A stretch of DNA of 64,000 nucleotides from Bacilli bacterium (lineage in GTDB: Bacteria > Bacillota_I > Bacilli_A > RF39 > UBA660), in contig JAFSFI010000010.1 of NCBI GenBank assembly GCA_017435255.1, positions 170,483-234,482 on the forward strand. The letters are read 5' to 3'. Position 1 is the stretch's first letter. Each line of letters begins with the position of its first letter. Shown here one piece after another: positions 1 through 64,000 of this stretch. Position numbers and translations under genes: made by a program. The notes beneath the pieces are model-generated. The model saw only the letters and a list, made by a program, of their open reading frames with translations. It made no database searches and had not been told where the DNA came from.

Positions 1-551
1 CCAATTTCAGCCATCTTATGTAAGTCAGCCATTGGTCCAATAGGAGTAAAATCAAACTTAAAATCTCCTGTAGTTACAATTCTACCATTAGGTGTTGCAA
101 CTACAATTCCGTGTGAATCCGGAATAGAGTGGGTTGTTCTAAAAAATTCCACTTCAATATTTTTAAATTTTAATATGTCTTGATCGGTATAAACAAATAA
201 ATTATCATATCTAATATTACGATCTTCTAATTTTAATGCAATAAGTTCTTTGGCCTGGTTAGGTGCATAAATTGCAGGGACATTTACTGATTGAAGTAAA
301 AAAGGAATTCCTCCGATGTGATCTTCATGTCCATGCGTTATAATTAAAGCTTTAATTTTATCTTGGTTTTGTTTTAAAAAAGTATAATCTGGGAATATAT
401 AGTCTATCCCTAAAAGTCCACCATCTGGAAAACTAACTCCAGAATCAATAATAATAATTTCATCTTCATGCATTACACAATACATGTTTTTTCCAACTTC
501 ACCTAAACCACCCAAAACTATTAATTTAGTTTCACTTTGGTTTTTATTCAT
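1..551 (-). CDS. rnj: Ribonuclease J (5' part; continues beyond the window start)
   Basis: Not in the ORF track. Minus-strand ATG at 551 with AGGAG RBS reads MNKNQSETKLIVLGGLGEVGKNMY...ITHGHEDHIGG...HSIPD...TGDFK, which are metallo-beta-lactamase RNase J motifs. Confidence 0.93.
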   Translation of the reverse strand, partial: MNKNQSETKLIVLGGLGEVGKNMYCVMHEDEIIIIDSGVSFPDGGLLGIDYIFPDYTFLKQNQDKIKALIITHGHEDHIGGIPFLLQSVNVPAIYAPNQAKELIALKLEDRNIRYDNLFVYTDQDILKFKNIEVEFFRTTHSIPDSHGIVVATPNGRIVTTGDFKFDFTPIGPMADLHKMAEI

Positions 552-620
552 AATTTCTCCTTTCTTATATGTAAAGAACTAACTACAAAAGTATACTATG
601 AAAATATTTTTTTGTCTAGT

Positions 621-658
621 TTTATATAGATGTAGTTATTATATAACATCTATATAAA
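621..658. repeat. Inverted repeat overlapping the predicted rnj transcription start
   Basis: tttatatagatgt (621-633) and acatctatataaa (646-658). A minus-strand extended -10 TGaTATACT lies at about 666-658. Confidence 0.6.
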
Positions 659-731
659 GTATATCATAATGATAACATATTCTCTATATTGATATGTTAA
701 AAATACATAAGTTTACGCAATAAAAAAGAGA

Positions 732-2039
732 TTAATCTTCATCATTAATCTCTTCTTTAATTATTTTTTTCTTTTTAGCCTTATTCTTCTTTTTTTTCTT
801 ACTATTATTAATTAAAACTATCAATAGCATTAAATATGTAATAATTAGCACCAAACCAAGACTTATAATTGTGTATTGATATAATACATCGTTGTTTTTA
901 GAATTGTTTGTTTCTTCATCATTATATCTTTGTATTGTGTTTTCTTCACTATCATACACGTATAGATTCTTTTTCCCTGTTTCTACATTAACACCATAGA
1001 ATAAATAGTATTTAGAACTGGAATTACTTTTATATGCAATAATGTTTTCATCTTCTAATTTTAGGTTTGTCTTTGTATATCCTTTTGGAATTTGAAATGA
1101 ATCATCTAAAACATATATTGTTAATGATTTAAAAATATGTTCTTTGTACAATGTATATGTATTCTTTTTTATATCATATATGTATAAATTTATATTTCCT
1201 TTTTCATCTTTTAATCCAACTAATGTATAATTTAATTTTTTATTTTCTAGAGCAGGAACTTCGAATTCATCTATTTTAGTAGTTGTTTCAGTAAAAGTAG
1301 TGGGGATAGTTAATTGTTCTTTTTTTCTTATTACTGTATATTCTTTATTATCAACTTTTACTATTATTGGATCTAGTTCTTTTACGATTATATTTATAAC
1401 ATATGTTTTTGTTGTACCATTTTCTGCAGTTACAATTATTTCTATTCGATTAGGCCCTTCTATTAAGCCTTTTTCTCCAATACCAGAAATAGTTGCAGTG
1501 TTATCTTCTTTTGTTGCATTTACATTAACTAATCTAATTTCGTTTGGTACTTCCAAGTTATATTCTAAAGTATTTTTGTTGAATACTGGTGACAATTCAT
1601 ATCCATCAACTGTCAGTCCAGACAAATTATTGTTACTGCTATATGTTTTAGGGGCAGTAACTTTTATTGTTGTACTTTGGTTTCCTAAATATTGCCAATC
1701 TGCAGAAGACATACTAGTGATTCTTACTCCGCTTGCAGTACAAGTAATATTTCCAATACTATTACCTTTAACGGTAACACTAAAGGTTTTGGAATAAAGA
1801 CTATTACTCATGTCATCAAAGTTCATACTAACAGTACCACTTCCAGCGCCTGTACAACTTAATGTTCCTTCAATACTTACAATAGGTGAATCCGAGGATA
1901 CTGTAGCAGATACCGTAACATACCCACCTTTTGTAATTGAACTATAGTTTCTTTTTAGTCCTACGCTTGCAGCATCAACCTTTATGGTAAATACTAAAAA
2001 TAAAGTTAATGCTATAAAAGTATATTTCAAATTTTTCAT
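732..2039 (-). CDS. Membrane-anchored surface protein: cohesin-like N-domain, cadherin-like beta-sandwich, C-terminal TM
   Basis: Signal peptide; SSNNNLSGLTV...LSPVFNKNTLEY...VTAENGTTKTY cadherin-like motif; C-terminal hydrophobic helix plus Lys-rich tail. Confidence 0.7.
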   Translation of the reverse strand: MKNLKYTFIALTLFLVFTIKVDAASVGLKRNYSSITKGGYVTVSATVSSDSPIVSIEGTLSCTGAGSGTVSMNFDDMSNSLYSKTFSVTVKGNSIGNITCTASGVRITSMSSADWQYLGNQSTTIKVTAPKTYSSNNNLSGLTVDGYELSPVFNKNTLEYNLEVPNEIRLVNVNATKEDNTATISGIGEKGLIEGPNRIEIIVTAENGTTKTYVINIIVKELDPIIVKVDNKEYTVIRKKEQLTIPTTFTETTTKIDEFEVPALENKKLNYTLVGLKDEKGNINLYIYDIKKNTYTLYKEHIFKSLTIYVLDDSFQIPKGYTKTNLKLEDENIIAYKSNSSSKYYLFYGVNVETGKKNLYVYDSEENTIQRYNDEETNNSKNNDVLYQYTIISLGLVLIITYLMLLIVLINNSKKKKKNKAKKKKIIKEEINDED

Positions 2040-2048
2040 ATATCCTCC

Positions 2049-4136
2049 TTATTGAGTAATTTTAGCATAACCATAGAAATCTCTAAGGATTGCTAAATAA
2101 TCTAGTTTATCTACCGTTCCATCTTTATTGGCATCAGCAGCATTTTTATATACACCATTATATTCAGTATACTTATAGAAATGTCTAAGCACTGCTAAAT
2201 AATCTAATTTATCGATAGCGCTATCGCCATTAACATCGCCGAATATAACGATTTCAAAAGTTTTTGTTTCATTTTTGCTAGTAATAGTTATTTTATCTCC
2301 GGTAGCAAGGTTTCCGCTGGTTTTATTTTCGTTATTTTTATTAGTTACTTGAATTGTTGCAAAAGAATTTGATTGCAATAATTTATTTGCTAAATCACTG
2401 CTATTTGCACCAACTTCTATACCTGTTAAGTAAGTATTTGTTAGTTTTAACTTTGAACTTGTAATCATTTCTTCAACAGTGGGTTGTTCATCACTTGTTA
2501 TTTCCGATCTGGTAATCTTTAATGTATATGTTTTAGTAGAACCATTTCCAGCAATTACTACTATATTAAAATTGTTTTCTCCCACATTTAGGTTTACTGT
2601 TTTAGATGCGGTTTGTAATAGACTATCATCTCCATCAATAGACACATATGAAGTTCTTGCTACTGTAGTACTATTGATTGTAATGCTGTTAACATTTCCT
2701 GTCACATTTAGTGAATAATTAGTTTTATCTCCGCTAAAGTTTGATACTGAATTAGTTGTATCACCAACTTTTACAGTTAATTGTTTTAACCAATTGTTAG
2801 GATTACCTAGTGTAGGCAATGACGTTGACTCTGGCATGTTATTATATATTGGTATATAGAAAACAAAAGGTGTTCTTAATAATCCGAGGCTAGAATATAA
2901 ATCTCTTAATATACTTGCTTGTGATTTTGGGTCTTCTAAATTAGTCATATATTGATGTCCTATATCTGTGTTAGTTGCACCTGTATTAAATTTTTGAAAA
3001 TAATTTGTATATTGTCCAACATTTACATATTGTGCAGCAATCCATTTTGTACCACCTTTAATTGCTCTTTCTTCTGTATTCCATGGAAGAAAGTAGTTTT
3101 CGTTAGTTTGAGCTGCATAGCACAGACCATTTAAATCAGCATTAGTTGGACTAGAGTATGCACCTATGTTAAAGAAGTTATATAGTGAAGCAGCATATAA
3201 TGTACCGTTCGAATTATACGTAAAACTACTTGTACAATTAACATTTGTAGTACCACTAGTAACTCTAGTATTAAGTGTTCCTTCTTGTCTTATTTTTATT
3301 GCTACAGCGATAGGGGAATAGTTGAATTCTTGTCCTGCATTATAAATATAATCGTTATATCGATTAGTACCTAGTAAAGTTGTAATACTATCTTTATTTT
3401 GATAAGTACTATCAAAATATAAACTTTCAAACATGAATATGCTTGATTCATTTAAATAATTTCTAGGGTCCATATAATAAGCAACAGTGTCTTTATTTGC
3501 TAAAAAGAAACGACCGTCATATCCATAAAACATATTTGTAGTCCAGTCATAATAACTATCTGTGCTTAAGTAAGCCTCTTGTCCAGCTGATTCTCTTATT
3601 GCGTCTATATAATAAGTATTATAACCGTCTTTCATTTCCTGATTTAATGTTGTGTTCCAATCTCTATTAGTTTGTACACCTTTAAACACCCATGATGGAT
3701 ACCTTTTGTGAAGCTCTTTTAATTTTGCTTTATATGTATCATTAAATCCTTGACTATTTAAATAAGCGTCAAATTCTTCATCAGTCATTTGAGACATATC
3801 GTTTGTAACATCGTTTATTTCCTCCTGACTGATTACTTCTGTATACAGTTTGCAGATATAACCATTTACGCTAGAAACATATATCCACTCCACACATGAG
3901 TCATTTTCATTACGAAAAATATCACTATCAGTATATTTAAATATAGAGTGTAAAGAAAAACTACCTTTTATTGTAGAACTTGATGAAGGTTCGCTCCTAA
4001 TGTTTAGACCCCAGTCTGTTGTTGTTCGAGCGGTGTATTCAATATATGTTTCAGCTCTAACAATTAATATCGACGGAGCAATACATAGTAAAGTTAATAT
4101 TAAAAGGGCAAGTTTTAATAATTTGTTTTTTCTCAT
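2049..4136 (-). CDS. Secreted peptidoglycan hydrolase: SH3b, GH73-like glucosaminidase, cadherin-like domain, C-terminal type I dockerin
   Basis: LNIRSEPS (SH3b); MDPRNYL, NFFNIGA, GQYTNYFQKFN, HQYMTN (Acp/LytD-like); duplicated GDVNGDSAIDKLDY / ADANKDGTVDKLDY dockerin Ca-loops. Confidence 0.8.
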   Translation of the reverse strand: MRKNKLLKLALLILTLLCIAPSILIVRAETYIEYTARTTTDWGLNIRSEPSSSSTIKGSFSLHSIFKYTDSDIFRNENDSCVEWIYVSSVNGYICKLYTEVISQEEINDVTNDMSQMTDEEFDAYLNSQGFNDTYKAKLKELHKRYPSWVFKGVQTNRDWNTTLNQEMKDGYNTYYIDAIRESAGQEAYLSTDSYYDWTTNMFYGYDGRFFLANKDTVAYYMDPRNYLNESSIFMFESLYFDSTYQNKDSITTLLGTNRYNDYIYNAGQEFNYSPIAVAIKIRQEGTLNTRVTSGTTNVNCTSSFTYNSNGTLYAASLYNFFNIGAYSSPTNADLNGLCYAAQTNENYFLPWNTEERAIKGGTKWIAAQYVNVGQYTNYFQKFNTGATNTDIGHQYMTNLEDPKSQASILRDLYSSLGLLRTPFVFYIPIYNNMPESTSLPTLGNPNNWLKQLTVKVGDTTNSVSNFSGDKTNYSLNVTGNVNSITINSTTVARTSYVSIDGDDSLLQTASKTVNLNVGENNFNIVVIAGNGSTKTYTLKITRSEITSDEQPTVEEMITSSKLKLTNTYLTGIEVGANSSDLANKLLQSNSFATIQVTNKNNENKTSGNLATGDKITITSKNETKTFEIVIFGDVNGDSAIDKLDYLAVLRHFYKYTEYNGVYKNAADANKDGTVDKLDYLAILRDFYGYAKITQ

Positions 4137-4327
4137 AATATCAACCTCCTACTATTGTTTTATAATATAATTATACAATATGTAGGAAAAGTAAAAAAAC
4201 AAATGTCAATAAATTTACAAAAAAGTGATAAAAATAGACGTTTTTTTACATAAAACTACGTTTGACTTGCATTTTTTTGTCATGTTATAATTGGATTATG
4301 AACGAATTAATAATGGAGTAAAGATGT

Positions 4328-5263
4328 ATGAAAAAGAAAATATCTGTTGTAGTACCATGCTATAACGAAGAAGAGGCATTAAAATATTTTTATAAAGAGA
4401 TTAATGATGTATCAAAAAAAATGAAGGAATTAAATTTTGAATTTATTTTTGTTAATGATGGTTCAAAAGACAAAACTTTAGACGAAATAAAGCAACTTGC
4501 TATTGATGACAAAAGAGTTAGATATGTATCATTTTCTAGAAACTTTGGAAAAGAAGCTGCTATGTTAGCGGGATTAGAGTATTCTAGAGGAGACTTTGTA
4601 ACAATAATGGACGCCGATTTACAAGATCCACCCGAACTATTAGAAGAAATGTATAGGTTGATTGTTGAAGAAGGATATGATTGCGTATCTACTAGAAGAG
4701 TTACAAGGAAAGGTGAACCACCAATTAGAAGCTTCTTTGCAAGAATGTTTTATCAGATAATTAACGGAATATCAGATATTGAGATGGTAGATGGAGCAAG
4801 GGACTATAGATTAATGACTAGGCAAGTAGTAGATGCAATTATTTCTGTGAAAGAATATAACAGATATTCTAAAGGAATATTTAGTTTTGTTGGATTTAAT
4901 ACTAAATGGCTAGAGTATGAAAATGTTCAAAGGATAGCAGGGGAAACTAAGTGGTCTTTTTGGAAACTATTTGTGTATGCTCTAGAGGGTATAACGGCAT
5001 TTTCTACAACACCATTAATATTATCAGCTATAGTAGGGTTTGTTTTTTGTATAGTATCATTTATTATGATTCTAGTTATTGTTCTAAAGACACTAATTTT
5101 TGGTGATCCCGTATCGGGATGGCCTAGTTTAGTTTGTATAATATTCCTATTAAGTGGAATTCAACTATTTTCTGTAGGTGTTTTAGGACAATACTTATCA
5201 AAAACATATCTAGAAACAAAGAGAAGGCCAATATATATAGTTAAAGAGACAGAAGAAAAATAG
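4328..5263 (+). CDS. GT2 polyprenol-phosphate glycosyltransferase (GtrB/CsbB-like)
   Basis: VVPCYNEE, DGSKD, SRNFGKEAA, DADLQDPPE; two C-terminal TM helices. Confidence 0.9.
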   Translation: MKKKISVVVPCYNEEEALKYFYKEINDVSKKMKELNFEFIFVNDGSKDKTLDEIKQLAIDDKRVRYVSFSRNFGKEAAMLAGLEYSRGDFVTIMDADLQDPPELLEEMYRLIVEEGYDCVSTRRVTRKGEPPIRSFFARMFYQIINGISDIEMVDGARDYRLMTRQVVDAIISVKEYNRYSKGIFSFVGFNTKWLEYENVQRIAGETKWSFWKLFVYALEGITAFSTTPLILSAIVGFVFCIVSFIMILVIVLKTLIFGDPVSGWPSLVCIIFLLSGIQLFSVGVLGQYLSKTYLETKRRPIYIVKETEEK

Positions 5264-5347
5264 AACTGTCAAGAATTGTATAATTATTGACATTTGCTTG
5301 AAATAAAATGTAAAGGGGTTTATTCTTATAATAGGGAGTGTGATAAA

Positions 5348-5560
5348 GTGATATATCCATCAATTGATAAACTTTTAAACATAGTTGATTCAAAGTATCA
5401 GCTAGTTCATATTGCAGCAAGAAGAAGTAAAGAAATGACTAAAACAGAGTATTTTCAAATACCAATAAGTAAATATACTTCATCTAAAAACATTGGTCGA
5501 GCATTAGAAGAAGTATCTGAAGGATTAGTAAATATTAAACGTGGAGAAGAGTTAGAATAG
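5348..5560 (+). CDS. rpoZ: RNA polymerase omega subunit
   Basis: GTG start at 5348 after GGGAGTG; MIYPSIDKLL...SKYQLVHIAARR...ALEE. Confidence 0.9.
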   Translation: MIYPSIDKLLNIVDSKYQLVHIAARRSKEMTKTEYFQIPISKYTSSKNIGRALEEVSEGLVNIKRGEELE

Positions 5561-5615
5561 ACTCTTTTTTCTTTGATTTAAGATATAAATATTATATAAT
5601 TAGGGTGGTGATAAT

Positions 5616-6356
5616 ATGCATATAGATAAATACACAAAATTAAAGAATGGTCAATACAAATTAAGTTTTGATAACGGAACTAATGCTCTAGTTCATGAGG
5701 ACTTAATATTAAAATATAATTTACTAATTAATAAAGAGCTAGATGAAGAACTTTTGGAAACAATATTAAAAGAAAACCAATCCTATATTGCTTATGGATT
5801 AGCGATAGGTTATCTTAAAACAAAGATGCGTAGTCAAAAAGAAATAAAAGAATACTTACAAAAAAAGGATATAACAGAAGATTTAATTAACAATGCTATT
5901 GCTATTCTAAAAAAACAAGGGTATATAAATGATGAAATATACTGTAAATGTTATATAAATGACAGAATAAATTTAAGTAATGATGGCCCATACAAAATAA
6001 AGGAAAACTTAAGTAAGCTTGGTATTGTAGAAGAAATTATTAATCATAACATATTAATATTTGATAGTTCACTAGAACAAGAACGAATAAAAAAATTAAT
6101 TAATAAATATTTAAAAAACAATCACAATAAGAGTGGATTTATTTTAAAGAGAAAAATGATAGATAATTTAACTAAATTGGGATATACCAAGAGCATTGTC
6201 ATAAGTGAAGTAGAAAAAGTAAAGATAGATGATAAAAACATAATGGAAAAAGAATACAAGAAAATTCATGATAAGTTATCAAAAAAATATTCAGGAAAAG
6301 AATTAGAATATAAAGTTAAACAAAAAATGTATCAAAAAGGATTTTTTATAGAGTAG
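5616..6356 (+). CDS. recX: Regulatory protein RecX
   Basis: RSQKEIKEYL, LKKQGYIND, GPYKIKENL, C-terminal YQKGF. Confidence 0.88.
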   Translation: MHIDKYTKLKNGQYKLSFDNGTNALVHEDLILKYNLLINKELDEELLETILKENQSYIAYGLAIGYLKTKMRSQKEIKEYLQKKDITEDLINNAIAILKKQGYINDEIYCKCYINDRINLSNDGPYKIKENLSKLGIVEEIINHNILIFDSSLEQERIKKLINKYLKNNHNKSGFILKRKMIDNLTKLGYTKSIVISEVEKVKIDDKNIMEKEYKKIHDKLSKKYSGKELEYKVKQKMYQKGFFIE

Positions 6357-6417
6357 AATTGACACATTATTTTGTGCATGATAATATATAAATGCTTTAG
6401 AAATGGGGGAAATAGGA

Positions 6418-7002
6418 ATGGAAAAAAAGAATGTAGGACAAACAACTACAGTAAATGGAGTTGCTAGAGCACATTTATCGGCAGGGATTGTGTCATTGAT
6501 TAAGGTGGTTGATGGTGAGTATACACTGAAAAAAGGTGAAACAGCCGTTTACTTACCACAGCAAGGCAATAAAACTGTAATAGCTTTAGATATTAGAAAA
6601 GCTGTATTTGAAGAGAAAGATGGATATGGAGAAGATATCTTCTATAGTTTCGGTGAAGGCGGTTATAGATATAAAATTGCCGGTGTGGCTGGTGAAGAAT
6701 ATAGAAATAATACAATAGTAATAAGGAATATTAGAAATTTAAATGATCTTTTGTGTTATGCCGGAATACCTTATTGGGTTGATGACCTTAGTGAAGGTAG
6801 TGTGAGAAAAATGGTTCTTTCTAGTGAAGAATTATTAATGGTAAAAAAACATCAAAAAACGCTAACTGAAAGTGGTATTATTGAGCCGGAAAGAGTAAAA
6901 GAAATTAATAGCCAAGCTTGCTTCTTATATCAATTTAAAAAGAGCAACTTACCAACAAAACCACAAAGGGTAGAAAAAGTGTATTTAAAATATTTTAAAT
7001 AA
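6418..7002 (+). CDS. Hypothetical cytoplasmic protein
   Basis: Long ORF with upstream TTGACA promoter and downstream terminator; start may be 6403. No recognised motif. Confidence 0.65.
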   Translation: MEKKNVGQTTTVNGVARAHLSAGIVSLIKVVDGEYTLKKGETAVYLPQQGNKTVIALDIRKAVFEEKDGYGEDIFYSFGEGGYRYKIAGVAGEEYRNNTIVIRNIRNLNDLLCYAGIPYWVDDLSEGSVRKMVLSSEELLMVKKHQKTLTESGIIEPERVKEINSQACFLYQFKKSNLPTKPQRVEKVYLKYFK

Positions 7003-7003
7003 T

Positions 7004-7031
7004 AAAAAAAGATTCTTTAGAATCTTTTTTT
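7004..7031. terminator. Bidirectional intrinsic terminator
   Basis: aaaaaaagattc-ttta-gaatcttttttt between convergent genes. Confidence 0.8.
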
Positions 7032-8010
7032 ATTTTTCTATACTTTCAACAAAATCTTTATATTGTTTTTTTAATTTATCATCTTGAATTTCTATCTCTT
7101 TTGATTTTCTTAATTCAATTAATGCTTTATTTTGAAGTTCTTCATCTTTTGATAATTTTTCTGAAGCTAGTGTCTCAATAATTTCATCTTTTACTTTTTC
7201 TAATTTTGGTTTTTCTTTTTGATCTGTTTTTAGAATGATATGGTAACCATATTGAGTTTTTACTGGTTCAGTTGTATATTTTCCTTTTTCTAACTTAACA
7301 GCAGCTTCTTCAAATTCAGTAACCATTTCTCCACGATTGAACCAATCTAAGTTTCCACCGTCTTCTTTAGAACCATCTTCTGAATATTGTTTTGCTAAAT
7401 CTTCAAATTTTTCTCCATTATTTAATTTTGCTAGTACTTCATTAGCTTTTTTTAGAGCTTCTTCATAAGCTTTATTTTTTTCTTCATCTGTGGCATTACT
7501 TGCGTAGTTAGCTTTAATTAAGATGTGACTAGCTTTAATATCACCAATGACTTTATCGTTATAATAAGTTTCAATTTCTTTGTCTGTTACTAATGTTTTT
7601 GCATAATCCTCTGTATATAGTTCTCTTTTATATTGAAGTGCAATTAAATTTTCAACCGCCTCCATATCAGATACACCAAAATATGCGATGGCAAATGCTT
7701 TGAAATTAGAATAATAACTTACATAATAACTATTTTCATATGTATATTCTAGTTGTTCTAATTGTGCATCAACATATTTCTTTTCCTCGTCATCAACAGG
7801 ATATTCCTTTTCTAATAATTTAGTATCAATCATGTTAATTAATGTAGTTAATGCATAAGTATCTTTCATTTCTTGATATAATTCATCAACAGAAATATTT
7901 CCGCTTTTAGAAGTTACAACAGCTTCCTTTCCATCCTCTAGTTTAGGCACTTTACCACAACTAGTAACAAGTACTAAAACCATACATAAACAAATTAATA
8001 ATTTTTTCAT
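7030..8010 (-). CDS. prsA: Foldase lipoprotein PrsA (parvulin PPIase)
   Basis: Lipobox VTSC; KASHILI, FEDLAKQYSED, GGNLDWF, PVKTQYGYHII. Confidence 0.93.
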   Translation of the reverse strand: MKKLLICLCMVLVLVTSCGKVPKLEDGKEAVVTSKSGNISVDELYQEMKDTYALTTLINMIDTKLLEKEYPVDDEEKKYVDAQLEQLEYTYENSYYVSYYSNFKAFAIAYFGVSDMEAVENLIALQYKRELYTEDYAKTLVTDKEIETYYNDKVIGDIKASHILIKANYASNATDEEKNKAYEEALKKANEVLAKLNNGEKFEDLAKQYSEDGSKEDGGNLDWFNRGEMVTEFEEAAVKLEKGKYTTEPVKTQYGYHIILKTDQKEKPKLEKVKDEIIETLASEKLSKDEELQNKALIELRKSKEIEIQDDKLKKQYKDFVESIEK

Positions 8011-8101
8011 TTTATTTTCTCCTCTCCTTAAAGTACATATTTATCATAACAAATATACATTTAAAAAACAATTATTTTAGATATTTTTTGGCAATTGTCC
8101 G

Positions 8102-8129
8102 AACACTTTTTTAATTTTTCCATAAAATA
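8102..8129 (+). promoter_or_regulatory. Candidate SigK-type promoter for the small spore peptides
   Basis: AC(8103-8104)-N16-CATAAAATA(8121-8129) fits the B. subtilis SigK consensus AC-N16/17-CATAnnnTA. Confidence 0.45.
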
Positions 8130-8162
8130 CTGTGAGTAAACAAAAAAAGGAGGATTTAAATT

Positions 8163-8243
8163 ATGGGAAATTATATTTCATCTTCAGCAATCGTTTTAGT
8201 ATTATTTATTTTACTAGTTATCATACTAGGTGCTTATATCTAG
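8163..8243 (+). CDS. YjcZ/SscA-family small spore peptide, 26 aa
   Basis: Not in the ORF track. AGGAGG RBS; MGNYISSSAIVLVLFILLVIILGAYI carries the VLFILLxII family motif; adjacent to prsA as sscA is in B. subtilis. Confidence 0.85.
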   Translation: MGNYISSSAIVLVLFILLVIILGAYI

Positions 8244-8260
8244 TTTAAGGAGGTGCAAAT

Positions 8261-8380
8261 ATGTCTTGTAACAATATAAATACACAAGAATGTTGTCATG
8301 AAAATAATGGTGGATTTGTGTTTATAATAGTTTTATATATACTATTAGCTATTATATTAGGTTCATGGTTTTCATGTTAA
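8261..8380 (+). CDS. YjcZ-family small spore peptide, 39 aa, Cys-rich
   Basis: Not in the ORF track. AGGAGGT RBS; MSCNNINTQECCHENNGGFVFIIVLYILLAIILGSWFSC; followed by a terminator at about 8384-8410. Confidence 0.82.
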   Translation: MSCNNINTQECCHENNGGFVFIIVLYILLAIILGSWFSC

Positions 8381-8457
8381 TGTAAAAAGATTCAATCAAG
8401 AATCTTTTTTCTTGCTATAAATTATCTGTTATAGATATAATAATATTAGGTGATAAT

Positions 8458-8739
8458 ATGAAAAAGATATTTATAGTAGTTTTTGTTTTATTATTTGTAA
8501 CTGCTTGCGGTGGAGAAGCTGATTTAATAGGGACTTGGATATCTAGCGATAATTCAACCTATCAGTTTAACGAAGATGGAACATGCGAGAAAAGAACTAA
8601 TATAAACAAATATAGCTGTACTTATACTAAAAACGGTGGAGTAGTAGACATAAACTTATCAGATGGTACTATAGAATCTGGACAAATAAATCCAGACCGT
8701 ATAGTTATTGGTAGCGATGTTTACAAAAAAGGAGAGTAA
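8458..8739 (+). CDS. Small lipoprotein
   Basis: Lipobox VTAC; LIGTW...YQFNEDGT beta-rich motif. Confidence 0.75.
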   Translation: MKKIFIVVFVLLFVTACGGEADLIGTWISSDNSTYQFNEDGTCEKRTNINKYSCTYTKNGGVVDINLSDGTIESGQINPDRIVIGSDVYKKGE

Positions 8740-8742
8740 TTA

Positions 8743-9135
8743 TTACTCTCCTTTAATGGTTTTAAATGTTTCTTCTATTTCTTTTAGTATTTCATTATTA
8801 TAATTATGATTTAATAAATCGTTTTCATATCTTGGCATTAAATGCAAATGATAATGTTTGACTTCTTGACCATAATCATTATTTTGAATTAGTGTAAGAC
8901 CTTCACAATTTAGTTTTGCTTTTAATAATTGATACATATCTTTAGCAACTTTATAAATGTGATTTAATGTTTCTAAATCTATATCTTTTAAGTTTACAAA
9001 ATGTTTTTTAGGAACTATTAAACAATGTCCGTTGGTGTTTGGTGTAATGTCTAAAAACACTTTAACAATATCATCCTCATATAAAGTATAGCTAGGTATT
9101 TCTCCATTTATAATTTTACAAAAAATGCAATCCAT
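8743..9135 (-). CDS. hit: HIT family nucleotide hydrolase
   Basis: MDCIFCKII start at 9135; HYHLHLMPR histidine triad. Confidence 0.93.
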   Translation of the reverse strand: MDCIFCKIINGEIPSYTLYEDDIVKVFLDITPNTNGHCLIVPKKHFVNLKDIDLETLNHIYKVAKDMYQLLKAKLNCEGLTLIQNNDYGQEVKHYHLHLMPRYENDLLNHNYNNEILKEIEETFKTIKGE

Positions 9136-9306
9136 TTTATCATCTCCTATAAATATTTTAACAAAAAAATAAAAATGCATAAAGCATTTTTAGTGAATAC
9201 AGCAAATATTCAATAATATAATGTTATTTACTTATTTTTTTTATACATATAAATATAAATTTATATAGGTTTGTGTTATAATAAGTATATCTCAAGGAGG
9301 GTTATA

Positions 9307-10065
9307 ATGCTTAAGATAGAGAATTTAACAGTAAAGACAAAAGATAAAGAGATATTAAAAAACTTTAATATAGATATAGGATTTGGTGAAGTGCATGCAA
9401 TAATGGGGCCCAATGGTACAGGAAAAAGCACTTTATCAAAGGTTATTATGGGTAGTTCTGATTATGAGATATTAAATGGTAATATAATTTTTTGCGGCGA
9501 TAATTTAAATGGTTTAACTCCTGATGAAAGGGCTAGAAAAGGAATATTTTTATCATTTCAAAATCCTCTAAGTATAGAGGGAGTTACTAATAGTGAATTT
9601 TTAAGAACGGCTATAAATAATAATAGGGAAAACCCAATAGGGCTTTATGAATTTATAAAAGAATTAGATAAGTCTGTAGAAGAATTATCTATGCCAAATG
9701 ATATGATTCATAGATCGGTTAATAAAGGTGCTTCCGGTGGGGAAAGAAAAAAGAATGAAATTTTGCAAATGAAATTGTTAAAGCCTAAGTTTTTAATTCT
9801 AGATGAACTTGATTCTGGCCTTGATGTTGATAGTCTAAAAACAGTTTGTCAAAACATAAATAATTATTTAAAAGAAAATAAAGATACTTCAGTTTTAATT
9901 ATTACTCATTATCCAAGAATACTTGAATATATACGACCAAAATATGTTCATATATTAAGAGATGGAAATATAGTTTCAAAAGGAGACTATAATTTAGCGT
10001 TACAAGTAGAAAAAGATGGTTATAGCAAGATAAATAACCTAAATGGAAATATTGATAATGAATAA
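9307..10065 (+). CDS. sufC: Fe-S assembly ATPase SufC
   Basis: GPNGTGKST, SGGERKKNEILQ, LDELDSGLD, ITHY. Confidence 0.95.
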   Translation: MLKIENLTVKTKDKEILKNFNIDIGFGEVHAIMGPNGTGKSTLSKVIMGSSDYEILNGNIIFCGDNLNGLTPDERARKGIFLSFQNPLSIEGVTNSEFLRTAINNNRENPIGLYEFIKELDKSVEELSMPNDMIHRSVNKGASGGERKKNEILQMKLLKPKFLILDELDSGLDVDSLKTVCQNINNYLKENKDTSVLIITHYPRILEYIRPKYVHILRDGNIVSKGDYNLALQVEKDGYSKINNLNGNIDNE

Positions 10066-10768
10066 ATTAATTATAGATAATGTTGATGAATTAAGTGATT
10101 TAATAATAACTGAAGATACAAATCTTTTAATAAATTTAAATAATTCAAATGGGTTTATACATATAGATGTCATGGATAACATGTGTTTATATGTATTGGA
10201 ATTTGGTAATAATACCAAAAACAAAGTAGAGTATAATCTAAAAGCGAATAGCAAGGTAATAATTAATAAGGTATCAGTTAACACTAGTGATAAGGTATAT
10301 ATTAATTTAAATGGAGAAAATTCAAGTATAGTTTATAATACCAGTATAATAAATATAGAAAATAATATTTATTATCAAATGATTAATCACAATTGTTCCA
10401 ATACGATTAGTAATATAAACAATCATGCTATTAATGTTGGTGATAAATCGATGGTTTTAGATATAGATGCTAAAGTATTTAATGGTAGTTCTAATTGTGA
10501 AACAAATCAAGACAATAAAATTATTAACAACAGTTGTGGAAAGAACGAGATAAAACCAAACTTACTTGTGGATAACAATTTAATAGAAGCTACCCATTCG
10601 GCATATATAGGTAGTTTTTCACCTGATATTATTTTTTATTTGAAAACAAGAGGAATTAATGAAGAGCAAATACAAGAATTGTTAACTACAGGATTTTTAA
10701 TAGAAAAGATGGACTTATTAGATGAAGAAAAAGACACAATAACAACGTTTATTAAAAACTATATATAG
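10058..10768 (+). CDS. sufD: SufD (short form)
   Basis: C-terminal PNLLVD...ATHSAYIG...FYLKTRGI; position between sufC and sufS. Confidence 0.85.
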   Translation: MNKLIIDNVDELSDLIITEDTNLLINLNNSNGFIHIDVMDNMCLYVLEFGNNTKNKVEYNLKANSKVIINKVSVNTSDKVYINLNGENSSIVYNTSIINIENNIYYQMINHNCSNTISNINNHAINVGDKSMVLDIDAKVFNGSSNCETNQDNKIINNSCGKNEIKPNLLVDNNLIEATHSAYIGSFSPDIIFYLKTRGINEEQIQELLTTGFLIEKMDLLDEEKDTITTFIKNYI

Positions 10769-10779
10769 GAGGTGATTTT

Positions 10780-11976
10780 ATGAATCGTAATGACTTCGAT
10801 ATGCTTAATAGTGGACTTATTTATTTCGATAATGGTGCAACCACGTTAAAACCAAAGTGTGTTGTAAATGAAGTGGTAGATTATTATACAAAGTATACTG
10901 CTAATGCTCATAGAGGAGATTATGACATTAGTGCCATTGTAGACACAAAATATGAAGCAGTAAGAGATAAGGTAAAAAAGTTTATTAATGCAGATAGAAG
11001 AGATGAAATTATTTATACAAAAGGAAGTACCGAATCTATAAACACTATTGTGTTTGGATATATGATGAATAATTTAACTAGTGGTGATGAAATACTAATC
11101 ACAAAAAGTGAACATGCTTCTAATGTTCTTCCTTGGTTAGAGCTTGCGAAAAGAAAAGGTGTGGTAGTAAATTTTATTCCACTTAACAGTAAGCATGAAG
11201 TAACATTAGATAATATAAATTCTGTAATTACTAAGAATACAAAAGTTATCTCTTTAGCGCATGTAACCAATGTTATAGGGGATATAAGACCAATTGAAGA
11301 AATTGGTAAAGTATGTAAAGAAAAAGATATTATATTGGTAGTAGATGCTGCTCAAAGCATTGGGCATATGCCAATAGATGTAAATAAGTATAATATTTCT
11401 TTCTTAACATTTTCCGCTCATAAAATGTTGGGGCCTACTGGAATAGGTGTTCTTTATGGTAGATATGAGCTGCTAAACAAGTTAACACCACTAGAATATG
11501 GTGGCGGAATGAACACTTATTTTGAAAGTAATGGTGAACTTGAGTATAAACCACTACCAGAAAGGTTGGAAGCAGGTACTCAAAATATAGCTGGAGTATT
11601 AGGTTTAGGTGCAGCTATTGATTATTTAGAAAATATTGGATTAGAAAATATCCATAAATATGAATTGGAACTTAAGAAATATGCAATAGAAAAATTAAAA
11701 AGTGTCCCTAATATAAAAATATATAATGAAAACTCTCAAAGTGGTGTTGTAATATTTAATATTGATAAAATTTTTAGTCAGGATGTAGCAGTATTTTTAA
11801 ATCATTTTGGAATTTGTGTAAGAGCAGGTAACCATTGTGCTAAAATAGTTAAGGATGAAATAAATGTTACAAATACGTGTAGAGCTAGTTTTTATTTATA
11901 CAACACAAAAGAAGAAATAGATAAATTGGTGGAAGCATTGAATAATCAAGACAAAATATTTGAAATAATTTTATAA
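10780..11976 (+). CDS. sufS: Cysteine desulfurase SufS
   Basis: YFDNGATT, SAHKMLGPTG, RAGNHCA. Confidence 0.95.
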   Translation: MNRNDFDMLNSGLIYFDNGATTLKPKCVVNEVVDYYTKYTANAHRGDYDISAIVDTKYEAVRDKVKKFINADRRDEIIYTKGSTESINTIVFGYMMNNLTSGDEILITKSEHASNVLPWLELAKRKGVVVNFIPLNSKHEVTLDNINSVITKNTKVISLAHVTNVIGDIRPIEEIGKVCKEKDIILVVDAAQSIGHMPIDVNKYNISFLTFSAHKMLGPTGIGVLYGRYELLNKLTPLEYGGGMNTYFESNGELEYKPLPERLEAGTQNIAGVLGLGAAIDYLENIGLENIHKYELELKKYAIEKLKSVPNIKIYNENSQSGVVIFNIDKIFSQDVAVFLNHFGICVRAGNHCAKIVKDEINVTNTCRASFYLYNTKEEIDKLVEALNNQDKIFEIIL

Positions 11977-11991
11977 AAAGAGGTGTTAATA

Positions 11992-12417
11992 ATGGACGAA
12001 AAATTAAAAAGAGATATTATATTAGATAATTATCAAAATCCAACGAATAGGGGGCTTGTTGATACACAAGGTTATATAAGGGTTAATACTAGGAATTCTT
12101 CTTGTGTTGACAACATTGATGTTATGGCAAAATTAGAAAATGGTATTTTTATAGATATCAGATTTGATGGAGAAGCGTGCGCCATATCAACTTCTGCCAC
12201 TTCCATTATGATAAAAACATTAATTGGAAAAAATATAGAAGAAGTAAAATATATTATTGATAATTATGAAAAAATGATTAATGAAGAACCATACGATAAA
12301 GATTTATTAGGAGAGCTTGTTGTTTACGATACTATTTCAAAACAACCAAGTCGTAAAAAATGTGCAGCACTTCCTTTTGAATCGATTAAGAAAATAATTG
12401 AACAAGCAAATATGTAG
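11992..12417 (+). CDS. sufU: SufU sulfur-transfer protein
   Basis: SSCVD, GEACAISTSA, RKKCA. Confidence 0.92.
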   Translation: MDEKLKRDIILDNYQNPTNRGLVDTQGYIRVNTRNSSCVDNIDVMAKLENGIFIDIRFDGEACAISTSATSIMIKTLIGKNIEEVKYIIDNYEKMINEEPYDKDLLGELVVYDTISKQPSRKKCAALPFESIKKIIEQANM

Positions 12418-12426
12418 GAGGACAAC

Positions 12427-12789
12427 ATGATTTATAGAGGGATAGTTTTAATATCCGTAAGAACTTATTTAGGTCTTCAAAATGGAACTGACCATTGGAG
12501 ATTTTCTAAATATGCGATTGGTATAGAACTAGAAGACGGAAGTGTAATGGATTATAAAACTGGAAAGATTTTTAATTACATTAAAAGAGATGAAAAAGGT
12601 AATCTGATGGCTAATAGGGAAGCTATGAATGTAGGTCATATTTATGCAGTTGCATGTTTTGATGAAGAATTAAATAAAAGAAATGTTTATAGTTCCAGAA
12701 GGATAGACAAATATATTCAACAATCCGAAATATTTCGTGATGAATATAAGAATATAGGAAAAGGACCTAGGTTAGTAAAAAAAAGATAA
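12427..12789 (+). CDS. Hypothetical protein inside the suf operon
   Basis: AGGAGG RBS; fills the gap between sufU and sufB; no recognised motif. Confidence 0.7.
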   Translation: MIYRGIVLISVRTYLGLQNGTDHWRFSKYAIGIELEDGSVMDYKTGKIFNYIKRDEKGNLMANREAMNVGHIYAVACFDEELNKRNVYSSRRIDKYIQQSEIFRDEYKNIGKGPRLVKKR

Positions 12790-12804
12790 TAGAAAGGAGG
12801 CACT

Positions 12805-14112
12805 ATGGAAATTGTAGGAATTAATGAAGAGAAAATTAAAGAAATATCAAAAATCAAACAAGAAGAAGAATGGGTATTAAATTATAGAATAGATAGTTAT
12901 AAGAAGTTCTGCAATTTAGAAATGCCTTCTTACGGACCTAGTTATGATATAGATTTTGATAAGATAATATATTATAAATCAAGTGATGAAAAAATAGAGA
13001 ATAGTTGGGATAATATTGATTCAAATATAGCATGTGAATTTAAAAACTTGGGTGTAATTGATAGTGAAAAAAATCTTGATGGTATAGGTGTTCAATATGA
13101 AAGTGAAGTAATATATCATAATATGATCGATGAATTACAACAAAAAAATGTAATATTTACTTCTATTGAAGATGCTATGAAAAAACACCCAGAAATTGTA
13201 AAAAAATATTTTTCAACTATTGTAAAAAATGATGAAAATAAATTTGCTGCATTAAATAGTGCAGTTTTTAGTGGGGGAAGCTTTATATACATTCCACCTA
13301 ATACTAAGTTGGATAGACCACTTCATAGTTATTTTAGAATTAATTCAAGAAGCATGGGACAATTTGAAAGGACTTTAATCATTGTCGACGATAATAGTGA
13401 ACTTCATTATGTAGAAGGTTGTACAGCACCTAATTATAGTGATTCATCTTTACATGCTGCTGTAGTAGAAATTTATGTAGGAAAAAATAGTAAATGTAGA
13501 TATAGTACTATTCAAAATTGGGCACATAATGTTCTTAATTTAGTTACAAAAAGAGCATTAGTAGATGAAGGTGGTACTATGGAGTGGATTGATGGTAACA
13601 TAGGAAGTAAAGCTACTATGAAATATCCGGCATGTATTCTTAAGGGGGATAACTCTAGTGGGACATGTATTACTATAAGTGTTGCTACAGATGGACAACA
13701 ACAGGACAGTGGTGCTAGAATGATACATTTAGGAAAAAATACCAAAAGCAACATAATTTCTAAAAGTATTGCCAAAAACGGAGGCAATGCTAGTTACAGA
13801 GGAAAGGTTGATATAAAGAAAACCGCAGAAAATAGTGAGGCTTTAATTAAGTGTGATACATTAATTTTAGATGAAATTTCCAAAAGTGATACTTTTCCAA
13901 CAAATATTTGTTCCAATAATTCTAGTGCTTTAGAACATGAAGCAACAGTATCTAAAATTAGTGAAGATAAATTGTTTTACTTTATGTCTAGAGGTATACC
14001 AAGAGAAAAAGCTACAGAATTAATCCTACTTGGTTTTATTGAGAAGTTTAGAGAAGAATTACCTTTAGAATATGCAGTAGAGTTAAATCAGTTATTAAAA
14101 CAAAATTTATAA
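12805..14112 (+). CDS. sufB: Fe-S scaffold SufB
   Basis: GQFERTLII, HYVEGCTAP, LHAAVVE, LEHEATVSKI, LPLEYAVE. Confidence 0.96.
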   Translation: MEIVGINEEKIKEISKIKQEEEWVLNYRIDSYKKFCNLEMPSYGPSYDIDFDKIIYYKSSDEKIENSWDNIDSNIACEFKNLGVIDSEKNLDGIGVQYESEVIYHNMIDELQQKNVIFTSIEDAMKKHPEIVKKYFSTIVKNDENKFAALNSAVFSGGSFIYIPPNTKLDRPLHSYFRINSRSMGQFERTLIIVDDNSELHYVEGCTAPNYSDSSLHAAVVEIYVGKNSKCRYSTIQNWAHNVLNLVTKRALVDEGGTMEWIDGNIGSKATMKYPACILKGDNSSGTCITISVATDGQQQDSGARMIHLGKNTKSNIISKSIAKNGGNASYRGKVDIKKTAENSEALIKCDTLILDEISKSDTFPTNICSNNSSALEHEATVSKISEDKLFYFMSRGIPREKATELILLGFIEKFREELPLEYAVELNQLLKQNL

Positions 14113-14150
14113 AAATTATGTGTTATTTAATATTAATTAATTATTAATTG

Positions 14151-14192
14151 AGAATATTGTTTTTTGTTAAAACAAAGAATGATATTCTTTTT
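14151..14192 (+). terminator. Long-stem terminator of the suf operon
   Basis: 18-nt arms at 14151-14168 and 14171-14188 pair fully (3 G-U), followed by a T-run. Confidence 0.7.
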
Positions 14193-14275
14193 ATAATTTT
14201 TAAATAAAATATATTTTTGTCAGTTTGTGTAGTCTTTTTTTTCGTGGTAAATTTAACAAGAAAGGAGGAAATAAC

Positions 14276-14614
14276 ATGTTAAATCAGGTGGTTTTGGTTG
14301 GAAGATTAACAAAAGATTTAGAACTAACTAAAACAGAAGGGAACAAGCATTATTCACATATAACTTTAGCAGTTCCTAGAAGTTTTAAAAATATGAATGG
14401 TGAATACGAAACGGATTTTATTGATTGTATTTTATGGGATAGTGTAGCTAAATCCACTTCAGAATATTGTCATAAAGGTGATATTGTTGGTGTAAAAGGA
14501 AGAATACAAAACGAAGTGGTAGAAAAAGAAGGAATAAAAAAATATTATATGAATGTTATAGCAGAAAGAGTAACATTTTTATCAAGTAATAATCAAAAGA
14601 AAGCAGATGAATAA
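14276..14614 (+). CDS. ssb: Single-stranded DNA-binding protein, short SsbB-like form
   Basis: MLNQVVLVGRLTKD...ETDFIDC...KGDIVGVKGRIQ; lacks the long acidic DDDLPF tail. Confidence 0.9.
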   Translation: MLNQVVLVGRLTKDLELTKTEGNKHYSHITLAVPRSFKNMNGEYETDFIDCILWDSVAKSTSEYCHKGDIVGVKGRIQNEVVEKEGIKKYYMNVIAERVTFLSSNNQKKADE

Positions 14615-14740
14615 TCTGCTTTTTTAATGTATTTTTGTTTGCTAGTGGGTAATACTAATTATAGTGAAGTTTCTTTTTAGTTAACTTTAAACTTTGAGCA
14701 AATTGAATTAATTATAATGAAGTTGCTTAGGAGTGGTATT

Positions 14741-15106
14741 ATGGCATTAATGGGGCAAAGAATAAAAGAATTACGTAAAAGTAAAGGTTTAACACAGCAG
14801 GAGTTAGGTAAAATATTAAATGTTACCAAAGTAAGTATTTGTTGCTATGAAAAAGGAACTAGAACTCCATCGCTTGATACTTTGATAGACTTATCTAATT
14901 TTTTTAGAGTTAGCCTAGATTATTTTGTAGGGAACGATACTTTCGTTGTATCAAACGAAAATAAAGACTATGGTATGAAAATGGCAAAGGAAGAAATAGC
15001 AATAATAGAAGAATTAAGAAAAAGTAGTAACGATGTTGTATATAATAAACTTTTAGAGGATCCTAAAAGAACAATTGAACTAATTAATAATAGATTAAGA
15101 TACTAA
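14741..15106 (+). CDS. XRE-family HTH regulator
   Basis: RIKELRKSKGLTQQELG...YEKGTRTPS...FRVSLDY. Confidence 0.88.
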   Translation: MALMGQRIKELRKSKGLTQQELGKILNVTKVSICCYEKGTRTPSLDTLIDLSNFFRVSLDYFVGNDTFVVSNENKDYGMKMAKEEIAIIEELRKSSNDVVYNKLLEDPKRTIELINNRLRY

Positions 15107-15117
15107 TTGTATCTTTT

Positions 15118-15969
15118 TTATTTGTCAAAATATTTAAAATAATATTCTTCATAGGTTAAATTATTTTGTTTGATAAAGGTTGCGATATTAACTCCGACAT
15201 ATCTATAATGCCATGGTTCATACATGTATCCTGTTATATGTTCTTTTCCTTTAGGATATCTCAAAATAAATCCATATTTATGAGCATTTTCTAACATCCA
15301 TTTATATTCTTTAGTAGTATCGAAATTATTATAGTTAGTGATTTTGTTATCAACATCAACAGCAAAACCAGTTTGGTGTTCTGAAAATCCTGGTCTAGCT
15401 GAGTATTTATCTGCTTTCTCAACACCATCTTCTTTTATATATTTATTATATAAGTTGGACTGATAATCATAACTTCTATAAGTTGATATTGCTCTAATTG
15501 TTAGTCCTTCTTCCTTTGCCTTTTTTGCTAAAAACTCAAATGAAATTTTAGCAGTATTAACTAATTTTTTGCCAGGAACAGAATAATTATTGTCAATTTC
15601 TTCTAAATTATTTGGTATATAATCTTTATTTAGATAATAAAACTTATTTACTAGTACATAGTTAGTTCCGGCTTTTGGAGCTTCCTTAATGTTTGTATAA
15701 AAGTTTTGATCTATGCCTATATTAACATGTAGAACTACGTCACTATTAGATAACGATTTGTTTCTTTTTTTATAAGAAATATATCTATCTAAATAATCTT
15801 CTTTAAAATAATTTATTTTTTTATTAATATTTCCTAAGAAGTTGAACTTATCTTCTATATTAATTTGTTTATTAATATTCTTTTGTTTTTCTTTAGAAAA
15901 AACCTTGTTTATTGTAAAAAAACTGATAATTATTGTGGCAATAATAGATATAATAATTTTTTTGTTCAT
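15118..15969 (-). CDS. M15B D,D-carboxypeptidase (VanY/LdcB-like)
   Basis: STYRSY, SARPGFSEHQTG, YEPWHYRYVG; N-terminal TM. Confidence 0.9.
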   Translation of the reverse strand: MNKKIIISIIATIIISFFTINKVFSKEKQKNINKQINIEDKFNFLGNINKKINYFKEDYLDRYISYKKRNKSLSNSDVVLHVNIGIDQNFYTNIKEAPKAGTNYVLVNKFYYLNKDYIPNNLEEIDNNYSVPGKKLVNTAKISFEFLAKKAKEEGLTIRAISTYRSYDYQSNLYNKYIKEDGVEKADKYSARPGFSEHQTGFAVDVDNKITNYNNFDTTKEYKWMLENAHKYGFILRYPKGKEHITGYMYEPWHYRYVGVNIATFIKQNNLTYEEYYFKYFDK

Positions 15970-16156
15970 AAATATCCTCCAAATGATAATTCTATTATTA
16001 TTAAACTTTATGTCGATAACACTCGTTTTATATTAAGAATACTTATTTTTATAATGATATTGTCAATAATTGTAAAATACGTTTTAAAATAATTACTAAA
16101 TTCTTTTTCTTATGCAATAATTGTGATATCATCAAACTAGAATAGGAGTGAAAAAT

Positions 16157-16867
16157 ATGAATAATGATAATTTTTATAACGGGGGACAACCACAAAACAA
16201 TATGAATCCAGGAATGTCAGGGATGCAATCACAAAACAACATGAATCCGGGGATGCCAGGAGTGCAACCACAAAACAATATGAATCCAGGAATGTCAGGA
16301 ATGCAATCACAAATCAACATGAATCCAGGGATGCCAGGAGTACAACCACAAAACAATATGAATCCAGGAATGGTAAATCCATATAATCAATATCCAGGTG
16401 TTGCTGGAGTACAACCTAAGAAACCTATCAATAAAAATTTGATAATTGGTATTGGTGCTATTGTTGGTATTGCAATAATTGTTATAATCTTATTTGCTAC
16501 AGGTATAATTGGTGGTAAAACTTTAACCTGTACAAAAAGTGAAACAACTATGGGAATGACCATGAAAGAGGAAATGAAAATAAAATTTAAAGACGACCAT
16601 GCTAATAAAATAACTAGTAAAGCCACTATAATATATGGTGATAACTCAGAATACAAAGAGTATATGGAAGAAGCATTTAAAGAAGAAGTTGAAGAATTAA
16701 AAGAAGAAGGAATTAACGCTGAACTTAAAACGACAGACGATTCTCTTACAGTGACCTTCACTTTAGAAAAAGATAAAGCTTTAGATTATTATTATATTGA
16801 CGAAGAAGAAAGCACATATGAAGAGATAAAAGAATCTTTAGAATCATCAGGTTACACTTGTAAATAA
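16157..16867 (+). CDS. Membrane protein with cytoplasmic Q/N/M/P/G repeats and a small extracellular domain
   Basis: 13-aa repeats, a single TM, then KTLTCT...SGYTCK domain with paired Cys. Confidence 0.75.
   Translation: MNNDNFYNGGQPQNNMNPGMSGMQSQNNMNPGMPGVQPQNNMNPGMSGMQSQINMNPGMPGVQPQNNMNPGMVNPYNQYPGVAGVQPKKPINKNLIIGIGAIVGIAIIVIILFATGIIGGKTLTCTKSETTMGMTMKEEMKIKFKDDHANKITSKATIIYGDNSEYKEYMEEAFKEEVEELKEEGINAELKTTDDSLTVTFTLEKDKALDYYYIDEEESTYEEIKESLESSGYTCK
16187..16372 (+). repeat. In-frame 39-bp tandem repeat (about 4.8 copies, alternating A/B, i.e. a 78-bp unit)
   Basis: caaccacaaaacaatatgaatccaggaatgtcagggatg alternating with caatcacaaaacaacatgaatccggggatgccaggagtg. Confidence 0.92.
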
Positions 16868-16882
16868 TACTTTAATACTATT

Positions 16883-16910
16883 TAGGCAAATGCAAAGCAT
16901 TTGCCTTTTA
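16883..16910 (+). terminator. Intrinsic terminator
   Basis: aggcaaatgc-aaa-gcatttgcct followed by a T-run. Confidence 0.8.
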
Positions 16911-16972
16911 TATGTTTAAATTTAATAATATAAATATTTTTTATCACATATTTATTTAATAGAGGTGAAATT

Positions 16973-18124
16973 GTGATAAAAAAGATATTGATTATTTTTA
17001 TGATTTTGTTATTTCTTTGCCCTATAAATATTTATGCTGAAGAAAGTTTGTTAGCAAATGCTAAAAGTGGAATGTTGATTGAGGCTACAACAGGTAAAAT
17101 ATTATATGAAAAAAACAAAGACGAAAGAGTTTCTGTTGCATCAATGACAAAAATGGTAGCTCAAATTATTATTTTAGAGAATATTGAAAAAGGAACGCTT
17201 TCTTGGGATGAAAAAATAACTGTTAGTAAAAATGCTGCCGATATGGGTGGTTCTCAAATATGGTTACAACAAGGTGAACAAATGACAGTAAGGGATTTAA
17301 TGAAAGGAATAACCATGGCAAGCGCTAATGATGCAACGGTTGCTCTTGCAGAAAGAATTGCTGGAACAGAGCAGGCATTTGTAGAAAAGATGAATAAGAA
17401 AGTTAAGGATTTAGGACTAAAAAATACAAACTTTGTTAATCCAACTGGGTTGGATGAAGATAACCATTATTCCTCAGCATACGATATGTCGGTTATTGCT
17501 CAAGAACTATTAAAACATGAGGATATATTAGAATTCTCATCTGTTTATGAAGATTATATTAGACAAGATACACCAAATAAATTTTGGGTTGTAAATACAA
17601 ATAAATTAATTAGATTTTATGATGGAGCAGATGGTCTAAAAACTGGATTTACAGATAATGCGGGATACTGTATGGCGGTTACCGCAAAAAGGGATGGTAT
17701 GAGATTAATTGCAATAACTTTAGGGGAAGAAAAAGGAAGTGTAAGAAACACTGAAACATCCGAGTTGTTAGATTATGGATTTAATCTTTATAAAGTAGAT
17801 AAAATAAAAAATAAAGGAGATATAATAGAAAAAGTAAAAATAGATAAAGGTACTAAAGATAAAATAAAAATATCGGTTGAAGAAGACGTAGTAATACTTA
17901 AGAAAAAAACTGAAATTAGTAAAAAATATGATTTAGAAACAAAAATCAATGATATTAGTTTGCCCATTAAAAAAGGTGATGTATTAGGCAAACTTTTAGT
18001 CAAGGATAATGGAAAAGTTGTAAAAGAAGTAGATTTGGTTGCTCTAGAAAATGTTGAAAAATTAGGTTACTTTAAAACGATCCTAGAGACTATTAAAGAC
18101 GTGATAACCGGCAGAATGTTATAA
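16973..18124 (+). CDS. dacF: S11 D-Ala-D-Ala carboxypeptidase, DacF-like
   Basis: SMTK, SAND, KTG motifs; GGSQIWL; upstream of the spoIIA-spoVA region as in Bacillus. Confidence 0.82.
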   Translation: MIKKILIIFMILLFLCPINIYAEESLLANAKSGMLIEATTGKILYEKNKDERVSVASMTKMVAQIIILENIEKGTLSWDEKITVSKNAADMGGSQIWLQQGEQMTVRDLMKGITMASANDATVALAERIAGTEQAFVEKMNKKVKDLGLKNTNFVNPTGLDEDNHYSSAYDMSVIAQELLKHEDILEFSSVYEDYIRQDTPNKFWVVNTNKLIRFYDGADGLKTGFTDNAGYCMAVTAKRDGMRLIAITLGEEKGSVRNTETSELLDYGFNLYKVDKIKNKGDIIEKVKIDKGTKDKIKISVEEDVVILKKKTEISKKYDLETKINDISLPIKKGDVLGKLLVKDNGKVVKEVDLVALENVEKLGYFKTILETIKDVITGRML

Positions 18125-18149
18125 TATATAACTAAATTAATTAAATAAT

Positions 18150-18178
18150 TTGACAAAAAAAATAAACGATGTTACTAT
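18150..18178 (+). promoter_or_regulatory. SigA promoter of the leader peptide/ABC transporter
   Basis: TTGACA-N17-TACTAT. Confidence 0.85.
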
Positions 18179-18210
18179 GTTAGTGAATTTAAAGAGAAAG
18201 GAGTGAAAAA

Positions 18211-18300
18211 ATGAAGATAGTGAATTTTAATAGTTTTAATAATTTTATAGTGGTTTCAAAAAGTAGAGTGGGAGAACTTCTTTGTTTTTTCACACTTTAA
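18211..18300 (+). CDS. Leader peptide, 29 aa
   Basis: Not in the ORF track. AAAGGAGTG RBS; MKIVNFNSFNNFIVVSKSRVGELLCFFTL. Confidence 0.7.
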   Translation: MKIVNFNSFNNFIVVSKSRVGELLCFFTL

Positions 18301-18350
18301 AAATATAAAAATACTTTGTGAGACTACTGTAAATGCAGTAGTTTTTTATT
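18249..18350 (+). promoter_or_regulatory. Transcription attenuator with mutually exclusive antiterminator and terminator
   Basis: Terminator actactg/cagtagt (18323-18342) plus U-tract; 18249-18265 pairs with 18312-18328 at 16 of 17 positions, including 2 G-U. Confidence 0.72.
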
Positions 18351-18362
18351 TAGGAGGTTGTT

Positions 18363-20093
18363 ATGAAAAATTTAAAAGAATTTAAACCTCTAATTAGGCT
18401 AATAGGAAAAGATAAAAATAGACTTATTATAGCTAGTGTATTAATATTTGTTGTTGGAACATTTGAAATATTTACTGGATATTTAAATGGTTCTGCAGTA
18501 GAAGCAATTACTAATTTAAATGTAAAAAGAGCTTTAATATATTTAGGTCTTTATTTAGCAATAGAATTAATCGCAGAAGGTGTTGTCATGCATACAGCAA
18601 ATTCTATGCTTTATAAAGTTGAAAGCGCGTTAACTCGTAAATTGGGATTTTTTACTTATAGAAAATCATTACATCTACCTGCATGTGCCTATGAAAAACA
18701 ATCGTCTGGTGAAATAATTAACAGAATAACACATGATGCTGATTCACTTAGCTTTGCTTTTGGAAGGCTATTAAATGTAGTATCATCTTTAGTATCATCT
18801 TTTATAATTATTATATATGTATTTTTTAATTCTTGGATTATTGGATTAGAAATATTGGTGTTAGTTTCAATCTTATTTCTTGTTTTAAAAAAATATAATC
18901 CAAAGTTAAAACAAGTTCATAAGGAAAGAAAAGATGAGCAAGATAAGTTTACATCTTTAGTAACAGAGTCTGTTAGAGGAATAAGAGAAATAAAAACATT
19001 AGGTATCAAATCTAGTTTAATTACTGATATGACAGTAATTATAAAAAGGATATTTAATAAAAGTGAAAAAGAAATTGATATACAAAAAGAATTTAATATT
19101 ATTACAAGGTTTTTAAAAACCACATTAGAAGTTGGTACTTTTGCAACTTGTGTAATTTTATTATATTATGGACAAATTAGTTTAACTTTCTTTATTGCTA
19201 TGACTTACTATATATATAGATATATGTGGTTAATTGAAAATATAAATGATTTAACGCAAACATATCAAAAATTAATCGTATCAATAACTAGGGTAAACGA
19301 AATACTTGAAAATAAATTATATGAAGATGAGTATTTTGGCGAAAAACGATTAAAAAATGTCCAAGGTGTTATAGAGTTTAAGGATATATTATTTTCTTAT
19401 CCCGGAGAAGATATAACTTTAAATCATTTTAATTTAAAAATAGAACCAAATAAAAAAATAGCTATTGTTGGTAAATCAGGACAAGGAAAATCTACTATAT
19501 TTAATTTAATTACTAGAATATTTGATCCAAATAGTGGTGAAATATTATTGGATGGAATAAACATTAAAAAATTAAGAGAAGATGAACTAAGGCGCCATAT
19601 ATCTATTATTAGGCAAGAGCCATTCATATTTAATAGAACAATTAAAGAGAATTTTGAATTAGTAAAACCCAAAATAACATTAAAAGAAATTAGAAAATAT
19701 GCAAAAATGGCGTATTTAGACGATTATATAATGTCTTTGCCTAATAAGTATGATACTCTTTTAGGAGAAGGTGGGGTTAACTTATCAGGTGGTCAAAAAC
19801 AAAGACTATCAATTGCTAGAACTTTGTCAAAGAATAGTAAAGTAATATTATTCGATGAAGCTACAAGTGCATTAGATAACAATTCGCAAGAATATATAAA
19901 GAAAGCAATTGATTATTTGGTTAAGGATCATACTGTTATAATAGTTGCTCATAGACTTTCTACAATAATAGATGCAGATATTATACATGTTGTTGATAAA
20001 GGAAAAATAATCGCATCAGGAAATCATGAAGAATTATTAAAGACTAATAAAATTTACAAACAATTATATGAAACAGAATCTTTAAATTCATAA
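18363..20093 (+). CDS. ABC exporter, fused TMD and NBD (MsbA/multidrug-like)
   Basis: N-terminal TM helices; GKSGQGKS, LSGGQKQR, DEATSALD, AHRLST. Confidence 0.92.
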   Translation: MKNLKEFKPLIRLIGKDKNRLIIASVLIFVVGTFEIFTGYLNGSAVEAITNLNVKRALIYLGLYLAIELIAEGVVMHTANSMLYKVESALTRKLGFFTYRKSLHLPACAYEKQSSGEIINRITHDADSLSFAFGRLLNVVSSLVSSFIIIIYVFFNSWIIGLEILVLVSILFLVLKKYNPKLKQVHKERKDEQDKFTSLVTESVRGIREIKTLGIKSSLITDMTVIIKRIFNKSEKEIDIQKEFNIITRFLKTTLEVGTFATCVILLYYGQISLTFFIAMTYYIYRYMWLIENINDLTQTYQKLIVSITRVNEILENKLYEDEYFGEKRLKNVQGVIEFKDILFSYPGEDITLNHFNLKIEPNKKIAIVGKSGQGKSTIFNLITRIFDPNSGEILLDGINIKKLREDELRRHISIIRQEPFIFNRTIKENFELVKPKITLKEIRKYAKMAYLDDYIMSLPNKYDTLLGEGGVNLSGGQKQRLSIARTLSKNSKVILFDEATSALDNNSQEYIKKAIDYLVKDHTVIIVAHRLSTIIDADIIHVVDKGKIIASGNHEELLKTNKIYKQLYETESLNS

Positions 20094-20166
20094 GATAGCA
20101 AATTTTTGCTATCTTTTTTTAGGAAATTAAATAATAAAAAGAGTATATATACTTGAGGTGAAATTT

Positions 20167-21042
20167 ATGAAGAGAAATTTATTTATAATTTTATTTCTTA
20201 TGGTTATTATTCCTATTCCAGTAAAGGGGGAAGAATTATACGTTAATCATGGACAGTATAATTATTCTGATACTTATATAGAGGAAAGAAAGGATTTAGA
20301 GGTAGAAGAAGTATTACAAAATGGTAAAACAATTTATAAATATAGAACTAGGGATTATATAATTATTCCTAAAGGATTAGTTATAGATAGAAAAAATTTC
20401 AATATATTAGATTATATTGATACAAATTTACCGTTAGAAGATATCACGATAACTGAATATTATGATTTGGATACTATGAATAAATGTAATGGTGCTATTG
20501 AAATTAAATATAAAAAAGCCATAATGGGTTTTGTTATTTATATAAATATAGATGACTATATTGAAATACCAGAACAAATAATAATAAATGATGATAATTT
20601 TGATATATGGGATTATATAGACACAAATATAGAAACAAAAGAAGAAATAAGTATTGAGGGTGCTTATGATTTAAGTGTTAATGGTGAATATAGTGTTATT
20701 GTTTCTTATGATGATATTGTTAAAGAAACAAAACTTATTGTGGACATTTTGAAAGAGGAAGAAAATGAAATAATAGAAGAAGATGAAATTAAAGATATAG
20801 AAGTAAAAGAAGATATCACTAATAAAACTGTCGAAAATAAAGAAACAATTACTTATGTAAATAATTATTACGAAACTAAAGATACTTGTAAAGATGTAGA
20901 ATATATAGATAGATTTGTTCCTGTTAATAACATAATAAAAAGTAAAGATAAAGATTATAATAAAGAATTTAGATATATTTCATATGGCTTTTATGGTGTT
21001 ATTACTATTATTTTGTCGATAATTGTCGTACGAAAAAAATAA
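20167..21042 (+). CDS. Secreted, C-terminally anchored protein with Ig-like repeat
   Basis: Signal peptide; duplicated FNILDYIDTN / FDIWDYIDTN segments; C-terminal TM plus RKK. Confidence 0.65.
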   Translation: MKRNLFIILFLMVIIPIPVKGEELYVNHGQYNYSDTYIEERKDLEVEEVLQNGKTIYKYRTRDYIIIPKGLVIDRKNFNILDYIDTNLPLEDITITEYYDLDTMNKCNGAIEIKYKKAIMGFVIYINIDDYIEIPEQIIINDDNFDIWDYIDTNIETKEEISIEGAYDLSVNGEYSVIVSYDDIVKETKLIVDILKEEENEIIEEDEIKDIEVKEDITNKTVENKETITYVNNYYETKDTCKDVEYIDRFVPVNNIIKSKDKDYNKEFRYISYGFYGVITIILSIIVVRKK

Positions 21043-21056
21043 GAATATTTGTCGAA
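21014..21056 (+). promoter_or_regulatory. Spo0A boxes upstream of spoIIAA
   Basis: TGTCGAT (21014), TGTCGTA (21024) and perfect TGTCGAA (21050). Confidence 0.7.
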
Positions 21057-21108
21057 TGTGTATAAAATAATAAAAGAGTGATCTATTATTTAATAGCGAG
21101 GAGATAAT

Positions 21109-21444
21109 ATGCTTAAAATAGAGTGTGAATATAAAAAAGGAATTTTATTTGTAAGACTAATAGGAAATATAAACAAATCGACAATAAAAGACATGGAAAT
21201 AGTAGATAATATGATTAATAAAGCAGGAATCAAGTATCTTCTTATTAATTTAGAAAAAGTAACAATTATTAATTATTGTGAGATTTCTAAATTAATTAAA
21301 AAATATAAACGATTAATAGGAGAAGATGGAAAACTTTTAATTTGTGGATATAGTAAGAATAAAATGAATTTAGAAATCAATAGTGTAGATAGTATATATT
21401 TATATGATAGAGAAGTTAGTGCATTTAATATAATTAATATTTAA
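21109..21444 (+). CDS. spoIIAA: SpoIIAA-like STAS anti-anti-sigma factor, degenerate
   Basis: ILFVRLIG..., INLEKV..., GKLLICG STAS pattern; position before sigF. The DSSG motif is replaced by NYCE. Confidence 0.72.
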   Translation: MLKIECEYKKGILFVRLIGNINKSTIKDMEIVDNMINKAGIKYLLINLEKVTIINYCEISKLIKKYKRLIGEDGKLLICGYSKNKMNLEINSVDSIYLYDREVSAFNIINI

Positions 21445-21454
21445 AGGAGCTAAT

Positions 21455-22099
21455 ATGGAACAAGATTATACAAATATGATTTACAAAATTGCGCATAAAT
21501 ATTGTTTTGGAAATGACTTTGAGGATTTGTGTCAGGTTGGTCAAATGGGATTGATAAAGGCATATGAAAAATTTAATCCTGATTTAGGTAGCGATTTTTC
21601 ATCATATGCATATATTTATATTCAAGGTGAAATTCTTAAATACATTAGAGAAAATAGAGTAATTAGAATCAATAAAGATTTGATAAAGCTAAATAAAGCA
21701 ATTTCTAACGCTAAAGAAGTTTTAACTCAAAAAATGATGAGAATACCAACAACAGAAGAGCTGGCACTTTTCTTAGAAATACCCGAAGAACAAATCACTG
21801 AAGCATATTTAGCTACAGAATATGTAAGAAGCCTAGATTATGAATTGAATGACGATGGTAAGGAATTAACTATGTATGATTCGATAAGATATGAGGAAAA
21901 AGGATATAGTGATAATATTTTAGACTTAAGAGAAGAGATAGAAAGATTGCCGGAGAACGAAAGAAGATTAATAATTGCAAGGTATTATGAAGATAAAAGT
22001 CAACAAGAAACCTCTAAAATATTGGGAATGAGCCAAGTACAAGTATCTAGAAATGAAACAAAAATATTAACTAAGCTAAAAAGCAAATTAGCTAGTTAG
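21455..22099 (+). CDS. sigF: Sporulation sigma factor SigF, N-terminally short
   Basis: EDLCQVGQMGLIKAYEKF, IQGEILKYIRE, SQVQVSR (SigF-type; SigG has SQAQVSR); synteny with spoIIAA and spoVA. Confidence 0.8.
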   Translation: MEQDYTNMIYKIAHKYCFGNDFEDLCQVGQMGLIKAYEKFNPDLGSDFSSYAYIYIQGEILKYIRENRVIRINKDLIKLNKAISNAKEVLTQKMMRIPTTEELALFLEIPEEQITEAYLATEYVRSLDYELNDDGKELTMYDSIRYEEKGYSDNILDLREEIERLPENERRLIIARYYEDKSQQETSKILGMSQVQVSRNETKILTKLKSKLAS

Positions 22100-22109
22100 T
22101 ATTTTTTTT

Positions 22110-22138
22110 GTATAAAATTTAACTAATTAGGAAAAATA
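22110..22138 (+). promoter_or_regulatory. SigF/SigG-type forespore promoter of spoVA
   Basis: GTATA-N15-GGAAAAATA. Confidence 0.65.
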
Positions 22139-22154
22139 TTTGTAGGTGATACGT

Positions 22155-22598
22155 ATGGAAAAAAAAGAATATAAAAAAATTGTTGATAGACACAAACCTA
22201 CGGAAACTAGAGTTCAGAATGCAATTATTAGTTTTTTAGTTGGTGGATTAGTTGGATTAATTGGACAAGGATTAATCGATTTTTATGCCAATTGGTTAGA
22301 AATATCTACCAAGGATGCATCTACTTTTATGATTGTTACTTTAGTCTTTGTAGCTTCACTATTTACTGCGTTGGGATTCTTTGATAAATGGGTAACCTTT
22401 GCTAGATGTGGACTTATTATTCCTATCACTGGGTTTGCACATTCGATGACAAGTGCAGGTATTGAATATCGCAAAGAGGGACCTATATATGGACTAGGTA
22501 TGAATATATTTAAACTTGCAGGTTCAGTAATACTTTATGGAATAGTTGCTGCGTGGATATTTGGAACTATAAGATATTTACTTTTAGGAGGAATATAA
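22155..22598 (+). CDS. spoVAC: Stage V sporulation protein AC
   Basis: FLVGGLVGLIGQ, PITGFAHS, IFKLAGSVILYG. Confidence 0.93.
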   Translation: MEKKEYKKIVDRHKPTETRVQNAIISFLVGGLVGLIGQGLIDFYANWLEISTKDASTFMIVTLVFVASLFTALGFFDKWVTFARCGLIIPITGFAHSMTSAGIEYRKEGPIYGLGMNIFKLAGSVILYGIVAAWIFGTIRYLLLGGI

Positions 22599-22599
22599 T

Positions 22600-23595
22600 A
22601 TGACATATAAATATAATGGTGTATACGTTGGTGGTTATTCTACGGTAGTTGGTCCATATGAAAAAGATGGACCTTTATCTAAAGGTTTTGATAAAAGTTA
22701 TGATAATTTATATAATGGAGAAGAAACTTGGGAACAAGCAGAAGTAAGATTACTTACTGATAGTATTGATATATTATTAAAAAAAATTCAAAAAGATAAA
22801 AAAAATATTGATGTATTAATATCAGGAGATTTACTAAATCAAGTTACATCATCTAGTTATGCAGCATTAAAGTTCGATATGCCTTTCTTTGGAATTTATA
22901 GTGCATGTGCATCAAGTGCTGAAGGTATTATCTTAGGAGCAAGTCTAATAGATGGTGGTAAAACAAAAAACTGTATTGCTGCAACCTCTTCACATAATAT
23001 GTCTAGTGAAAAACAATTTAGAAATCCAACCGAATACGGTGCTCCAAAACCCAAAACAGCTACCTTTACATCTACAGGAGGTGCTAGTGTTTATTTGACA
23101 AAAGATCCAGGGAAAATAAAAATAGAGTCCTCCACCATCGGTAAGGTTGTGGATATGGGACAAACCGATCCATTTAATATGGGCGCAGTAATGGCAGCAG
23201 CGGCAGGAGACACTATTTATGAACATTTAAAAGAGTTGAAAAGGGAACCGGATTATTATGATTTGATAATTACAGGCGACTTAGGAGTATATGGTAAAGA
23301 GATATTAATTGATTATATGCATACAGAGTATGGACTAGATATTAGTAATAATTATGATGATGCCGGTACGATGCTTTATGATTTATCAAAACAAGAAGAA
23401 GTAATGGCTGGTGGTTCTGGTCCCGTATGTAGTGCATTAGTAAATTACTCTAAAATATTTCCTAAGATAGAAAAAGGAGAATTAGATAGAGTGTTGTTTG
23501 TAGCAACAGGTGCATTATTTTCTCCAACTTTTGTATATCAACATGAAAACATTAATTCAATTGCTCATGCAATTAGTTTGGAGGCGGTAAGATGA
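22600..23595 (+). CDS. spoVAD: Stage V sporulation protein AD (DPA binding)
   Basis: GDLLNQ, EKQFRNPTEYG, NMGAVMA, TGDLG, AGGSG, HAISLE. Confidence 0.95.
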   Translation: MTYKYNGVYVGGYSTVVGPYEKDGPLSKGFDKSYDNLYNGEETWEQAEVRLLTDSIDILLKKIQKDKKNIDVLISGDLLNQVTSSSYAALKFDMPFFGIYSACASSAEGIILGASLIDGGKTKNCIAATSSHNMSSEKQFRNPTEYGAPKPKTATFTSTGGASVYLTKDPGKIKIESSTIGKVVDMGQTDPFNMGAVMAAAAGDTIYEHLKELKREPDYYDLIITGDLGVYGKEILIDYMHTEYGLDISNNYDDAGTMLYDLSKQEEVMAGGSGPVCSALVNYSKIFPKIEKGELDRVLFVATGALFSPTFVYQHENINSIAHAISLEAVR

Positions 23596-23942
23596 TTTAT
23601 GTTTATTCATTCTTGTTTTGTGGAATAGTGTCAATGATAGGACAAATAATATTAGATAATACTAAGTTGACCGCAGGGCACATTACCAGTTTGTTTGTTA
23701 TAATAGGAGCAGCACTAGATACATTTAGTATTTATGATAAAATAATAATGTATGTAGGTGGTGGAGCATTAGTTCCAATAACTTCATTTGGGCATTCTTT
23801 GATTCACGGAGCATTAGCAAAAGCTAGTGAATATGGAATAATAGGTATTTTAATGGGGATGTTTGATTTAACTGCATCAGGTATAACTGCAGCCATAATA
23901 TTTACATTTGTCTTTAGTTTATTCTTTAGACCAAAAAATTAA
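23592..23942 (+). CDS. spoVAE: Stage V sporulation protein AE(b)
   Basis: IGQIILD, GALVPITSFG, FRPK terminus. Confidence 0.9.
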   Translation: MIYVYSFLFCGIVSMIGQIILDNTKLTAGHITSLFVIIGAALDTFSIYDKIIMYVGGGALVPITSFGHSLIHGALAKASEYGIIGILMGMFDLTASGITAAIIFTFVFSLFFRPKN

Positions 23943-24022
23943 GTGTTTACTAGTGTAAACATTTTTATTTTGCATAAAAACCACAATATGATATAATTAT
24001 CTTAACAATTGGATGTGATAAG

Positions 24023-24739
24023 ATGAATATAGAAATTAAGATAAATGAGTTTGAAGGTCCATTAGATTTGTTATTACATTTAATAAAAGAATCAAAAATG
24101 GATGTTTTAAATTTAAAAATAGAAATAATTACAGATCAATACTTAGAATATATTCATAAAATGGAAGAAATGAACTTAGATGTTGCTAGTAGCTATTTAG
24201 TTATGGCAGCAGAGTTAATAGAAATAAAATCAAGATTATTGCTTCCTAAAAAACAAGAAGAAGAAATAGAAGAGGAAGAAGATCCTCAAGAGCAACTTGT
24301 AAATAGATTGATTGAATATCAAAGATATAAAGATTTAACTAAAGAATTTAAAGAATTAGAAGAAGAAAGACATAAGGTATTTACAAAATCACCTGAAAAT
24401 ATAAAAGAATACTTACCGGAAGTACAAGTTATTAGTAATACGGATGTTACTTTAAACGATCTGTTAGAGGCTTTTCAAAAATTTTTGGAACGACAAAAAG
24501 AAAAGGAACCACTGGCAACAAAGGTTACCAAAAAAGAAATGTCTGTTGAGGAACGTCGTATTTCTATTAGAAAGATGATTAAAAAGAAAAAAAAGTTCAA
24601 TTTCTTGGAACTTTTTGATGTATTAACAAAAGAATATGTAGTGGTAACTTTTTTGGCTATCTTAGAGATGGCTAGGCAAAATGAACTAAAAATTATACAA
24701 GATAGTAATTTCGGTGAGATAATGTGTGAGGGGATATAG
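24023..24739 (+). CDS. scpA: Segregation/condensation protein A
   Basis: FEGPLDLLLHLI, YLVMAAELIEIKSRLLLP, VVTFLAILE. Confidence 0.95.
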   Translation: MNIEIKINEFEGPLDLLLHLIKESKMDVLNLKIEIITDQYLEYIHKMEEMNLDVASSYLVMAAELIEIKSRLLLPKKQEEEIEEEEDPQEQLVNRLIEYQRYKDLTKEFKELEEERHKVFTKSPENIKEYLPEVQVISNTDVTLNDLLEAFQKFLERQKEKEPLATKVTKKEMSVEERRISIRKMIKKKKKFNFLELFDVLTKEYVVVTFLAILEMARQNELKIIQDSNFGEIMCEGI

Positions 24740-25309
24740 ATGAATATAGAAGCAGTATTAGAAGGACTTTTGTTTGTGGTTGGCGATGATGGACTAACTA
24801 TGAATCAAATTAAAGATATTTTGTCTTTAAGTGACGACGAAGCTAAAGAATTAATTATATCTTTAAGAGAAAAATATGAACAAGAAGATAGAGGAATTAG
24901 AATTAATTTCTTAGGTAATACTTTTAAATTGACAACCAAAAAGGAACATAAGGAGTATTATCAAAAATTAATTGAAAATCCTGAAACTAATGTATTATCT
25001 CAATCGGCTTTAGAAACTCTAGCTATTATTGCATACAATGAACCTCTTACTCGTATGATGGTTGATGAAATAAGAGGTGTTAGTAGTAGAGAGATGATTA
25101 AAAAATTAGTTGCAAAAGGCTTGGTAAAAGAAGTTGGTAGAAGTGAACTTCCAGGAAGACCAATTCTATATAAAACAACAAGTGAATTTTTAGATTACTT
25201 TGGTCTTGCATCACGTGATGAATTACCAAAATTTGAAACTATAGTAGAAGAAATTACAGATTCAGTAGATTTGTATGATTCAAAATATAAAGAAGATTTT
25301 GTTGAATAA
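24740..25309 (+). CDS. scpB: Segregation/condensation protein B
   Basis: LSQSALETLAIIAY, GRPILYKTT, FLDYFGL. Confidence 0.95.
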   Translation: MNIEAVLEGLLFVVGDDGLTMNQIKDILSLSDDEAKELIISLREKYEQEDRGIRINFLGNTFKLTTKKEHKEYYQKLIENPETNVLSQSALETLAIIAYNEPLTRMMVDEIRGVSSREMIKKLVAKGLVKEVGRSELPGRPILYKTTSEFLDYFGLASRDELPKFETIVEEITDSVDLYDSKYKEDFVE

Positions 25310-25313
25310 TAAA

Positions 25314-25342
25314 TTGACGGTACGAAATAAATATTATATAAT
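25314..25342 (+). promoter_or_regulatory. SigA promoter of tRNA-Leu
   Basis: TTGACG-N17-TATAAT. Confidence 0.8.
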
Positions 25343-25355
25343 AATATTCGTACAT

Positions 25356-25441
25356 GCCTGAGTGGCGGAATGGTAGACGCGCCGGACTCAAAATCCGGTG
25401 GTAGCGATATCGTGTGGGTTCAAGTCCCACCTCAGGCACCA
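25356..25441 (+). tRNA. tRNA-Leu(CAA)
   Basis: GCCTGAG/CTCAGGC acceptor stem, anticodon arm CCGGA-CTCAAAA-TCCGG, long variable arm, GTTCAAGTC, encoded CCA. Confidence 0.97.
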
Positions 25442-25668
25442 TAGGAAATTGGTCGAACTAATCGACTTGAATATACGAAAGGTTAATTTGGGTTAACCTT
25501 TTTTATGTGCTCAAAAAGGGCTGATTAGTATGCATTTGGTAAAGGTACGATTAGATATTTAAAAAAGTTCAGGGAACAGCCTAAAAACACATCTTGACTA
25601 CATAGGCTATATGAGTCTATTTATTATTTGTTTTTTGTGTTAAAATAAAGTGCATTGGAGTTGATAAT

Positions 25669-26247
25669 ATGTCTAAAATAGTATTTATGGGCGATTCTAT
25701 AACACAATATATGCCTTATATATTTAAAGGTAATATTGGAGAAAATGGTGACGAAGTCAAATATATAGGTGTAGAAAACATTGGAATAGGTACTTATATG
25801 GATTATGTATGGCCTCGAGTAGAAAGTGAAAATGCTGATGTTTATATATTATTACTTGGAATTAATAATATTTCTAGACCGGATTGTGATTATGACGAAA
25901 GACAGTCATTAGATGATGTAGCAGATAAATTAAAAGAATTCATTGATAAAATTGTTAACAGCGGAGCAGAAAGACTATTAGTACAAAGTATTTATCCAAC
26001 TGATCTTCATAATAGAAAAGAAAAAATTATTTTTGTAAACAATAAAATAGAGAGTTATTGTAATAATGTTGGTATTGAATATTTAGATTTACATAGTATT
26101 CTACAAGATGATGAGGGTTTATTAGATAAAAAATATTCTGATGACGGAATACATCCTAATGAGCTAGGGTACAATGTAATTGCTGATAAAATAAATAAAA
26201 GATTGAAAAAAGGGTTAGGACAAAAAGTAATTCAAAAGAAAAAATAG
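25669..26247 (+). CDS. GDSL/SGNH hydrolase
   Basis: FMGDSIT, GINN, DGIHPN. Confidence 0.9.
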   Translation: MSKIVFMGDSITQYMPYIFKGNIGENGDEVKYIGVENIGIGTYMDYVWPRVESENADVYILLLGINNISRPDCDYDERQSLDDVADKLKEFIDKIVNSGAERLLVQSIYPTDLHNRKEKIIFVNNKIESYCNNVGIEYLDLHSILQDDEGLLDKKYSDDGIHPNELGYNVIADKINKRLKKGLGQKVIQKKK

Positions 26248-26403
26248 AACTATCTAGTTCTATTTTTTAGTTTGTAAACAAAAAGGTTCGTGTATTAAAA
26301 TATTAATATATGATATAATGTAAGTAATTAAATGAAGTGTAGAAATTGTGATAAATAACATTATATAAGTATTTGTTATAATCATAATAGAGTTGGAGAA
26401 ATA

Positions 26404-26718
26404 ATGGAACAAAAAAAATTTAAAATGATTGACGAAAAATTTGTTTGTGATGTTTGTGGTAAGGAAGTGTCCCCATTAGGTTATACTGCAAGAGATCATT
26501 GTCCTTATTGTCTATCTAGCAAACATGTCGATATAAACCCTGGAGATAGATTAGCTAACTGTAAAGGGACGTTGGAACCAGTAGGGGTTGAAAATGCTAA
26601 GAAGGGAAATTATAAAATTGTTTATAAGTGTAAAAAGTGTGGAGAAATTAAACGAAATATTATGGCATATGATGATAATATGGATTTAGTAATAAAAATA
26701 ATGGCTAATCCATTTTAG
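26404..26718 (+). CDS. RNHCP-domain zinc-binding protein
   Basis: FVCDVCG, RDHCPYCLSSKHVD, PGDR, CKKCG. Confidence 0.88.
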   Translation: MEQKKFKMIDEKFVCDVCGKEVSPLGYTARDHCPYCLSSKHVDINPGDRLANCKGTLEPVGVENAKKGNYKIVYKCKKCGEIKRNIMAYDDNMDLVIKIMANPF

Positions 26719-26729
26719 GAGGTATTACA

Positions 26730-27620
26730 ATGAAGTCTGAAAAAAACATATTGATAGCATTTATCTTAAATTTAGGTTTTTCAATACTTGAATTTATCGG
26801 AGGGACTATTACTAATAGTGTAGCTATTGTATCAGATGCTGTTCATGATATTGGTGATGCTGTTGGTATAGGTTTTTCATTTCTTTTAGAAAAAATAAGT
26901 AAAAGAAAACCTGATAATAAATACACTTATGGTTATTTAAGATACTCAGTAATTGGAAGCTTAATAACGACACTTATTTTATTAGTTGGTTCTATTTTTG
27001 TTATCTATAATGCCATCGTTAGGATAATTAACCCTGTAGAAATAAATTATAATGGAATGATTATCTTCGCGGTAATAGGGGTAATTGTTAATTTTTTAGC
27101 AGCATATTTTACAAAAGGCGGGGATTCATTAAACCAAAAATCTGTTAATTTACATATGTTAGAAGATGTACTTGGATGGGTGGTTGTATTAATCGGTTCA
27201 ATCATAATGAGATTTATAGATATTAAGATAATTGATCCTATTCTTTCTATTTTTGTAGCACTATTTATATTAAAAAATGTAGTAATCAACTTTAAAGAAA
27301 TAATAGATTTATTTTTGGAAAAAATACCAAAAGGAATAGATATTAGTGAGCTAAAGGCACATCTTCTTGAAATAAAAGGTGTAGTAGATGTACACCATGT
27401 TCACATTTGGAGCATCGATGGATATAATAACTATGCTACTATGCATGTAGTATCAAACAGTAAAAACAAAGAGATTAAAGATAATGTCAAAGAAGAACTA
27501 AAAGAACATGGAATAAGTCATTCTACAATCGAAATAGAAAGTATAAATGAAGAGTGTCATGATGAGTGTTGCCAAATTAATGAAAGTAAGACTAAAAAAC
27601 ACCACCATCATCATCATTAA
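26730..27620 (+). CDS. CDF cation efflux transporter (CzcD-like)
   Basis: SDAVHD, HMLED, HVHIWS; ends in HHHHHH. Confidence 0.9.
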   Translation: MKSEKNILIAFILNLGFSILEFIGGTITNSVAIVSDAVHDIGDAVGIGFSFLLEKISKRKPDNKYTYGYLRYSVIGSLITTLILLVGSIFVIYNAIVRIINPVEINYNGMIIFAVIGVIVNFLAAYFTKGGDSLNQKSVNLHMLEDVLGWVVVLIGSIIMRFIDIKIIDPILSIFVALFILKNVVINFKEIIDLFLEKIPKGIDISELKAHLLEIKGVVDVHHVHIWSIDGYNNYATMHVVSNSKNKEIKDNVKEELKEHGISHSTIEIESINEECHDECCQINESKTKKHHHHHH

Positions 27621-27728
27621 CAAAGTTGTAAAAATAATGTCAAACAAAGAGTTTACAAAAGTATATATGTGTAAAATGCATATATATTTTTTTCCTTGTA
27701 TGATATAATTTTCTTGGATGTGAATATA

Positions 27729-28751
27729 ATGGAGAGTATATATAATAAGAGTTTTAGTGATTTAGAAGAGTATTTTGAATCTATTGGAGAAAAGAAGTAT
27801 AAAGCAAGCCAAGTATATGAGTGGCTTTATGGAAAAAGAGTTGAATCTTTTGATGAATTTACTAATGTAAAAAAGGATGTTGTTGCAAAAATTAAAGAAG
27901 ATTTTTCAATTAATAGATTGGTTATCGAACAGGTAGAAAAAGATGTAGAAGTTCATAAATACTTGTTTGAACTACCTGATGGGAATCACATTGAAGCAGT
28001 TCTTATGATGCATGATTATGGAAAAAGTTTATGCATATCTAGTCAAGTCGGATGCAACATGGGATGTAAATTTTGTGAATCGGGACGTCTTAAAAAAGTT
28101 CGTAATTTAGATGCTAGTGAAATGGTTTTGCAGGTTTTACAAATAGAAAAAGAAATCAATGATAGAATTAGTCATATAGTTATTATGGGAATTGGAGAAC
28201 CCTTTGATAACTATGATAATGTTATTAAATTTGTAGAAATTGTAAATCATGCTAAAGGATTACAAATTGGTTCGCGTCACATTACTATTTCAACTTGTGG
28301 GCTAGTTCCTAAAATAAAGGAGTTTTCTTCTTTGCCATATCAAGTAAATTTGGCAATATCTTTACACGCGGCTACTAATGAGGTTAGAAATAAAATAATG
28401 CCAATTAATAAAGTATATCCAATTGAAACATTAATCGAATCTATAAAAGAATATATAAATAAGACCAATAGAAGGGTAACTTTTGAATATATAATGTTAG
28501 AAGGAATAAATGATAGTAAGGAAGACGCTATTAACTTATGTAACCTGTTGAAAGGAATAAATTGTTATGTTAATATCATTCCTTATAACGAAACAAATAA
28601 TATTGGATTTAAAAGAAGTAAAAAGGATACTATTTTACAATTTTATGATATAATTAAAAGAAGAAATATCCAAGTAACAATAAGAAGAGAGTTTGGTAGC
28701 AATATAAGTGCTGCTTGCGGACAACTTAGAGCTAAGAAGGAGAGTGAATAA
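27729..28751 (+). CDS. rlmN: 23S rRNA m2A2503 methyltransferase
   Basis: CISSQVGCNMGCKFC, MGIGEP, AACGQL. Confidence 0.95.
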   Translation: MESIYNKSFSDLEEYFESIGEKKYKASQVYEWLYGKRVESFDEFTNVKKDVVAKIKEDFSINRLVIEQVEKDVEVHKYLFELPDGNHIEAVLMMHDYGKSLCISSQVGCNMGCKFCESGRLKKVRNLDASEMVLQVLQIEKEINDRISHIVIMGIGEPFDNYDNVIKFVEIVNHAKGLQIGSRHITISTCGLVPKIKEFSSLPYQVNLAISLHAATNEVRNKIMPINKVYPIETLIESIKEYINKTNRRVTFEYIMLEGINDSKEDAINLCNLLKGINCYVNIIPYNETNNIGFKRSKKDTILQFYDIIKRRNIQVTIRREFGSNISAACGQLRAKKESE

Positions 28752-28753
28752 TA

Positions 28754-29494
28754 ATGAAATCATTTTATTTAACGGATGCTGGAAAAGTGAGAAGTCATAA
28801 TGAAGATAGTGTTATAATTGTTAAGAATAAAGATGGGGACTATTTGATGGCTGTAGCTGATGGTATGGGAGGACATTCTGCTGGGGAAGTTGCTTCTAGT
28901 ATCGCTATTAGTTATTTAGGTAAAAGTTTTAATGAAAATTTCTCTAATATGGAAAAAGTAAAAGCCGTTAATTGGTTAAGAGAAAGTGTTTTAGATATTA
29001 ACGAGCTTATATTTAGTTATGTTAAAGAACATCCAGAATCACGTGGTATGGGAACTACATTAGTAGTAGCGCTTGTAACAAAAGATTATATATTGTTTGG
29101 TAATATCGGAGACTCTTCAGGTTATGTTATAAAAGATAGTCATTTACACAAGGTAACTTATGACCATACGCTTGTAAATTTATTATTGAAAGCAGGAGAA
29201 TTAACGGAAGAAGAAGCAAAAGATCATCCTAAGAAAAATGTTCTTATGAAAGCTCTAGGGGCAAATGATCCAATTGATATAGACATATTTGACTGTGATA
29301 CTGATATTTCATCAATATTGTTATGTAGTGATGGACTTACTAATATGTTAGATAATGAGCAAATCGAGAAGGTATTATTAAGTGAATTAGATATAGAAGA
29401 TAAAGTAATAAAATTAATTAGAAAAAGTAATAATCGTGGGGGAACGGACAATATATCAGTAGCTTACTTAAGTTTAGAAGAAAGTGGTGAATAA
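28754..29494 (+). CDS. prpC: PP2C Ser/Thr phosphatase
   Basis: RSHNED, VADGMGGH, GMGTT, NIGDS, LCSDGL, GGTDNIS. Confidence 0.93.
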   Translation: MKSFYLTDAGKVRSHNEDSVIIVKNKDGDYLMAVADGMGGHSAGEVASSIAISYLGKSFNENFSNMEKVKAVNWLRESVLDINELIFSYVKEHPESRGMGTTLVVALVTKDYILFGNIGDSSGYVIKDSHLHKVTYDHTLVNLLLKAGELTEEEAKDHPKKNVLMKALGANDPIDIDIFDCDTDISSILLCSDGLTNMLDNEQIEKVLLSELDIEDKVIKLIRKSNNRGGTDNISVAYLSLEESGE

Positions 29495-29496
29495 TA

Positions 29497-31296
29497 TTGA
29501 TAACAAAGGGGCAAAAAATTAACGATAGATATGAAATTATTAAAAGTATTGGCGAAGGTGGTATGGCTAATGTCTATCTAGCAAGAGATGTTATTCTAGA
29601 TAGACGAGTTGCAATAAAGATTTTAAGAGGAGATCTTGCTAATGATGATAAGTTTATTAGAAGGTTTCAAAGAGAAGCTTTATCAGCGTCATCACTATCT
29701 CATCCTAATATTGTAGAAATGTATGATGTAGGAGAAGATAATGGTAATTATTATATAGTAATGGAATTTGTTGAAGGTAAAACTTTAAAACAATATATGA
29801 AAAAAAGAACAAATGGCCATCTTACTATTAGTGAAGCTGTTGATATAATGTTACAACTTACTGATGGAATTTCACACGCTCATGATAGTTACATTATTCA
29901 TAGGGATTTAAAGCCACAAAACATCATGATTCAAGACGATGGGAAAATTAAAATAACCGATTTTGGTATTGCGATGGCACTTAATTCTACACAGTTAACA
30001 CAAACCAATTCTGTAATGGGAAGTGTACATTATTTACCGCCAGAACAAGCAACTGGAAAAGGTTCTACAATAAAATGCGATATTTACTCGATGGGAATTC
30101 TTTTCTATGAACTTTTAACAGGGATGTTACCTTTTAAGGGGGAAAATGCTGTAGAAATTGCTTTAAAACACATGAAAGAGCCTCTTCCAAGTGTTAGAAA
30201 ACATAATCCTAGCATCCCACAAAGTGTAGAAAATATTATTTTGAAATCAACTGCTAAGAATCCTAAAAATAGATATAACGATGTAAAAGAAATGCATAAT
30301 GATTTGAAAAGAGCTTTGGATCCAGATGTTCTTGAACAAAAGAAATATGTTTATCCACACCCTGAACTTGAACTTGATGACACTAAACCGATGAAAGCAA
30401 TAAAAAAAGAAAAAAAAGAAGAAACTGTTAAAGATGAGGATAATATAGAAGATACTGGTGACTTTGTTAAAGAAATAACTAACGAAAAGGACAAGAAATT
30501 TAATATTGTTATATGGGTTTTATCCATAATATTATTTCTTATAATTGGAGGAATGTGTTTTGTATTTTTTGTTTTACCATCTATGACCGCTGTACCTAAT
30601 ATAACGGTACCCGATGTATCGGGATTAAGTGTTGTAGACGCTGAGGATTTATTAATTCAAAAAGGGTTTACGGTTGCTGATGAAACGGAAAAAGTAGCAA
30701 GTGAGGAATTTGATGCTGGGGAAGTAATAAAGACTAGTCCTAGAAAAGGAAGTACTAGAAAAAAAGGAACTAAGATTACTTTATACGAATCAATTGGTAG
30801 TGAAGTATTTGAATTAGAAGATTATGTTGGCAAAAATTATATAGAAGTTCAAACTTTATTAACAAATGTATATGGATTAAGTGTAAAAATTGAACCAAAA
30901 GAAATAGAAATTACTGATGATACAGATGAACAAGCAATTATTGAGCAAAGTATTCCTGCGGGAACAGAAGTAAAAAAAGGTGATGAAATAATTCTTTATA
31001 TTCCGGAGATAGTAGATGAATATCCGGACTTTATAGGAGAAGAATGGACTGTTGCTGATGTTCAGGCATTTTGTGAAAAGAATAATATTAAACTAGATGT
31101 GAAAGAAGTAGAAACAAATGAATACGCACCTGGAAAGATTTTCTATCAATCTAGAACCGGAAGAATTGTATCTGGAGTTACATTGACAATAAAGGTTGCC
31201 AAAGAAATATCTTTACCACCTGAAATTAATCCAGGACCAACAGAAGGAGATAATAACAATTCTACAACAGATACTGATAACAATGAAGATAATTAA
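29497..31296 (+). CDS. prkC: PASTA-domain Ser/Thr kinase
   Basis: GEGGMANVY, HRDLKPQN, DFGIA; TM; PASTA repeats (VPDVSG...). Confidence 0.95.
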   Translation: MITKGQKINDRYEIIKSIGEGGMANVYLARDVILDRRVAIKILRGDLANDDKFIRRFQREALSASSLSHPNIVEMYDVGEDNGNYYIVMEFVEGKTLKQYMKKRTNGHLTISEAVDIMLQLTDGISHAHDSYIIHRDLKPQNIMIQDDGKIKITDFGIAMALNSTQLTQTNSVMGSVHYLPPEQATGKGSTIKCDIYSMGILFYELLTGMLPFKGENAVEIALKHMKEPLPSVRKHNPSIPQSVENIILKSTAKNPKNRYNDVKEMHNDLKRALDPDVLEQKKYVYPHPELELDDTKPMKAIKKEKKEETVKDEDNIEDTGDFVKEITNEKDKKFNIVIWVLSIILFLIIGGMCFVFFVLPSMTAVPNITVPDVSGLSVVDAEDLLIQKGFTVADETEKVASEEFDAGEVIKTSPRKGSTRKKGTKITLYESIGSEVFELEDYVGKNYIEVQTLLTNVYGLSVKIEPKEIEITDDTDEQAIIEQSIPAGTEVKKGDEIILYIPEIVDEYPDFIGEEWTVADVQAFCEKNNIKLDVKEVETNEYAPGKIFYQSRTGRIVSGVTLTIKVAKEISLPPEINPGPTEGDNNNSTTDTDNNEDN

Positions 31297-31313
31297 AAAA
31301 TAATGGGGGGTTT

Positions 31314-32141
31314 ATGCAAGGACAAATAGTTAAAATACTTAGTAATTTATATACAGTAAATAATGATGGTAATCTTTATGAATGTCATAGTAGAGGTAAA
31401 TTTAGAAATAATAAAATAACTCCTATGGTAGGAGATTTTGTAAAATTTGATGCCGAAAACAAATATATATTAGAAATATTACCAAGACTAAATCAACTAG
31501 AACGTCCATTAGTTAGTAATGTTGATCAGGGATTAATAGTAACTAGCTTGAAAGGCCCTGATTTTTCTACTAATTTGTTAGATAAACTTTTAGTTGTGAT
31601 GGAATATCATAAAATAAAACCAATTATATGTTTAACAAAAAGTGATTTACTAAATAATAAAGAAAAAAAGGAAATCAAAAAATATGTTAAATATTATAAA
31701 TCTTTAGGATATAAAGTTTTATATAATACAAATTTATTTAGAATAAAAAGATTATTTAAAGGGCATACCACTGTTTTTACTGGACAAAGTGGAGCTGGTA
31801 AAAGTACATTAATTAATATGCTTGATAAAAAATTGAACTTAGAAACAGGGGAAATATCTAAAGCTTTAGGTAGAGGAAGACATACTACCAGGTTTGTTCA
31901 ATTAATTGAACTTTATGGTGGCAAAGTAGTAGATACTCCAGGGTTTTCTATGATTGAATTTAATGGTATGACTAAAGAAGATATTAGAGATTCATTTATT
32001 GAATTCAAAAAATATCCATGTCCTTTTAAGGATTGCATGCACCTAACAGAAAAAGAGTGTAGGGTAAAAAAGGAAGTAAAAAACAATAACATTTTAGAAT
32101 CGCGTTATGAAGATTATAAAAAATTCATGGATGGTAGGTGA
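31314..32141 (+). CDS. rsgA: Ribosome small subunit-dependent GTPase
   Basis: TKSD, GQSGAGKS, GRHTTR, DTPG, CPFKDCMH zinc finger. Confidence 0.95.
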   Translation: MQGQIVKILSNLYTVNNDGNLYECHSRGKFRNNKITPMVGDFVKFDAENKYILEILPRLNQLERPLVSNVDQGLIVTSLKGPDFSTNLLDKLLVVMEYHKIKPIICLTKSDLLNNKEKKEIKKYVKYYKSLGYKVLYNTNLFRIKRLFKGHTTVFTGQSGAGKSTLINMLDKKLNLETGEISKALGRGRHTTRFVQLIELYGGKVVDTPGFSMIEFNGMTKEDIRDSFIEFKKYPCPFKDCMHLTEKECRVKKEVKNNNILESRYEDYKKFMDGR

Positions 32142-32145
32142 TAAT

Positions 32146-32772
32146 ATGAAAATAGCAGTTTCTTGTTTAAATAGTAGAGATATACCTACTGATTTGAGGA
32201 AAATAAGTGTAACCGACGTTGATTACATCCATGTTGATGTTATGGATGGTAAATTTGTAAAAAATAAGACTATATCATTTAGTGAGATGAAAGAAATACA
32301 TAGATATACTCACAAAAGACTAGATGTTCATCTTATGGTTAAAAACCCAATCAAATTTATACATGATTATGCTACATTAAATACAGAATATATTACTGTT
32401 CATTTAGAAACAAAAAATGTTTATAAAGCATTAGAGTTGATAGAAGAATATGGAATAAAAAAAGGAATATCTATTAAACCAAATACGCCATTAGATGATT
32501 TGGAACCATATTTAGATTGTGTAGATTTGATTTTAGTTATGTCTGTAGAACCTGGAAAAGGTGGACAAGAATTTATTCCTTCTACTATAGAAAGAATAAA
32601 AGAATTAAGAAAAAAACTAAAAAAACATAATTCTAAAGCAATTATAAGTGTTGATGGTGGAATTAATGATGTTGTAGCAAAGAAATTAAAAGATGTAGAT
32701 TTACTAGTAAGCGGAAGTTATGTAATAAATGGTGATGATTATCAAGAACAAATTAGTAAATTAAGGAAATAA
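32146..32772 (+). CDS. rpe: Ribulose-phosphate 3-epimerase
   Basis: HVDVMDG, DVHLMV, MSVEPG, VDGGIN. Confidence 0.95.
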   Translation: MKIAVSCLNSRDIPTDLRKISVTDVDYIHVDVMDGKFVKNKTISFSEMKEIHRYTHKRLDVHLMVKNPIKFIHDYATLNTEYITVHLETKNVYKALELIEEYGIKKGISIKPNTPLDDLEPYLDCVDLILVMSVEPGKGGQEFIPSTIERIKELRKKLKKHNSKAIISVDGGINDVVAKKLKDVDLLVSGSYVINGDDYQEQISKLRK

Positions 32773-32819
32773 GTGGTAATCACACTTTTTTTTTGTTATA
32801 ATTTTATATGGTGATAAAA

Positions 32820-33950
32820 ATGGTATATTTAGATTATTCTGCAACTACTCCAACGAGTGATGAGGTATTAGATACATTCGTAAAAGTATCAAAAAGATTT
32901 GTTGGAAATCCTAATTCCTTACATAAATTAGGTGTAGAGTCTCGTGAATTAATTGATGCATCTACAAAACAAATTGCAGAAATATTAAAAGTAGATCCTA
33001 AAGAAATTATTTATACTAGTGGTGCTAGTGAATCCAATAATATGGCTATTAAGGGTATATGTCTGCAATACCAAAATAGAGGGAAACATATAATTACAAC
33101 TAATTTTGAACATTCTTCAGTATATGGTCCAATTAGTTATTTACAGTCTATAGGGTTTGAAGTTGATTTTGTAAAAACAGATGAATTTGGTATAGTTGAT
33201 TTAGATGATTTAAAAAAATTACTTAGAGATGATACAATTTTAGTATCTATTACTGCAGTAAATAGTGAGATTGGCATTATAGAGCCTATTGAAGAAATAG
33301 GTAAAATTTTAAAAGAATATCCTAAATGTTTCTTTCATTGTGATGTAACTCAAATAATAGGAAAAAAAGAAATTAATTTAGAAAACATAGATTTAGCCAG
33401 TTTTTCTGCTCATAAGATTTTTGGGATTAAAGGTATAGGTTGTTTAATAAAAAAAGAGAAGATAAGTATAACACCTTTAATACATGGCGGAAAAAGTACT
33501 ACAATTTATAGAAGTGGAACACCACAAGTAGCGTTAATCGCATCACTTGCTAAAACACTTAGACTTGCAAATGAAGATTTAGAGGCTAATTACTTATATG
33601 TATCAAAATTAAATTCTAAGATAAAAAATGAATTGTCTAAATATCAAAACGTTCATATTAATAGTAACGACAAATGTTTACCATATATTTTGAATTTAAG
33701 TATACCTGGTATAAAACCAGAGACTATGTTACACGCATTAGAAGAAAAAGATATATATATTTCAACTCAAACTGCTTGTGCATCTAATGATAGTTATTCC
33801 AAAGCTGTATATAGTTTGACAAATGATAAGGACTTAGCATCAAGTAGTATTAGAATTAGTATATCTTATATTACTACTTTAGAAGAAATAGATATTTTTA
33901 TAAAAGAGTTTATTGATTGTGTAAATAAACTAACTCTAAGAGGTGAATAA
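32820..33950 (+). CDS. Group I cysteine desulfurase (IscS/NifZ-like)
   Basis: YLDYSATT, GNPNSLH, SAHKIFG, RSGT, TACAS. Confidence 0.9.
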   Translation: MVYLDYSATTPTSDEVLDTFVKVSKRFVGNPNSLHKLGVESRELIDASTKQIAEILKVDPKEIIYTSGASESNNMAIKGICLQYQNRGKHIITTNFEHSSVYGPISYLQSIGFEVDFVKTDEFGIVDLDDLKKLLRDDTILVSITAVNSEIGIIEPIEEIGKILKEYPKCFFHCDVTQIIGKKEINLENIDLASFSAHKIFGIKGIGCLIKKEKISITPLIHGGKSTTIYRSGTPQVALIASLAKTLRLANEDLEANYLYVSKLNSKIKNELSKYQNVHINSNDKCLPYILNLSIPGIKPETMLHALEEKDIYISTQTACASNDSYSKAVYSLTNDKDLASSSIRISISYITTLEEIDIFIKEFIDCVNKLTLRGE

Positions 33951-34210
33951 TGAAAATAATAAGAATTAATGCTATGTGGTGTGGTGGTTGTTTATCAATG
34001 CATAAAATTTGGGATAAAATAAGTAAGGAATATCCTAATATAGAGATAATAAATTATGATTATGATATGGATGAGGACATAGTAAAAGAATACAATGTAG
34101 GTACATTATTACCAGTAGCAATATTTTTTGATAAAGAAGAGGAAGTAGCTAGATTAAACGGTGAAAAAACTTTTGAAGAAATTAAAGAAACAATTAATAA
34201 TTACAAGTAG
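33950..34210 (+). CDS. Thioredoxin-like protein
   Basis: WCGGC active site; LP cis-Pro; start overlaps the upstream stop codon. Confidence 0.85.
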   Translation: MKIIRINAMWCGGCLSMHKIWDKISKEYPNIEIINYDYDMDEDIVKEYNVGTLLPVAIFFDKEEEVARLNGEKTFEEIKETINNYK

Positions 34211-34218
34211 GTGTTAAT

Positions 34219-35436
34219 GTGAAAAAGATTTTAATATTTTTAATATCAATATTTATGATTTTACCAATAATGGTAAATGCCGATACAAAAGAAATTGATA
34301 TTCATTTGTTTTACTCTAGTACTTGTCCACATTGTAGCAAAGAAAAAGAGTTCCTAAAAGAACTAGTAAAAGATGATCCTAGTATAAAAGTACATTTATA
34401 TCAAATAAATGGAAAAGAAAATATAGAGAACAGTGAACTTTTAGAAAAGATTCAAAAATTAATTGATGGAGAAACCCCCTATATTCCTTATACTGTTATT
34501 GGAAAAGAATATAGAGTAGGGTTTAGTGATGCTACTAAAGTTGAAATAGAAAGCATTATAAAAGCCTATAAGCAAGACGGATATATTGACATTGTTGGAG
34601 GAATTATAAAAGGTGAAATAAATGAAAATAATATCAATGAATATTTGACTAATTCACATGTTGAAATAGAAATGCCCGAGGATATTCCGCTTAAGATTTT
34701 TGGTAAAGAAATAAGTTTAAAGGGTTTAAGTTTGCCTATAATAGCAATTTTAATAGGACTAGTAGATGGTTTTAATCCGTGCGCTATGTGGATACTTTTA
34801 TTTTTGATAGGCATGCTATTAGGAATGAAAGATAGAAAAAAAATGTGGTATTTAGGTTCGCTGTTTATTGTTACTAGTGCTGGTGTCTATCTTTTATTTA
34901 TGTTAGCTTGGTTAAATATAATAAAAGATTTTGTAGCGGTAAGACCAATTCAAATAATCATAGCCTTAGTAGCACTACTTGGCGCAATATTGAATTTAAG
35001 AAGTTATATCAAGGAAAAAACAAAAGATAATGGTTGTCAAATTGTTGATGATAAAAAAAGAAAAAAAATATTTTCTAAAATCAAAAAATTCACAAGCGAA
35101 AAGAGTTTGTTATTAGCAAGCATTGGAATCATAACATTAGCTATTTCCGTAAATGTAGTAGAATTAGCTTGTTCTGCTGGACTACCAGCGTTATTTACAA
35201 ATATTTTAGCAATTAATCAAGTAAGTATGACTATGTCTAATTTTTATATACTTCTTTATATATTGTTCTTCATGTTGGATGATTTAATTGTGTTTATTGT
35301 GGCGATGATAACTTTAAAAGTTACTGGAATTACTACTAAATATACAAAGTATACCCATTTAATTGGTGGAATAATTATGTTATTAATTGGGATATTATTA
35401 ATATTTAAGCCAGAGTGGATAATGTTTAATTTTTAA
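34219..35436 (+). CDS. Exported glutaredoxin domain fused to a CcdA/DsbD-like membrane domain
   Basis: Signal peptide, CPHC, DGFNPCAMW, VELACSAG, multiple TM helices. Confidence 0.8.
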   Translation: MKKILIFLISIFMILPIMVNADTKEIDIHLFYSSTCPHCSKEKEFLKELVKDDPSIKVHLYQINGKENIENSELLEKIQKLIDGETPYIPYTVIGKEYRVGFSDATKVEIESIIKAYKQDGYIDIVGGIIKGEINENNINEYLTNSHVEIEMPEDIPLKIFGKEISLKGLSLPIIAILIGLVDGFNPCAMWILLFLIGMLLGMKDRKKMWYLGSLFIVTSAGVYLLFMLAWLNIIKDFVAVRPIQIIIALVALLGAILNLRSYIKEKTKDNGCQIVDDKKRKKIFSKIKKFTSEKSLLLASIGIITLAISVNVVELACSAGLPALFTNILAINQVSMTMSNFYILLYILFFMLDDLIVFIVAMITLKVTGITTKYTKYTHLIGGIIMLLIGILLIFKPEWIMFNF

Positions 35437-35510
35437 AGAACAAGAAATTGTTCTTTTTTTTAAAAGTAAGTGTTATAATTTTATTATAGTCAATAATAAG
35501 GAGTGAAAGT

Positions 35511-36359
35511 ATGAATAAAAAGAAAGCAATAACAATTGTTGTGTTAGTGGTTGTAGTATTATCACTAATAATAGGTGGAATTTTTATTTTTAACAAACCT
35601 AAAAAAGAAAATAATAATTCTGGTGATGCTGAATTAAAAGAAGAAGAAAACGTTAACTCTGATGATATTGAATTAGTACCTCTAACAAAAAATACAAATG
35701 AATTATTAACTTTCGTTGAAGAAGGAGTTAATCAAGGTTTTATAGGAACATATGCGTTTGTAGTAACTTATTCGTTTGGGAGTGACGACATCACTAAAAC
35801 AATTAGTGTCTTAAAAAAGGATGGAAGCGTAGGAAATTTAGTTACTTTTGATTTAGAAGATAGAATAGAGGGTTGCTACTATAAAGAAGGAGTTTTTTAT
35901 ATAACTACTTTTGATAGTATATATTTTGTTGATATTAGAGAAGGAAATGGTAACTATTATTTGCAGAAGTCAGATGAAAATTTTGAATTAGACGAAGACT
36001 ATAAATTAGTTGGTGGCATTGAAAAAAGAGTAGAAATTAGCGATAATAATTGCATATATATTAATAGTGATGACTTTGTTTGCCAAGTACCTTCAAATAA
36101 TGATTCTGAATATATTATGCATTATTTAAGTGCAAATGTTGGGGATAAAGAAAGTTGGAACATTAAAGATGAAAATAAATCATTTTATCATGTAGGAATA
36201 TTATCTAATAATCAATTATTAATAGAAATACATGAAAATGGAAAAATAATTGGTGATACCGAATTAGCTGTTGTTGATTTAAATACAGGCAAAATTTTAA
36301 AAGACCAAAAACTAGATATAGAACATAAAGGCGGAATAGAAATATATTACATTGATTAA
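35511..36359 (+). CDS. Membrane-anchored hypothetical protein
   Basis: N-terminal TM; acidic beta-rich ectodomain. Confidence 0.65.
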   Translation: MNKKKAITIVVLVVVVLSLIIGGIFIFNKPKKENNNSGDAELKEEENVNSDDIELVPLTKNTNELLTFVEEGVNQGFIGTYAFVVTYSFGSDDITKTISVLKKDGSVGNLVTFDLEDRIEGCYYKEGVFYITTFDSIYFVDIREGNGNYYLQKSDENFELDEDYKLVGGIEKRVEISDNNCIYINSDDFVCQVPSNNDSEYIMHYLSANVGDKESWNIKDENKSFYHVGILSNNQLLIEIHENGKIIGDTELAVVDLNTGKILKDQKLDIEHKGGIEIYYID

Positions 36360-36386
36360 ATATTATTGTAATTAAAATCTGACTTG

Positions 36387-36415
36387 TTGCATATTTTATA
36401 GTGGTGTGTTAAACT
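36387..36415 (+). promoter_or_regulatory. SigA promoter giving a leader of about 105 nt
   Basis: TTGCAT-N17-TAAACT with TG extension. Confidence 0.65.
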
Positions 36416-36527
36416 TAAATTAGTGAATAGCTCACTGAACATGTATTTTAACTATTATTCTCTCTTAAATTTAAAGATAAGAGAATGGCTAAAGGAAGTT
36501 CTAATATTTAAGTTAAGGAGGGATAAA

Positions 36528-36704
36528 ATGACTGAATATCAAGATAAGACAATTAAATGTGTTGATTGCGGAACAGAATTTGTATTTACCGCAAGAGATC
36601 AAGCGTTCTATGCTGAAAAAGGTTTTACTAATGAACCAAAAAGATGTAAAGAATGTAGAGAAAAAAGAAAAGCAGAAAAAGCAAACAAAGAATCTAATAA
36701 CTAA
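36528..36704 (+). CDS. Zinc-ribbon protein (CxxC...CxxC, zf-trcl-like)
   Basis: AAGGAGG RBS; MTEYQDKTIKCVDCGTEFVFTARDQAFYAEKGFTNEPKRCKECR. Confidence 0.88.
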   Translation: MTEYQDKTIKCVDCGTEFVFTARDQAFYAEKGFTNEPKRCKECREKRKAEKANKESNN

Positions 36705-36778
36705 GAAAGACAAATAAGTCTTTTTTTTTCTTCGTTTTTATCATATAATATAAAGGAAATGTGGAAGGGAAGATTTAT

Positions 36779-38206
36779 ATGAACGATAAGCAAGTAAAGG
36801 AAATCACTAGTCGTGATGTAGATTTTGGAAAATGGTATACAGATGTATGTATGAAAGCAGATTTAGTAGATTATTCATCTGTAAAAGGGAGCATGATTAT
36901 TAGGCCTTATGGATATGCTATTTGGGAGAATATTCAAAGTGTGTTAGATAAAATGTTTAAAGATACAGGACACGAAAATATTCAAATGCCTATGTTTATA
37001 CCAGAGAGTTTATTAAATGTAGAAAAAGAACATGTAGAAGGTTTTGCTCCTGAAGTAGCATGGATTACACATGGTGGAAGTGAAAAATTAGATGAGAGAA
37101 TGTGTGTGCGTCCTACTAGTGAAGTTTTGTTCTGTGAACATTATGCAAAAATAATTAAATCTTATCGTGATTTACCAAAACTTTATAATCAATGGTGTAC
37201 AATTGTTAGATGGGAAAAAGAAACTAGACCATTCTTAAGAAGTAGAGAAATCCTTTGGCAAGAAGGACATACTATGCATGCAACAGAAGAAGAGGCAAAA
37301 GAAGAAACACTAAGAATGTTTAAAGTTTATGAAGATTTTCAAAAAAATTATTTAGCTCTTCCAGTAATTGTAGGTAAGAAAACAAATAAAGAAAAGTTTG
37401 CTGGTGCAGAAGAGACTTATACTTTAGAAGCCATGATGTATAATGGTGTAGCATTACAAAATGGTACTAGTCACTATTTTGGAAATCATTTTGCGAAAGC
37501 GTTTAATATCCAATTCTTGAATAAAGAAAATAAATTAGAAACCCCTTATCAAACATCTTGGGGAGTATCCACTAGAATGATTGGTTCTATTATAATGACT
37601 CATGGTGATGATAGAGGATTGGTGTTGCCTCCAAATATAGCACCAACTAAAGTAATTATTATTCCAATAGGAAATGATGAGAAAGTGTTGGAAGTATCAA
37701 ATAGTGTTAATAAACAATTAAAAGATAAAAATATAACTACTAAATTAGATAATAGGGATAAGACTCCAGGGTTTAGATTTGCCGAAGCTGAAGTAAAAGG
37801 ATATCCAATCAGAATAGAACTTGGTAAAAGAGATTTAGAAAACAATCAAGTGACATTAGTTAGACGTGATACATTAGAAAAAATTATAGTTAATATAGAA
37901 GACGTAGTAGAGAAAACACAAGAATTATTACAAAATATTCAGAATGATATGTATCAAAGAGCATTAACTAGAAGGGATTCCATGATATATGTTGCAAATG
38001 ATTATGATGAATTAAAAGAGATTGCAACTAATAAAAATGGATTTATTAAAGTAAACTGGTGCGGTAATGTAGAGTGTGAAAACAAAATAAAAGAAGATCT
38101 GGGTATCAAATCTAGATGTTTAATTGATGACGAAGAAGTAGATGGTCCTTGTGTATGTTGTGGTGATAAAGCGCATACAAAAATCTATTTCGGTAAACAA
38201 TATTAG
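36779..38206 (+). CDS. proS: Proline-tRNA ligase, archaeal/eukaryotic type
   Basis: RPTSE, QWCTIVRWE, WQEGHT, EKFAGA, QTSWGVSTR; C-terminal zinc motif ending ...KQY. Confidence 0.96.
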   Translation: MNDKQVKEITSRDVDFGKWYTDVCMKADLVDYSSVKGSMIIRPYGYAIWENIQSVLDKMFKDTGHENIQMPMFIPESLLNVEKEHVEGFAPEVAWITHGGSEKLDERMCVRPTSEVLFCEHYAKIIKSYRDLPKLYNQWCTIVRWEKETRPFLRSREILWQEGHTMHATEEEAKEETLRMFKVYEDFQKNYLALPVIVGKKTNKEKFAGAEETYTLEAMMYNGVALQNGTSHYFGNHFAKAFNIQFLNKENKLETPYQTSWGVSTRMIGSIIMTHGDDRGLVLPPNIAPTKVIIIPIGNDEKVLEVSNSVNKQLKDKNITTKLDNRDKTPGFRFAEAEVKGYPIRIELGKRDLENNQVTLVRRDTLEKIIVNIEDVVEKTQELLQNIQNDMYQRALTRRDSMIYVANDYDELKEIATNKNGFIKVNWCGNVECENKIKEDLGIKSRCLIDDEEVDGPCVCCGDKAHTKIYFGKQY

Positions 38207-38297
38207 TATAAGAAATTAACTTATTAAGTTAATTTTTTTTATTGCAATAAACAAGGAAAAAAGATATAATAAAATTATATAATTGGGGACTGATATT

Positions 38298-40490
38298 ATG
38301 AGATTTTTAAGGAAGATGAAATGGAGTAAAAACAAGATATTTACAGTATCAATGATAGTGTTAGTTTTTGTTATGAGCCTAGGGTATGCGGCTTTATCCC
38401 AATTTATAGAGATTGATGGAATAGCCATGGTTGATAGAAGTTGGATTGTAAAAGTAACTAATGTAACTAGTAGTGCAACAGGTTCAGGAATAGATAAAAG
38501 TCATTCTTATGCTAGTACTACAGCAACAATGAATGCAGTTATTCCGAATAAAGAATCAACAGTAACATATACAATTACATTACAAAACCAGGGTAATTTA
38601 GTGGCAAAGCTTAGTATGATAGATAGAATCGAAGATGATAATACGGGTATAACTTATACAATATCTGGCGTTACTGAGGGCGAAACAATTTTAAAACCGG
38701 GACAAACAAATACTGTATTAGTTACTATAAAATATAGTGAGGGTGTAACTAATGTAGGAAATATCGATAAAAGTTTGATGTTAACTTTTAACTATGTAGA
38801 GGATAGCCAACAAAGTATAATTGGAGGTAACACAGTAACTGTTGGTACAAATAACAAAGAATATAATGCGGGTGATTATGTAACTTTAGTTAATGGAACT
38901 AGATGGTATGTATTAAAAGATACTGGATCTAATGAAGAGTTAGTAACTTTAATATCGGATGATTATCTTCCTGAAATAGCTTTTGATACAACAGGAAGTG
39001 TAAATTACAATCCTAATTCAAGCACAAATATAGCATATTATATAGATAATACTTATATTCCGTCTATTGCTATGTCGGTAATGAACTATAGTCCATTTGG
39101 AGGTAATGCAACAGGAATAACTGGTAGATTGGTAACTAGTGATGAGGTCATGTCATTTTTACAATTATATGCTGAAGGAAAAATTGATCCATATTTACCT
39201 TATGCATTTTGGACAATGACATCAGCGGATGAATCTAGTGTATATGCATTTAGAAATGGAGCTATAACACCAGTTTCTGCTACGGAAAGCATAAGAATAA
39301 AACCAGTTATAACAATATTAAAAAGTAATATTCTTCCTAAAGAATTAGGAAATAGAGTTATTGCAACAAATGTATCATATGCAGATAATGTAGCAAGTGC
39401 ATATGTAAGTAATGCAACAGGAATAGATTTTAGTCAAGCAGCTAGTGATACAAATGGAAAAGGATTGTATTATACATCAACAAATACTGAAGATAATAAA
39501 AAAACATATTATTTTAGAGGAGATGTTGATAATAATTATGTTTCATTTGGAAAAACAAATGTTGAAAAATTTGTTTGTATGTATAATGGAGAAGAAATAA
39601 CTCACTATGATGGAGTAACAGAACTCGATGAAGGTACATGTGCACATGTGTGTAAATTATCAGATGGTAAATATGTAACAGGAGGGTATTTCCCAGATTG
39701 GTTTTGTACAGATAATCTAGGTGGTACTTACATGGGTGCCGTCGCAAGCCGCCAAACTGTGTATGTGGAAGAATCGCGTCTATGGAGAGTAGTAAGAATA
39801 AACGAAGATGGAAGCGTTAGATTAATAACAGCAGATACTGTTGGGGAAACATCTTTTAATTCATCGGCTGGAGATAATGCATATGTAGGATATATGTATG
39901 GAACACCGGGAAGCGCTAGTTATAGTGATACACATAAAAATGCTAAAAACAGTATAATAAAAACATATTTAGATAATTGGTATAATAGTAATTTATCAAG
40001 TTATTCTTCTTATTTAGCGGATGCAGGGTTCTGTAATGATAGAAGTGTAGCACCAACCGCTGGAGTTTGGGCAGAATTTGATACAGCTTTAGGATACGGA
40101 ACAAACGATACATCTTATGGCCTTACCGGAAGAGGAAATCAGCCTCAATTTAAATGCCCACAAAATAACGATTTATTTACACTTGCATCAAGTAGTAAAG
40201 GTAATAAGAGTTTAACTTATCCGGTAGGTCTTTTAACAATCGATGAAGTAAGGTATGCAGGCTTAAGTAACACTTATTTAAATAATGATACTTATTGGTG
40301 GACAATGACTCCAGATTTATATTATGGCATAGGGCCTGGAGCAGCAGTTAAATTTTTTGCCAATGGAATCAATGGCGGTCCTGTTGCTAGCGATCTTGGT
40401 GTTCGTCCAGTAATAAATTTAAATTCTAATGTCATTATTGAAGAAAATGGTGCTAACGGAACAATAAGCAACCCATATGTAATTAAATGA
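38298..40490 (+). CDS. Large secreted protein: N-terminal TasA/CalY-like module plus C-terminal surface domains
   Basis: SLGYA|ALSQFIEIDG...W...QNQGNLVA resembles the 58-60 kb paralogues; later WYVLKD / WRVVRINEDG...VRPVINL domains. Confidence 0.72.
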   Translation: MRFLRKMKWSKNKIFTVSMIVLVFVMSLGYAALSQFIEIDGIAMVDRSWIVKVTNVTSSATGSGIDKSHSYASTTATMNAVIPNKESTVTYTITLQNQGNLVAKLSMIDRIEDDNTGITYTISGVTEGETILKPGQTNTVLVTIKYSEGVTNVGNIDKSLMLTFNYVEDSQQSIIGGNTVTVGTNNKEYNAGDYVTLVNGTRWYVLKDTGSNEELVTLISDDYLPEIAFDTTGSVNYNPNSSTNIAYYIDNTYIPSIAMSVMNYSPFGGNATGITGRLVTSDEVMSFLQLYAEGKIDPYLPYAFWTMTSADESSVYAFRNGAITPVSATESIRIKPVITILKSNILPKELGNRVIATNVSYADNVASAYVSNATGIDFSQAASDTNGKGLYYTSTNTEDNKKTYYFRGDVDNNYVSFGKTNVEKFVCMYNGEEITHYDGVTELDEGTCAHVCKLSDGKYVTGGYFPDWFCTDNLGGTYMGAVASRQTVYVEESRLWRVVRINEDGSVRLITADTVGETSFNSSAGDNAYVGYMYGTPGSASYSDTHKNAKNSIIKTYLDNWYNSNLSSYSSYLADAGFCNDRSVAPTAGVWAEFDTALGYGTNDTSYGLTGRGNQPQFKCPQNNDLFTLASSSKGNKSLTYPVGLLTIDEVRYAGLSNTYLNNDTYWWTMTPDLYYGIGPGAAVKFFANGINGGPVASDLGVRPVINLNSNVIIEENGANGTISNPYVIK

Positions 40491-40527
40491 ATTAATAAAG
40501 AGTGAAAAAATAGTGTCACTCTTTTTT

Positions 40528-40534
40528 TTCGACA
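40528..40534 (-). promoter_or_regulatory. Spo0A box
   Basis: TTCGACA (perfect 0A box on the minus strand) upstream of the SpoIIB/SPOR-like gene. Confidence 0.45.
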
Positions 40535-40577
40535 AAAATCGATTATCATTTTTTGTATTATAATGGTGGTGATAACG

Positions 40578-41027
40578 ATGAATAAAAAATTTTTAATATA
40601 TGTTTTGAGTGCTATTCTCTTAGGCGCTATATTCGGAAGTTTGTTCTATAAACAATATGAAAAAGAAAAAAATATTGCTGTTGATTATAATACGTATTTA
40701 TTGCAGTTAGGAATATACAATTCTAGGGATGAATTTAGCAAAGAAGTTGAAGAGTTAAGCGATTATTTAGTAGTTGAAAAAAATAATAAATTTTATGTTT
40801 ATGTTGGAATAAGTACAAAAAGAAAAAATGCGGAAAAGTTACAAAATTTATTTTCAGATAACGATATAAATGTATCCATCAAAAAAAGCGTTATTGATGA
40901 CATCGAATTTATAAGTAATTTACAACAATATGATCTTCTATTAGATAGTGCATCTAACAAAGATGACATTATGTCTATTAATGAGGTTATATTATCTAGT
41001 TATGAAGAAATGGTTCTTGTAGAATAG
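40578..41027 (+). CDS. Membrane-anchored SPOR-like protein (spoIIB position)
   Basis: TM, then YLLQLGIY...YVYVGIS SPOR-like pattern; upstream of radC, where Bacillus has spoIIB. Confidence 0.6.
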   Translation: MNKKFLIYVLSAILLGAIFGSLFYKQYEKEKNIAVDYNTYLLQLGIYNSRDEFSKEVEELSDYLVVEKNNKFYVYVGISTKRKNAEKLQNLFSDNDINVSIKKSVIDDIEFISNLQQYDLLLDSASNKDDIMSINEVILSSYEEMVLVE

Positions 41028-41068
41028 GAAAACCACAAGTAAAAGAGTATATATAACTAGGTGGTAAA

Positions 41069-41749
41069 ATGAATTATTTGATAAAAGACATCAGAAAAAA
41101 CGATCGACCTAGAGAAAGATTGTTGAAGCAGGGAAGTGCTAGTTTATCAGACGAAGAATTAATATCAATAATTTTAAAGACAGGGACAAAATCTCGTTCC
41201 GTTAAAATTTTGGCTATTGATGTACTAAACTTGGTTGATGATATACAGGCATTAAGTGAAATTAGTATTAATAAATTGTTATCCATTAAAGGAATAGGTA
41301 TGGTAAAAGCAATAGAATTAATTGCATCAATAGAATTAGGAAGGAGAATATATAGAGAGAAAAATAATAAAAAAGTTGATTGTAGTACTGCAGTTGATGT
41401 ATATGAGAACAATAGGAGTTTGTTCATAGACAAAAAACAAGAATATTTTTATTGTTTATATTTAAATAATAAAAATGAACTTATAGAAAGGAAATTATTG
41501 TTTATGGGAACAGTTAATAGAAGTGTAGTACATCCGAGGGAAGTTTTTAAACACGCCTACTTAACTTCTGCATCAGGTATTATTTGTATGCATAATCATC
41601 CTTCTGGAGATGTTAGTCCATCTAAAGATGATATTATGTTTACAAAAGCATTAGTAGAAGTTGGCAGACTACAAAACATTCCGATTTTAGATCACATTAT
41701 TATAGGAGATAATAATTACTATAGTTTTTGTGAAAAAGGAATAATATAA
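41069..41749 (+). CDS. radC: RadC (JAB domain)
   Basis: RPRERL, GIGMVKA, VHPREVF, HNHPSGD, LDHIIIG. Confidence 0.95.
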   Translation: MNYLIKDIRKNDRPRERLLKQGSASLSDEELISIILKTGTKSRSVKILAIDVLNLVDDIQALSEISINKLLSIKGIGMVKAIELIASIELGRRIYREKNNKKVDCSTAVDVYENNRSLFIDKKQEYFYCLYLNNKNELIERKLLFMGTVNRSVVHPREVFKHAYLTSASGIICMHNHPSGDVSPSKDDIMFTKALVEVGRLQNIPILDHIIIGDNNYYSFCEKGII

Positions 41750-41759
41750 AAGGTGATTT

Positions 41760-42500
41760 ATGAAAAAAAATAAATTAAAATTTAAAACAATTATATCTGT
41801 TGTAATTGGTGGAGGTATATTATCTCTACTATTTTTTTCTCTTAAATATAATTTCAATATATCCTTTATTTTAAAAGATATTCTATATTTTCCTATTACT
41901 GTAATGGATTTAGATAAGGAATATAGTTTAAATCTAGATAGTAGAACTATGGAATTAGAAAAAGAGTTGGATGATTTAAAAAACATATTAAATATAAACT
42001 CCTCTTTAACTGACTTTGAAATGGTAAATGCTACTGTTATAAATAGAAATGTTTCTTACTGGAATGAAGAGTTAATAATTAACAAAGGAAAAAATGAGGG
42101 AATAAAAGAAGGTATGGCTGTAATGGATGGGAGTGGATTAATTGGTAGAGTAATAAAAACTAGTCTAACAACTTCTACAATCAAACTAATTACAAGTAAT
42201 TCTAATGATAATAAAATATCTGTAAAGATATGGTGTAATAATGATAGTTTTAATAAAGTGTTGGAGCAAGATGAGAATAATAATTTAATAATATCTGGTG
42301 TAGATAATGATTTGGATATTAAAGAAGGGGATTTAGTAACCACTAGTGGATTAAGTGATATATATCCAAGCGGTATTACGATAGGAAGTGTAGAAAAAAT
42401 TACTTATGATAAATTTGGGGTTAGTAAAAAAGTCTTTGTAAAACATAGTGGAGATTTAGAAAATATTAGATTTGTAGCTGTATTGAAAAGGGGTATTTAA
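41760..42500 (+). CDS. mreC: Rod shape protein MreC
   Basis: IINKG, GMAV, GLIGRV, VTTSGL, YPSGITIG. Confidence 0.92.
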   Translation: MKKNKLKFKTIISVVIGGGILSLLFFSLKYNFNISFILKDILYFPITVMDLDKEYSLNLDSRTMELEKELDDLKNILNINSSLTDFEMVNATVINRNVSYWNEELIINKGKNEGIKEGMAVMDGSGLIGRVIKTSLTTSTIKLITSNSNDNKISVKIWCNNDSFNKVLEQDENNNLIISGVDNDLDIKEGDLVTTSGLSDIYPSGITIGSVEKITYDKFGVSKKVFVKHSGDLENIRFVAVLKRGI

Positions 42501-42970
42501 TGAAAAAATATATAGTACTTTTAATTTCGATTATATTAGATGGTTTAATATCTAATATTTCTTTATATCAAATTAACCATTTAACATATTTTACCTCTTT
42601 ATGTACAGTAATTAGTTTAGTTGTTGTATATAATAATGAAGATTTTATTAAATTGTTGATCTTAAGTAGTGTAGTATATGGCGGATTATATATGAGTAAT
42701 ATATTATTATCTTTTGTATTGTTTTTTGCTGCTTTGATGACGATTAAATATTTAAAAAAAGAACTAAGAGATAATCTTTTTACAATATTGTTGCAGTTTA
42801 TAATAATAATTTTTGTTTATGATTTTATTTTGTTTTTTATTATGTCTTTTATTAATGTGGGACATATAGGTTTTAATCATTATTTTTATAAGATAACTCA
42901 CTCCTTGTTATTGAACCTTCTATACGGCATATCTATCTATTTTATATATGATAAAAAGGTTCTAAATTAA
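42500..42970 (+). CDS. mreD: Rod shape protein MreD
   Basis: Polytopic membrane protein translationally coupled to mreC. Confidence 0.7.
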   Translation: MKKYIVLLISIILDGLISNISLYQINHLTYFTSLCTVISLVVVYNNEDFIKLLILSSVVYGGLYMSNILLSFVLFFAALMTIKYLKKELRDNLFTILLQFIIIIFVYDFILFFIMSFINVGHIGFNHYFYKITHSLLLNLLYGISIYFIYDKKVLN

Positions 42971-43003
42971 ATTGTTAATTAATAATGTTTAATGGGTGAT
43001 ATA

Positions 43004-43588
43004 GTGGAAGAAAGCAAATTTTATAATAAAGAAAATTCTAAAGCAAAAAAAACGAACAAATTTTTGTATAGATTTATTACTAAAATTTTAATATGTTTAA
43101 TATTGTTTATTAGTTTTTTAATTGTTATTAAAATTAACCCAAAACTAAAAGATAAGATATATCAAGTTGTTTATGAAGATCACTTTTCTTTTGCGTATGT
43201 GAACAATCTATATAAAAAATATTTTGGCAGTGTATTGCCGTTTGAAAATATTGCACCTACTGAGGAGGTTTTTAACGAGAAAATCACATATGATACAGCA
43301 AGCGTTTATAAAGATGGAGTGGTATTAGAGGTAAGCAATAATTACTTGGTGCCTGTTATAGAAAGTGGTATAGTTGTTTTCATTGGCGATAAAGAGGGAT
43401 ATGGAAATACTATTATTGTTCAACAAACAAACGGTGTAGATGTGTGGTATGGCAATATCATATCTACAGATATAAAGATATATGATTATATAGAAAAAGG
43501 GACATTGTTAGGCGAAGTAACAGGTAATAAAATTTACTTGGTCTTTCAAAAAGAAGGGAAGTATTTAAATTATAAAGAATATATATAA
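43004..43588 (+). CDS. spoIVFA: SpoIVFA (degenerate M23 domain)
   Basis: TM, FSFAYVNNLYKKYFG, GIVVFIG, YGNTIIVQ, WYGN; adjacent to spoIVFB. Start may be 42992. Confidence 0.8.
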   Translation: MEESKFYNKENSKAKKTNKFLYRFITKILICLILFISFLIVIKINPKLKDKIYQVVYEDHFSFAYVNNLYKKYFGSVLPFENIAPTEEVFNEKITYDTASVYKDGVVLEVSNNYLVPVIESGIVVFIGDKEGYGNTIIVQQTNGVDVWYGNIISTDIKIYDYIEKGTLLGEVTGNKIYLVFQKEGKYLNYKEYI

Positions 43589-43589
43589 A

Positions 43590-44333
43590 ATGGTTTATGT
43601 TCATCCTCTATTTTTATCAATTATTTTTATTGGTTTAATATCAGGGTTATTTAAAAACATTATATTTTTTACTAGTATTATTTTTATTCATGAATTAGGA
43701 CATTTTTTAATGGCTAGGTTTTTTGGATGGAATGTTGATAAAATTTATTTTTATCCATATGGGGGTTTTACAAAATTTAATGATGATTTGAATAGGCCTA
43801 AATATCAAGAGTTAATTATTATGGTTTCTGGGACTATATTCCAAGTTTTGTATTTTTTTATAATAATAAACTTCTTGACTATAAACGAGATGGAATTATT
43901 TAAAGATTATCATTATTCAATTCTTTTATTTAATCTGATGCCTATATATCCGTTGGATGGAGGCAAGTTACTTAATCTTATTTTGAACGTTTTTTTGTCA
44001 TTTAGAAAAGGTTTTAAAGCAACAATCTTTTTATCATATATATGTTTATTTGTTTTCGCTTGTGTTTTATTTTTGAAAAACATATCTATTTCTTTGAGTA
44101 CATTTCTTGTTTTAACATTATTAATGTGTAAATTGACAAAAGAGTATAAAAAAGAAAAATTTTATTTTAATAAGTTTCTTTTAGAAAGGTATCTTAACAA
44201 TTATGAATTCAAGAAATATAAGATAATAAAAGGTATTGATGATATGACGAGAGATTACAAACATGTAGTTTTCAATGATAGTAGAACAAAGACAGAAAAG
44301 GAAGTATTATCCAATTATTTTCACAGAAAATGA
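43590..44333 (+). CDS. spoIVFB: SpoIVFB site-2 protease (M50)
   Basis: HELGH, PYGG, NLMPIYPLDGG. Confidence 0.87.
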   Translation: MVYVHPLFLSIIFIGLISGLFKNIIFFTSIIFIHELGHFLMARFFGWNVDKIYFYPYGGFTKFNDDLNRPKYQELIIMVSGTIFQVLYFFIIINFLTINEMELFKDYHYSILLFNLMPIYPLDGGKLLNLILNVFLSFRKGFKATIFLSYICLFVFACVLFLKNISISLSTFLVLTLLMCKLTKEYKKEKFYFNKFLLERYLNNYEFKKYKIIKGIDDMTRDYKHVVFNDSRTKTEKEVLSNYFHRK

Positions 44334-44431
44334 CAAACTTCGTCAAGTTGATGTAAAGTATATTGACTTAGATTTAGAACCTTTGTTAAAATGAAATTAC
44401 AGTATTGATGATAGTTGAGGGGGAAATAACT

Positions 44432-46438
44432 ATGACAAAAAATAATAAAGAAAAAGTTGTTAAGAAAAAAGCTGTAAAACAAAAAGTCGTTAAAGAGAAA
44501 GAAACAATCAAGAAAAGCGACTTTGAAGATTCAAATGATAATAAGAAGATTATTATTGTTGCATTGATTTTGGCCCTTTTAATCGGAACTTTTGCATATG
44601 TTAGAAGTTTGGACAATAAAAAGGAAAATAAAAAGCCAGAAGAAGATGTTGTTGAAAAAGAAGAAGAAAAAGAGGAAGAGAACAAACCTGTAGTTGAAGA
44701 AGAAGTGACTAAACCAAACTATTATAATCCAACTCCAACTCCTATACCTAGCGAGCCGGTTGTAGAAGTGGATATATGGGAATCTTTAAAAACAATTCCA
44801 ACCACTATAGAAGCGGGTGAAGGATTAGAACTTCCAGAAATAAAAGATGAAGACAATGCTTCTGAAGTTGTTGCCGAGATCAGTTATAAGTATAGAAGTT
44901 CTTCTGAGGAGGATTATAGTGTTGTAACAGAGTTTGATAGTACAAAACAAGGAGAATATGTAATAACATATACATTAAGCTACTCTGATGGTACAGTTGA
45001 GACTAGAGAGGTAGTGATTGAAGTTATTGATACAATGGAACCTGTAATTAATAATCCTGAAGCTGGAAAACACTATAAAGAAGATGTTTTATTAGATATA
45101 ATTGAATATAGCCCATATATAGTGGAATTAAATGGAAATATTTATGATGAAACATTACCAATTAGTGATGAAGGTGAATATGTTTTAGTTGTTACAGAAG
45201 ATAAAATGCTAGGTAGTAGCATAACTGTTGAATTTGTAATTGATAAGACTGCACCAGAAATCGTTTTTGCCGAAGTTTTAGAAGGAACTAAGGTTTCAGT
45301 TATAGAGAAAAATATAGATACTATAACAATGTTTAAAGATGGAGTAGAAATAGAGTTACTAGCAACATTAGTTGAAGATGGTGAATACAAAGTAGTGGTT
45401 ACAGATAAAGCGGGTAATATTGCTGAAAAAACAATAATTATTGATACAATTGCGCCAGAAGTTGAAGTTGAATATACTCCGGGTAATGACCAATTAACTA
45501 GTGATAAGGTAGTTGTAGTAATTACTGCTAATGAAGAAATTCAAGAAATAGAAGGATGGACATTATCAGAAGATAAATTAACTTTAACTAAAGAATTTAA
45601 AGAAAATGCTACAGAGTTAGTAGAGGTAAAAGATATTGCTGGTAATGTTACTGAAGTTAATGTAGTAGTTAACAATATTGATTATAGTGTTGTTTATACA
45701 CCAAAATTAACAATAGAAAATCTAGTTGCAAACCAAGTAAAAGCTACTATTACTTCGTTAAAACAATTAACATTGGATGAAGAGTTCAAAGATGAATGGT
45801 CAGAAACATACGATGAAGAAAATGAAGTGTATAAATATGAAAAAATATATACAGAAGCAAAAGAAGAATTAATAGAATACACTTATGAAGATGAAAATGG
45901 AAATCCGGTAGCAGGAGAAATCAAAGTTGAAATCTCGGGTGTAACTATTATAGATACAATGGTTATATATGAAACTGATGATTTAACTCAAAATGTAACA
46001 GTTTCAGTTATAACTGATGAAGAAATAATTACTCTTCCTGAAGGTTGGGTAAGAGATGATAACTATATGGCATCAGATTATAAATACTATAAAGTATACA
46101 CAGAAAATGTAGAAGAAGAGTTAGTTGAATTTATATCAGAAAATAAAACATATATTGCAACAATAACAGTATCTTCAATTGATAGAGAAGCACCCGTTGC
46201 AGAAAGTGAAGTAAATTACGAAGAAGAAAAAAGCTCAGTTACTATTACAATTAATTCGAATGAAGAAATAATAACAGTAGAAGGATGGGTTTTATCTACT
46301 GATAAAAAATCTATTTCTAAAAAAATAGATAGACCAAGTGAAGTTACTGAAGAAGTTATTAATGACACGGTAACCATTACTGATTTGAAAGGAAACGAAA
46401 CAGAAGTAGAATATTCGTATACATGGGAAATAGAATAA
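44432..46438 (+). CDS. Acidic membrane-anchored surface protein with Ig-like repeats
   Basis: N-terminal TM; DKAGN / DIAGN / DLKGN Ig-like turns; three recurring EEI...EGW motifs. Confidence 0.75.
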   Translation: MTKNNKEKVVKKKAVKQKVVKEKETIKKSDFEDSNDNKKIIIVALILALLIGTFAYVRSLDNKKENKKPEEDVVEKEEEKEEENKPVVEEEVTKPNYYNPTPTPIPSEPVVEVDIWESLKTIPTTIEAGEGLELPEIKDEDNASEVVAEISYKYRSSSEEDYSVVTEFDSTKQGEYVITYTLSYSDGTVETREVVIEVIDTMEPVINNPEAGKHYKEDVLLDIIEYSPYIVELNGNIYDETLPISDEGEYVLVVTEDKMLGSSITVEFVIDKTAPEIVFAEVLEGTKVSVIEKNIDTITMFKDGVEIELLATLVEDGEYKVVVTDKAGNIAEKTIIIDTIAPEVEVEYTPGNDQLTSDKVVVVITANEEIQEIEGWTLSEDKLTLTKEFKENATELVEVKDIAGNVTEVNVVVNNIDYSVVYTPKLTIENLVANQVKATITSLKQLTLDEEFKDEWSETYDEENEVYKYEKIYTEAKEELIEYTYEDENGNPVAGEIKVEISGVTIIDTMVIYETDDLTQNVTVSVITDEEIITLPEGWVRDDNYMASDYKYYKVYTENVEEELVEFISENKTYIATITVSSIDREAPVAESEVNYEEEKSSVTITINSNEEIITVEGWVLSTDKKSISKKIDRPSEVTEEVINDTVTITDLKGNETEVEYSYTWEIE

Positions 46439-46462
46439 AACGCTGAGTAATCAGCGTTTTTA
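46438..46462 (+). terminator. Intrinsic terminator
   Basis: aaaacgctga-gtaa-tcagcgtttt. Confidence 0.8.
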
Positions 46463-46511
46463 TGTGGTTCTTAATTGAAATATATGATATATAATATATA
46501 GTGGTGATAAT

Positions 46512-47921
46512 ATGAAGAAGATAAATGAAATTTATGATTGTGTTTACGATACAGAAATAAAAGATATTAAGATAAACTCTAAAGAGGTAAAAGAAGGAGA
46601 TATTTTCGTTTGTACTAAGGGTGTTAATGCTGATAGACACGATTTTATTGACGATGCCGTAAAAAATGGAGCATCATTCTTAATAGTAAAAAAAGATGGA
46701 GATTATAAGGTGCCATATATTAAGGTAGATGATCCTAATAAGGAATTGCCAATTCTTGCAAAGAAATTTTATGATTATCCAGATGATAAAATAAAATTAA
46801 TTGGTATTACTGGTACTGATGGTAAAACAACAACGGCCACAATAATACGCGATTTGTTGGGATATAATGATTGTGGATATATTGGTACAAACGGGATAGA
46901 AGGAAAAAGTTTTAGTGATAAAGCTGCAAATACAACTCCAGAATGTCATTTAATATATAAGTATTTATCGATGTTTTTAAAAGATGGATTAAAGTATGCA
47001 AGTATAGAAACATCTAGTGAAGCCTTTTATAGAAAAAGACTTGATTCATTTAGTTTTGATGTAGGAATATTAACTAATGTTACAGGTGATCATTTAAATA
47101 TACATAGAACTTTTGAAAACTATATTGAAAGTAAAAAAATGCTGTTTGAACAGCTTAAGCCTTCAGGGGTTGCAATTTTAAATATTGATGATAAATACTA
47201 CGATTATTTTAAAAATATAAATAGAACAATTATGACTTATGGTAAGGACAAAAATGCTGATTTGAGAATAACAAATATTAAAGAAAAATTAAATGGTACT
47301 AATATAACATTTACTTTTAAAAATGAAAAATATATTGTAGAAAGTCCGTTACTAGGAGAGTTTAATGTATATAATTTAATGGCAAGTATATTATGTTTAA
47401 GTTGCTTTGGTATAGATATAAAAGAAATAATATCTAGAATTAAAAATATTAAAGTACCAAAAGGCAGATGTGAAGTTTTAAATTTTGATACCGATTATAA
47501 TGTAGTATTAGATTATGCCCATACAGTTAATGGTTTAACTTCTATTTTAGATTATTTAAACAAAATAAAACAAAATAGGATAATTACTATTACAGGAAGT
47601 GCTGGTGGAAGAGAACGTGAAAAACGAAAAGATATGGGAAAGGTTGTATTGGAAAAATCAGATTTAGTTATATTTACTATGGATGATCCAAGAAATGAGG
47701 ACCCTAAAGATATAATTGATGAAATGATTGATACTAATAAAGGTAATTATGAAATCATTATTGATAGAGAACTGGCAATAAACCATGCTTTAGATAGCGC
47801 ACAAAAAGGAGATATTATACTGGTTGCAGGAAAAGGTAGAGATTCATATATGGCGATAGGTAGCCAGTATATTCCATATTGTGATTATGATGTTATAACG
47901 AACTATTTTTCAAAAAAATAG
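46512..47921 (+). CDS. murE: UDP-MurNAc-dipeptide amino-acid ligase MurE
   Basis: GTDGKTT, TTPE, ETSS, DYAHT, DDPR, LVAGKG. Confidence 0.92.
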   Translation: MKKINEIYDCVYDTEIKDIKINSKEVKEGDIFVCTKGVNADRHDFIDDAVKNGASFLIVKKDGDYKVPYIKVDDPNKELPILAKKFYDYPDDKIKLIGITGTDGKTTTATIIRDLLGYNDCGYIGTNGIEGKSFSDKAANTTPECHLIYKYLSMFLKDGLKYASIETSSEAFYRKRLDSFSFDVGILTNVTGDHLNIHRTFENYIESKKMLFEQLKPSGVAILNIDDKYYDYFKNINRTIMTYGKDKNADLRITNIKEKLNGTNITFTFKNEKYIVESPLLGEFNVYNLMASILCLSCFGIDIKEIISRIKNIKVPKGRCEVLNFDTDYNVVLDYAHTVNGLTSILDYLNKIKQNRIITITGSAGGREREKRKDMGKVVLEKSDLVIFTMDDPRNEDPKDIIDEMIDTNKGNYEIIIDRELAINHALDSAQKGDIILVAGKGRDSYMAIGSQYIPYCDYDVITNYFSKK

Positions 47922-47974
47922 CATTAAACTGCTTTTATAAAAAATAAAACATATACTTAAGAAGGAGGTAGTAT

Positions 47975-48673
47975 ATGTTTTTATCTTTTTTAGAGTTAAT
48001 CAAAAGCCTGATGTTTTTTACTGCGTCATATTCTAATAATATTTTTCCTGATCCGCTAACAAAAGAAGAGGAAGATAAATATATAGAAAAAGCAAAATTA
48101 GGAGATAAAGAGGCAAGAAGTAAATTAATAGAACATAATTTGAGACTGGTTGCACATATTGTAAAGAAGTTTGATTATAAAAATGTTGATCAAGATGATT
48201 TAATTAGTATTGGAACAATAGGCCTTATAAAAGGCGTTGACTCATATTCTGAAAAGCATGGAACTAGGATAACAACCTATTGTGCCAGATGCATTGAAAA
48301 CGAAATTTTGATGTATTTTAGAAGTAATAATAAGAATAATAAAAACATTTCAATTAATGAATCAATAGGATTCGATAAAGAAGGAAATGAAATTACTATT
48401 TTAGATGTTTTAAAAATGCCAAAGCCAGACTTTGCGGAGGAAATACAAGTTAAAGATAATATTGCGTTGTTAAAAGAATATATTAAAATATTAAATCCAA
48501 GAGAAAAAGAAATATTAATCAAAAGATACGGATTAAATAATACAAAAGAACAAACCCAAAAAGAAATTGCAAAAGAGATGAAAATATCTAGAAGTTATGT
48601 TTCTAGAATAGAAAAAAGAGCCCTTACTAAGATTTTAAGAGAATTTATAAAAAACAAAAAATGCAGTTATTAA
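47975..48673 (+). CDS. sigK: Pro-sigma K (uninterrupted)
   Basis: Pro-sequence then SYSNNIFPDPL; EHNLRLVAHIVKK, DLISIGTIGLIK, ENEILMYFR, SRSYVSRIEKRAL. Confidence 0.92.
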   Translation: MFLSFLELIKSLMFFTASYSNNIFPDPLTKEEEDKYIEKAKLGDKEARSKLIEHNLRLVAHIVKKFDYKNVDQDDLISIGTIGLIKGVDSYSEKHGTRITTYCARCIENEILMYFRSNNKNNKNISINESIGFDKEGNEITILDVLKMPKPDFAEEIQVKDNIALLKEYIKILNPREKEILIKRYGLNNTKEQTQKEIAKEMKISRSYVSRIEKRALTKILREFIKNKKCSY

Positions 48674-48774
48674 ACCTAAAGATAGTAAAACTATCTTTTT
48701 TTGACTTTTATCCTATTTAGAATTATAATGTAGATATAAAAATAGGTAATGTACATAATAAAAATGGTGGTAGT

Positions 48775-50259
48775 ATGACTAAGAAGAATAAAAATAAAGA
48801 CAATATAAAAAATGATGAAAATAAAGCACCAAAAAAGGTAAATAAAAAAGTAATATTATCTATTATTTTATCTTTTGTTTTAATTTCCATTGCGATAGCA
48901 ACCTGCTTTATGTTTTTTATTCCAAATGTAAAACTCTTAGGTGATAGAATTATTACAATAAAGTTAAAGGAAGAGTATTACGATAAAGGTATCAAAGCTA
49001 CTTATCAAGGAAAAGATATATCTAAGCAAGTAAAAGTAAAAGATAATATAAATAGTGAAAAAGTTGGTACCTATAAAGTTACATACACAATAAAAAAAGG
49101 GCTGTTTGAAGTTAAAAAAACAAGAACCGTTAAAGTAATTGATGATACAAAACCAGTTATTGAATTAGTTGGCGAAAAAGAAATAGTTATGTGCCCAGGA
49201 AAAACTTTTGATGAACTAGGTTATAGTGCAACAGATAATTATGACGGGAATTTAACAAGCAAGGTACAGATAGATGAAACAGAAGAAAAAATCACCTATA
49301 CCGTTAAGGATTCTAGTGGTAATAAGACTGTTGCTGTTAGGAAATTTATAAGAAATGATATAGAAAAACCAATTATTGCTTTAAAAGGTGATACAACTTT
49401 ATATATTGAACAAGGTGGTGTGTATAATGAGCCCGGATATACTGCTACGGATAATTGCGAAGCGGATATGACCTCATCTGTCATAATTGATGGCAAAATA
49501 GATACTAACACCTTAGGGACTCAAACTTTAACTTATAAAGTAATAGATAAAGCTGGGAATGAATCTACTGCTAATAGGGTGGTTTATATTAAATCACCTA
49601 AAGTAACAGCGCCTACGGGTATTTATAAAAACAGTATGATTTATTTAACATTTGATGATGGACCTAGTAATGTTACTGGCCAAATACTGGATATTTTAAA
49701 AGAAAAAAATGTTAAGGCAACGTTCTTTGTTGTTAATCAATCTGATGGATTAAATTATTTAATTAAACGTGAACATGATGAAGGTCATACAGTTGCACTT
49801 CATTCTTCAAGTCACAGATATGATTTAATTTATAGTTCGGTAGATAATTATTTTAATGATTTAAATCTTATTGGTAATAAAGTGAAAAATATTACTGGAA
49901 CCGATTCTAAAATTATTCGTTTTCCTGGTGGAGGATCTAATGTTATTAGTAAGAAATATTCAAGTGGAATAATGAGTACATTGACAAATGAAGTGTTGGC
50001 TAGAGGATATCATTATTTTGACTGGAATGTTGATTGTGGAGATGCCGGTAATTCAAAAAACGCAACAGATGTATACAATAATGTAGTAAATTATTTGAGT
50101 CATAATCAAACTAATGTTGTTTTAATGCATGATTTTCAAAATAATTACAAGACATTAGAAGCATTAGATGATATAATAGATTATGGAATAGCTAATGGTT
50201 ATACCTTTGCAGCAATAGATATGAATACGCCATTAGTAAGACATAGAGTAAACAATTAA
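48775..50259 (+). CDS. Polysaccharide (peptidoglycan) deacetylase with Ig-like (DUF5011-type) stalk
   Basis: TFDDGPS, HSSSH, RFPGG, DWNVD, LMHD; ATDNYDG repeats; TM anchor. Confidence 0.9.
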   Translation: MTKKNKNKDNIKNDENKAPKKVNKKVILSIILSFVLISIAIATCFMFFIPNVKLLGDRIITIKLKEEYYDKGIKATYQGKDISKQVKVKDNINSEKVGTYKVTYTIKKGLFEVKKTRTVKVIDDTKPVIELVGEKEIVMCPGKTFDELGYSATDNYDGNLTSKVQIDETEEKITYTVKDSSGNKTVAVRKFIRNDIEKPIIALKGDTTLYIEQGGVYNEPGYTATDNCEADMTSSVIIDGKIDTNTLGTQTLTYKVIDKAGNESTANRVVYIKSPKVTAPTGIYKNSMIYLTFDDGPSNVTGQILDILKEKNVKATFFVVNQSDGLNYLIKREHDEGHTVALHSSSHRYDLIYSSVDNYFNDLNLIGNKVKNITGTDSKIIRFPGGGSNVISKKYSSGIMSTLTNEVLARGYHYFDWNVDCGDAGNSKNATDVYNNVVNYLSHNQTNVVLMHDFQNNYKTLEALDDIIDYGIANGYTFAAIDMNTPLVRHRVNN

Positions 50260-50271
50260 GGAGTGAAAGTT

Positions 50272-51810
50272 ATGAAGAAAAAGGGGATTTTATTATTTTT
50301 ATTATTGTTTATGTTGTTTCCAACTATTGTGTTTGCAGAAAAACCAACTACAGAATTTGAAGGAGTAGTTACGGCTAAACCGGGTGATATCGTAGCGTAT
50401 GATATAAAAGTAACCACAGATACATTAAAGCCTTCAAAATATAAAGCTGAGTTAAAATACGATGAAGATGTATTAGAACTTAAAGAAGTAACTGCAAAGG
50501 GTGATGGTTGGAATTCCATTAGTGCTAATAAAACTGTTGAATTTATCAACTCAAAAGGAGGCGCTACAGGAACTACAATAATTGCTACTATTACATTTAA
50601 AGTAAAAGACAATGTACCAAAACAAAATATAGAAATTAAATTAACTGATATACAGGTTACAACATTAGATGAGAAAAATGAAGAAAGTTTTACTACTTTA
50701 GATGATAAAAAAGTTACGTTATCAATTAAGTCAACAGATAAAACATTAAAAGATTTAAAAGTAGATGGAGTAACTATTGAAGATTTCAAAAGCGATAAGT
50801 ATGAATATGAATTAGAATTTTCTTCTGATGTTGATTCTATTGAAATAAAAGCGGCAGCAAATAATGCAAATGCAACGTTTGTTGAAGGATATGGATCTAG
50901 AACAGTAGAACTAAATTATGGAGAAAATGAAGTTCTTGTTAAAGTAAAATCAGAATCTGGAGATATTCAAGTATATAAATTAATAATTATTCGTGAGGAT
51001 GATAGAAATACCAATAACAGCTTAAAAGAAGTTGTTATTAACTCAGGTAAGATTAAACTGGAGCTATCTAAAAATAAGGTAGATTATACTATAAAAACTT
51101 ACAAATTAAAAACACTAGAAGTAGATGCTGTAGCGGTAGATTCAAAAGCAGTGGTTGATATAAAAATTCCTGAAGAAATAATTGTTGGTGACAATGTTGT
51201 TGTAATTACAGTTACTAGTGAGAGCGGAGAAGAAAAAATTTATACTATAACCTTTGAGAATAGTGATAAAAAAATAGATACAAAGGTAAAAACTTTATAT
51301 ATTAAGGGACATGAAATTAATTTTGACAAAAATACAATGGTGTATGAAGTAGTATTTAATAAAAAATATAAAAAAGGATTAGATATCAAAGTAGTAACTG
51401 TTTCTTCTGAAAAACTAGTAGAATATAAAATTTATTATAATGGAAAGGAAATAACCGAAGACACTAAAATAGATTTAAAAGTAGGCGATAAATATGAAAT
51501 TAAAGTAATGCCTATTGGACTAGAAGAGGGAGAAGAAAGTGACACTACAAGTTATGTTATTTCTATAGTAAGAGACAAAAGAGTAAACTTTTTCCTTGTA
51601 TTAGAATTATTTATAGTGCTTGTATTAGTTATTTTGATTATCATCCAAATAATTAAAAGAAAGAAAATAATCAATAATTCAAAACAAGTTAAAAAAGTAA
51701 AAAAAGAAGAAGATAGGGTTTCAAATAAAACCATTACAAAAGAAATGGAAAAAACAAAAGTGATTAATGATGAAGAACTCAAAAAAATAAATAATAATAG
51801 CGAAGAATAG
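50272..51810 (+). CDS. Membrane-anchored protein: cohesin domain, cadherin-like repeats, C-terminal TM
   Basis: AKPGDIV...LKYDEDVLEL...IATITFKVK cohesin pattern; GENEVLVKVKSESG / GDNVVVITVTSESG repeats. Confidence 0.78.
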   Translation: MKKKGILLFLLLFMLFPTIVFAEKPTTEFEGVVTAKPGDIVAYDIKVTTDTLKPSKYKAELKYDEDVLELKEVTAKGDGWNSISANKTVEFINSKGGATGTTIIATITFKVKDNVPKQNIEIKLTDIQVTTLDEKNEESFTTLDDKKVTLSIKSTDKTLKDLKVDGVTIEDFKSDKYEYELEFSSDVDSIEIKAAANNANATFVEGYGSRTVELNYGENEVLVKVKSESGDIQVYKLIIIREDDRNTNNSLKEVVINSGKIKLELSKNKVDYTIKTYKLKTLEVDAVAVDSKAVVDIKIPEEIIVGDNVVVITVTSESGEEKIYTITFENSDKKIDTKVKTLYIKGHEINFDKNTMVYEVVFNKKYKKGLDIKVVTVSSEKLVEYKIYYNGKEITEDTKIDLKVGDKYEIKVMPIGLEEGEESDTTSYVISIVRDKRVNFFLVLELFIVLVLVILIIIQIIKRKKIINNSKQVKKVKKEEDRVSNKTITKEMEKTKVINDEELKKINNNSEE

Positions 51811-51846
51811 ACTTTATGTTTATTTTTTGCTTTTATAGGGGGATTT

Positions 51847-52368
51847 ATGAATTTGGATAGATTTGTGCCAACTATTTACCAAAAGAGTGTTTTAGATATC
51901 GATTATACAAAATTAAAAAAAACGGGAATAAAATGTATTTTGTTCGATTTAGACAATACTTTGATAAATGCAAAAGAAAATTCTTTTGATAAAAAGATAG
52001 AAAAATTATTGGTAAAATTAAGTAAAGATTTTAAATTAATTATAGTTTCAAATAATTTTAAGAAAAGAATTAAACCATTTTGTGATATTATAAGTATAGA
52101 TTTTATTAGTTTTTGCCTAAAACCGTGTACAATTAAATTAAAAAGAAAATTAAAAAAACTTGTTTTTTTGAATGATGAGATTTGTATAATAGGTGATCAA
52201 TTGATATCTGATGTGTTAGTTGGTAATAAAATAAAAGTTAAAACCATTTTAGTTGATCCAATTGGTAAAGATTTAAAAGTAACTGGCTTAAATAGATATT
52301 TAGAAAATAGAATTTTAAATAAATTAAAGGACAAAAACGCTCTAGAAAGAGGTAATTATTATGAGTAA
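51847..52368 (+). CDS. yqeG: YqeG HAD-IIIA phosphatase
   Basis: DLDNTL, SNN, KP, IGDQLISDV, TILVDP. Confidence 0.9.
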   Translation: MNLDRFVPTIYQKSVLDIDYTKLKKTGIKCILFDLDNTLINAKENSFDKKIEKLLVKLSKDFKLIIVSNNFKKRIKPFCDIISIDFISFCLKPCTIKLKRKLKKLVFLNDEICIIGDQLISDVLVGNKIKVKTILVDPIGKDLKVTGLNRYLENRILNKLKDKNALERGNYYE

Positions 52369-53371
52369 AGAAAAAAAATACTGTATAGGATGCGGTGTAT
52401 TGTTACAAGATGAAAATATGACTATAGATGGATATACTACAAGTATGGAAAATGATATTTGCAGTAGATGTTTTAGAATGAAAAACTATGGCGAATATCA
52501 GATTGTGACAAAATCTAATGAAGAATATATAGATATTTTAAAAAGTGTAAATAAGACTAATGACCTAGTTCTTTATATAGTTGATTTATTAAATCTAGAT
52601 AGAGATTTGAAACACATTAGAAATTATATTAATAATAAAGTAATATTGGTATTGAGCAAAAGAGATGTTCTTCCTAAAAGTGTAAAAGACGAAAAACTTA
52701 TTGATTATTTTAAAAATATGGAATTAGATTATGATGATATAGTAGTGGTTAGTCCTAATAAAAATTATAATATCGATGAGTTATTACACGTAATTAAGAA
52801 ATATAAGACTAGTAAAAATGTGTATGTTGTAGGTCACACAAATGTAGGAAAATCAACATTAATAAATAAACTTATGAAGAATTATTCTGAAAACGAGTGT
52901 GAACTTACTATTTCACCGTTGCCATCAACTACGTTAAACAAAATTTCTATTAAATTAAGTGACGATTTGACACTAATAGATACTCCTGGACTAATAGATA
53001 GAGGTAATATAGTTAATTATGTTGATCCAAGTCTATTAAAAAAGATTAATCCTAAAAAAGAAATTAAACCAAAAACTTATCAAATTAAAAAAGGACAATG
53101 TTTAATTATTGGTAATTTAATAAGAGTAGATTATGTTGAAGGTGGAAAAAACAGTTTCACTGTCTTCATGTCTAATGATTTAAAAGTACAAAGATTTAAT
53201 CTTCAAAAACAAGAAGGATTAAAAGATTTATATCCAAATGAATTAGATGTTTTATATCATGAGGATGTTGTAGTTAATGGACTTGGTTTTATAAAAATTG
53301 TTGAAAAGGCAAAAGTTGTTATATATGCGGATAAAAATGTGGAAATATATACAAGAAGATCTTTAATTTAA
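52361..53371 (+). CDS. yqeH: Ribosome biogenesis GTPase YqeH
   Basis: CIGCG...CSRCF zinc finger; NVGKSTLIN; DTPG. Confidence 0.92.
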   Translation: MSKEKKYCIGCGVLLQDENMTIDGYTTSMENDICSRCFRMKNYGEYQIVTKSNEEYIDILKSVNKTNDLVLYIVDLLNLDRDLKHIRNYINNKVILVLSKRDVLPKSVKDEKLIDYFKNMELDYDDIVVVSPNKNYNIDELLHVIKKYKTSKNVYVVGHTNVGKSTLINKLMKNYSENECELTISPLPSTTLNKISIKLSDDLTLIDTPGLIDRGNIVNYVDPSLLKKINPKKEIKPKTYQIKKGQCLIIGNLIRVDYVEGGKNSFTVFMSNDLKVQRFNLQKQEGLKDLYPNELDVLYHEDVVVNGLGFIKIVEKAKVVIYADKNVEIYTRRSLI

Positions 53372-53462
53372 ATAACAGTCAAAAACTGTTATTTTTTTGT
53401 AAAGAAGTGTATTTTTTTATATTTTATATTAAGTTTATGATATAATAATTATGGGTGTTAAT

Positions 53463-54185
53463 ATGAAAATAAACATTAAATCTATTGATATAAATTACAT
53501 ACAATATGGTAAGGGTAGCGATGTTATATTGCTTCATGGCTGGGGTCAAAATATAGAAATGATGAAACCACTTGGCGATAAATTGTCTAAGAATAATAGA
53601 ATAACTATAATTGATTTGCCAGGATTTGGTGATACTGCTGAACCAAAAGAGGAATTGACAATTTATGATTATAATGAAATTATAGAAGAATTTATAGAAA
53701 AATTGAAAATAAAAAATCCAACTCTTATAGGCCATTCGTTTGGTGGAAGAATTTCAATGATCTATGCTTCTAAGAACCAAGTTGATAAATTAGTTTTATT
53801 TGGTAGTCCATGTATCGCTAAAAATCCTAAATTAAGTTTTAAAGTAAAGATATTAAAATTTCTCAAAAAAGTTCCTGTTATAAACAAACTAGAAGGATTC
53901 GCAAAACGTCACATTGGTTCAAGGGATTATAAAAATGCAAGCGACATAATGCGAAAGATATTAGTTAATACGGTAAATGCTGATTTAAGTGATTGTTGTA
54001 AAAAAATAAAATGTCCAACTCTTCTTATTTGGGGAGAAAACGATACTGAAGTAGATGTTGAAGAAGCAAAACAAATAGAGAGTATGATTGATGATGTTGG
54101 ACTTATAGTTTTGCCAAATTCTACTCATTATGCATATTTAGAAAATTTAAATCATGTTACTAATATTTTAAGAAATTTTTTGTGA
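53463..54185 (+). CDS. Alpha/beta hydrolase
   Basis: LHGWG, DLPGFG, GHSFGG, WGEND, THYAY. Confidence 0.9.
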   Translation: MKINIKSIDINYIQYGKGSDVILLHGWGQNIEMMKPLGDKLSKNNRITIIDLPGFGDTAEPKEELTIYDYNEIIEEFIEKLKIKNPTLIGHSFGGRISMIYASKNQVDKLVLFGSPCIAKNPKLSFKVKILKFLKKVPVINKLEGFAKRHIGSRDYKNASDIMRKILVNTVNADLSDCCKKIKCPTLLIWGENDTEVDVEEAKQIESMIDDVGLIVLPNSTHYAYLENLNHVTNILRNFL

Positions 54186-54196
54186 GGTGATTAAAT

Positions 54197-55798
54197 ATGG
54201 TTTTATATTATCTTTTGTACTTATTAATTTTTCTTTATGTAGTTGCTATTAGCATGAAATCTTATCATATGCTACAACAAAATCTATATAATGAAAATAA
54301 TCGTTATCTTAAATGGGTATGGAAAAATAAACAATTAATTTATAAGAATATAGATTTATATGGAATTGTCTTTTCGTGTTTAATATTATTTACACAAAAT
54401 ATTAATTTGATTAATTTCTTTTTAGTAATATTAATGAGCGTATATGTAGTTGCGTTTTTTAGATTTCAAGATAGTAAAAAATATGATCAAGACAAAAAAC
54501 CTCTAGTAGTTACAAAAAGAGTAAGAAGATTGATGATTACAACTTATTTATTACATTTAATTCCGGTAGTAATATCTATTTTTGTTAATGATTTTGCACC
54601 ATATTGTTTGTTATTGTTAAGTGTAATGTCGTCACTTAATTTCTATGTAGTATTTATAGCAATGATTTTTAATTTTCCGGTAGAAAGAGGAATATATCAT
54701 TATTATGAACATAAGGCAAAATTGAAATTAAAAAGCATGCCAAATTTAAAAACAATAGGTATTACTGGTAGTTATGGAAAAACAAGTTGTAAAAATATTT
54801 TGGCTGATATTTTAAATATAAGATATAATGCTTTACCAACACCTAAAAGTTTAAATACATTTAATGGACTTATGATCACTATTAATAATAAATTGAGTAA
54901 ATTTGATGATATATTTATTGCAGAGATGGGGGCATATGTAGTTGGTGAAATCCGTGGACTATGTGAATTAGTAAATCCTAAATATGGAATTATTACATCT
55001 ATTGGTACTTCTCATTTAGCAACTTTTGGTAGTCAAAAAAATATTCAGAAAGCTAAAATGGAATTGATAGAATTTTTACCAAAAGATGGAGTAGGAGTAT
55101 TAAATGCTGATGATGAAAATCAAAAATCATATAAGATAAAAAACAACTGTAAAATATTATGGATTGGCATTGATAGTGAAGATGTTGATGTAAGAGCAAG
55201 CAATATTATATGCAGTGGAAAGGGAACTTCTTTTGATGTTAAATTCAAAGATAGTAACAAAGTTTATCGTTTTGAAACAAAATTGTTAGGTAAACACAAC
55301 GTATATAATATTTTATCTGCATTGGCCTTGGGACGTGAATTTGGTGTTAGTATAAAAGATTTGCAGTTAGGAGTTAAAAAAGTAAGACCAGTTGAACATC
55401 GATTAGAATTAAAAAAAATAGGGAACTTTTATCAAATTGATGATGCATACAATTCAAATCCGGTTGGAGCTAAAAGTGCATTAGAAGTGTTAGATATGAT
55501 GGATGGAGACAGGATAGTTGTTACTCCGGGAATGGTTGAATTAGGTGAACAAGAAGAAAAATTAAACAAAAGATTTGGTGAACAAATTGCAGATGTTGCT
55601 AATAAGGTAATTTTAATAGGTGAGAAAAGAACCAAGCCTATTTATGACGGGTTAATTAAAGCAGGGTTTAAAAAAGAAGATATATATATATCTAATGATG
55701 TTAGAGAAGCATATACTATTTTGAATAAATTAAAAGGAAAAAAAGATATGTATGCGCTATTTGAAAACGATTTACCGGATACATATACAGAAAAGTAG
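54197..55798 (+). CDS. murF: MurF ligase with N-terminal membrane domain
   Basis: About 160-aa hydrophobic N-terminus; GITGSYGKT, EMGA, DDAYNSNP, TPGMVELG, ENDLPD. Confidence 0.87.
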   Translation: MVLYYLLYLLIFLYVVAISMKSYHMLQQNLYNENNRYLKWVWKNKQLIYKNIDLYGIVFSCLILFTQNINLINFFLVILMSVYVVAFFRFQDSKKYDQDKKPLVVTKRVRRLMITTYLLHLIPVVISIFVNDFAPYCLLLLSVMSSLNFYVVFIAMIFNFPVERGIYHYYEHKAKLKLKSMPNLKTIGITGSYGKTSCKNILADILNIRYNALPTPKSLNTFNGLMITINNKLSKFDDIFIAEMGAYVVGEIRGLCELVNPKYGIITSIGTSHLATFGSQKNIQKAKMELIEFLPKDGVGVLNADDENQKSYKIKNNCKILWIGIDSEDVDVRASNIICSGKGTSFDVKFKDSNKVYRFETKLLGKHNVYNILSALALGREFGVSIKDLQLGVKKVRPVEHRLELKKIGNFYQIDDAYNSNPVGAKSALEVLDMMDGDRIVVTPGMVELGEQEEKLNKRFGEQIADVANKVILIGEKRTKPIYDGLIKAGFKKEDIYISNDVREAYTILNKLKGKKDMYALFENDLPDTYTEK

Positions 55799-55807
55799 GA
55801 GGATTTT

Positions 55808-56986
55808 ATGATTAGATTAGGAGTTATATTTGGTGGTGAAACTGTTGAACATGAGGTTAGTATTATTTCGGCAGTTCAAGCAATGAATAAAATGGACACA
55901 GAGAAGTATGAAGTAGTACCAATTTATGTTACTAAGGATAGAGAATGGTATACAGGGGATTCTTTAAAAGATATAGATGTATATCAAGATTTAGAATTAT
56001 TAAAAAGATATAATAAAAATGTAATATTATATTGTAAAAACGGAAGGTTTGTACTTCAATCTAAAGGGTTCTTTAAAAGAGTAGTTAAAGAAATCGATAT
56101 GATTTTTCCTGTTGTTCACGGAACAAATATGGAAGACGGAGTTTTGCAGGGCTATTTAAGAAGTATTGGTGTTCCTTTTGTGGGTTGCGATGTATCATCA
56201 GCTGCTGTATCACAAGATAAAATATTCCAAAAGCAAATCTTTAAAGATTCAAATTTACCTATTACAGACTTTGTTTGGTTCTTTGATACCGAGTATTTAG
56301 ATGATCCAGAATCAATTATTAAGAAAATAGAAAAACTCAAATATCCGGTTATTGTCAAACCCGCAACACTTGGTAGTAGCATAGGAATATCTATTGCAAA
56401 CGATAAAGACATGTTGGAAAAATCAATTGAAGATGCGATTAATTATGATAATAAAATAGTTGTAGAAGAAGTCGTAGAAAATTTAACAGAAGTTAATATT
56501 AGTGTTCTTGGTAATTATGAACATATAAACCTAAGTGAAATAGAACAAGTAATGAGTGATAATGATTTGTTGACTTATGAGGATAAATACATTGGAAGTT
56601 CTAAAAAAACTCCGGGAACATCCAAAGGAATGGCTAGTGCGGTTAGAAAAATTCCGGCCGATATATCAGAAAAATTAAAAGAAGAAATAAGAGAAATAGC
56701 TACTGAAGCCTTTAGAGTATTAAATGCTTCCGGAGTTGTTAGAATAGATTTCTTAATTGATAAGAAAAAGAAAAAGGTATATATAAATGAAATTAACTCT
56801 TGTCCTGGTTCGCTTGCATTTTATTTGTGGGAACCAACAGGAAAAGATTATTCTGAGCTATTAGATGATATGATAAATATTGCAATTAAAGATTATAAAA
56901 AAAGAGTAGGAAAAATACATTCGTTTAATAGTAATATATTACAAGGATTTTCAGGCAGTAAGGGACTAAAAGGAATAAAAAAATAA
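55808..56986 (+). CDS. ddl: D-Ala-D-Ala ligase
   Basis: FGGETVEHEVS, HGTNMEDG, VKPATLGSSIG, TYEDKY, RIDF, NEINSCPG. Confidence 0.92.
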   Translation: MIRLGVIFGGETVEHEVSIISAVQAMNKMDTEKYEVVPIYVTKDREWYTGDSLKDIDVYQDLELLKRYNKNVILYCKNGRFVLQSKGFFKRVVKEIDMIFPVVHGTNMEDGVLQGYLRSIGVPFVGCDVSSAAVSQDKIFQKQIFKDSNLPITDFVWFFDTEYLDDPESIIKKIEKLKYPVIVKPATLGSSIGISIANDKDMLEKSIEDAINYDNKIVVEEVVENLTEVNISVLGNYEHINLSEIEQVMSDNDLLTYEDKYIGSSKKTPGTSKGMASAVRKIPADISEKLKEEIREIATEAFRVLNASGVVRIDFLIDKKKKKVYINEINSCPGSLAFYLWEPTGKDYSELLDDMINIAIKDYKKRVGKIHSFNSNILQGFSGSKGLKGIKK

Positions 56987-57005
56987 AATAGTGGGTGATG
57001 GAAGG

Positions 57006-58145
57006 ATGTTAGATATAATGAGTATAAAAAATAAAACCATGTTATTATCTAATCTATCTTTTGATCACCCTTTGTCATTACAAGAAATAAATGACTTGAT
57101 AAATATGTTATCTCAGGGAGTTTTAATTGGACAAATATATTTTAAAGATGAAGTGGATGTAGAAAGTATTGAAAAAGTTAAACTACTATTGGAAGTGTTG
57201 CCAAATATAGATGACAAAAAGATAGAAAAATATATTATGAGAAAAATCGATGATGATGATAAAAATAAGCTGGACAAATTGACCTTTCAAAATATTGATA
57301 CATGGAATATTGCGTATTCTATAGAACATAATAGATTTTCAGTTACTAGTTTAGCTAAATATCGTTTAATTGATGAGTGGTTTAAAAGCACTATAAAAGA
57401 AATGCCTGAAGGATTGTCTTGCTTAGAAAAAGTTTGTTATCTATATGATAAGGTAAAACTGTTTGAATTTAGCACAAATCCTAAATATGGAAGATTACCA
57501 GAAATAATATCTGATGGAGTAGCTAATTCATATGGGTACAATTTATTATTTAAAGAACTTTTAACAATGTGTAAAATACCTTGTAAAACGGAACCGTATT
57601 CAATTGATGGTGAAGAAAGTTATATAACTCTAGCAGAATTGTACGATGAAAAACATGGTGTAGATGGTATTTATTTGTTTGATGCTTCTATGGATACGAT
57701 TGGTAAAGAGCAATATAAGAATGGATTAGCTAGAAGAATGAATTATAATTTTTGTGCGATTACGTTAGATAAATTTTCGAGATTAAATGGACAAGTTTTT
57801 CCAGGAGGGATATTAAGAGTATTAATGGCTGAAGATGAACTTGAATATAAGCATAATTTAAATAGGTATAATAAAAAAAATGGATACAAAGAAAGTTTGA
57901 AAACTGAAAATATATTCCAAGAAAAAATAGATAATGTTTATTTAAAATGTTTTAATACAAAAGATATAAATGAAGAAACACTGTTTAACGTTTTCTCTGA
58001 AAGAGTAAACTGTTTGTCGAGAAATATAGAAGAAAGAGAAATTTTACAGGCTACTTTAATTAATAATTATAAAGATAGAGAAAAAGACTTGTTTGCAGAT
58101 AAATCTGTAAAGAAAATGTCAAAAAACAATCTATTAAGTGCATAA
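57006..58145 (+). CDS. Hypothetical protein with degenerate transglutaminase-like region
   Basis: LSCLEKVCYLYDKVK...GVANSYGYNLLFKELL...GIYLFDASMD resembles the TG-like fold; catalytic Cys/His not evident. Confidence 0.5.
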   Translation: MLDIMSIKNKTMLLSNLSFDHPLSLQEINDLINMLSQGVLIGQIYFKDEVDVESIEKVKLLLEVLPNIDDKKIEKYIMRKIDDDDKNKLDKLTFQNIDTWNIAYSIEHNRFSVTSLAKYRLIDEWFKSTIKEMPEGLSCLEKVCYLYDKVKLFEFSTNPKYGRLPEIISDGVANSYGYNLLFKELLTMCKIPCKTEPYSIDGEESYITLAELYDEKHGVDGIYLFDASMDTIGKEQYKNGLARRMNYNFCAITLDKFSRLNGQVFPGGILRVLMAEDELEYKHNLNRYNKKNGYKESLKTENIFQEKIDNVYLKCFNTKDINEETLFNVFSERVNCLSRNIEEREILQATLINNYKDREKDLFADKSVKKMSKNNLLSA

Positions 58146-58200
58146 TAAATAGGCATTTTTATTTGTTAAAAATAAAAATGTAAAAAAAAATACATAACAG

Positions 58201-58229
58201 TTGAATTTTAAAAAAAACTTTGATACAAT
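58201..58229 (+). promoter_or_regulatory. SigA promoter, fibre subunit 1
   Basis: TTGAAT-N17-TACAAT with TG extension. Confidence 0.7.
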
Positions 58230-58258
58230 TAATACATAAAATAAAGGAGGAAAAGAAA

Positions 58259-58816
58259 ATGAGAGATAGTAAAAATTTAGTTATTGGTATGCTTTGCGCA
58301 GTAGTTTGCATTATGGCTGTTGCGTATGCTGCATTTAGTACAACATTAGAAGTTAATGGTACTGCAACAATTTCATCAAATTGGAAAGTAGGATTCACAG
58401 ATATTACTTGTACAGCAACTGAAGCAGAAGGTGGAGCTACTTCTATCACTGTTGGTGAAGAAACGGTTGAACTTGAAGCTAATGGTGCATTAGTTGGTGA
58501 AGCTGGTACTAGTACTTCTGCTACTTTCGATGTAACTTTCTTACAACCAGGAGATTCTGCTGTTTGTACAGTTACAGTAAAAAATAGTGGAACATTAAAT
58601 GCTAAAGTAGAAACATTAACAGTTACTAATCCAACAGGTGGAATCATTACTTATGTAGTAGACAGTATTGCTCAAGGTGATAAATTAGCTGCTGGAGCAT
58701 CTGATACATTTACAATAACTGCTACATACGATGATACAGAAGAACAACCAGAAGACGAAGCATTAAGTAAAACTTTAACAATTACTGCTGTTTATTCACA
58801 AGATTTATCAGCATAA
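58259..58816 (+). CDS. TasA/CalY-like secreted fibre subunit 1
   Basis: AAAGGAGG RBS; AVAYA|AFSTTLEVNGTATI, QPGDS, KNSGTLNA; Cys pair; own terminator at about 58836-58865. Confidence 0.75.
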   Translation: MRDSKNLVIGMLCAVVCIMAVAYAAFSTTLEVNGTATISSNWKVGFTDITCTATEAEGGATSITVGEETVELEANGALVGEAGTSTSATFDVTFLQPGDSAVCTVTVKNSGTLNAKVETLTVTNPTGGIITYVVDSIAQGDKLAAGASDTFTITATYDDTEEQPEDEALSKTLTITAVYSQDLSA

Positions 58817-58885
58817 GTTTAATAGAAGTTTGATTACAGGCACATAAATACGTGCTTGTTTTTTTATTATAAAAATAAATATTTA

Positions 58886-58913
58886 TTGATTTTATTTTAC
58901 GATATGATATAAT
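58886..58913 (+). promoter_or_regulatory. SigA promoter, fibre subunit 2
   Basis: TTGATT-N16-TATAAT with TG extension. Confidence 0.7.
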
Positions 58914-58942
58914 TAAATTATAAAAAATAGGAGGAGAAAGAA

Positions 58943-59509
58943 ATGAAAGATAGTAAAAATTTAGTTATTGGTTTATTATGTGCGGTAGTTTGTATTATGG
59001 CAGTGGCATATGCTGCATTTGCTACAACATTAAATGTTAATGGTACTGCAACAATCGCATCAAACTGGGATGTTCATATCAGTAATATTTCTTGTAAAGC
59101 TACACCAGTTGAAGGTGGAACAACAGATGCAGAAGCAGTTACAAAAAGCTTTGGAGCTACAACTGCTCAATTTAACATGAAGTTTTTCCAACCAGGAGAT
59201 TCAGCTGAATGTGTAGTAACTATTACAAATAGTGGTACATTAGATGCAAAAGTAAGTACAATTGAAACAATTATTACAGATGCCAATAATAATACAAATA
59301 AAACTGATGAAACTTTAACTTTAGAATCAGATGCAATTCGTTATAATTTGTCTGGAATTGTTGAAGGAACTACATTAGCTGCTGGACAAACTAACACATA
59401 CACAATTAGTGCTGAATTCTTTGATGTAGCTAACGGACAAACTCCATCAGAAGATCAATTAAGTAAAACAGTAACTGTTAATGTTACTTATGAACAAGAT
59501 TTAGCTTAA
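58943..59509 (+). CDS. TasA/CalY-like secreted fibre subunit 2
   Basis: AVAYA|AFATTLNVNGTATI, QPGDS, TNSGTLDA; Cys pair; terminator at about 59519-59546. Confidence 0.75.
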   Translation: MKDSKNLVIGLLCAVVCIMAVAYAAFATTLNVNGTATIASNWDVHISNISCKATPVEGGTTDAEAVTKSFGATTAQFNMKFFQPGDSAECVVTITNSGTLDAKVSTIETIITDANNNTNKTDETLTLESDAIRYNLSGIVEGTTLAAGQTNTYTISAEFFDVANGQTPSEDQLSKTVTVNVTYEQDLA

Positions 59510-59555
59510 TTAAATTAGAAGATATACTTAGTTATATCTTTTTTTTATAAAAATA

Positions 59556-59584
59556 TTGTGTTAATTATTTAATCATGATAAAAT
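59556..59584 (+). promoter_or_regulatory. SigA promoter, fibre subunit 3
   Basis: TTGTGT-N17-TAAAAT with TG extension. Confidence 0.55.
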
Positions 59585-59611
59585 ATTCTTATAATAATAA
59601 AGGAGGAAATT

Positions 59612-60124
59612 ATGAAAGATAAAGGTGTATTAATCGGAATGTTATGTACTGTAGTTGTAGTTATGGCAGTTGCTTTTGCTGCATTTAGTACTTCACTACA
59701 AGTTAATGGTACTGCAACAATTGCATCGACTTGGAAGGTAGCGTTTGATAAGTCAAACTCAAGCTGTTCTGATGGAAGTAATATTGTTATGAATGGAGAA
59801 TCTACATTAGCTACAATTGGTGTATCTTTAGAAACTCCAGGGGATTCAGTAACATGTACTTTGGCTGTAAAAAACTCTGGAACACTTGATGCGTATTTAA
59901 AATCAATCAATGTTACTCCTACAGGAGATGCTCCAATAACATTTACTGTTGAACCAAGTACAACAGCTTTAGCTACTAGACCAACATTGGCAGCAAATGG
60001 TGGAGTTGAGTACATTAAATTAACAGCAACTTATGATGCTGATACGGAAGGACAACCAGAAGATTTAACAAACTCTGTAGTAATAGTTGCAAATTATGAA
60101 CAAAAATTAACAACAACTAACTAA
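59612..60124 (+). CDS. TasA/CalY-like secreted fibre subunit 3
   Basis: AVAFA|AFSTSLQVNGTATI, TPGDS, KNSGTLDA; Cys pair. Confidence 0.75.
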   Translation: MKDKGVLIGMLCTVVVVMAVAFAAFSTSLQVNGTATIASTWKVAFDKSNSSCSDGSNIVMNGESTLATIGVSLETPGDSVTCTLAVKNSGTLDAYLKSINVTPTGDAPITFTVEPSTTALATRPTLAANGGVEYIKLTATYDADTEGQPEDLTNSVVIVANYEQKLTTTN

Positions 60125-60204
60125 AATTAAAAGACAAAAAATAAGACTTTATAGTTTTATTTTTTTTTTGCCTATGATATAATTGTATACATAATAGGGG
60201 TGGT

Positions 60205-60564
60205 ATGATGCTAGGTAGGAAAGGTCAAGTATTAGTAGAATTTATTTTAATATTTCCAATTCTAGTTATGCTTCTTTTTGCTGTGGTAGATTTTGGTAGG
60301 ATTTTTGTTAATCAAAGCGAATTAGAGACGGCTCTAGGCATTATCAACGATATCGATAGAGAAAGTATTAATGAACAAGTTTTGTATGATGAAATAAATA
60401 AAAATACAAAAAATAAAATAAATGTTTCTATCACTAATGAAGAAGATGGGTATATTAATATAATTTTAACTAGAAAGATAAATATTATTACTCCAGGTTT
60501 AAATTTAATATTATCATCCCCTTATGAAATTAAAACTAGTAGGGTGGTTAAATATGGACAATAA
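60205..60564 (+). CDS. tadE: TadE-like pseudopilin
   Basis: Class III signal RKG|QVLVEF; DFG motif. Confidence 0.85.
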   Translation: MMLGRKGQVLVEFILIFPILVMLLFAVVDFGRIFVNQSELETALGIINDIDRESINEQVLYDEINKNTKNKINVSITNEEDGYINIILTRKINIITPGLNLILSSPYEIKTSRVVKYGQ

Positions 60565-60916
60565 GGGTCAAGTTTTAATTATCTTTTTGCTGATTATTCC
60601 AGTTTTAATGTTGGGGGCTGTATATATAATTGATAATGTTTATATTGCGTATCATAATAACAAATTGAATGAAATAAATAACTTAGTTATTAATGATGCT
60701 GTAATAAATGATTTGAGCACTTCAGAAATAAGAGAATATATTAAAAAGAATGATGAAGGTATAGAAATAGAATTTATTTTAATTAGTACTGATAAAGTAG
60801 AGATAAAACTATCTAAAAAAATAAAAAGTTTATTTGGTATTGTAGTAGGGAAAAAAAGTTATACTATAAAGTCTAATAAGACAATGAAAATTATGGATAA
60901 GCCAATATATCAATAA
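60554..60916 (+). CDS. TadG/TadE-like pseudopilin
   Basis: MDNKG|QVLIIF class III signal with hydrophobic helix; overlaps tadE. Confidence 0.72.
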   Translation: MDNKGQVLIIFLLIIPVLMLGAVYIIDNVYIAYHNNKLNEINNLVINDAVINDLSTSEIREYIKKNDEGIEIEFILISTDKVEIKLSKKIKSLFGIVVGKKSYTIKSNKTMKIMDKPIYQ

Positions 60917-60932
60917 ATGAGGATGTGATATT

Positions 60933-61727
60933 ATGCAAAAAACAAAAAAAGGTAAAATAATCACTATAACATCTATGAAAGGTGGAGTAGGTAAAACTAT
61001 TAGCACATTGCAACTTGCTATTATTATGAAAAAGTTAAATAAAAGCGTTTTAATAGTTGATTTAGATTTATATAATGGAGATATTGCATTTTCGTTAGAT
61101 ATAAACATTAAGTCTAGTGTTTATAATATTTGTGATGATGTTACGAATAACAGATATAAATCAGATTTGTTAAAAGAGTATATTGCTAAATATGATGAAT
61201 TTATTGATATTTTAGCGTCACCAAAAGATCCTAGACAAGCTACTAAAATAGATAGAAAATCTTTAGATATAATTTTAAGAAGTCTTAGCAATAAATATGA
61301 TGTTATATTAATTGATACTAATCATATATTGGATGTTGTTAATATGGTGGCGTTTGAATGTTCAGATATTATTTTAGATATCTTTACTAATGATGCATTT
61401 GATATTAAAAGGACAAAAAACTTTATATCAATTTGCAAAAATATGAAAGTAGATAATTTGAAATTAGTTTTAAACAATTCAATAGAGGATAGGAAAAAAT
61501 ATTTTAGTGAATATGATATAGAGTCAGTTATTAAAGATAAGATCGATTTTATAGTACCTAAAAGTTTTAATATAAAAGGTTTAGATAAATACATTGTAGA
61601 TGGAAAAACTATAGAAGTTTGTGAAAAAGTATTAAAAAACAGTTCAAAAGACTATGCGAAACTTTCACATTTTGCTCTTAGTTTATTAGAAGATAATAGA
61701 AAGGGTGATGAAAGTGAAAAAAAATAG
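60933..61727 (+). CDS. CpaE/TadZ-like ParA/MinD-family ATPase
   Basis: KGGVGKT, VDLDLYNGDI, YDVILIDT; directly upstream of cpaF. Confidence 0.8.
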   Translation: MQKTKKGKIITITSMKGGVGKTISTLQLAIIMKKLNKSVLIVDLDLYNGDIAFSLDINIKSSVYNICDDVTNNRYKSDLLKEYIAKYDEFIDILASPKDPRQATKIDRKSLDIILRSLSNKYDVILIDTNHILDVVNMVAFECSDIILDIFTNDAFDIKRTKNFISICKNMKVDNLKLVLNNSIEDRKKYFSEYDIESVIKDKIDFIVPKSFNIKGLDKYIVDGKTIEVCEKVLKNSSKDYAKLSHFALSLLEDNRKGDESEKK

Positions 61728-63099
61728 TTGGTTTGAGGAATTTGAAATATCTGAACAAAAAACAAACAATAATTATAGCAAATCGATTACTAATGATTAT
61801 GATATTTTTAAAGATAAAGAACTATTAGATAAATTTAGAAATACTATTATTCAAGAATTAATTGATAATCAAATACCTGATGAAAAATTACTTACTCAAT
61901 ATATTAATGAAGAGATAGATAGAATTACAGAAGGTTATGATTTATCTAATGTTGAAAGAAATCACATTTTTAATTTGATTGAAAATGAAATAAATGGTTT
62001 TGGACCAATTACAGAACTATTAGAAGATAAAAATGTTACAGAAATAATGGTAAATGGACCAGATGAAGTTTATATAGAAGTTGATGGTCAATTAATAAGA
62101 GATGATTCAGTATCATTCATTAATGATGAACATATTATTAGGACTATCCAAAGAATTGTACAACCTCTTGGTAGAACAATAGATTCTACTAATCCAATGG
62201 TTGATTCTCATTTGCCTGATGGCTCAAGAATTAATGCGATTATTCCACCTTTATCAGTTAAAGGACCGGTAATGACAATTCGTAAATTTAAAGAAAGTAT
62301 GAGTAACATAGATTCGCTTATTGGTAACGGAACTTTAACTCCGTACATGGCTAGATTTATGGATGCTTGTGTTGAAGCAAAACTTAACATAATAGTTTGT
62401 GGTGGAACAGGTAGTGGAAAAACAACGCTATTAAATGTTTTATCAAATTTCATTAATCCGGATGAAAGAATTATTACAATTGAAGATGCTGTAGAATTAA
62501 AATTAAAACAAACTCATGTAATATCTCTTGAAACTAGAAATGTTAATTATGAAAGAGAAGGAGAAGTAACAATTCGTGACTTAGTTAGAAACTCACTTCG
62601 TATGAGACCCGATCGTATTATTGTGGGTGAAGTTCGTGGAGAAGAAGCGTTTGATATGTTACAAGCGATGAACACAGGACATGATGGTTCCCTTACAACT
62701 CTTCATGCTAATTCAGCAATTGATGCATTAAACAGACTAGAAACAATGATTTTAATGGGTGGAATTGATATACCGTTAAAGGCAGTTAGAGATTATATAG
62801 AAAATGCAATTGATATAGTGATTAACATTGAAAGATTAGGAGACGGAAGACGTAAAGTAACAAGTATATCAGAAATAGTTGGTTTTGATGGGGAAAATAT
62901 TATTTTAAAAGATATTTTTGCCTTTCGCCAGAATGGGTTAACTGATAAAGGTGAAGTTAACGGAGAATTTATTCTTTATAATTATGTGCCTCTAGTATAT
63001 AGAAAGATAAGAAATAGAGGAGTTCATTCTGTTGATGATATTTTTGAACCTATAGAAAAAGATTTAGAAAAGAAAAATAAGAAAAAGAAAGAAGATTAG
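61705..63099 (+). CDS. cpaF: Tad secretion ATPase CpaF/TadA
   Basis: [55 protein letters not shown]. Start may be GTG 61714. Confidence 0.95.
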
Positions 63100-63110
63100 G
63101 AGGTAATACT

Positions 63111-64000
63111 ATGTCTAATAGTTATGATATTAATTTATTTGTTATACAATCGATTCTTATTATAATACTATTTGGCATAGTATTATGGTTAGTCAAATTA
63201 AGCAGAATTACTAGACTAGAAAGAAGATTTAGCAAATATTCAGTTAATGTAATTGAAAATAAAGAAATAGCTTTATTTGATAAACTAATAAGACTTTATA
63301 CAAAATTAAGAAAAAACATATCTAAATTTTTATATAAATTAAAAATATTTGATGAGTATAGTTTAAAATACGAAAAATATTGTGATAACGCTAGTGTTAT
63401 ACGAGAAGATCCGATGGATTATATGTCTACTAAAGTCTTAACTGGTTTTGCAATGATGATATTAATTGTCATATCTGATGTTTTTCAATATAAACCTATT
63501 ACATCTTTTCAACTATTAACCGCATTTTTAATAGGATTTTTTATACCTGATGTGTTGTTGATTTCTAAAGAAAAGATGCGAAAAAAACAAATAGAAAAAG
63601 ACATGTTAAAAGCAATTATTATTATGAACAACTCTTTTAAATCAGGACTTAGCATCATGCAAGCAATATATATGGTATCTAATGAATTAGATGGACCGAT
63701 TAGTGAAGAGTTTAAGAAAATGTATATAGATTTAAGCTTTGGACTAAATATGGAAGTTGTATTCGAGCGATTTACTAAAAGAATTGATACTAAAGAAGCT
63801 AGATATATTACTACTTCATTAAATGTATTAAATAAAACAGGGGGTAATATTGTCCAAGTATTTGCGTCTGTAGAAAGAAATTCTTTTACTAGAAAAAAAT
63901 TAGAAGAGGAATTAGGGGCGCTTGCAGCTAGTAGTAGTGCAATATTTAAGATATTAGTGGTAATTCCTGTATTATTATTTGCGACTGTTTTTGCACTGAA
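63111..64000 (+). CDS. tadB: TadB (T2SS-F family) membrane platform protein, 3'-truncated by the window
   Basis: Not in the ORF track. AGGAGGT RBS; MSNSYDINLF...SFKSGLSIMQA...GPISEEF...TGGNIVQVF. Confidence 0.87.
   Translation, partial: MSNSYDINLFVIQSILIIILFGIVLWLVKLSRITRLERRFSKYSVNVIENKEIALFDKLIRLYTKLRKNISKFLYKLKIFDEYSLKYEKYCDNASVIREDPMDYMSTKVLTGFAMMILIVISDVFQYKPITSFQLLTAFLIGFFIPDVLLISKEKMRKKQIEKDMLKAIIIMNNSFKSGLSIMQAIYMVSNELDGPISEEFKKMYIDLSFGLNMEVVFERFTKRIDTKEARYITTSLNVLNKTGGNIVQVFASVERNSFTRKKLEEELGALAASSSAIFKILVVIPVLLFATVFAL

Follow-up and report, generated by a model that had tools for sequence, protein, structure and literature searches.

How could sigma F be controlled at a locus where spoIIAA is followed directly by sigF, with no spoIIAB between them? 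SpoIIAA, SpoIIAB, and SpoIIE are regarded as belonging to the universal core of endospore formation, SpoIIE acting both in the positioning of the asymmetric septum and in sigma F activation, and in B. subtilis sigma F without SpoIIAB is toxic and sporulation is blocked. The locus that raises the question lies in a stretch of 64,000 nucleotides (hereafter the window) from a lineage of uncultured gut Bacilli, RF39, whose genomes measure about 1 Mb at 28% GC. An earlier note on this DNA had remarked on the missing spoIIAB and on a changed residue in SpoIIAA, and had proposed either that sigma F is compartmentalized in a new way or that the switch is decaying. Here, we follow the locus from its layout to its distribution across the order and weigh what may now control sigma F.

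A sporulation locus without spoIIAB

The sporulation locus of the window consists of a gene for a secreted protein followed by spoIIAA (encoding a STAS protein), sigF, spoVAC, spoVAD, and spoVAE (Table 1), in a genome that is 88% complete, with 1.0 Mb in 15 contigs. The stop codon of the STAS gene (TAA, 21442–21444) and the ATG of sigF at 21455 leave a gap of exactly 10 nt, which contains an AAAGGAG ribosome-binding site. As the earlier note had claimed, this leaves no room for spoIIAB: no frame there fits a SpoIIAB of about 146 aa. Downstream, the true start of spoVAC is likely the ATG at 22155, which matches orthologues that open with MEKKEYKK. The secreted protein has a weak Pfam match to Big_3 (15.7 bits, under the cut-off) and no NCBIfam match. 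By eye, many genomes of the family have a gene resembling it 5' of the STAS gene (loci L015, L017, L019, L024, L027, L030, and L031), and in relatives a D-Ala-D-Ala carboxypeptidase gene lies upstream of the STAS locus.

Table 1. Features of the sporulation locus, in positions of the window
Feature	Position	Strand	Evidence or remark
294-aa protein, predicted signal peptide and C-terminal membrane anchor	20158..21042	+	ORF
Three Spo0A-box-like sites: TGTCGAT, TGTCGTA, TGTCGAA	21014..21056	+	Overlap end of 294-aa gene
SpoIIAA orthologue, single-domain STAS, 111 aa	21109..21444	+	ORF, Pfam, NCBIfam, alignments, model
sigF, SigB/F/G-class sporulation sigma factor, 214 aa	21455..22099	+	ORF, Pfam, NCBIfam
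Promoter-like element GTATA-N15-GGAAAAATAT before spoVAC	22110..22139	+	Sequence, genus conservation
spoVAC	22146..22598	+	TIGR02838, 156.7 bits
spoVAD	22600..23595	+	NF006160, 411.9 bits, above cut-off
spoVAE, SpoVAEB-type	23592..23942	+	TIGR02839, 128 bits

A SpoIIAA orthologue without the phosphorylatable serine

The STAS gene product scores just above the cut-off of the Pfam STAS model (23.9 bits, cut-off 22.6) and far under the equivalog cut-off of the NCBIfam SpoIIAA model (TIGR02886, 38.8 bits, cut-off 114.75). Its best sequence match in the PDB by profile is the SpoIIAA chain 1th8_B (2.5e-26), which is also its best fold match by Foldseek (TM 0.78), where the top matches are SpoIIAA chains; the AlphaFold2 model (pLDDT 80) is a single-domain STAS fold, and both it and the KGILFVRL.G motif of the N-terminal strand are conserved. 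By sequence profile, fold, and its place before sigF and spoVA, the protein is the SpoIIAA orthologue. RsbV-RsbW-SigB and other STAS/GHKL switches (PDB 6M36 and 8IH8) have the STAS fold in common with it and appear at Foldseek ranks 6–16, but unlike the window they keep both a kinase/anti-sigma factor and a phosphorylated serine or threonine.

Residues 46–59 read INLEKVTIINYCEI, just as they had been read before. Asn55, Tyr56, Cys57, and Glu58 align with Asp57, Ser58, Ser59, and Gly60 of SpoIIAA, gap-free in three independent alignments: a MAFFT alignment of 23 orthologues including four outgroups with the canonical FMDSSG, an alignment of the STAS profile with PDB SpoIIAA 1th8_B, and an hmmalign alignment of 83 sequences. 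The proposed loss of the phosphorylated serine is thus upheld; each alignment places tyrosine (codon TAT, 21274–21276), and neither serine nor threonine, at position 58, and in the AlphaFold2 model Tyr56 caps the helix 56–70, the structural place of the phosphorylated serine. Among 79 orthologues from the order (hmmalign), this position holds serine in 8 and threonine in 3 (11/79 together), glutamate in 13, leucine in 10, and lysine in 8, and is unconstrained. The flanking loop residues are retained in most of these orthologues, the aspartate in 66/79 and the glycine in 64/79, and in the genus of the window both are lost as well.

The open frames of at least 80 aa in the window's own genome contain neither a second STAS domain nor any hydrophobic-DS[ST]G motif. 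One further STAS match (C5:92868-93023, 13.3 bits, E 0.047) is a low-complexity frame of 68 aa with no STAS motifs and was rejected.

SpoIIAB and SpoIIE are not found across the order

We searched the window's own genome, 24 genomes of the same family, and 301 genomes of the order drawn evenly from a larger group (127 genera; 299 genomes at least 90% complete). In the window's genome, SpoIIAB has no match beyond one of 38 bits inside an orthodox histidine kinase with HisKA and HATPase domains, and the GHKL-type anti-sigma family PF13581 has none at E<=10. SpoIIAB is above cut-off in 0/24 genomes of the family and matches 0/301 genomes of the order at E<=1e-20, single-contig genomes included; in four class-level outgroups it scores 152–190 bits. 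For SpoIIE, the sole PP2C phosphatase in the window's genome is Stp1, adjoining the Stk1 PASTA kinase (29497–31296 of the window), which is the sole Ser/Thr kinase of the lineage, and strong full-length matches are confined to the same four outgroups; the order has 0/301 apart from one weak match in one genome, G258 (37.4 bits, in the phosphatase domain only of a 625-aa frame). Gin/CsfB (PF10764) and Fin (PF10955) have no matches at E<=10. All of these are absences by homology, and a non-homologous anti-sigma factor lies beyond the reach of such searches.

The matched loss of kinase and target residue put forward earlier therefore holds and is wider than described, since it takes in SpoIIE and extends across the order; neither a spoIIAB elsewhere nor a canonical DSSG STAS partner for it was found in the window's genome.

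A membrane protein of 427 aa (G000:C1:90523-91806) was considered as a replacement kinase and rejected: with HisKA and HATPase_c domains, it is an orthodox histidine kinase. It is the sole match to the SpoIIAB model in the genome, has a triple Spo0A-box cluster upstream, and is possibly a sporulation kinase.

Sigma F and the rest of the sporulation programme

The sigma factor has sigma-70 regions 2, 3, and 4 by Pfam and NCBIfam. Its Sigma70_r2 match covers residues 4–68 and the frame admits no earlier start, which bears out the observation that the protein opens directly at region 2; its N-terminus carries no extension. Its best NCBIfam models are SigBFG (TIGR02980, 177.1 bits, cut-off 234.35) and spore_sigF (TIGR02885, 156 bits, cut-off 321.45). 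Outgroup sigma F proteins that coexist with SpoIIAB also score low (84.6–199.5 bits against SigBFG), and a low score is thus no specific sign of SpoIIAB loss. The genome encodes sigma G as a distinct, separate gene (G000:C1:98465-99124, 245 bits, above cut-off). Complex prediction for sigma F and the STAS protein gave an ipSAE of 0.00 in two runs, made without controls.

The endospore sigma cascade is fully encoded (Spo0A, SigF, SigE, SigG, SigK, SpoIIR, and SpoIIGA), together with SpoVA. Spo0A scores 268.8 bits and SigK 309 bits, and SpoIID and SpoIVA (691 bits) are above cut-off; SigE (294 bits against a cut-off of 349, E 2.4e-88), SpoIIGA (124 against 210, E 3.8e-36), and SpoIIR (139 against 152, E 6.6e-41) are below theirs. 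Judged from these genes, the components are intact and the programme overall is not decaying. Because the programme is intact without SpoIIAB and SpoIIE, either some other control of sigma F exists or sigma F is not confined as in Bacillus, and the toxicity of sigma F without SpoIIAB in B. subtilis argues for some brake here.

Putative control elements

Upstream of the STAS gene, TGTCG starts at 21014, 21024, and 21050; we take these sites to be Spo0A boxes by the 0A-box consensus. Triple TGTCG clusters number three in the 1.0-Mb genome, the STAS-sigF locus being one of them, and a TTTGTCGAA about 60 nt upstream is common to 19/21 orthologous loci, outgroups included. One or more TGTCG sites occur in the 130 nt upstream of 19/21 orthologous loci. 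The heptamer TGTCGAA by itself shows no enrichment in the window, where it occurs 3 times against an expectation of 3.1. It is the clustering of the sites and their conservation that argue for Spo0A control. On these grounds, and not on heptamer frequency, the earlier statement that Spo0A boxes are retained stands, and the STAS-sigF operon is presumed to be under Spo0A~P control.

The same note had placed a sigma F-type promoter before spoVA, which is only partly sustained. The GYATA of the element before spoVAC is conserved in 8/9 loci of the genus, and the element presumably resembles sigma F/G (forespore-type) promoters, a likeness drawn from the consensus as we assume it. A strict sigma F promoter expression built on that consensus finds 13 sites genome-wide and none in the upstream regions of spoVAC, spoIIR, or sigG.

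Distribution, loss, and selection of the STAS gene

The STAS gene is retained in 232/301 genomes of the order and 104/127 genera, and stands directly before sigF in 76/79 loci (18/19 and 58/60 in two sets), the intergenic distance ranging from -29 to +36 nt and the two genes overlapping by 4 nt in 12/58 loci. A SigF/G-class sigma factor is present in 271/301 genomes (at 1e-45) and lacks a match in 30/301, so that at least 43 genomes have SigF/G without a detectable STAS gene. In all 12 STAS-less genomes that were examined, sigF stands alone and the STAS gene is gone from upstream, and in all five that were tested SpoIVA is above cut-off (unbroken in a single frame in four). Conversely, four genomes (G054, G060, G062, and G070) have the STAS gene and no SigF/G match at 1e-45; these fit neither a purely sigma F-dedicated role nor simple decay, and could reflect assembly gaps.

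Over 36 pairs within the genus (NG86), dN/dS is 0.247 for the STAS gene, 0.135 for sigF, and 0.052 for spoVAC, ratios that are rough since dS is near saturation (median 0.94). Selection on the STAS gene, as estimated from these alignments, is relaxed yet appears to be real purifying selection. Among sigma F columns conserved at 85% or more where the STAS gene is present, 0/38 are relaxed in 12 STAS-less lineages, which represent few clades and perhaps recent losses.

Discussion

Of the two readings offered for this locus, we favor the dismantled switch, with the difference that the sporulation programme itself is not decaying. We give a probability of roughly 0.6 to a partner switch dismantled in the ancestor of the order, with the STAS protein left as an accessory remnant and sigma F under Spo0A boxes and some further factor. 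The comparison across the order shows that this ancestor lost the kinase/anti-sigma factor SpoIIAB as well as the phosphatase SpoIIE, the two enzymes of the switch, and kept the rest of the endospore programme. SpoIIAA survives as a small STAS protein that cannot be phosphorylated at the canonical serine, probably co-transcribed with sigF in most lineages and often overlapping it, and would be an accessory with no essential gating role, deleted repeatedly in sub-lineages that retain sigF. Sigma F would be made under Spo0A~P through the conserved 0A boxes and would be free of any known anti-sigma factor, SpoIIAB, Gin/CsfB, and Fin not having been found by homology; its timing or confinement to the forespore would come from transcription together with a factor or mechanism unrecognizable by homology, or would be looser than in Bacillus. 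The evidence leans this way because selection on the STAS gene is relaxed, the phosphorylation position is unconstrained, and the gene has been deleted repeatedly with SigF and SpoIVA kept. Nevertheless, the STAS protein is not neutral (dN/dS 0.25; 104/127 genera), and the label of remnant may undersell a real function.

Such a function could be that of a direct, phosphorylation-independent regulator of sigma F, a stoichiometric holder or chaperone, with one protein replacing a three-protein switch. Retention in 232/301 genomes, nearly always immediately 5' of sigF and with the gaps and overlaps given above, purifying selection, and the conserved fold and strand motif all speak for such a role. 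The 43 or more genomes with SigF/G and no STAS gene (sigF alone in 12/12, SpoIVA kept in 5/5) speak against it, as do the four STAS-positive genomes without a SigF/G match and, weakly given the few and perhaps recent losses, the absence of relaxed sigma F columns, and we consider this role unlikely. We find it distinctly improbable that a non-homologous anti-sigma factor encoded elsewhere has replaced SpoIIAB, with the STAS protein antagonizing it by binding alone. Unrestrained sigma F is harmful in B. subtilis, and most of the order keeps an I-D-x-x-G-I loop frame, as though a surface for binding had been preserved; however, there is no extra conserved gene at the locus in 79 loci, PF13581, Gin, and Fin were not found, the window's genus is without the loop aspartate and glycine, and the STAS protein is dispensable in many lineages.

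That the whole programme is a non-functional relic, its missing partners being merely the first losses, is very improbable. The genomes are reduced (0.6–1.6 Mb), 30/301 are without SigF/G, and sporulation loss is described as common in related orders in the main text of a recent survey (PMC10868615); against this, Spo0A, the four sigma factors, SpoIIGA, SpoIIR, SpoIID, SpoIVA, and SpoVA are intact and strongly conserved, the dN/dS of spoVAC is 0.05, and the pattern is stable over at least 100 genera. An assembly or binning artefact, in which spoIIAB and spoIIE are present and unassembled, is effectively refuted: a genome 88% complete in 15 contigs might invite the suspicion, but the STAS-sigF junction is continuous sequence, the same junction recurs in 76/79 independent genomes, and SpoIIAB is found in 0/301, single-contig genomes included. 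Nor does a small genome alone force the loss, because one outgroup of 0.9 Mb (G030) keeps AA(FMDSSG)-AB-sigF-spoVAC.

Set against the Bacillus and Geobacillus partner switch (PDB 1TH8, 1THN, 1TID, 1TIL, and 1AUZ), the locus retains a SpoIIAA orthologue, a sigma factor of the same class, and Spo0A boxes upstream, but SpoIIAB, SpoIIE, and a phosphorylatable serine (Tyr56 here, variable across the order) are missing, and the N-terminus of sigma F is about 20–40 aa shorter. The four class-level outgroups (G029, G030, G033, and G038) share its gene order and its AA, sigF, and spoVAC families, and G030 is similarly small; unlike the window, they have an FMDSSG SpoIIAA, a SpoIIAB of 143–149 aa between AA and sigF, and a strong SpoIIE match. 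For RF39, the lack of spoIIAB and spoIIE has already been published: a gene-content survey of RF39, RFN20, and ML615J-28 (Microb Genom 2024, PMC10868615), built on a presence/absence table of KEGG orthologues, reports both genes as reduced or absent in RF39, and the window's genome, with spoIIGA and spoIID present and spoIIAB and spoIIE absent, fits the pattern given there. The term spoIIAA occurs 0 times in the main text of that survey, although its supplementary tables may list it, and the same main text does not describe a non-phosphorylatable STAS protein, a direct STAS-sigF junction, or repeated STAS loss.

More tentatively, and well short of even odds, the order may run the cascade from sigma F to sigma E, G, and K without an anti-sigma kinase or SpoIIE, either because the STAS protein gates sigma F directly or because confinement is free of an anti-sigma factor. 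If the cascade runs so, asymmetric division also would proceed without SpoIIE. If the lineage truly sporulates, this large gut order would serve as a natural experiment showing which components of the forespore switch a spore-former can do without. It also offers a natural series of intermediates, from the full module of the outgroups through an orphan STAS protein with D-x-x-G and one without the loop (this genus) to no STAS protein at all, forms that could be tested in B. subtilis.

An orphan SpoIIAA-like gene directly upstream of sigF

The stop codon of the gene for a SpoIIAA-like STAS protein lies 10 nt from the sigF start, which bears out the claim of an earlier note that no space is left for spoIIAB between them; scpA and scpB come after spoVAE. 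Pfam STAS scored 23.9 bits on the 111-aa protein, barely above its cut-off, and the top NCBIfam model was SpoIIAA (38.8 bits vs a cut-off of 114.75). Pfam region 2 begins at residue 4 of the 214-aa sigma factor, in line with the earlier note's reading that SigF starts at region 2; its top NCBIfam models, SigB/F/G and SigF, were both under their cut-offs. The gene adjoining STAS upstream encodes a 294-aa protein with a signal peptide and a C-terminal anchor that could be assigned to no family. Similarly built genes are found at this position in many of the family's genera; some relatives have a D-Ala-D-Ala carboxypeptidase (DacF-like) gene farther upstream or in place of the 294-aa-type gene.

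Table. Features discussed in the text, with positions in the window
Feature	Position	Strand	Basis
294-aa protein	20158-21042
Three Spo0A-box-like TGTCG sites	21014-21056
STAS (spoIIAA-like), 111 aa	21109-21444	+	ORF list, sequence
sigF, 214 aa	21455-22099	+	ORF list; sigma-70 regions 2, 3, 4
Element before spoVAC	22110-22139
spoVAC	22146-22598	+	ORF list
spoVAD	22600-23595	+	ORF list
spoVAE	23592-23942	+	ORF list
rlmN-stp1-stk1-rsgA	27696-32141
sigK	47975-48673		NF004471, 309 bits, above cut-off

A MAFFT alignment of 23 orthologues, including four canonical FMDSSG proteins from class-level outgroups, is ungapped around the phospho-site and places N55-Y56-C57-E58 of the window protein against D-S-S-G. 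The family profile matches the SpoIIAA structure 1th8_B (PDB; E 2.5e-26) in identical register, with Ser58 of 1th8_B following Asp57. An AlphaFold2 model (pLDDT 80) predicts a STAS fold with helix 56-70 capped by Tyr56, and its top Foldseek matches are the SpoIIAA chains of SpoIIAA-SpoIIAB crystal structures (TM 0.78). Together, alignment, profile register and predicted fold identify the gene as the SpoIIAA orthologue, which has lost its canonical phospho-acceptor. The earlier note had proposed this loss, and no Ser or Thr is restored at position 58 by either alignment, Tyr56 standing there in both. The orthologue is not phosphorylatable at the canonical site.

Among 79 orthologues from the order, the phospho position is Ser in 8, Thr in 3, Glu in 13, Leu in 10 and Lys in 8; the flanking Asp is kept in 66/79 and the flanking Gly in 64/79, both being lost as well in the window's genus. 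The gene is under purifying but relaxed selection: over 36 within-genus pairs, median dN/dS (NG86) was 0.247 for STAS, 0.135 for SigF and 0.052 for SpoVAC, values that are rough because dS is near saturation. Fifty-two of its 54 database homologues are 102-114 aa long, and the remaining two, of 77 aa, cover 59-69% of the query.

Absence of SpoIIAB and SpoIIE throughout the order

The genome that contains the window (1.0 Mb, 15 contigs, 28% GC, 88% complete) gave a single match to the SpoIIAB model, a 427-aa protein (38 bits) whose HisKA and HATPase_c domains mark an ordinary histidine kinase, and no match to the anti-sigma kinase family PF13581 at E<=10. The only SpoIIE match is Stp1, a 246-aa PP2C encoded beside the Stk1 PASTA kinase in a housekeeping operon (Table); no other PP2C phosphatase was found there. 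Searches of the same genome found neither a second credible STAS nor a DS[ST]G motif among open frames of at least 80 aa, and Gin/CsfB and Fin were not found either; no spoIIAB with a canonical DSSG partner was found elsewhere in it.

The loss of spoIIAB proved wider than originally noted. Among 41 relatives, SpoIIAB scored above cut-off in the four class-level outgroups and in 0/24 same-family genomes, and strong SpoIIE matches occur only in those four; one outgroup (G030), whose genome is just 0.9 Mb, carries AA(FMDSSG)-AB-sigF-spoVAC. The order was sampled with 301 genomes from 127 genera, of which 299 are at least 90% complete. SpoIIAB was found in 0/301, and so was SpoIIE except for one weak phosphatase-domain match. 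The kinase and phosphatase of the partner switch are thus absent throughout the order.

The STAS profile matched 232/301 of these genomes and a SigF/G-class sigma 271/301. sigF directly follows STAS at 18/19 loci of the first set and in 58/60 further genera (gaps -29 to +36 nt). Of the two exceptions among the 60, G060 has an unrelated gene after STAS and no SigF/G match, and G050 has an intact, adjacent sigF frame without an ATG, GTG or TTG start. This frame overlaps the STAS gene end (positions 627-1268 of locus L080, G050:C7:22405-24037), and could represent a non-canonical start or start-codon loss. In one genus a 388-aa gene, metK-like by eye, separates STAS from sigF (L029, G009:C28:16765-20103; sigF at G009:C28:20106-20753).

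Because only four STAS-bearing genomes lack a SigF/G match (G054, G060, G062 and G070), at least 43 genomes of the order have the sigma without STAS. sigF stood alone, with no upstream STAS frame, in 12/12 STAS-less genomes fetched from seven genera, three of which include other species still with STAS. SpoIVA scored above cut-off in 5/5 STAS-less genomes tested. STAS is, then, also dispensable. In a weak test, of 38 SigF columns conserved in lineages with STAS, none was relaxed in those without it. One of the five STAS-less genomes tested for SpoIVA, G075, has its spoIVA split into two parts separated by about 2.6 kb, the first containing one TGA (G075:C2:72632-76745); either an insertion or breakage of the gene could lie behind this.

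The remaining sporulation programme

Apart from the partner-switch losses the sporulation cascade is complete: the genome encodes Spo0A, SigG, SigE with SpoIIGA, SpoIIR, SigK, SpoIID, SpoIVA and SpoVAC/D/E. sigK is uninterrupted, with no skin-like insertion seen in frame. Upstream of STAS, where the earlier note described Spo0A boxes, lie three Spo0A-box-like TGTCG sites (Table), and TTTGTCGAA, about 60 nt upstream of the start codon, is common to 19/21 orthologous loci, outgroups included. Just two other triple TGTCG clusters occur in the genome (G000:C1:91822-91842 and G000:C8:55799-55819, both outside the window). One sits immediately upstream of the gene for an orphan membrane kinase with HisKA/HATPase domains, which is a candidate for a sporulation kinase; the other lies between dnaN and a small gene preceding recF, near replication-origin genes. 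In G025, the only genome of the order's second family, which retains STAS and SigF, a single TAG stop interrupts the spo0A match (G025:C28:9933-10674), which may point to a pseudogene, to read-through or to an error in sequencing.

Comparison of the window with loci L023, L027, L030, L033, L026 and L028 shows that the element before spoVAC varies by genus: it reads GYATA-N15/16-GGnAAAATAT in the window's genus, and other genera and an outgroup have a CATAnTA-like -10 instead. Judged by the promoter consensus sequences of forespore sigmas, the one reading spoVA may have changed.

Interpretation

The main text of a gene-content survey reports RF39 with spoIIAB and spoIIE reduced or absent and spoIIGA and other genes kept, and predicts spores under different regulation; 'spoIIAA' is absent from that main text (PMC10868615). 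The gene pattern seen here suggests that the window's order is RF39. Part of the variant is already in print there as a presence/absence note, which is extended here. Full-text literature searches found no further paper on the RF39 spoIIAB/spoIIE absence, and no description of a retained non-phosphorylatable STAS, the STAS-sigF junction or repeated STAS loss.

In the main rival reading, SigF has become a direct target of STAS; the tight linkage of STAS to sigF and the selection on it favour this explanation, and its repeated losses weaken it. We favour instead a dismantling of the partner switch in the order's ancestor, after which STAS would have survived in an accessory role, co-expressed with SigF. 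The order-wide variant of the sigma-F module is real, and within it SigF would be governed by Spo0A-dependent transcription together with something unrecognisable by homology, or its confinement would be looser than in Bacillus.

Follow-up and report, generated by a model that had tools for sequence, protein, structure and literature searches.

Predicted AbpX-like fibre subunits encoded beside a Tad locus: probably two separate surface systems

Genes of the array and of the adjoining Tad locus

The window, that is the whole stretch of 64,000 nucleotides analysed here, holds near its end three paralogous genes (A1 to A3) that lie on the same strand as a set of tad genes, 80 bases upstream of tadE. 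A longer paralogue is encoded elsewhere in the window. The features are as follows.

38283 to 40490, + strand: paralogue of 735 aa, located by tblastn, with the family domain at residues 6 to 175
58259 to 58816, + strand: A1, predicted AbpX-like fibre subunit of 185 aa (open reading frame, family-profile member)
58836 to 58859, + strand: terminator-like hairpin behind A1, with a T-run (consensus scan only)
58886 to 58913: promoter-like site ahead of A2 (consensus scan only)
58943 to 59509, + strand: A2, predicted AbpX-like fibre subunit of 188 aa, the protein used for the fold and trimer models
59612 to 60124, + strand: A3, predicted AbpX-like fibre subunit of 170 aa (open reading frame)
60205 to 60564, + strand: TadE-like pseudopilin (PF07811, E 2.1e-11), N-terminus MMLGRKGQ/VLVEF
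60554 to 60916, + strand: second pseudopilin (TadF-like), N-terminus MDNKGQ/VLIIF, position conserved in relatives
60933 to 61727, + strand: ParA/MinD-type ATPase in the TadZ/CpaE position (AAA_31, E 1.7e-15; CbiA, E 4.8e-10)
61705 to 63099, + strand: TadA/CpaF secretion ATPase (T2SSE, E 2.5e-65)
63111 to 64000, + strand: TadB platform protein (T2SSF, E 2.3e-9)

An earlier, sequence-only reading of this DNA had described three paralogues upstream of tadE, and these were confirmed with all of the motifs that it listed. Their signals end in AVAYA or AVAFA and are followed by AF(S/A)T(T/S)LxVNGTATI, and the mature parts share the motifs PGDS and NSGTL(D/N)A and one Cys pair (C51 with C103, C90 or C82). 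Pairwise identity is 36 to 48%, far above chance. The mature proteins are acidic (pI 4.05 to 4.20; Asp plus Glu 10 to 14%), with an aromatic residue at mature position 2 and Thr, not an acidic residue, at position 4 of the donor strand, and the signals contain no twin-arginine motif. For A1, the start is an ATG behind an AGGAGG ribosome-binding site, whereas the mechanical open reading frame, of 198 aa, begins with the TTG at 58220; its signal spans residues 1 to 24 and ends in AVAYA, its predicted donor strand is AFSTTLEVNGTATI, and its mature pI is 4.05. The first 26 residues are nearly invariant among Tad-adjacent array genes, and synonymous changes in the corresponding codons point to selection acting on the peptide and not to a gene conversion in recent times.

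Every gene of the array, A1 included, has its own ribosome-binding site and −10-like element. In the consensus scan, promoter-like sites were not above shuffled sequence (16 found versus 18.9 ± 5.1), and terminator-like sites numbered 2 versus 0.6 ± 0.9 in shuffles.

Downstream, orthologues of TadE occur in every fetched tad locus that extends to tadE. The second pseudopilin has no Pfam match and weakly resembles TadE (tblastn E about 0.03). For the ParA/MinD-type ATPase the NCBIfam matches were all generic and none reached its cut-off, and TadA/CpaF, which is 85 to 89% identical within the genus, scored 324 bits against TIGR03819, below the 373-bit cut-off. TadB (338 aa) ends 127 bases beyond the window and is followed by TadC (235 aa; T2SSF, E 4.7e-17) and then by yebC.

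Kinship of the array proteins with donor-strand fibres

The relationship of the family to proteins of solved structure was explored with a 30-member family profile searched against 177,635 PDB sequences. AbpX (9sj2) was the best match, with E 4.6e-4 over profile positions 36 to 154 of 171, and TasA (8aur, 5of1) came next at E about 0.2. With a narrower profile AbpX was matched at E 0.0066 in an alignment that takes in the N-terminal strand, and the PGD...N-G-L core motif of the family aligned to TasA residues 18 to 52. No AbpA or Tafi chain was among the PDB matches at E up to 10. Although its score is marginal, the sequence match to AbpX indicates homology, which supports the kinship with TasA and archaeal bundling pili proposed earlier for A1 to A3 and makes AbpX their best solved relative.

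Matches to Peptidase_M73 in Pfam stayed below the 22.5-bit cut-off for all three proteins (18.6, 16.1 and 12.9 bits; E 0.0017 for A1); CARDB, DUF11, DUF7507 and HYDIN-like Ig domains also gave sub-threshold matches. Fold searches returned only generic Ig-like or PapD-like sandwiches, and one structural neighbour in the ESM Atlas is a Peptidase_M73 cluster (TM 0.61/0.59 over 154 residues). The AF2 model of A2 (pLDDT 85.5) consists of a helix at residues 4 to 26, coil at 27 to 43 and then a beta sandwich.

Donor-strand complementation, for which a multimer prediction had been suggested, was assessed with a trimer of A2 residues 25 to 188. In the model the N-terminal strand lies within the adjacent copy: residues 25 to 43 of one copy touch strands 44 to 46, 73 to 84, 155 to 159 and 172 to 185 of the next. 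Its ipSAE was 0.60, 0.61 and 0.60 in three runs, against 0.00 for the best of 3 controls, a score that may reflect likeness to solved donor-strand polymers and that comes from three copies, which differ from the calibration of the tool. At least 91% of the contacts are common to the runs, and partner pLDDT is at least 84. Of proteins solved as one-chain pairs, 20 of 30 reach the mark set for the tool, compared with 1 of 23 proteins whose solved structures are single chains.

On contig C13, away from the A1 to A3 array, a 169-aa paralogue forms an operon with a 382-aa signal peptidase I (TIGR02228, E 2.6e-28), whose S26 domain occupies the C-terminal part, and a DUF5305 gene (E 1.4e-16). Ten helices precede the catalytic domain in the AF2 model of the peptidase (pLDDT 77.7). 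In 10 other genomes 11 such loci were retrieved, and all 11 show the order subunit(s), peptidase, DUF5305. Of 41 related genomes, 17 contain the family, and the same 17 hold both the full-length peptidase and DUF5305, the latter being found in 0 of the 24 others. Cleavage of the SipW type followed by donor-strand exchange, as envisaged by the sequence-only reading, is thus probable.

The generic sandwich folds and the sub-threshold Ig-domain matches listed beside Peptidase_M73 would also fit monomeric Ig-like surface proteins of the CARDB/ASH type, secreted or membrane-anchored, whose N-terminus is a signal anchor and whose PGDS...N-G-L is a common sandwich motif; most family members are indeed surface-protein-like chains of 400 to 800 aa. 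We regard this as highly improbable, given that the alignment to the top solved relative, AbpX, reaches over the N-terminal strand, that the coil of the monomer model fills the sandwich of a neighbour in the trimer, and that the family is strictly linked to an AbpX-type peptidase and DUF5305. A1 to A3 are instead likely to be subunits of an AbpX-type fibre of the TasA superfamily, and not Tad substrates.

Relation of the array to the Tad machinery

Flp, a prepilin peptidase and CpaB/RcpC had been described as not visible. Whole-genome family searches bear this out for the contig of the window, but not genome-wide. Flp is encoded on contig C1 (6088 to 6300, − strand; PF04964, 38.2 bits versus a 32.2-bit cut-off) next to a DUF192 gene, and an A24 prepilin peptidase of PilD type, adjoining a PilC-like gene, on C4. 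The same searches found no CpaB with the tad locus; a sub-threshold RcpC-like protein lies in a different cluster on C1. The N-terminus of Flp is canonical (KKGQ/ALVEY), and a genome-wide pattern scan found the KGQ site in Flp, TadE and the second pseudopilin only. In three other genera (genomes G020, G009 and G010) the homologous tad locus has flp just upstream of it, and in G009 and G010 this flp neighbours a DUF192 gene, as it does on C1. The proposal that the array takes the place of an Flp pilin is therefore not supported; a canonical flp does account for the pilus, though on C1 and not just past the window. The distance of flp and the prepilin peptidase from tad is most likely due to a split of an ancestral flp-tadE locus.

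Adjacency of array and tad is a property of the genus. Wherever the locus was seen in the genus, which was in 8 genomes counting this one, the array stands beside tad, in 3 to 7 copies, and no family gene occurs in the 8 tad loci from other genera. In a quick tree the Tad-adjacent genes form their own clade (support 96), within which one A3 orthologue adjoins tadE in the 7 genus genomes with arrays placed in the tree (A3-type clade of 7 rows, support 100). This genome has 9 family copies and the other eight of the genus 18 to 46, the extra copies being mostly the N-terminal module of long proteins. The murF-to-yebC neighbourhood is syntenic throughout the genus, so that the 8 genomes are not independent.

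These observations bear on whether this clade was recruited to Tad within the genus, with TadA/B/C exporting or assembling its products, or the Flp pilus displaying or anchoring them, in replacement of an adjacent flp. The co-directional position 80 bases ahead of tadE, the presence of the array in all 8 genomes, the separate clade, the pilin-like invariance of the first 26 residues and a K-G before the hydrophobic stretch of A3 all speak for such recruitment. Yet the position at which a prepilin peptidase would cut is Asn in A1 and A2, Gly and Ala are missing there from most paralogues, Glu5 is absent, and small residues are conserved only in the A/G-x-A that closes the hydrophobic stretch. 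Moreover, the genome encodes a canonical Flp that shares its KGQ site with TadE, separate ribosome-binding sites and −10-like elements precede the A genes, a terminator-like hairpin stands behind A1, and synteny and the absence from other genera reduce the weight of the adjacency. TadA, present in 16 of the 41 genomes, accompanies the family in 11; in 6 genomes the family is present and no TadA was found, and 5 have TadA without the family. Recruitment is consequently very unlikely, and the hybrid appendage or Tad-exported fibre suggested earlier is not supported, the adjacency being confined to the genus and canonical flp being in the genome.

Alternatively, array and Tad might work by independent mechanisms and be kept together for joint expression as an adhesion island, in which Tad pili would serve attachment and AbpX-like fibres would provide matrix. 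Tad pili serve adhesion and biofilm formation in other organisms. The same is stated for AbpX-type fibres in the AbpX preprint (bioRxiv 10.64898/2026.01.04.697558), and within the genus adjacency and orientation are conserved while copy number varies. However, neither a regulator nor a promoter common to both was found, none of the listed sequencing runs that contain this DNA is recorded as RNA, the promoter- and terminator-like sites suggest separate units, even if the promoter scan is not above chance, and synteny inside one genus is weak evidence. We consider joint regulation unlikely.

Since the fibre genes most likely have their own peptidase and an ordinary Flp is encoded on another contig, the predicted A1 to A3 fibre and the neighbouring Tad are probably two separate surface systems and not a hybrid. 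The adjacency in 8 genomes, the own clade and the near-invariant first 26 residues leave some chance of a specialised Tad link, but coupling is unlikely.

Proposed assembly and comparison with known systems

We infer the cleavage site, the polymerisation and the independence from Tad as follows. A1 to A3 would be exported via Sec, and the C13 signal peptidase I, with about ten helices before its catalytic domain, would cut the unusually conserved signal after A-(Y/F)-A, with the DUF5305 protein encoded near the fourth short paralogue as a putative accessory. Cleavage would free the N-terminal strand AF(S/A)TxLxVNGTATI, which would enter the following subunit's beta sandwich and give acidic, chaperone-free fibres. 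As diverged tandem copies, A1 to A3 probably serve as major subunits or as variants. The same fibres probably also take up longer paralogues that share the N-terminal module, as decorated or terminal subunits; the 735-aa paralogue begins with the signal, donor strand and sandwich module of the array, and its long C-terminal part matched no Pfam family. The adjoining Tad would be an ordinary Gram-positive system that uses the Flp of C1 and the prepilin peptidase of C4.

As in Gram-positive Tad/Flp (type IVc) loci, tadE, the second pseudopilin, tadZ, tadA, tadB and tadC form the standard set, and a KGQ cleavage motif is common to Flp and both pseudopilins. Here, however, flp and the prepilin peptidase lie on other contigs, the A24 peptidase is of PilD type beside a PilC-like gene, non-pilin genes fill the position upstream of tadE, and no CpaB was found with the locus.

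Tafi pili are reportedly exported by Tat, in contrast with the signals of A1 to A3. According to the AbpX preprint, Tafi pili, archaeal bundling pili (AbpA) and Sulfolobus threads are donor-strand fibres of the same superfamily, and Tafi loci also contain DUF5305 (bioRxiv 10.64898/2026.01.04.697558).

The signals of A1 to A3 end in small-x-small followed by A-F, as in TasA, and the C13 peptidase is of the archaeal/ER type (TIGR02228). SipW is a short form and the partner of TasA is TapA, whereas the C13 peptidase carries a long extension of many helices at its N-terminus and is partnered by DUF5305. TasA/SipW/TapA of Bacillus subtilis and camelysin (Peptidase_M73) are placed in the AbpX superfamily in the preprint (bioRxiv 10.64898/2026.01.04.697558).

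The preprint also describes AbpX from Pyrodictium abyssi, with AbpX-like loci in Bacillota and Chloroflexota that comprise subunit(s), a ten-TM signal peptidase I and DUF5305, and stresses an acidic residue at position 4 of the donor strand (bioRxiv 10.64898/2026.01.04.697558). A1 to A3 differ from AbpX, as described there, in their weak similarity (E 4.6e-4, with no Pfam family at cut-off), in the Thr at position 4, which makes calcium dependence doubtful, in their tandem arrangement beside tad and away from the peptidase, and in the expansion of the family within the genus, mostly as a module of long proteins. They resemble it in the acidic mature protein of about 150 to 165 aa, a donor strand at the N-terminus that is amphipathic and bears an aromatic residue at position 2, the grouping of subunit(s) in one operon with a many-helix signal peptidase I and DUF5305, the extra minor subunits and long tip-like relatives, and the predicted donor-strand polymer.

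The probable fibre gene array and its genomic setting

The three paralogues A1 to A3 lie on contig C7 of a genome of 1.0 Mb and 28% G+C, which is assembled in 15 contigs and is 88% complete. They stand directly ahead of tadE, in the following order.

Genes of the array and the tad locus (coordinates or place, strand, product)
58259-58816, +, A1, 185 aa
58943-59509, +, A2, 188 aa
59612-60124, +, A3, 170 aa
3' of A3, +, TadE (PF07811, E 2.1e-11)
3' of tadE, +, second pseudopilin
3' of the second pseudopilin, +, ParA/MinD-type ATPase in the TadZ position
3' of the ParA/MinD-type ATPase, +, TadA/CpaF (T2SSE, E 2.5e-65)
running off the window end, remainder on the contig, +, TadB (T2SSF, E 2.3e-9)
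past the window and followed by yebC, TadC (T2SSF, E 4.7e-17)

The matches to TadA, TadB/TadC and a TadE-type pseudopilin identify the genes downstream of the array as a Tad (type IVc) set in one locus. All the motifs that the sequence-only reading had reported for A1 to A3 are present, and their position upstream of the tad genes was confirmed.

The order murF, ddl, a 384-aa gene of unknown function, the array, tadE to tadC and yebC was observed in all seven other genomes of the genus that were fetched, with 3, 3, 3, 4, 4, 4 or 7 copies in the array. A search of genome contigs for related loci returned seven, all from the same genus, and so gave no independent synteny. Promoter-like sites were no commoner than in shuffled sequence in a promoter and terminator scan, no RNA run was found among the listed sequencing runs containing DNA of the locus, and the reads of four gut DNA runs gave only short, fragmented contigs over it. 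With a fixed gene order on one side and these promoter and run data on the other, it appears unlikely that the array and the tad genes form a co-regulated adhesion island of mechanistically separate systems.

The 384-aa gene (56991-58145, +), located between ddl and the array, belongs to no Pfam or NCBIfam family. It occupies the same position in 7/7 other fetched genomes of the genus at just 44-50% identity, and it was not found in the fetched tad and peptidase loci of other genera.

Putative fibre subunits and a probable dedicated signal peptidase

No Pfam or NCBIfam model matched A1 to A3 above its cut-off, and there was no match to a SipW-signal or TasA-type NCBIfam model, or to Flp_Fap or Class_IIIsignal in Pfam. 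Below threshold, Peptidase_M73 (PF12389) was matched by A1, A2 and A3 with 18.6, 16.1 and 12.9 bits (E = 0.0017, 0.01 and 0.1) against a gathering cut-off of 22.5, and the other Pfam matches were to several Ig-like families, among them CARDB, DUF11 and HYDIN-like. Approximately 100 relatives are found in public data, none with a Pfam family, and 'hypothetical protein' is the sole name given by the source.

A profile built from 30 members of the family that shares the signal, N-terminal strand and sandwich domain of A1 to A3 was compared with all PDB sequences. The first match was AbpX, the donor-strand fibre protein of Pyrodictium abyssi (9sj2), aligned over positions 36-154 of the 171 in the profile at E 4.6e-4 and 23.4 bits, followed by 9rhp (E 0.0029). 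With a narrower family profile, AbpX again headed the list (E 0.0066), followed by TasA (E ~0.2), and this alignment pairs the N-terminal strand of the family with that of AbpX. These searches point to a homology that is marginal, yet top-ranked in both.

For A1 to A3, cleavage is predicted to follow A-(Y/F)-A, which would leave mature proteins that begin A-F-(S/A)-T, with an aromatic Phe at position 2; this residue, F26, is kept in at least 90% of 56 family sequences. Position 4 of the donor strand is Thr in A1 to A3, in place of the acidic residue (calcium site) of the AbpX type, and the alignment shows Glu at this position in some peptidase-adjacent relatives from other genera. The mature forms of A1, A2 and A3 have a pI of 4.05, 4.08 and 4.20, with Asp and Glu together making up 14.3, 12.2 and 10.2% of their residues.

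Structure prediction for three copies of A2 (residues 25-188) gave an ipSAE of 0.60, and the best of the three controls scored 0.00. Among proteins solved as one-chain pairs, 20 of 30 reach the ipSAE mark, compared with 1 of 23 among those solved as single chains; three copies and a separately supplied alignment depart from this calibration, and the score may reflect likeness to solved donor-strand polymers. In the model, one copy packs its residues 25-43 onto strands 44-46, 73-84, 155-159 and 172-185 of its neighbour; the runs have no fewer than 91% of their contacts in common, and the pLDDT of the partner is at least 84. The prediction supports donor-strand complementation as the way in which A2 may polymerise. 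That A1 to A3 are instead monomeric surface proteins, a reading to which their subthreshold Ig-like matches belong, is highly improbable.

Fold searches (Foldseek against the PDB; VIA-align, wide; VIA-align, Foldseek top 1000) returned no chain of TasA, AbpX or AbpA among the matches listed, which is no evidence of differing folds. One of the nine structural neighbours listed from the ESM Atlas is a Peptidase_M73 cluster (TM 0.61/0.59), and the others include long Bacillota surface proteins in which this domain is N-terminal.

A preprint (bioRxiv 10.64898/2026.01.04.697558) describes AbpX-like loci in archaea and Bacillota, and names as their parts one or more fibre subunits, a dedicated signal peptidase I with ten membrane helices, the accessory protein DUF5305, minor subunits and tip proteins. 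Such an operon is found on contig C13 of the genome studied here, where the gene of a 169-aa family member is immediately followed by those of a 382-aa archaeal-type signal peptidase (TIGR02228, E 2.6e-28) and a DUF5305 protein (PF17231, E 1.4e-16). The S26 domain of the peptidase is C-terminal (residues 256-320), and the AF2 model places ten helices before it (pLDDT 77.7). A hydropathy count had given 5-6 helices at the threshold used, which is too low and is superseded by the model. Since an ordinary bacterial signal peptidase is also encoded in the genome, the long enzyme would be an extra, dedicated one; it adjoins a fourth paralogue and not A1 to A3.

The order of subunit(s), peptidase and DUF5305 recurred in 11/11 loci fetched from 10 other genomes, and in three of these a family member of 612-782 aa comes next after DUF5305. 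Among the 41 related genomes compared, the family is present in 17; the full-length peptidase is found in the identical 17 genomes, as is DUF5305, which occurs in none of the other 24. These counts are not independent, given the relatedness of the genomes, and the match is nonetheless complete.

The protein of a 510-aa ORF on contig C13 (L004 4153-5685, +) has a terminal tail of about 70 residues that are nearly all Cys, His, Glu, Asp, Gly or Asn (CxC and HxC repeats). The tail looks metal-binding, and the rest of the protein resembles, by eye, a class II aminoacyl-tRNA synthetase.

Relation to Flp and the tad genes

The sequence-only reading had the fibre subunits heading the tad locus instead of Flp. 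A canonical Flp of 70 aa (KKGQ/ALVEY; PF04964, 38.2 bits versus a cut-off of 32.2) is, however, encoded on contig C1, divergently beside a DUF192 gene, and flp is found near the homologous tadE in three other genera of the same taxonomic family: immediately before it in G020, and as a DUF192-flp pair just upstream of it in both G009 and G010. A Peptidase_A24 protein with the bacterial N-terminal domain (PilD-type) is encoded on contig C4, where its gene is overlapped by a PilC-like platform gene with two T2SSF domains (L005 5858-8058). Neither flp nor the A24 peptidase gene lies within the tad locus.

Two ordinary type IVa pilin genes (KKGFTLIE / KKGFTLIELL) were observed at C12:10992-12192. 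Together with the PilC-like and PilD genes on C4, they indicate that the genome has type IVa or competence-pilus parts too, and its sole A24 peptidase may serve both these parts and Tad.

In a pattern scan of all ORFs, the KGQ leader turned up in three proteins alone, Flp, TadE and the second pseudopilin. In A1 and A2 the leader reads KDSKN-LVIG, with Asn at the prepilin-peptidase position, and KG occurs in A3 only; in the remaining paralogues this residue is K, T or N, and no family member has Glu5. The only conserved small residues are the A/G-x-A that ends the hydrophobic stretch. On these signal features A1 to A3 were rejected as type IV pilins, whose class III signal has a short leader with Gly/Ala at its end, is cut ahead of the hydrophobic helix and has Glu at +5.

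The adjacency to tad on which the hybrid or Tad-linked fibre of the sequence-only reading depended was looked for in related genomes. A tblastn search at E up to 1e-3 detected no family gene in any of eight tad loci outside the genus, a count that includes the locus of G013, which is cut by a contig end. Unrelated genes lie upstream in the tad loci of G021, G017 and G011, and a different pilin lies ahead of tadZ in G024. TadA was detected in 16 of the 41 genomes, with the family alongside in just 11 of them; five have TadA without the family, and in another six, among them the only 67% complete G007, the family was found but TadA gave no match. Two of the findings that the sequence-only reading had itself named as refuting a hybrid appendage were made: a canonical flp, here on another contig, and an adjacency to tad that is not conserved outside the genus. 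We found no publication linking TasA-like fibres to Tad loci, which is weak evidence of absence in print.

Because flp lies upstream of tadE in other genera, Flp is encoded elsewhere in this genome and the leaders have the features described, the most economical reading of the sequences is that an ancestral flp-tadE locus was split, and that in this genus the fibre array merely adjoins tadE.

In the tad loci of other genera, a 223-aa ORF was observed between flp and tadE in G010 (L053 8648-9319), and a 140-aa type IV pilin-like gene (KKGFTLVE) heads the Tad-like locus of G024 (L056 1573-1995), with no Flp in that place.

The sole RcpC match in a search for CpaB/RcpC scored 26.1 bits, below the cut-off of 28.8, and lies in another cluster on C1. 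This second, divergent secretion cluster (C1:62000-78000, -) also encodes two small membrane proteins and a secreted protein of 1041 aa, besides a 597-aa ORF, and a further ORF has a P-loop ATPase motif and by eye resembles VirB11/TadA. The cluster looks like a transfer system of conjugation type or a Tad-like one. Gram-positive Tad loci may not need a protein of the CpaB/RcpC type.

A quick maximum-likelihood tree was computed for 61 domains of the family, with no row removed and with two long proteins from the flanks of tad loci kept outside the 'tad' group. In it the 31 Tad-adjacent copies form a single clade (SH-aLRT 96), which contains at least three orthologous sub-clades. These sub-clades indicate that tandem duplication had produced the array before the species diverged, and that duplications continued later. 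Between species the array copies are 33-65% identical, compared with 85-89% for TadA, and their first 26 residues are almost invariant. Of the first 42 codons, 9 differ synonymously and 5 non-synonymously between A1 and A2. The synonymous differences rule out recent gene conversion as the cause of the invariant N terminus and point to selection on the N-terminal peptide itself.

We read this invariance as a constraint set by the dedicated peptidase. The near-invariant 26 residues also keep alive a true coupling of the array to Tad, which we regard as improbable beside the tad loci of other genera. Equally doubtful is a variant in which this clade, found only beside tadE, in 3-7 copies and with this N terminus, was captured by the Tad locus and works with the pilus. 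Should that hold, a donor-strand fibre could, for example, have the Flp filament as its anchor or primer, or be secreted together with it, and dozens of longer paralogues with the N-terminal module would plug different heads into the scaffold.

The expanded family and probable AbpX-type fibres

The family extends well beyond the array. Eight other genomes of the genus have 18-46 matches each, compared with 9 here, and most copies in the genus form the N-terminal module of proteins of 400-800 aa. Six further members accompany A1 to A3 in this genome, and three of them are long (492-735 aa), with the signal, strand and sandwich module of the array proteins ahead of a common C-terminal region without a Pfam family.

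Family members outside the array
window 38283-40490, +, 735-aa family member
C5:54841-56580, further family member
C5:77981-79459, further family member
C13:92149-92691, further family member
C13:85207-85764, further family member

In two genomes of the genus, a further family member comes right after yebC, past the tad locus (L042 6125-6613 in G008 and L043 4458-4877 in G004); these domains belong to ORFs of 463 and 808 aa.

Taken together, we consider it likely that A1 to A3 are AbpX-type fibre subunits with a dedicated peptidase, and that Tad separately builds Flp pili. After export of the subunits by Sec, the C13 peptidase, acting with DUF5305, would cleave them behind A-(Y/F)-A, and the freed AF(S/A)TxLxVNGTATI strand would drive head-to-tail polymerisation. 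The array would provide major or variant subunits, the long paralogues may be decorated or terminal ones, and the Flp pili would be built by Tad independently.

A family without a Pfam entry thereby gains a likely function, probably in strand-swapped fibres and as a common N-terminal module of many surface proteins. If so, the family would be a main part of how the reduced, uncultured gut Bacilli of this genus (0.9-1.5 Mb in the other eight genomes) build their surface and attach in the gut. The annotation of this large, expanded family of surface proteins in small-genome gut Bacilli is worth keeping, and the small subunits A1 to A3 are suited to in vitro tests of self-assembly.

The Tad locus that seemed to have no pilin is most likely a split locus beside an unrelated fibre system, which corrects the tempting misreading of fibre genes in the place of the pilin. 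The AbpX-type system, complete with peptidase and DUF5305, is itself of a known kind. The genes described here add new members to it that carry no annotation and are rather divergent, and they extend this recently described class to a new lineage.
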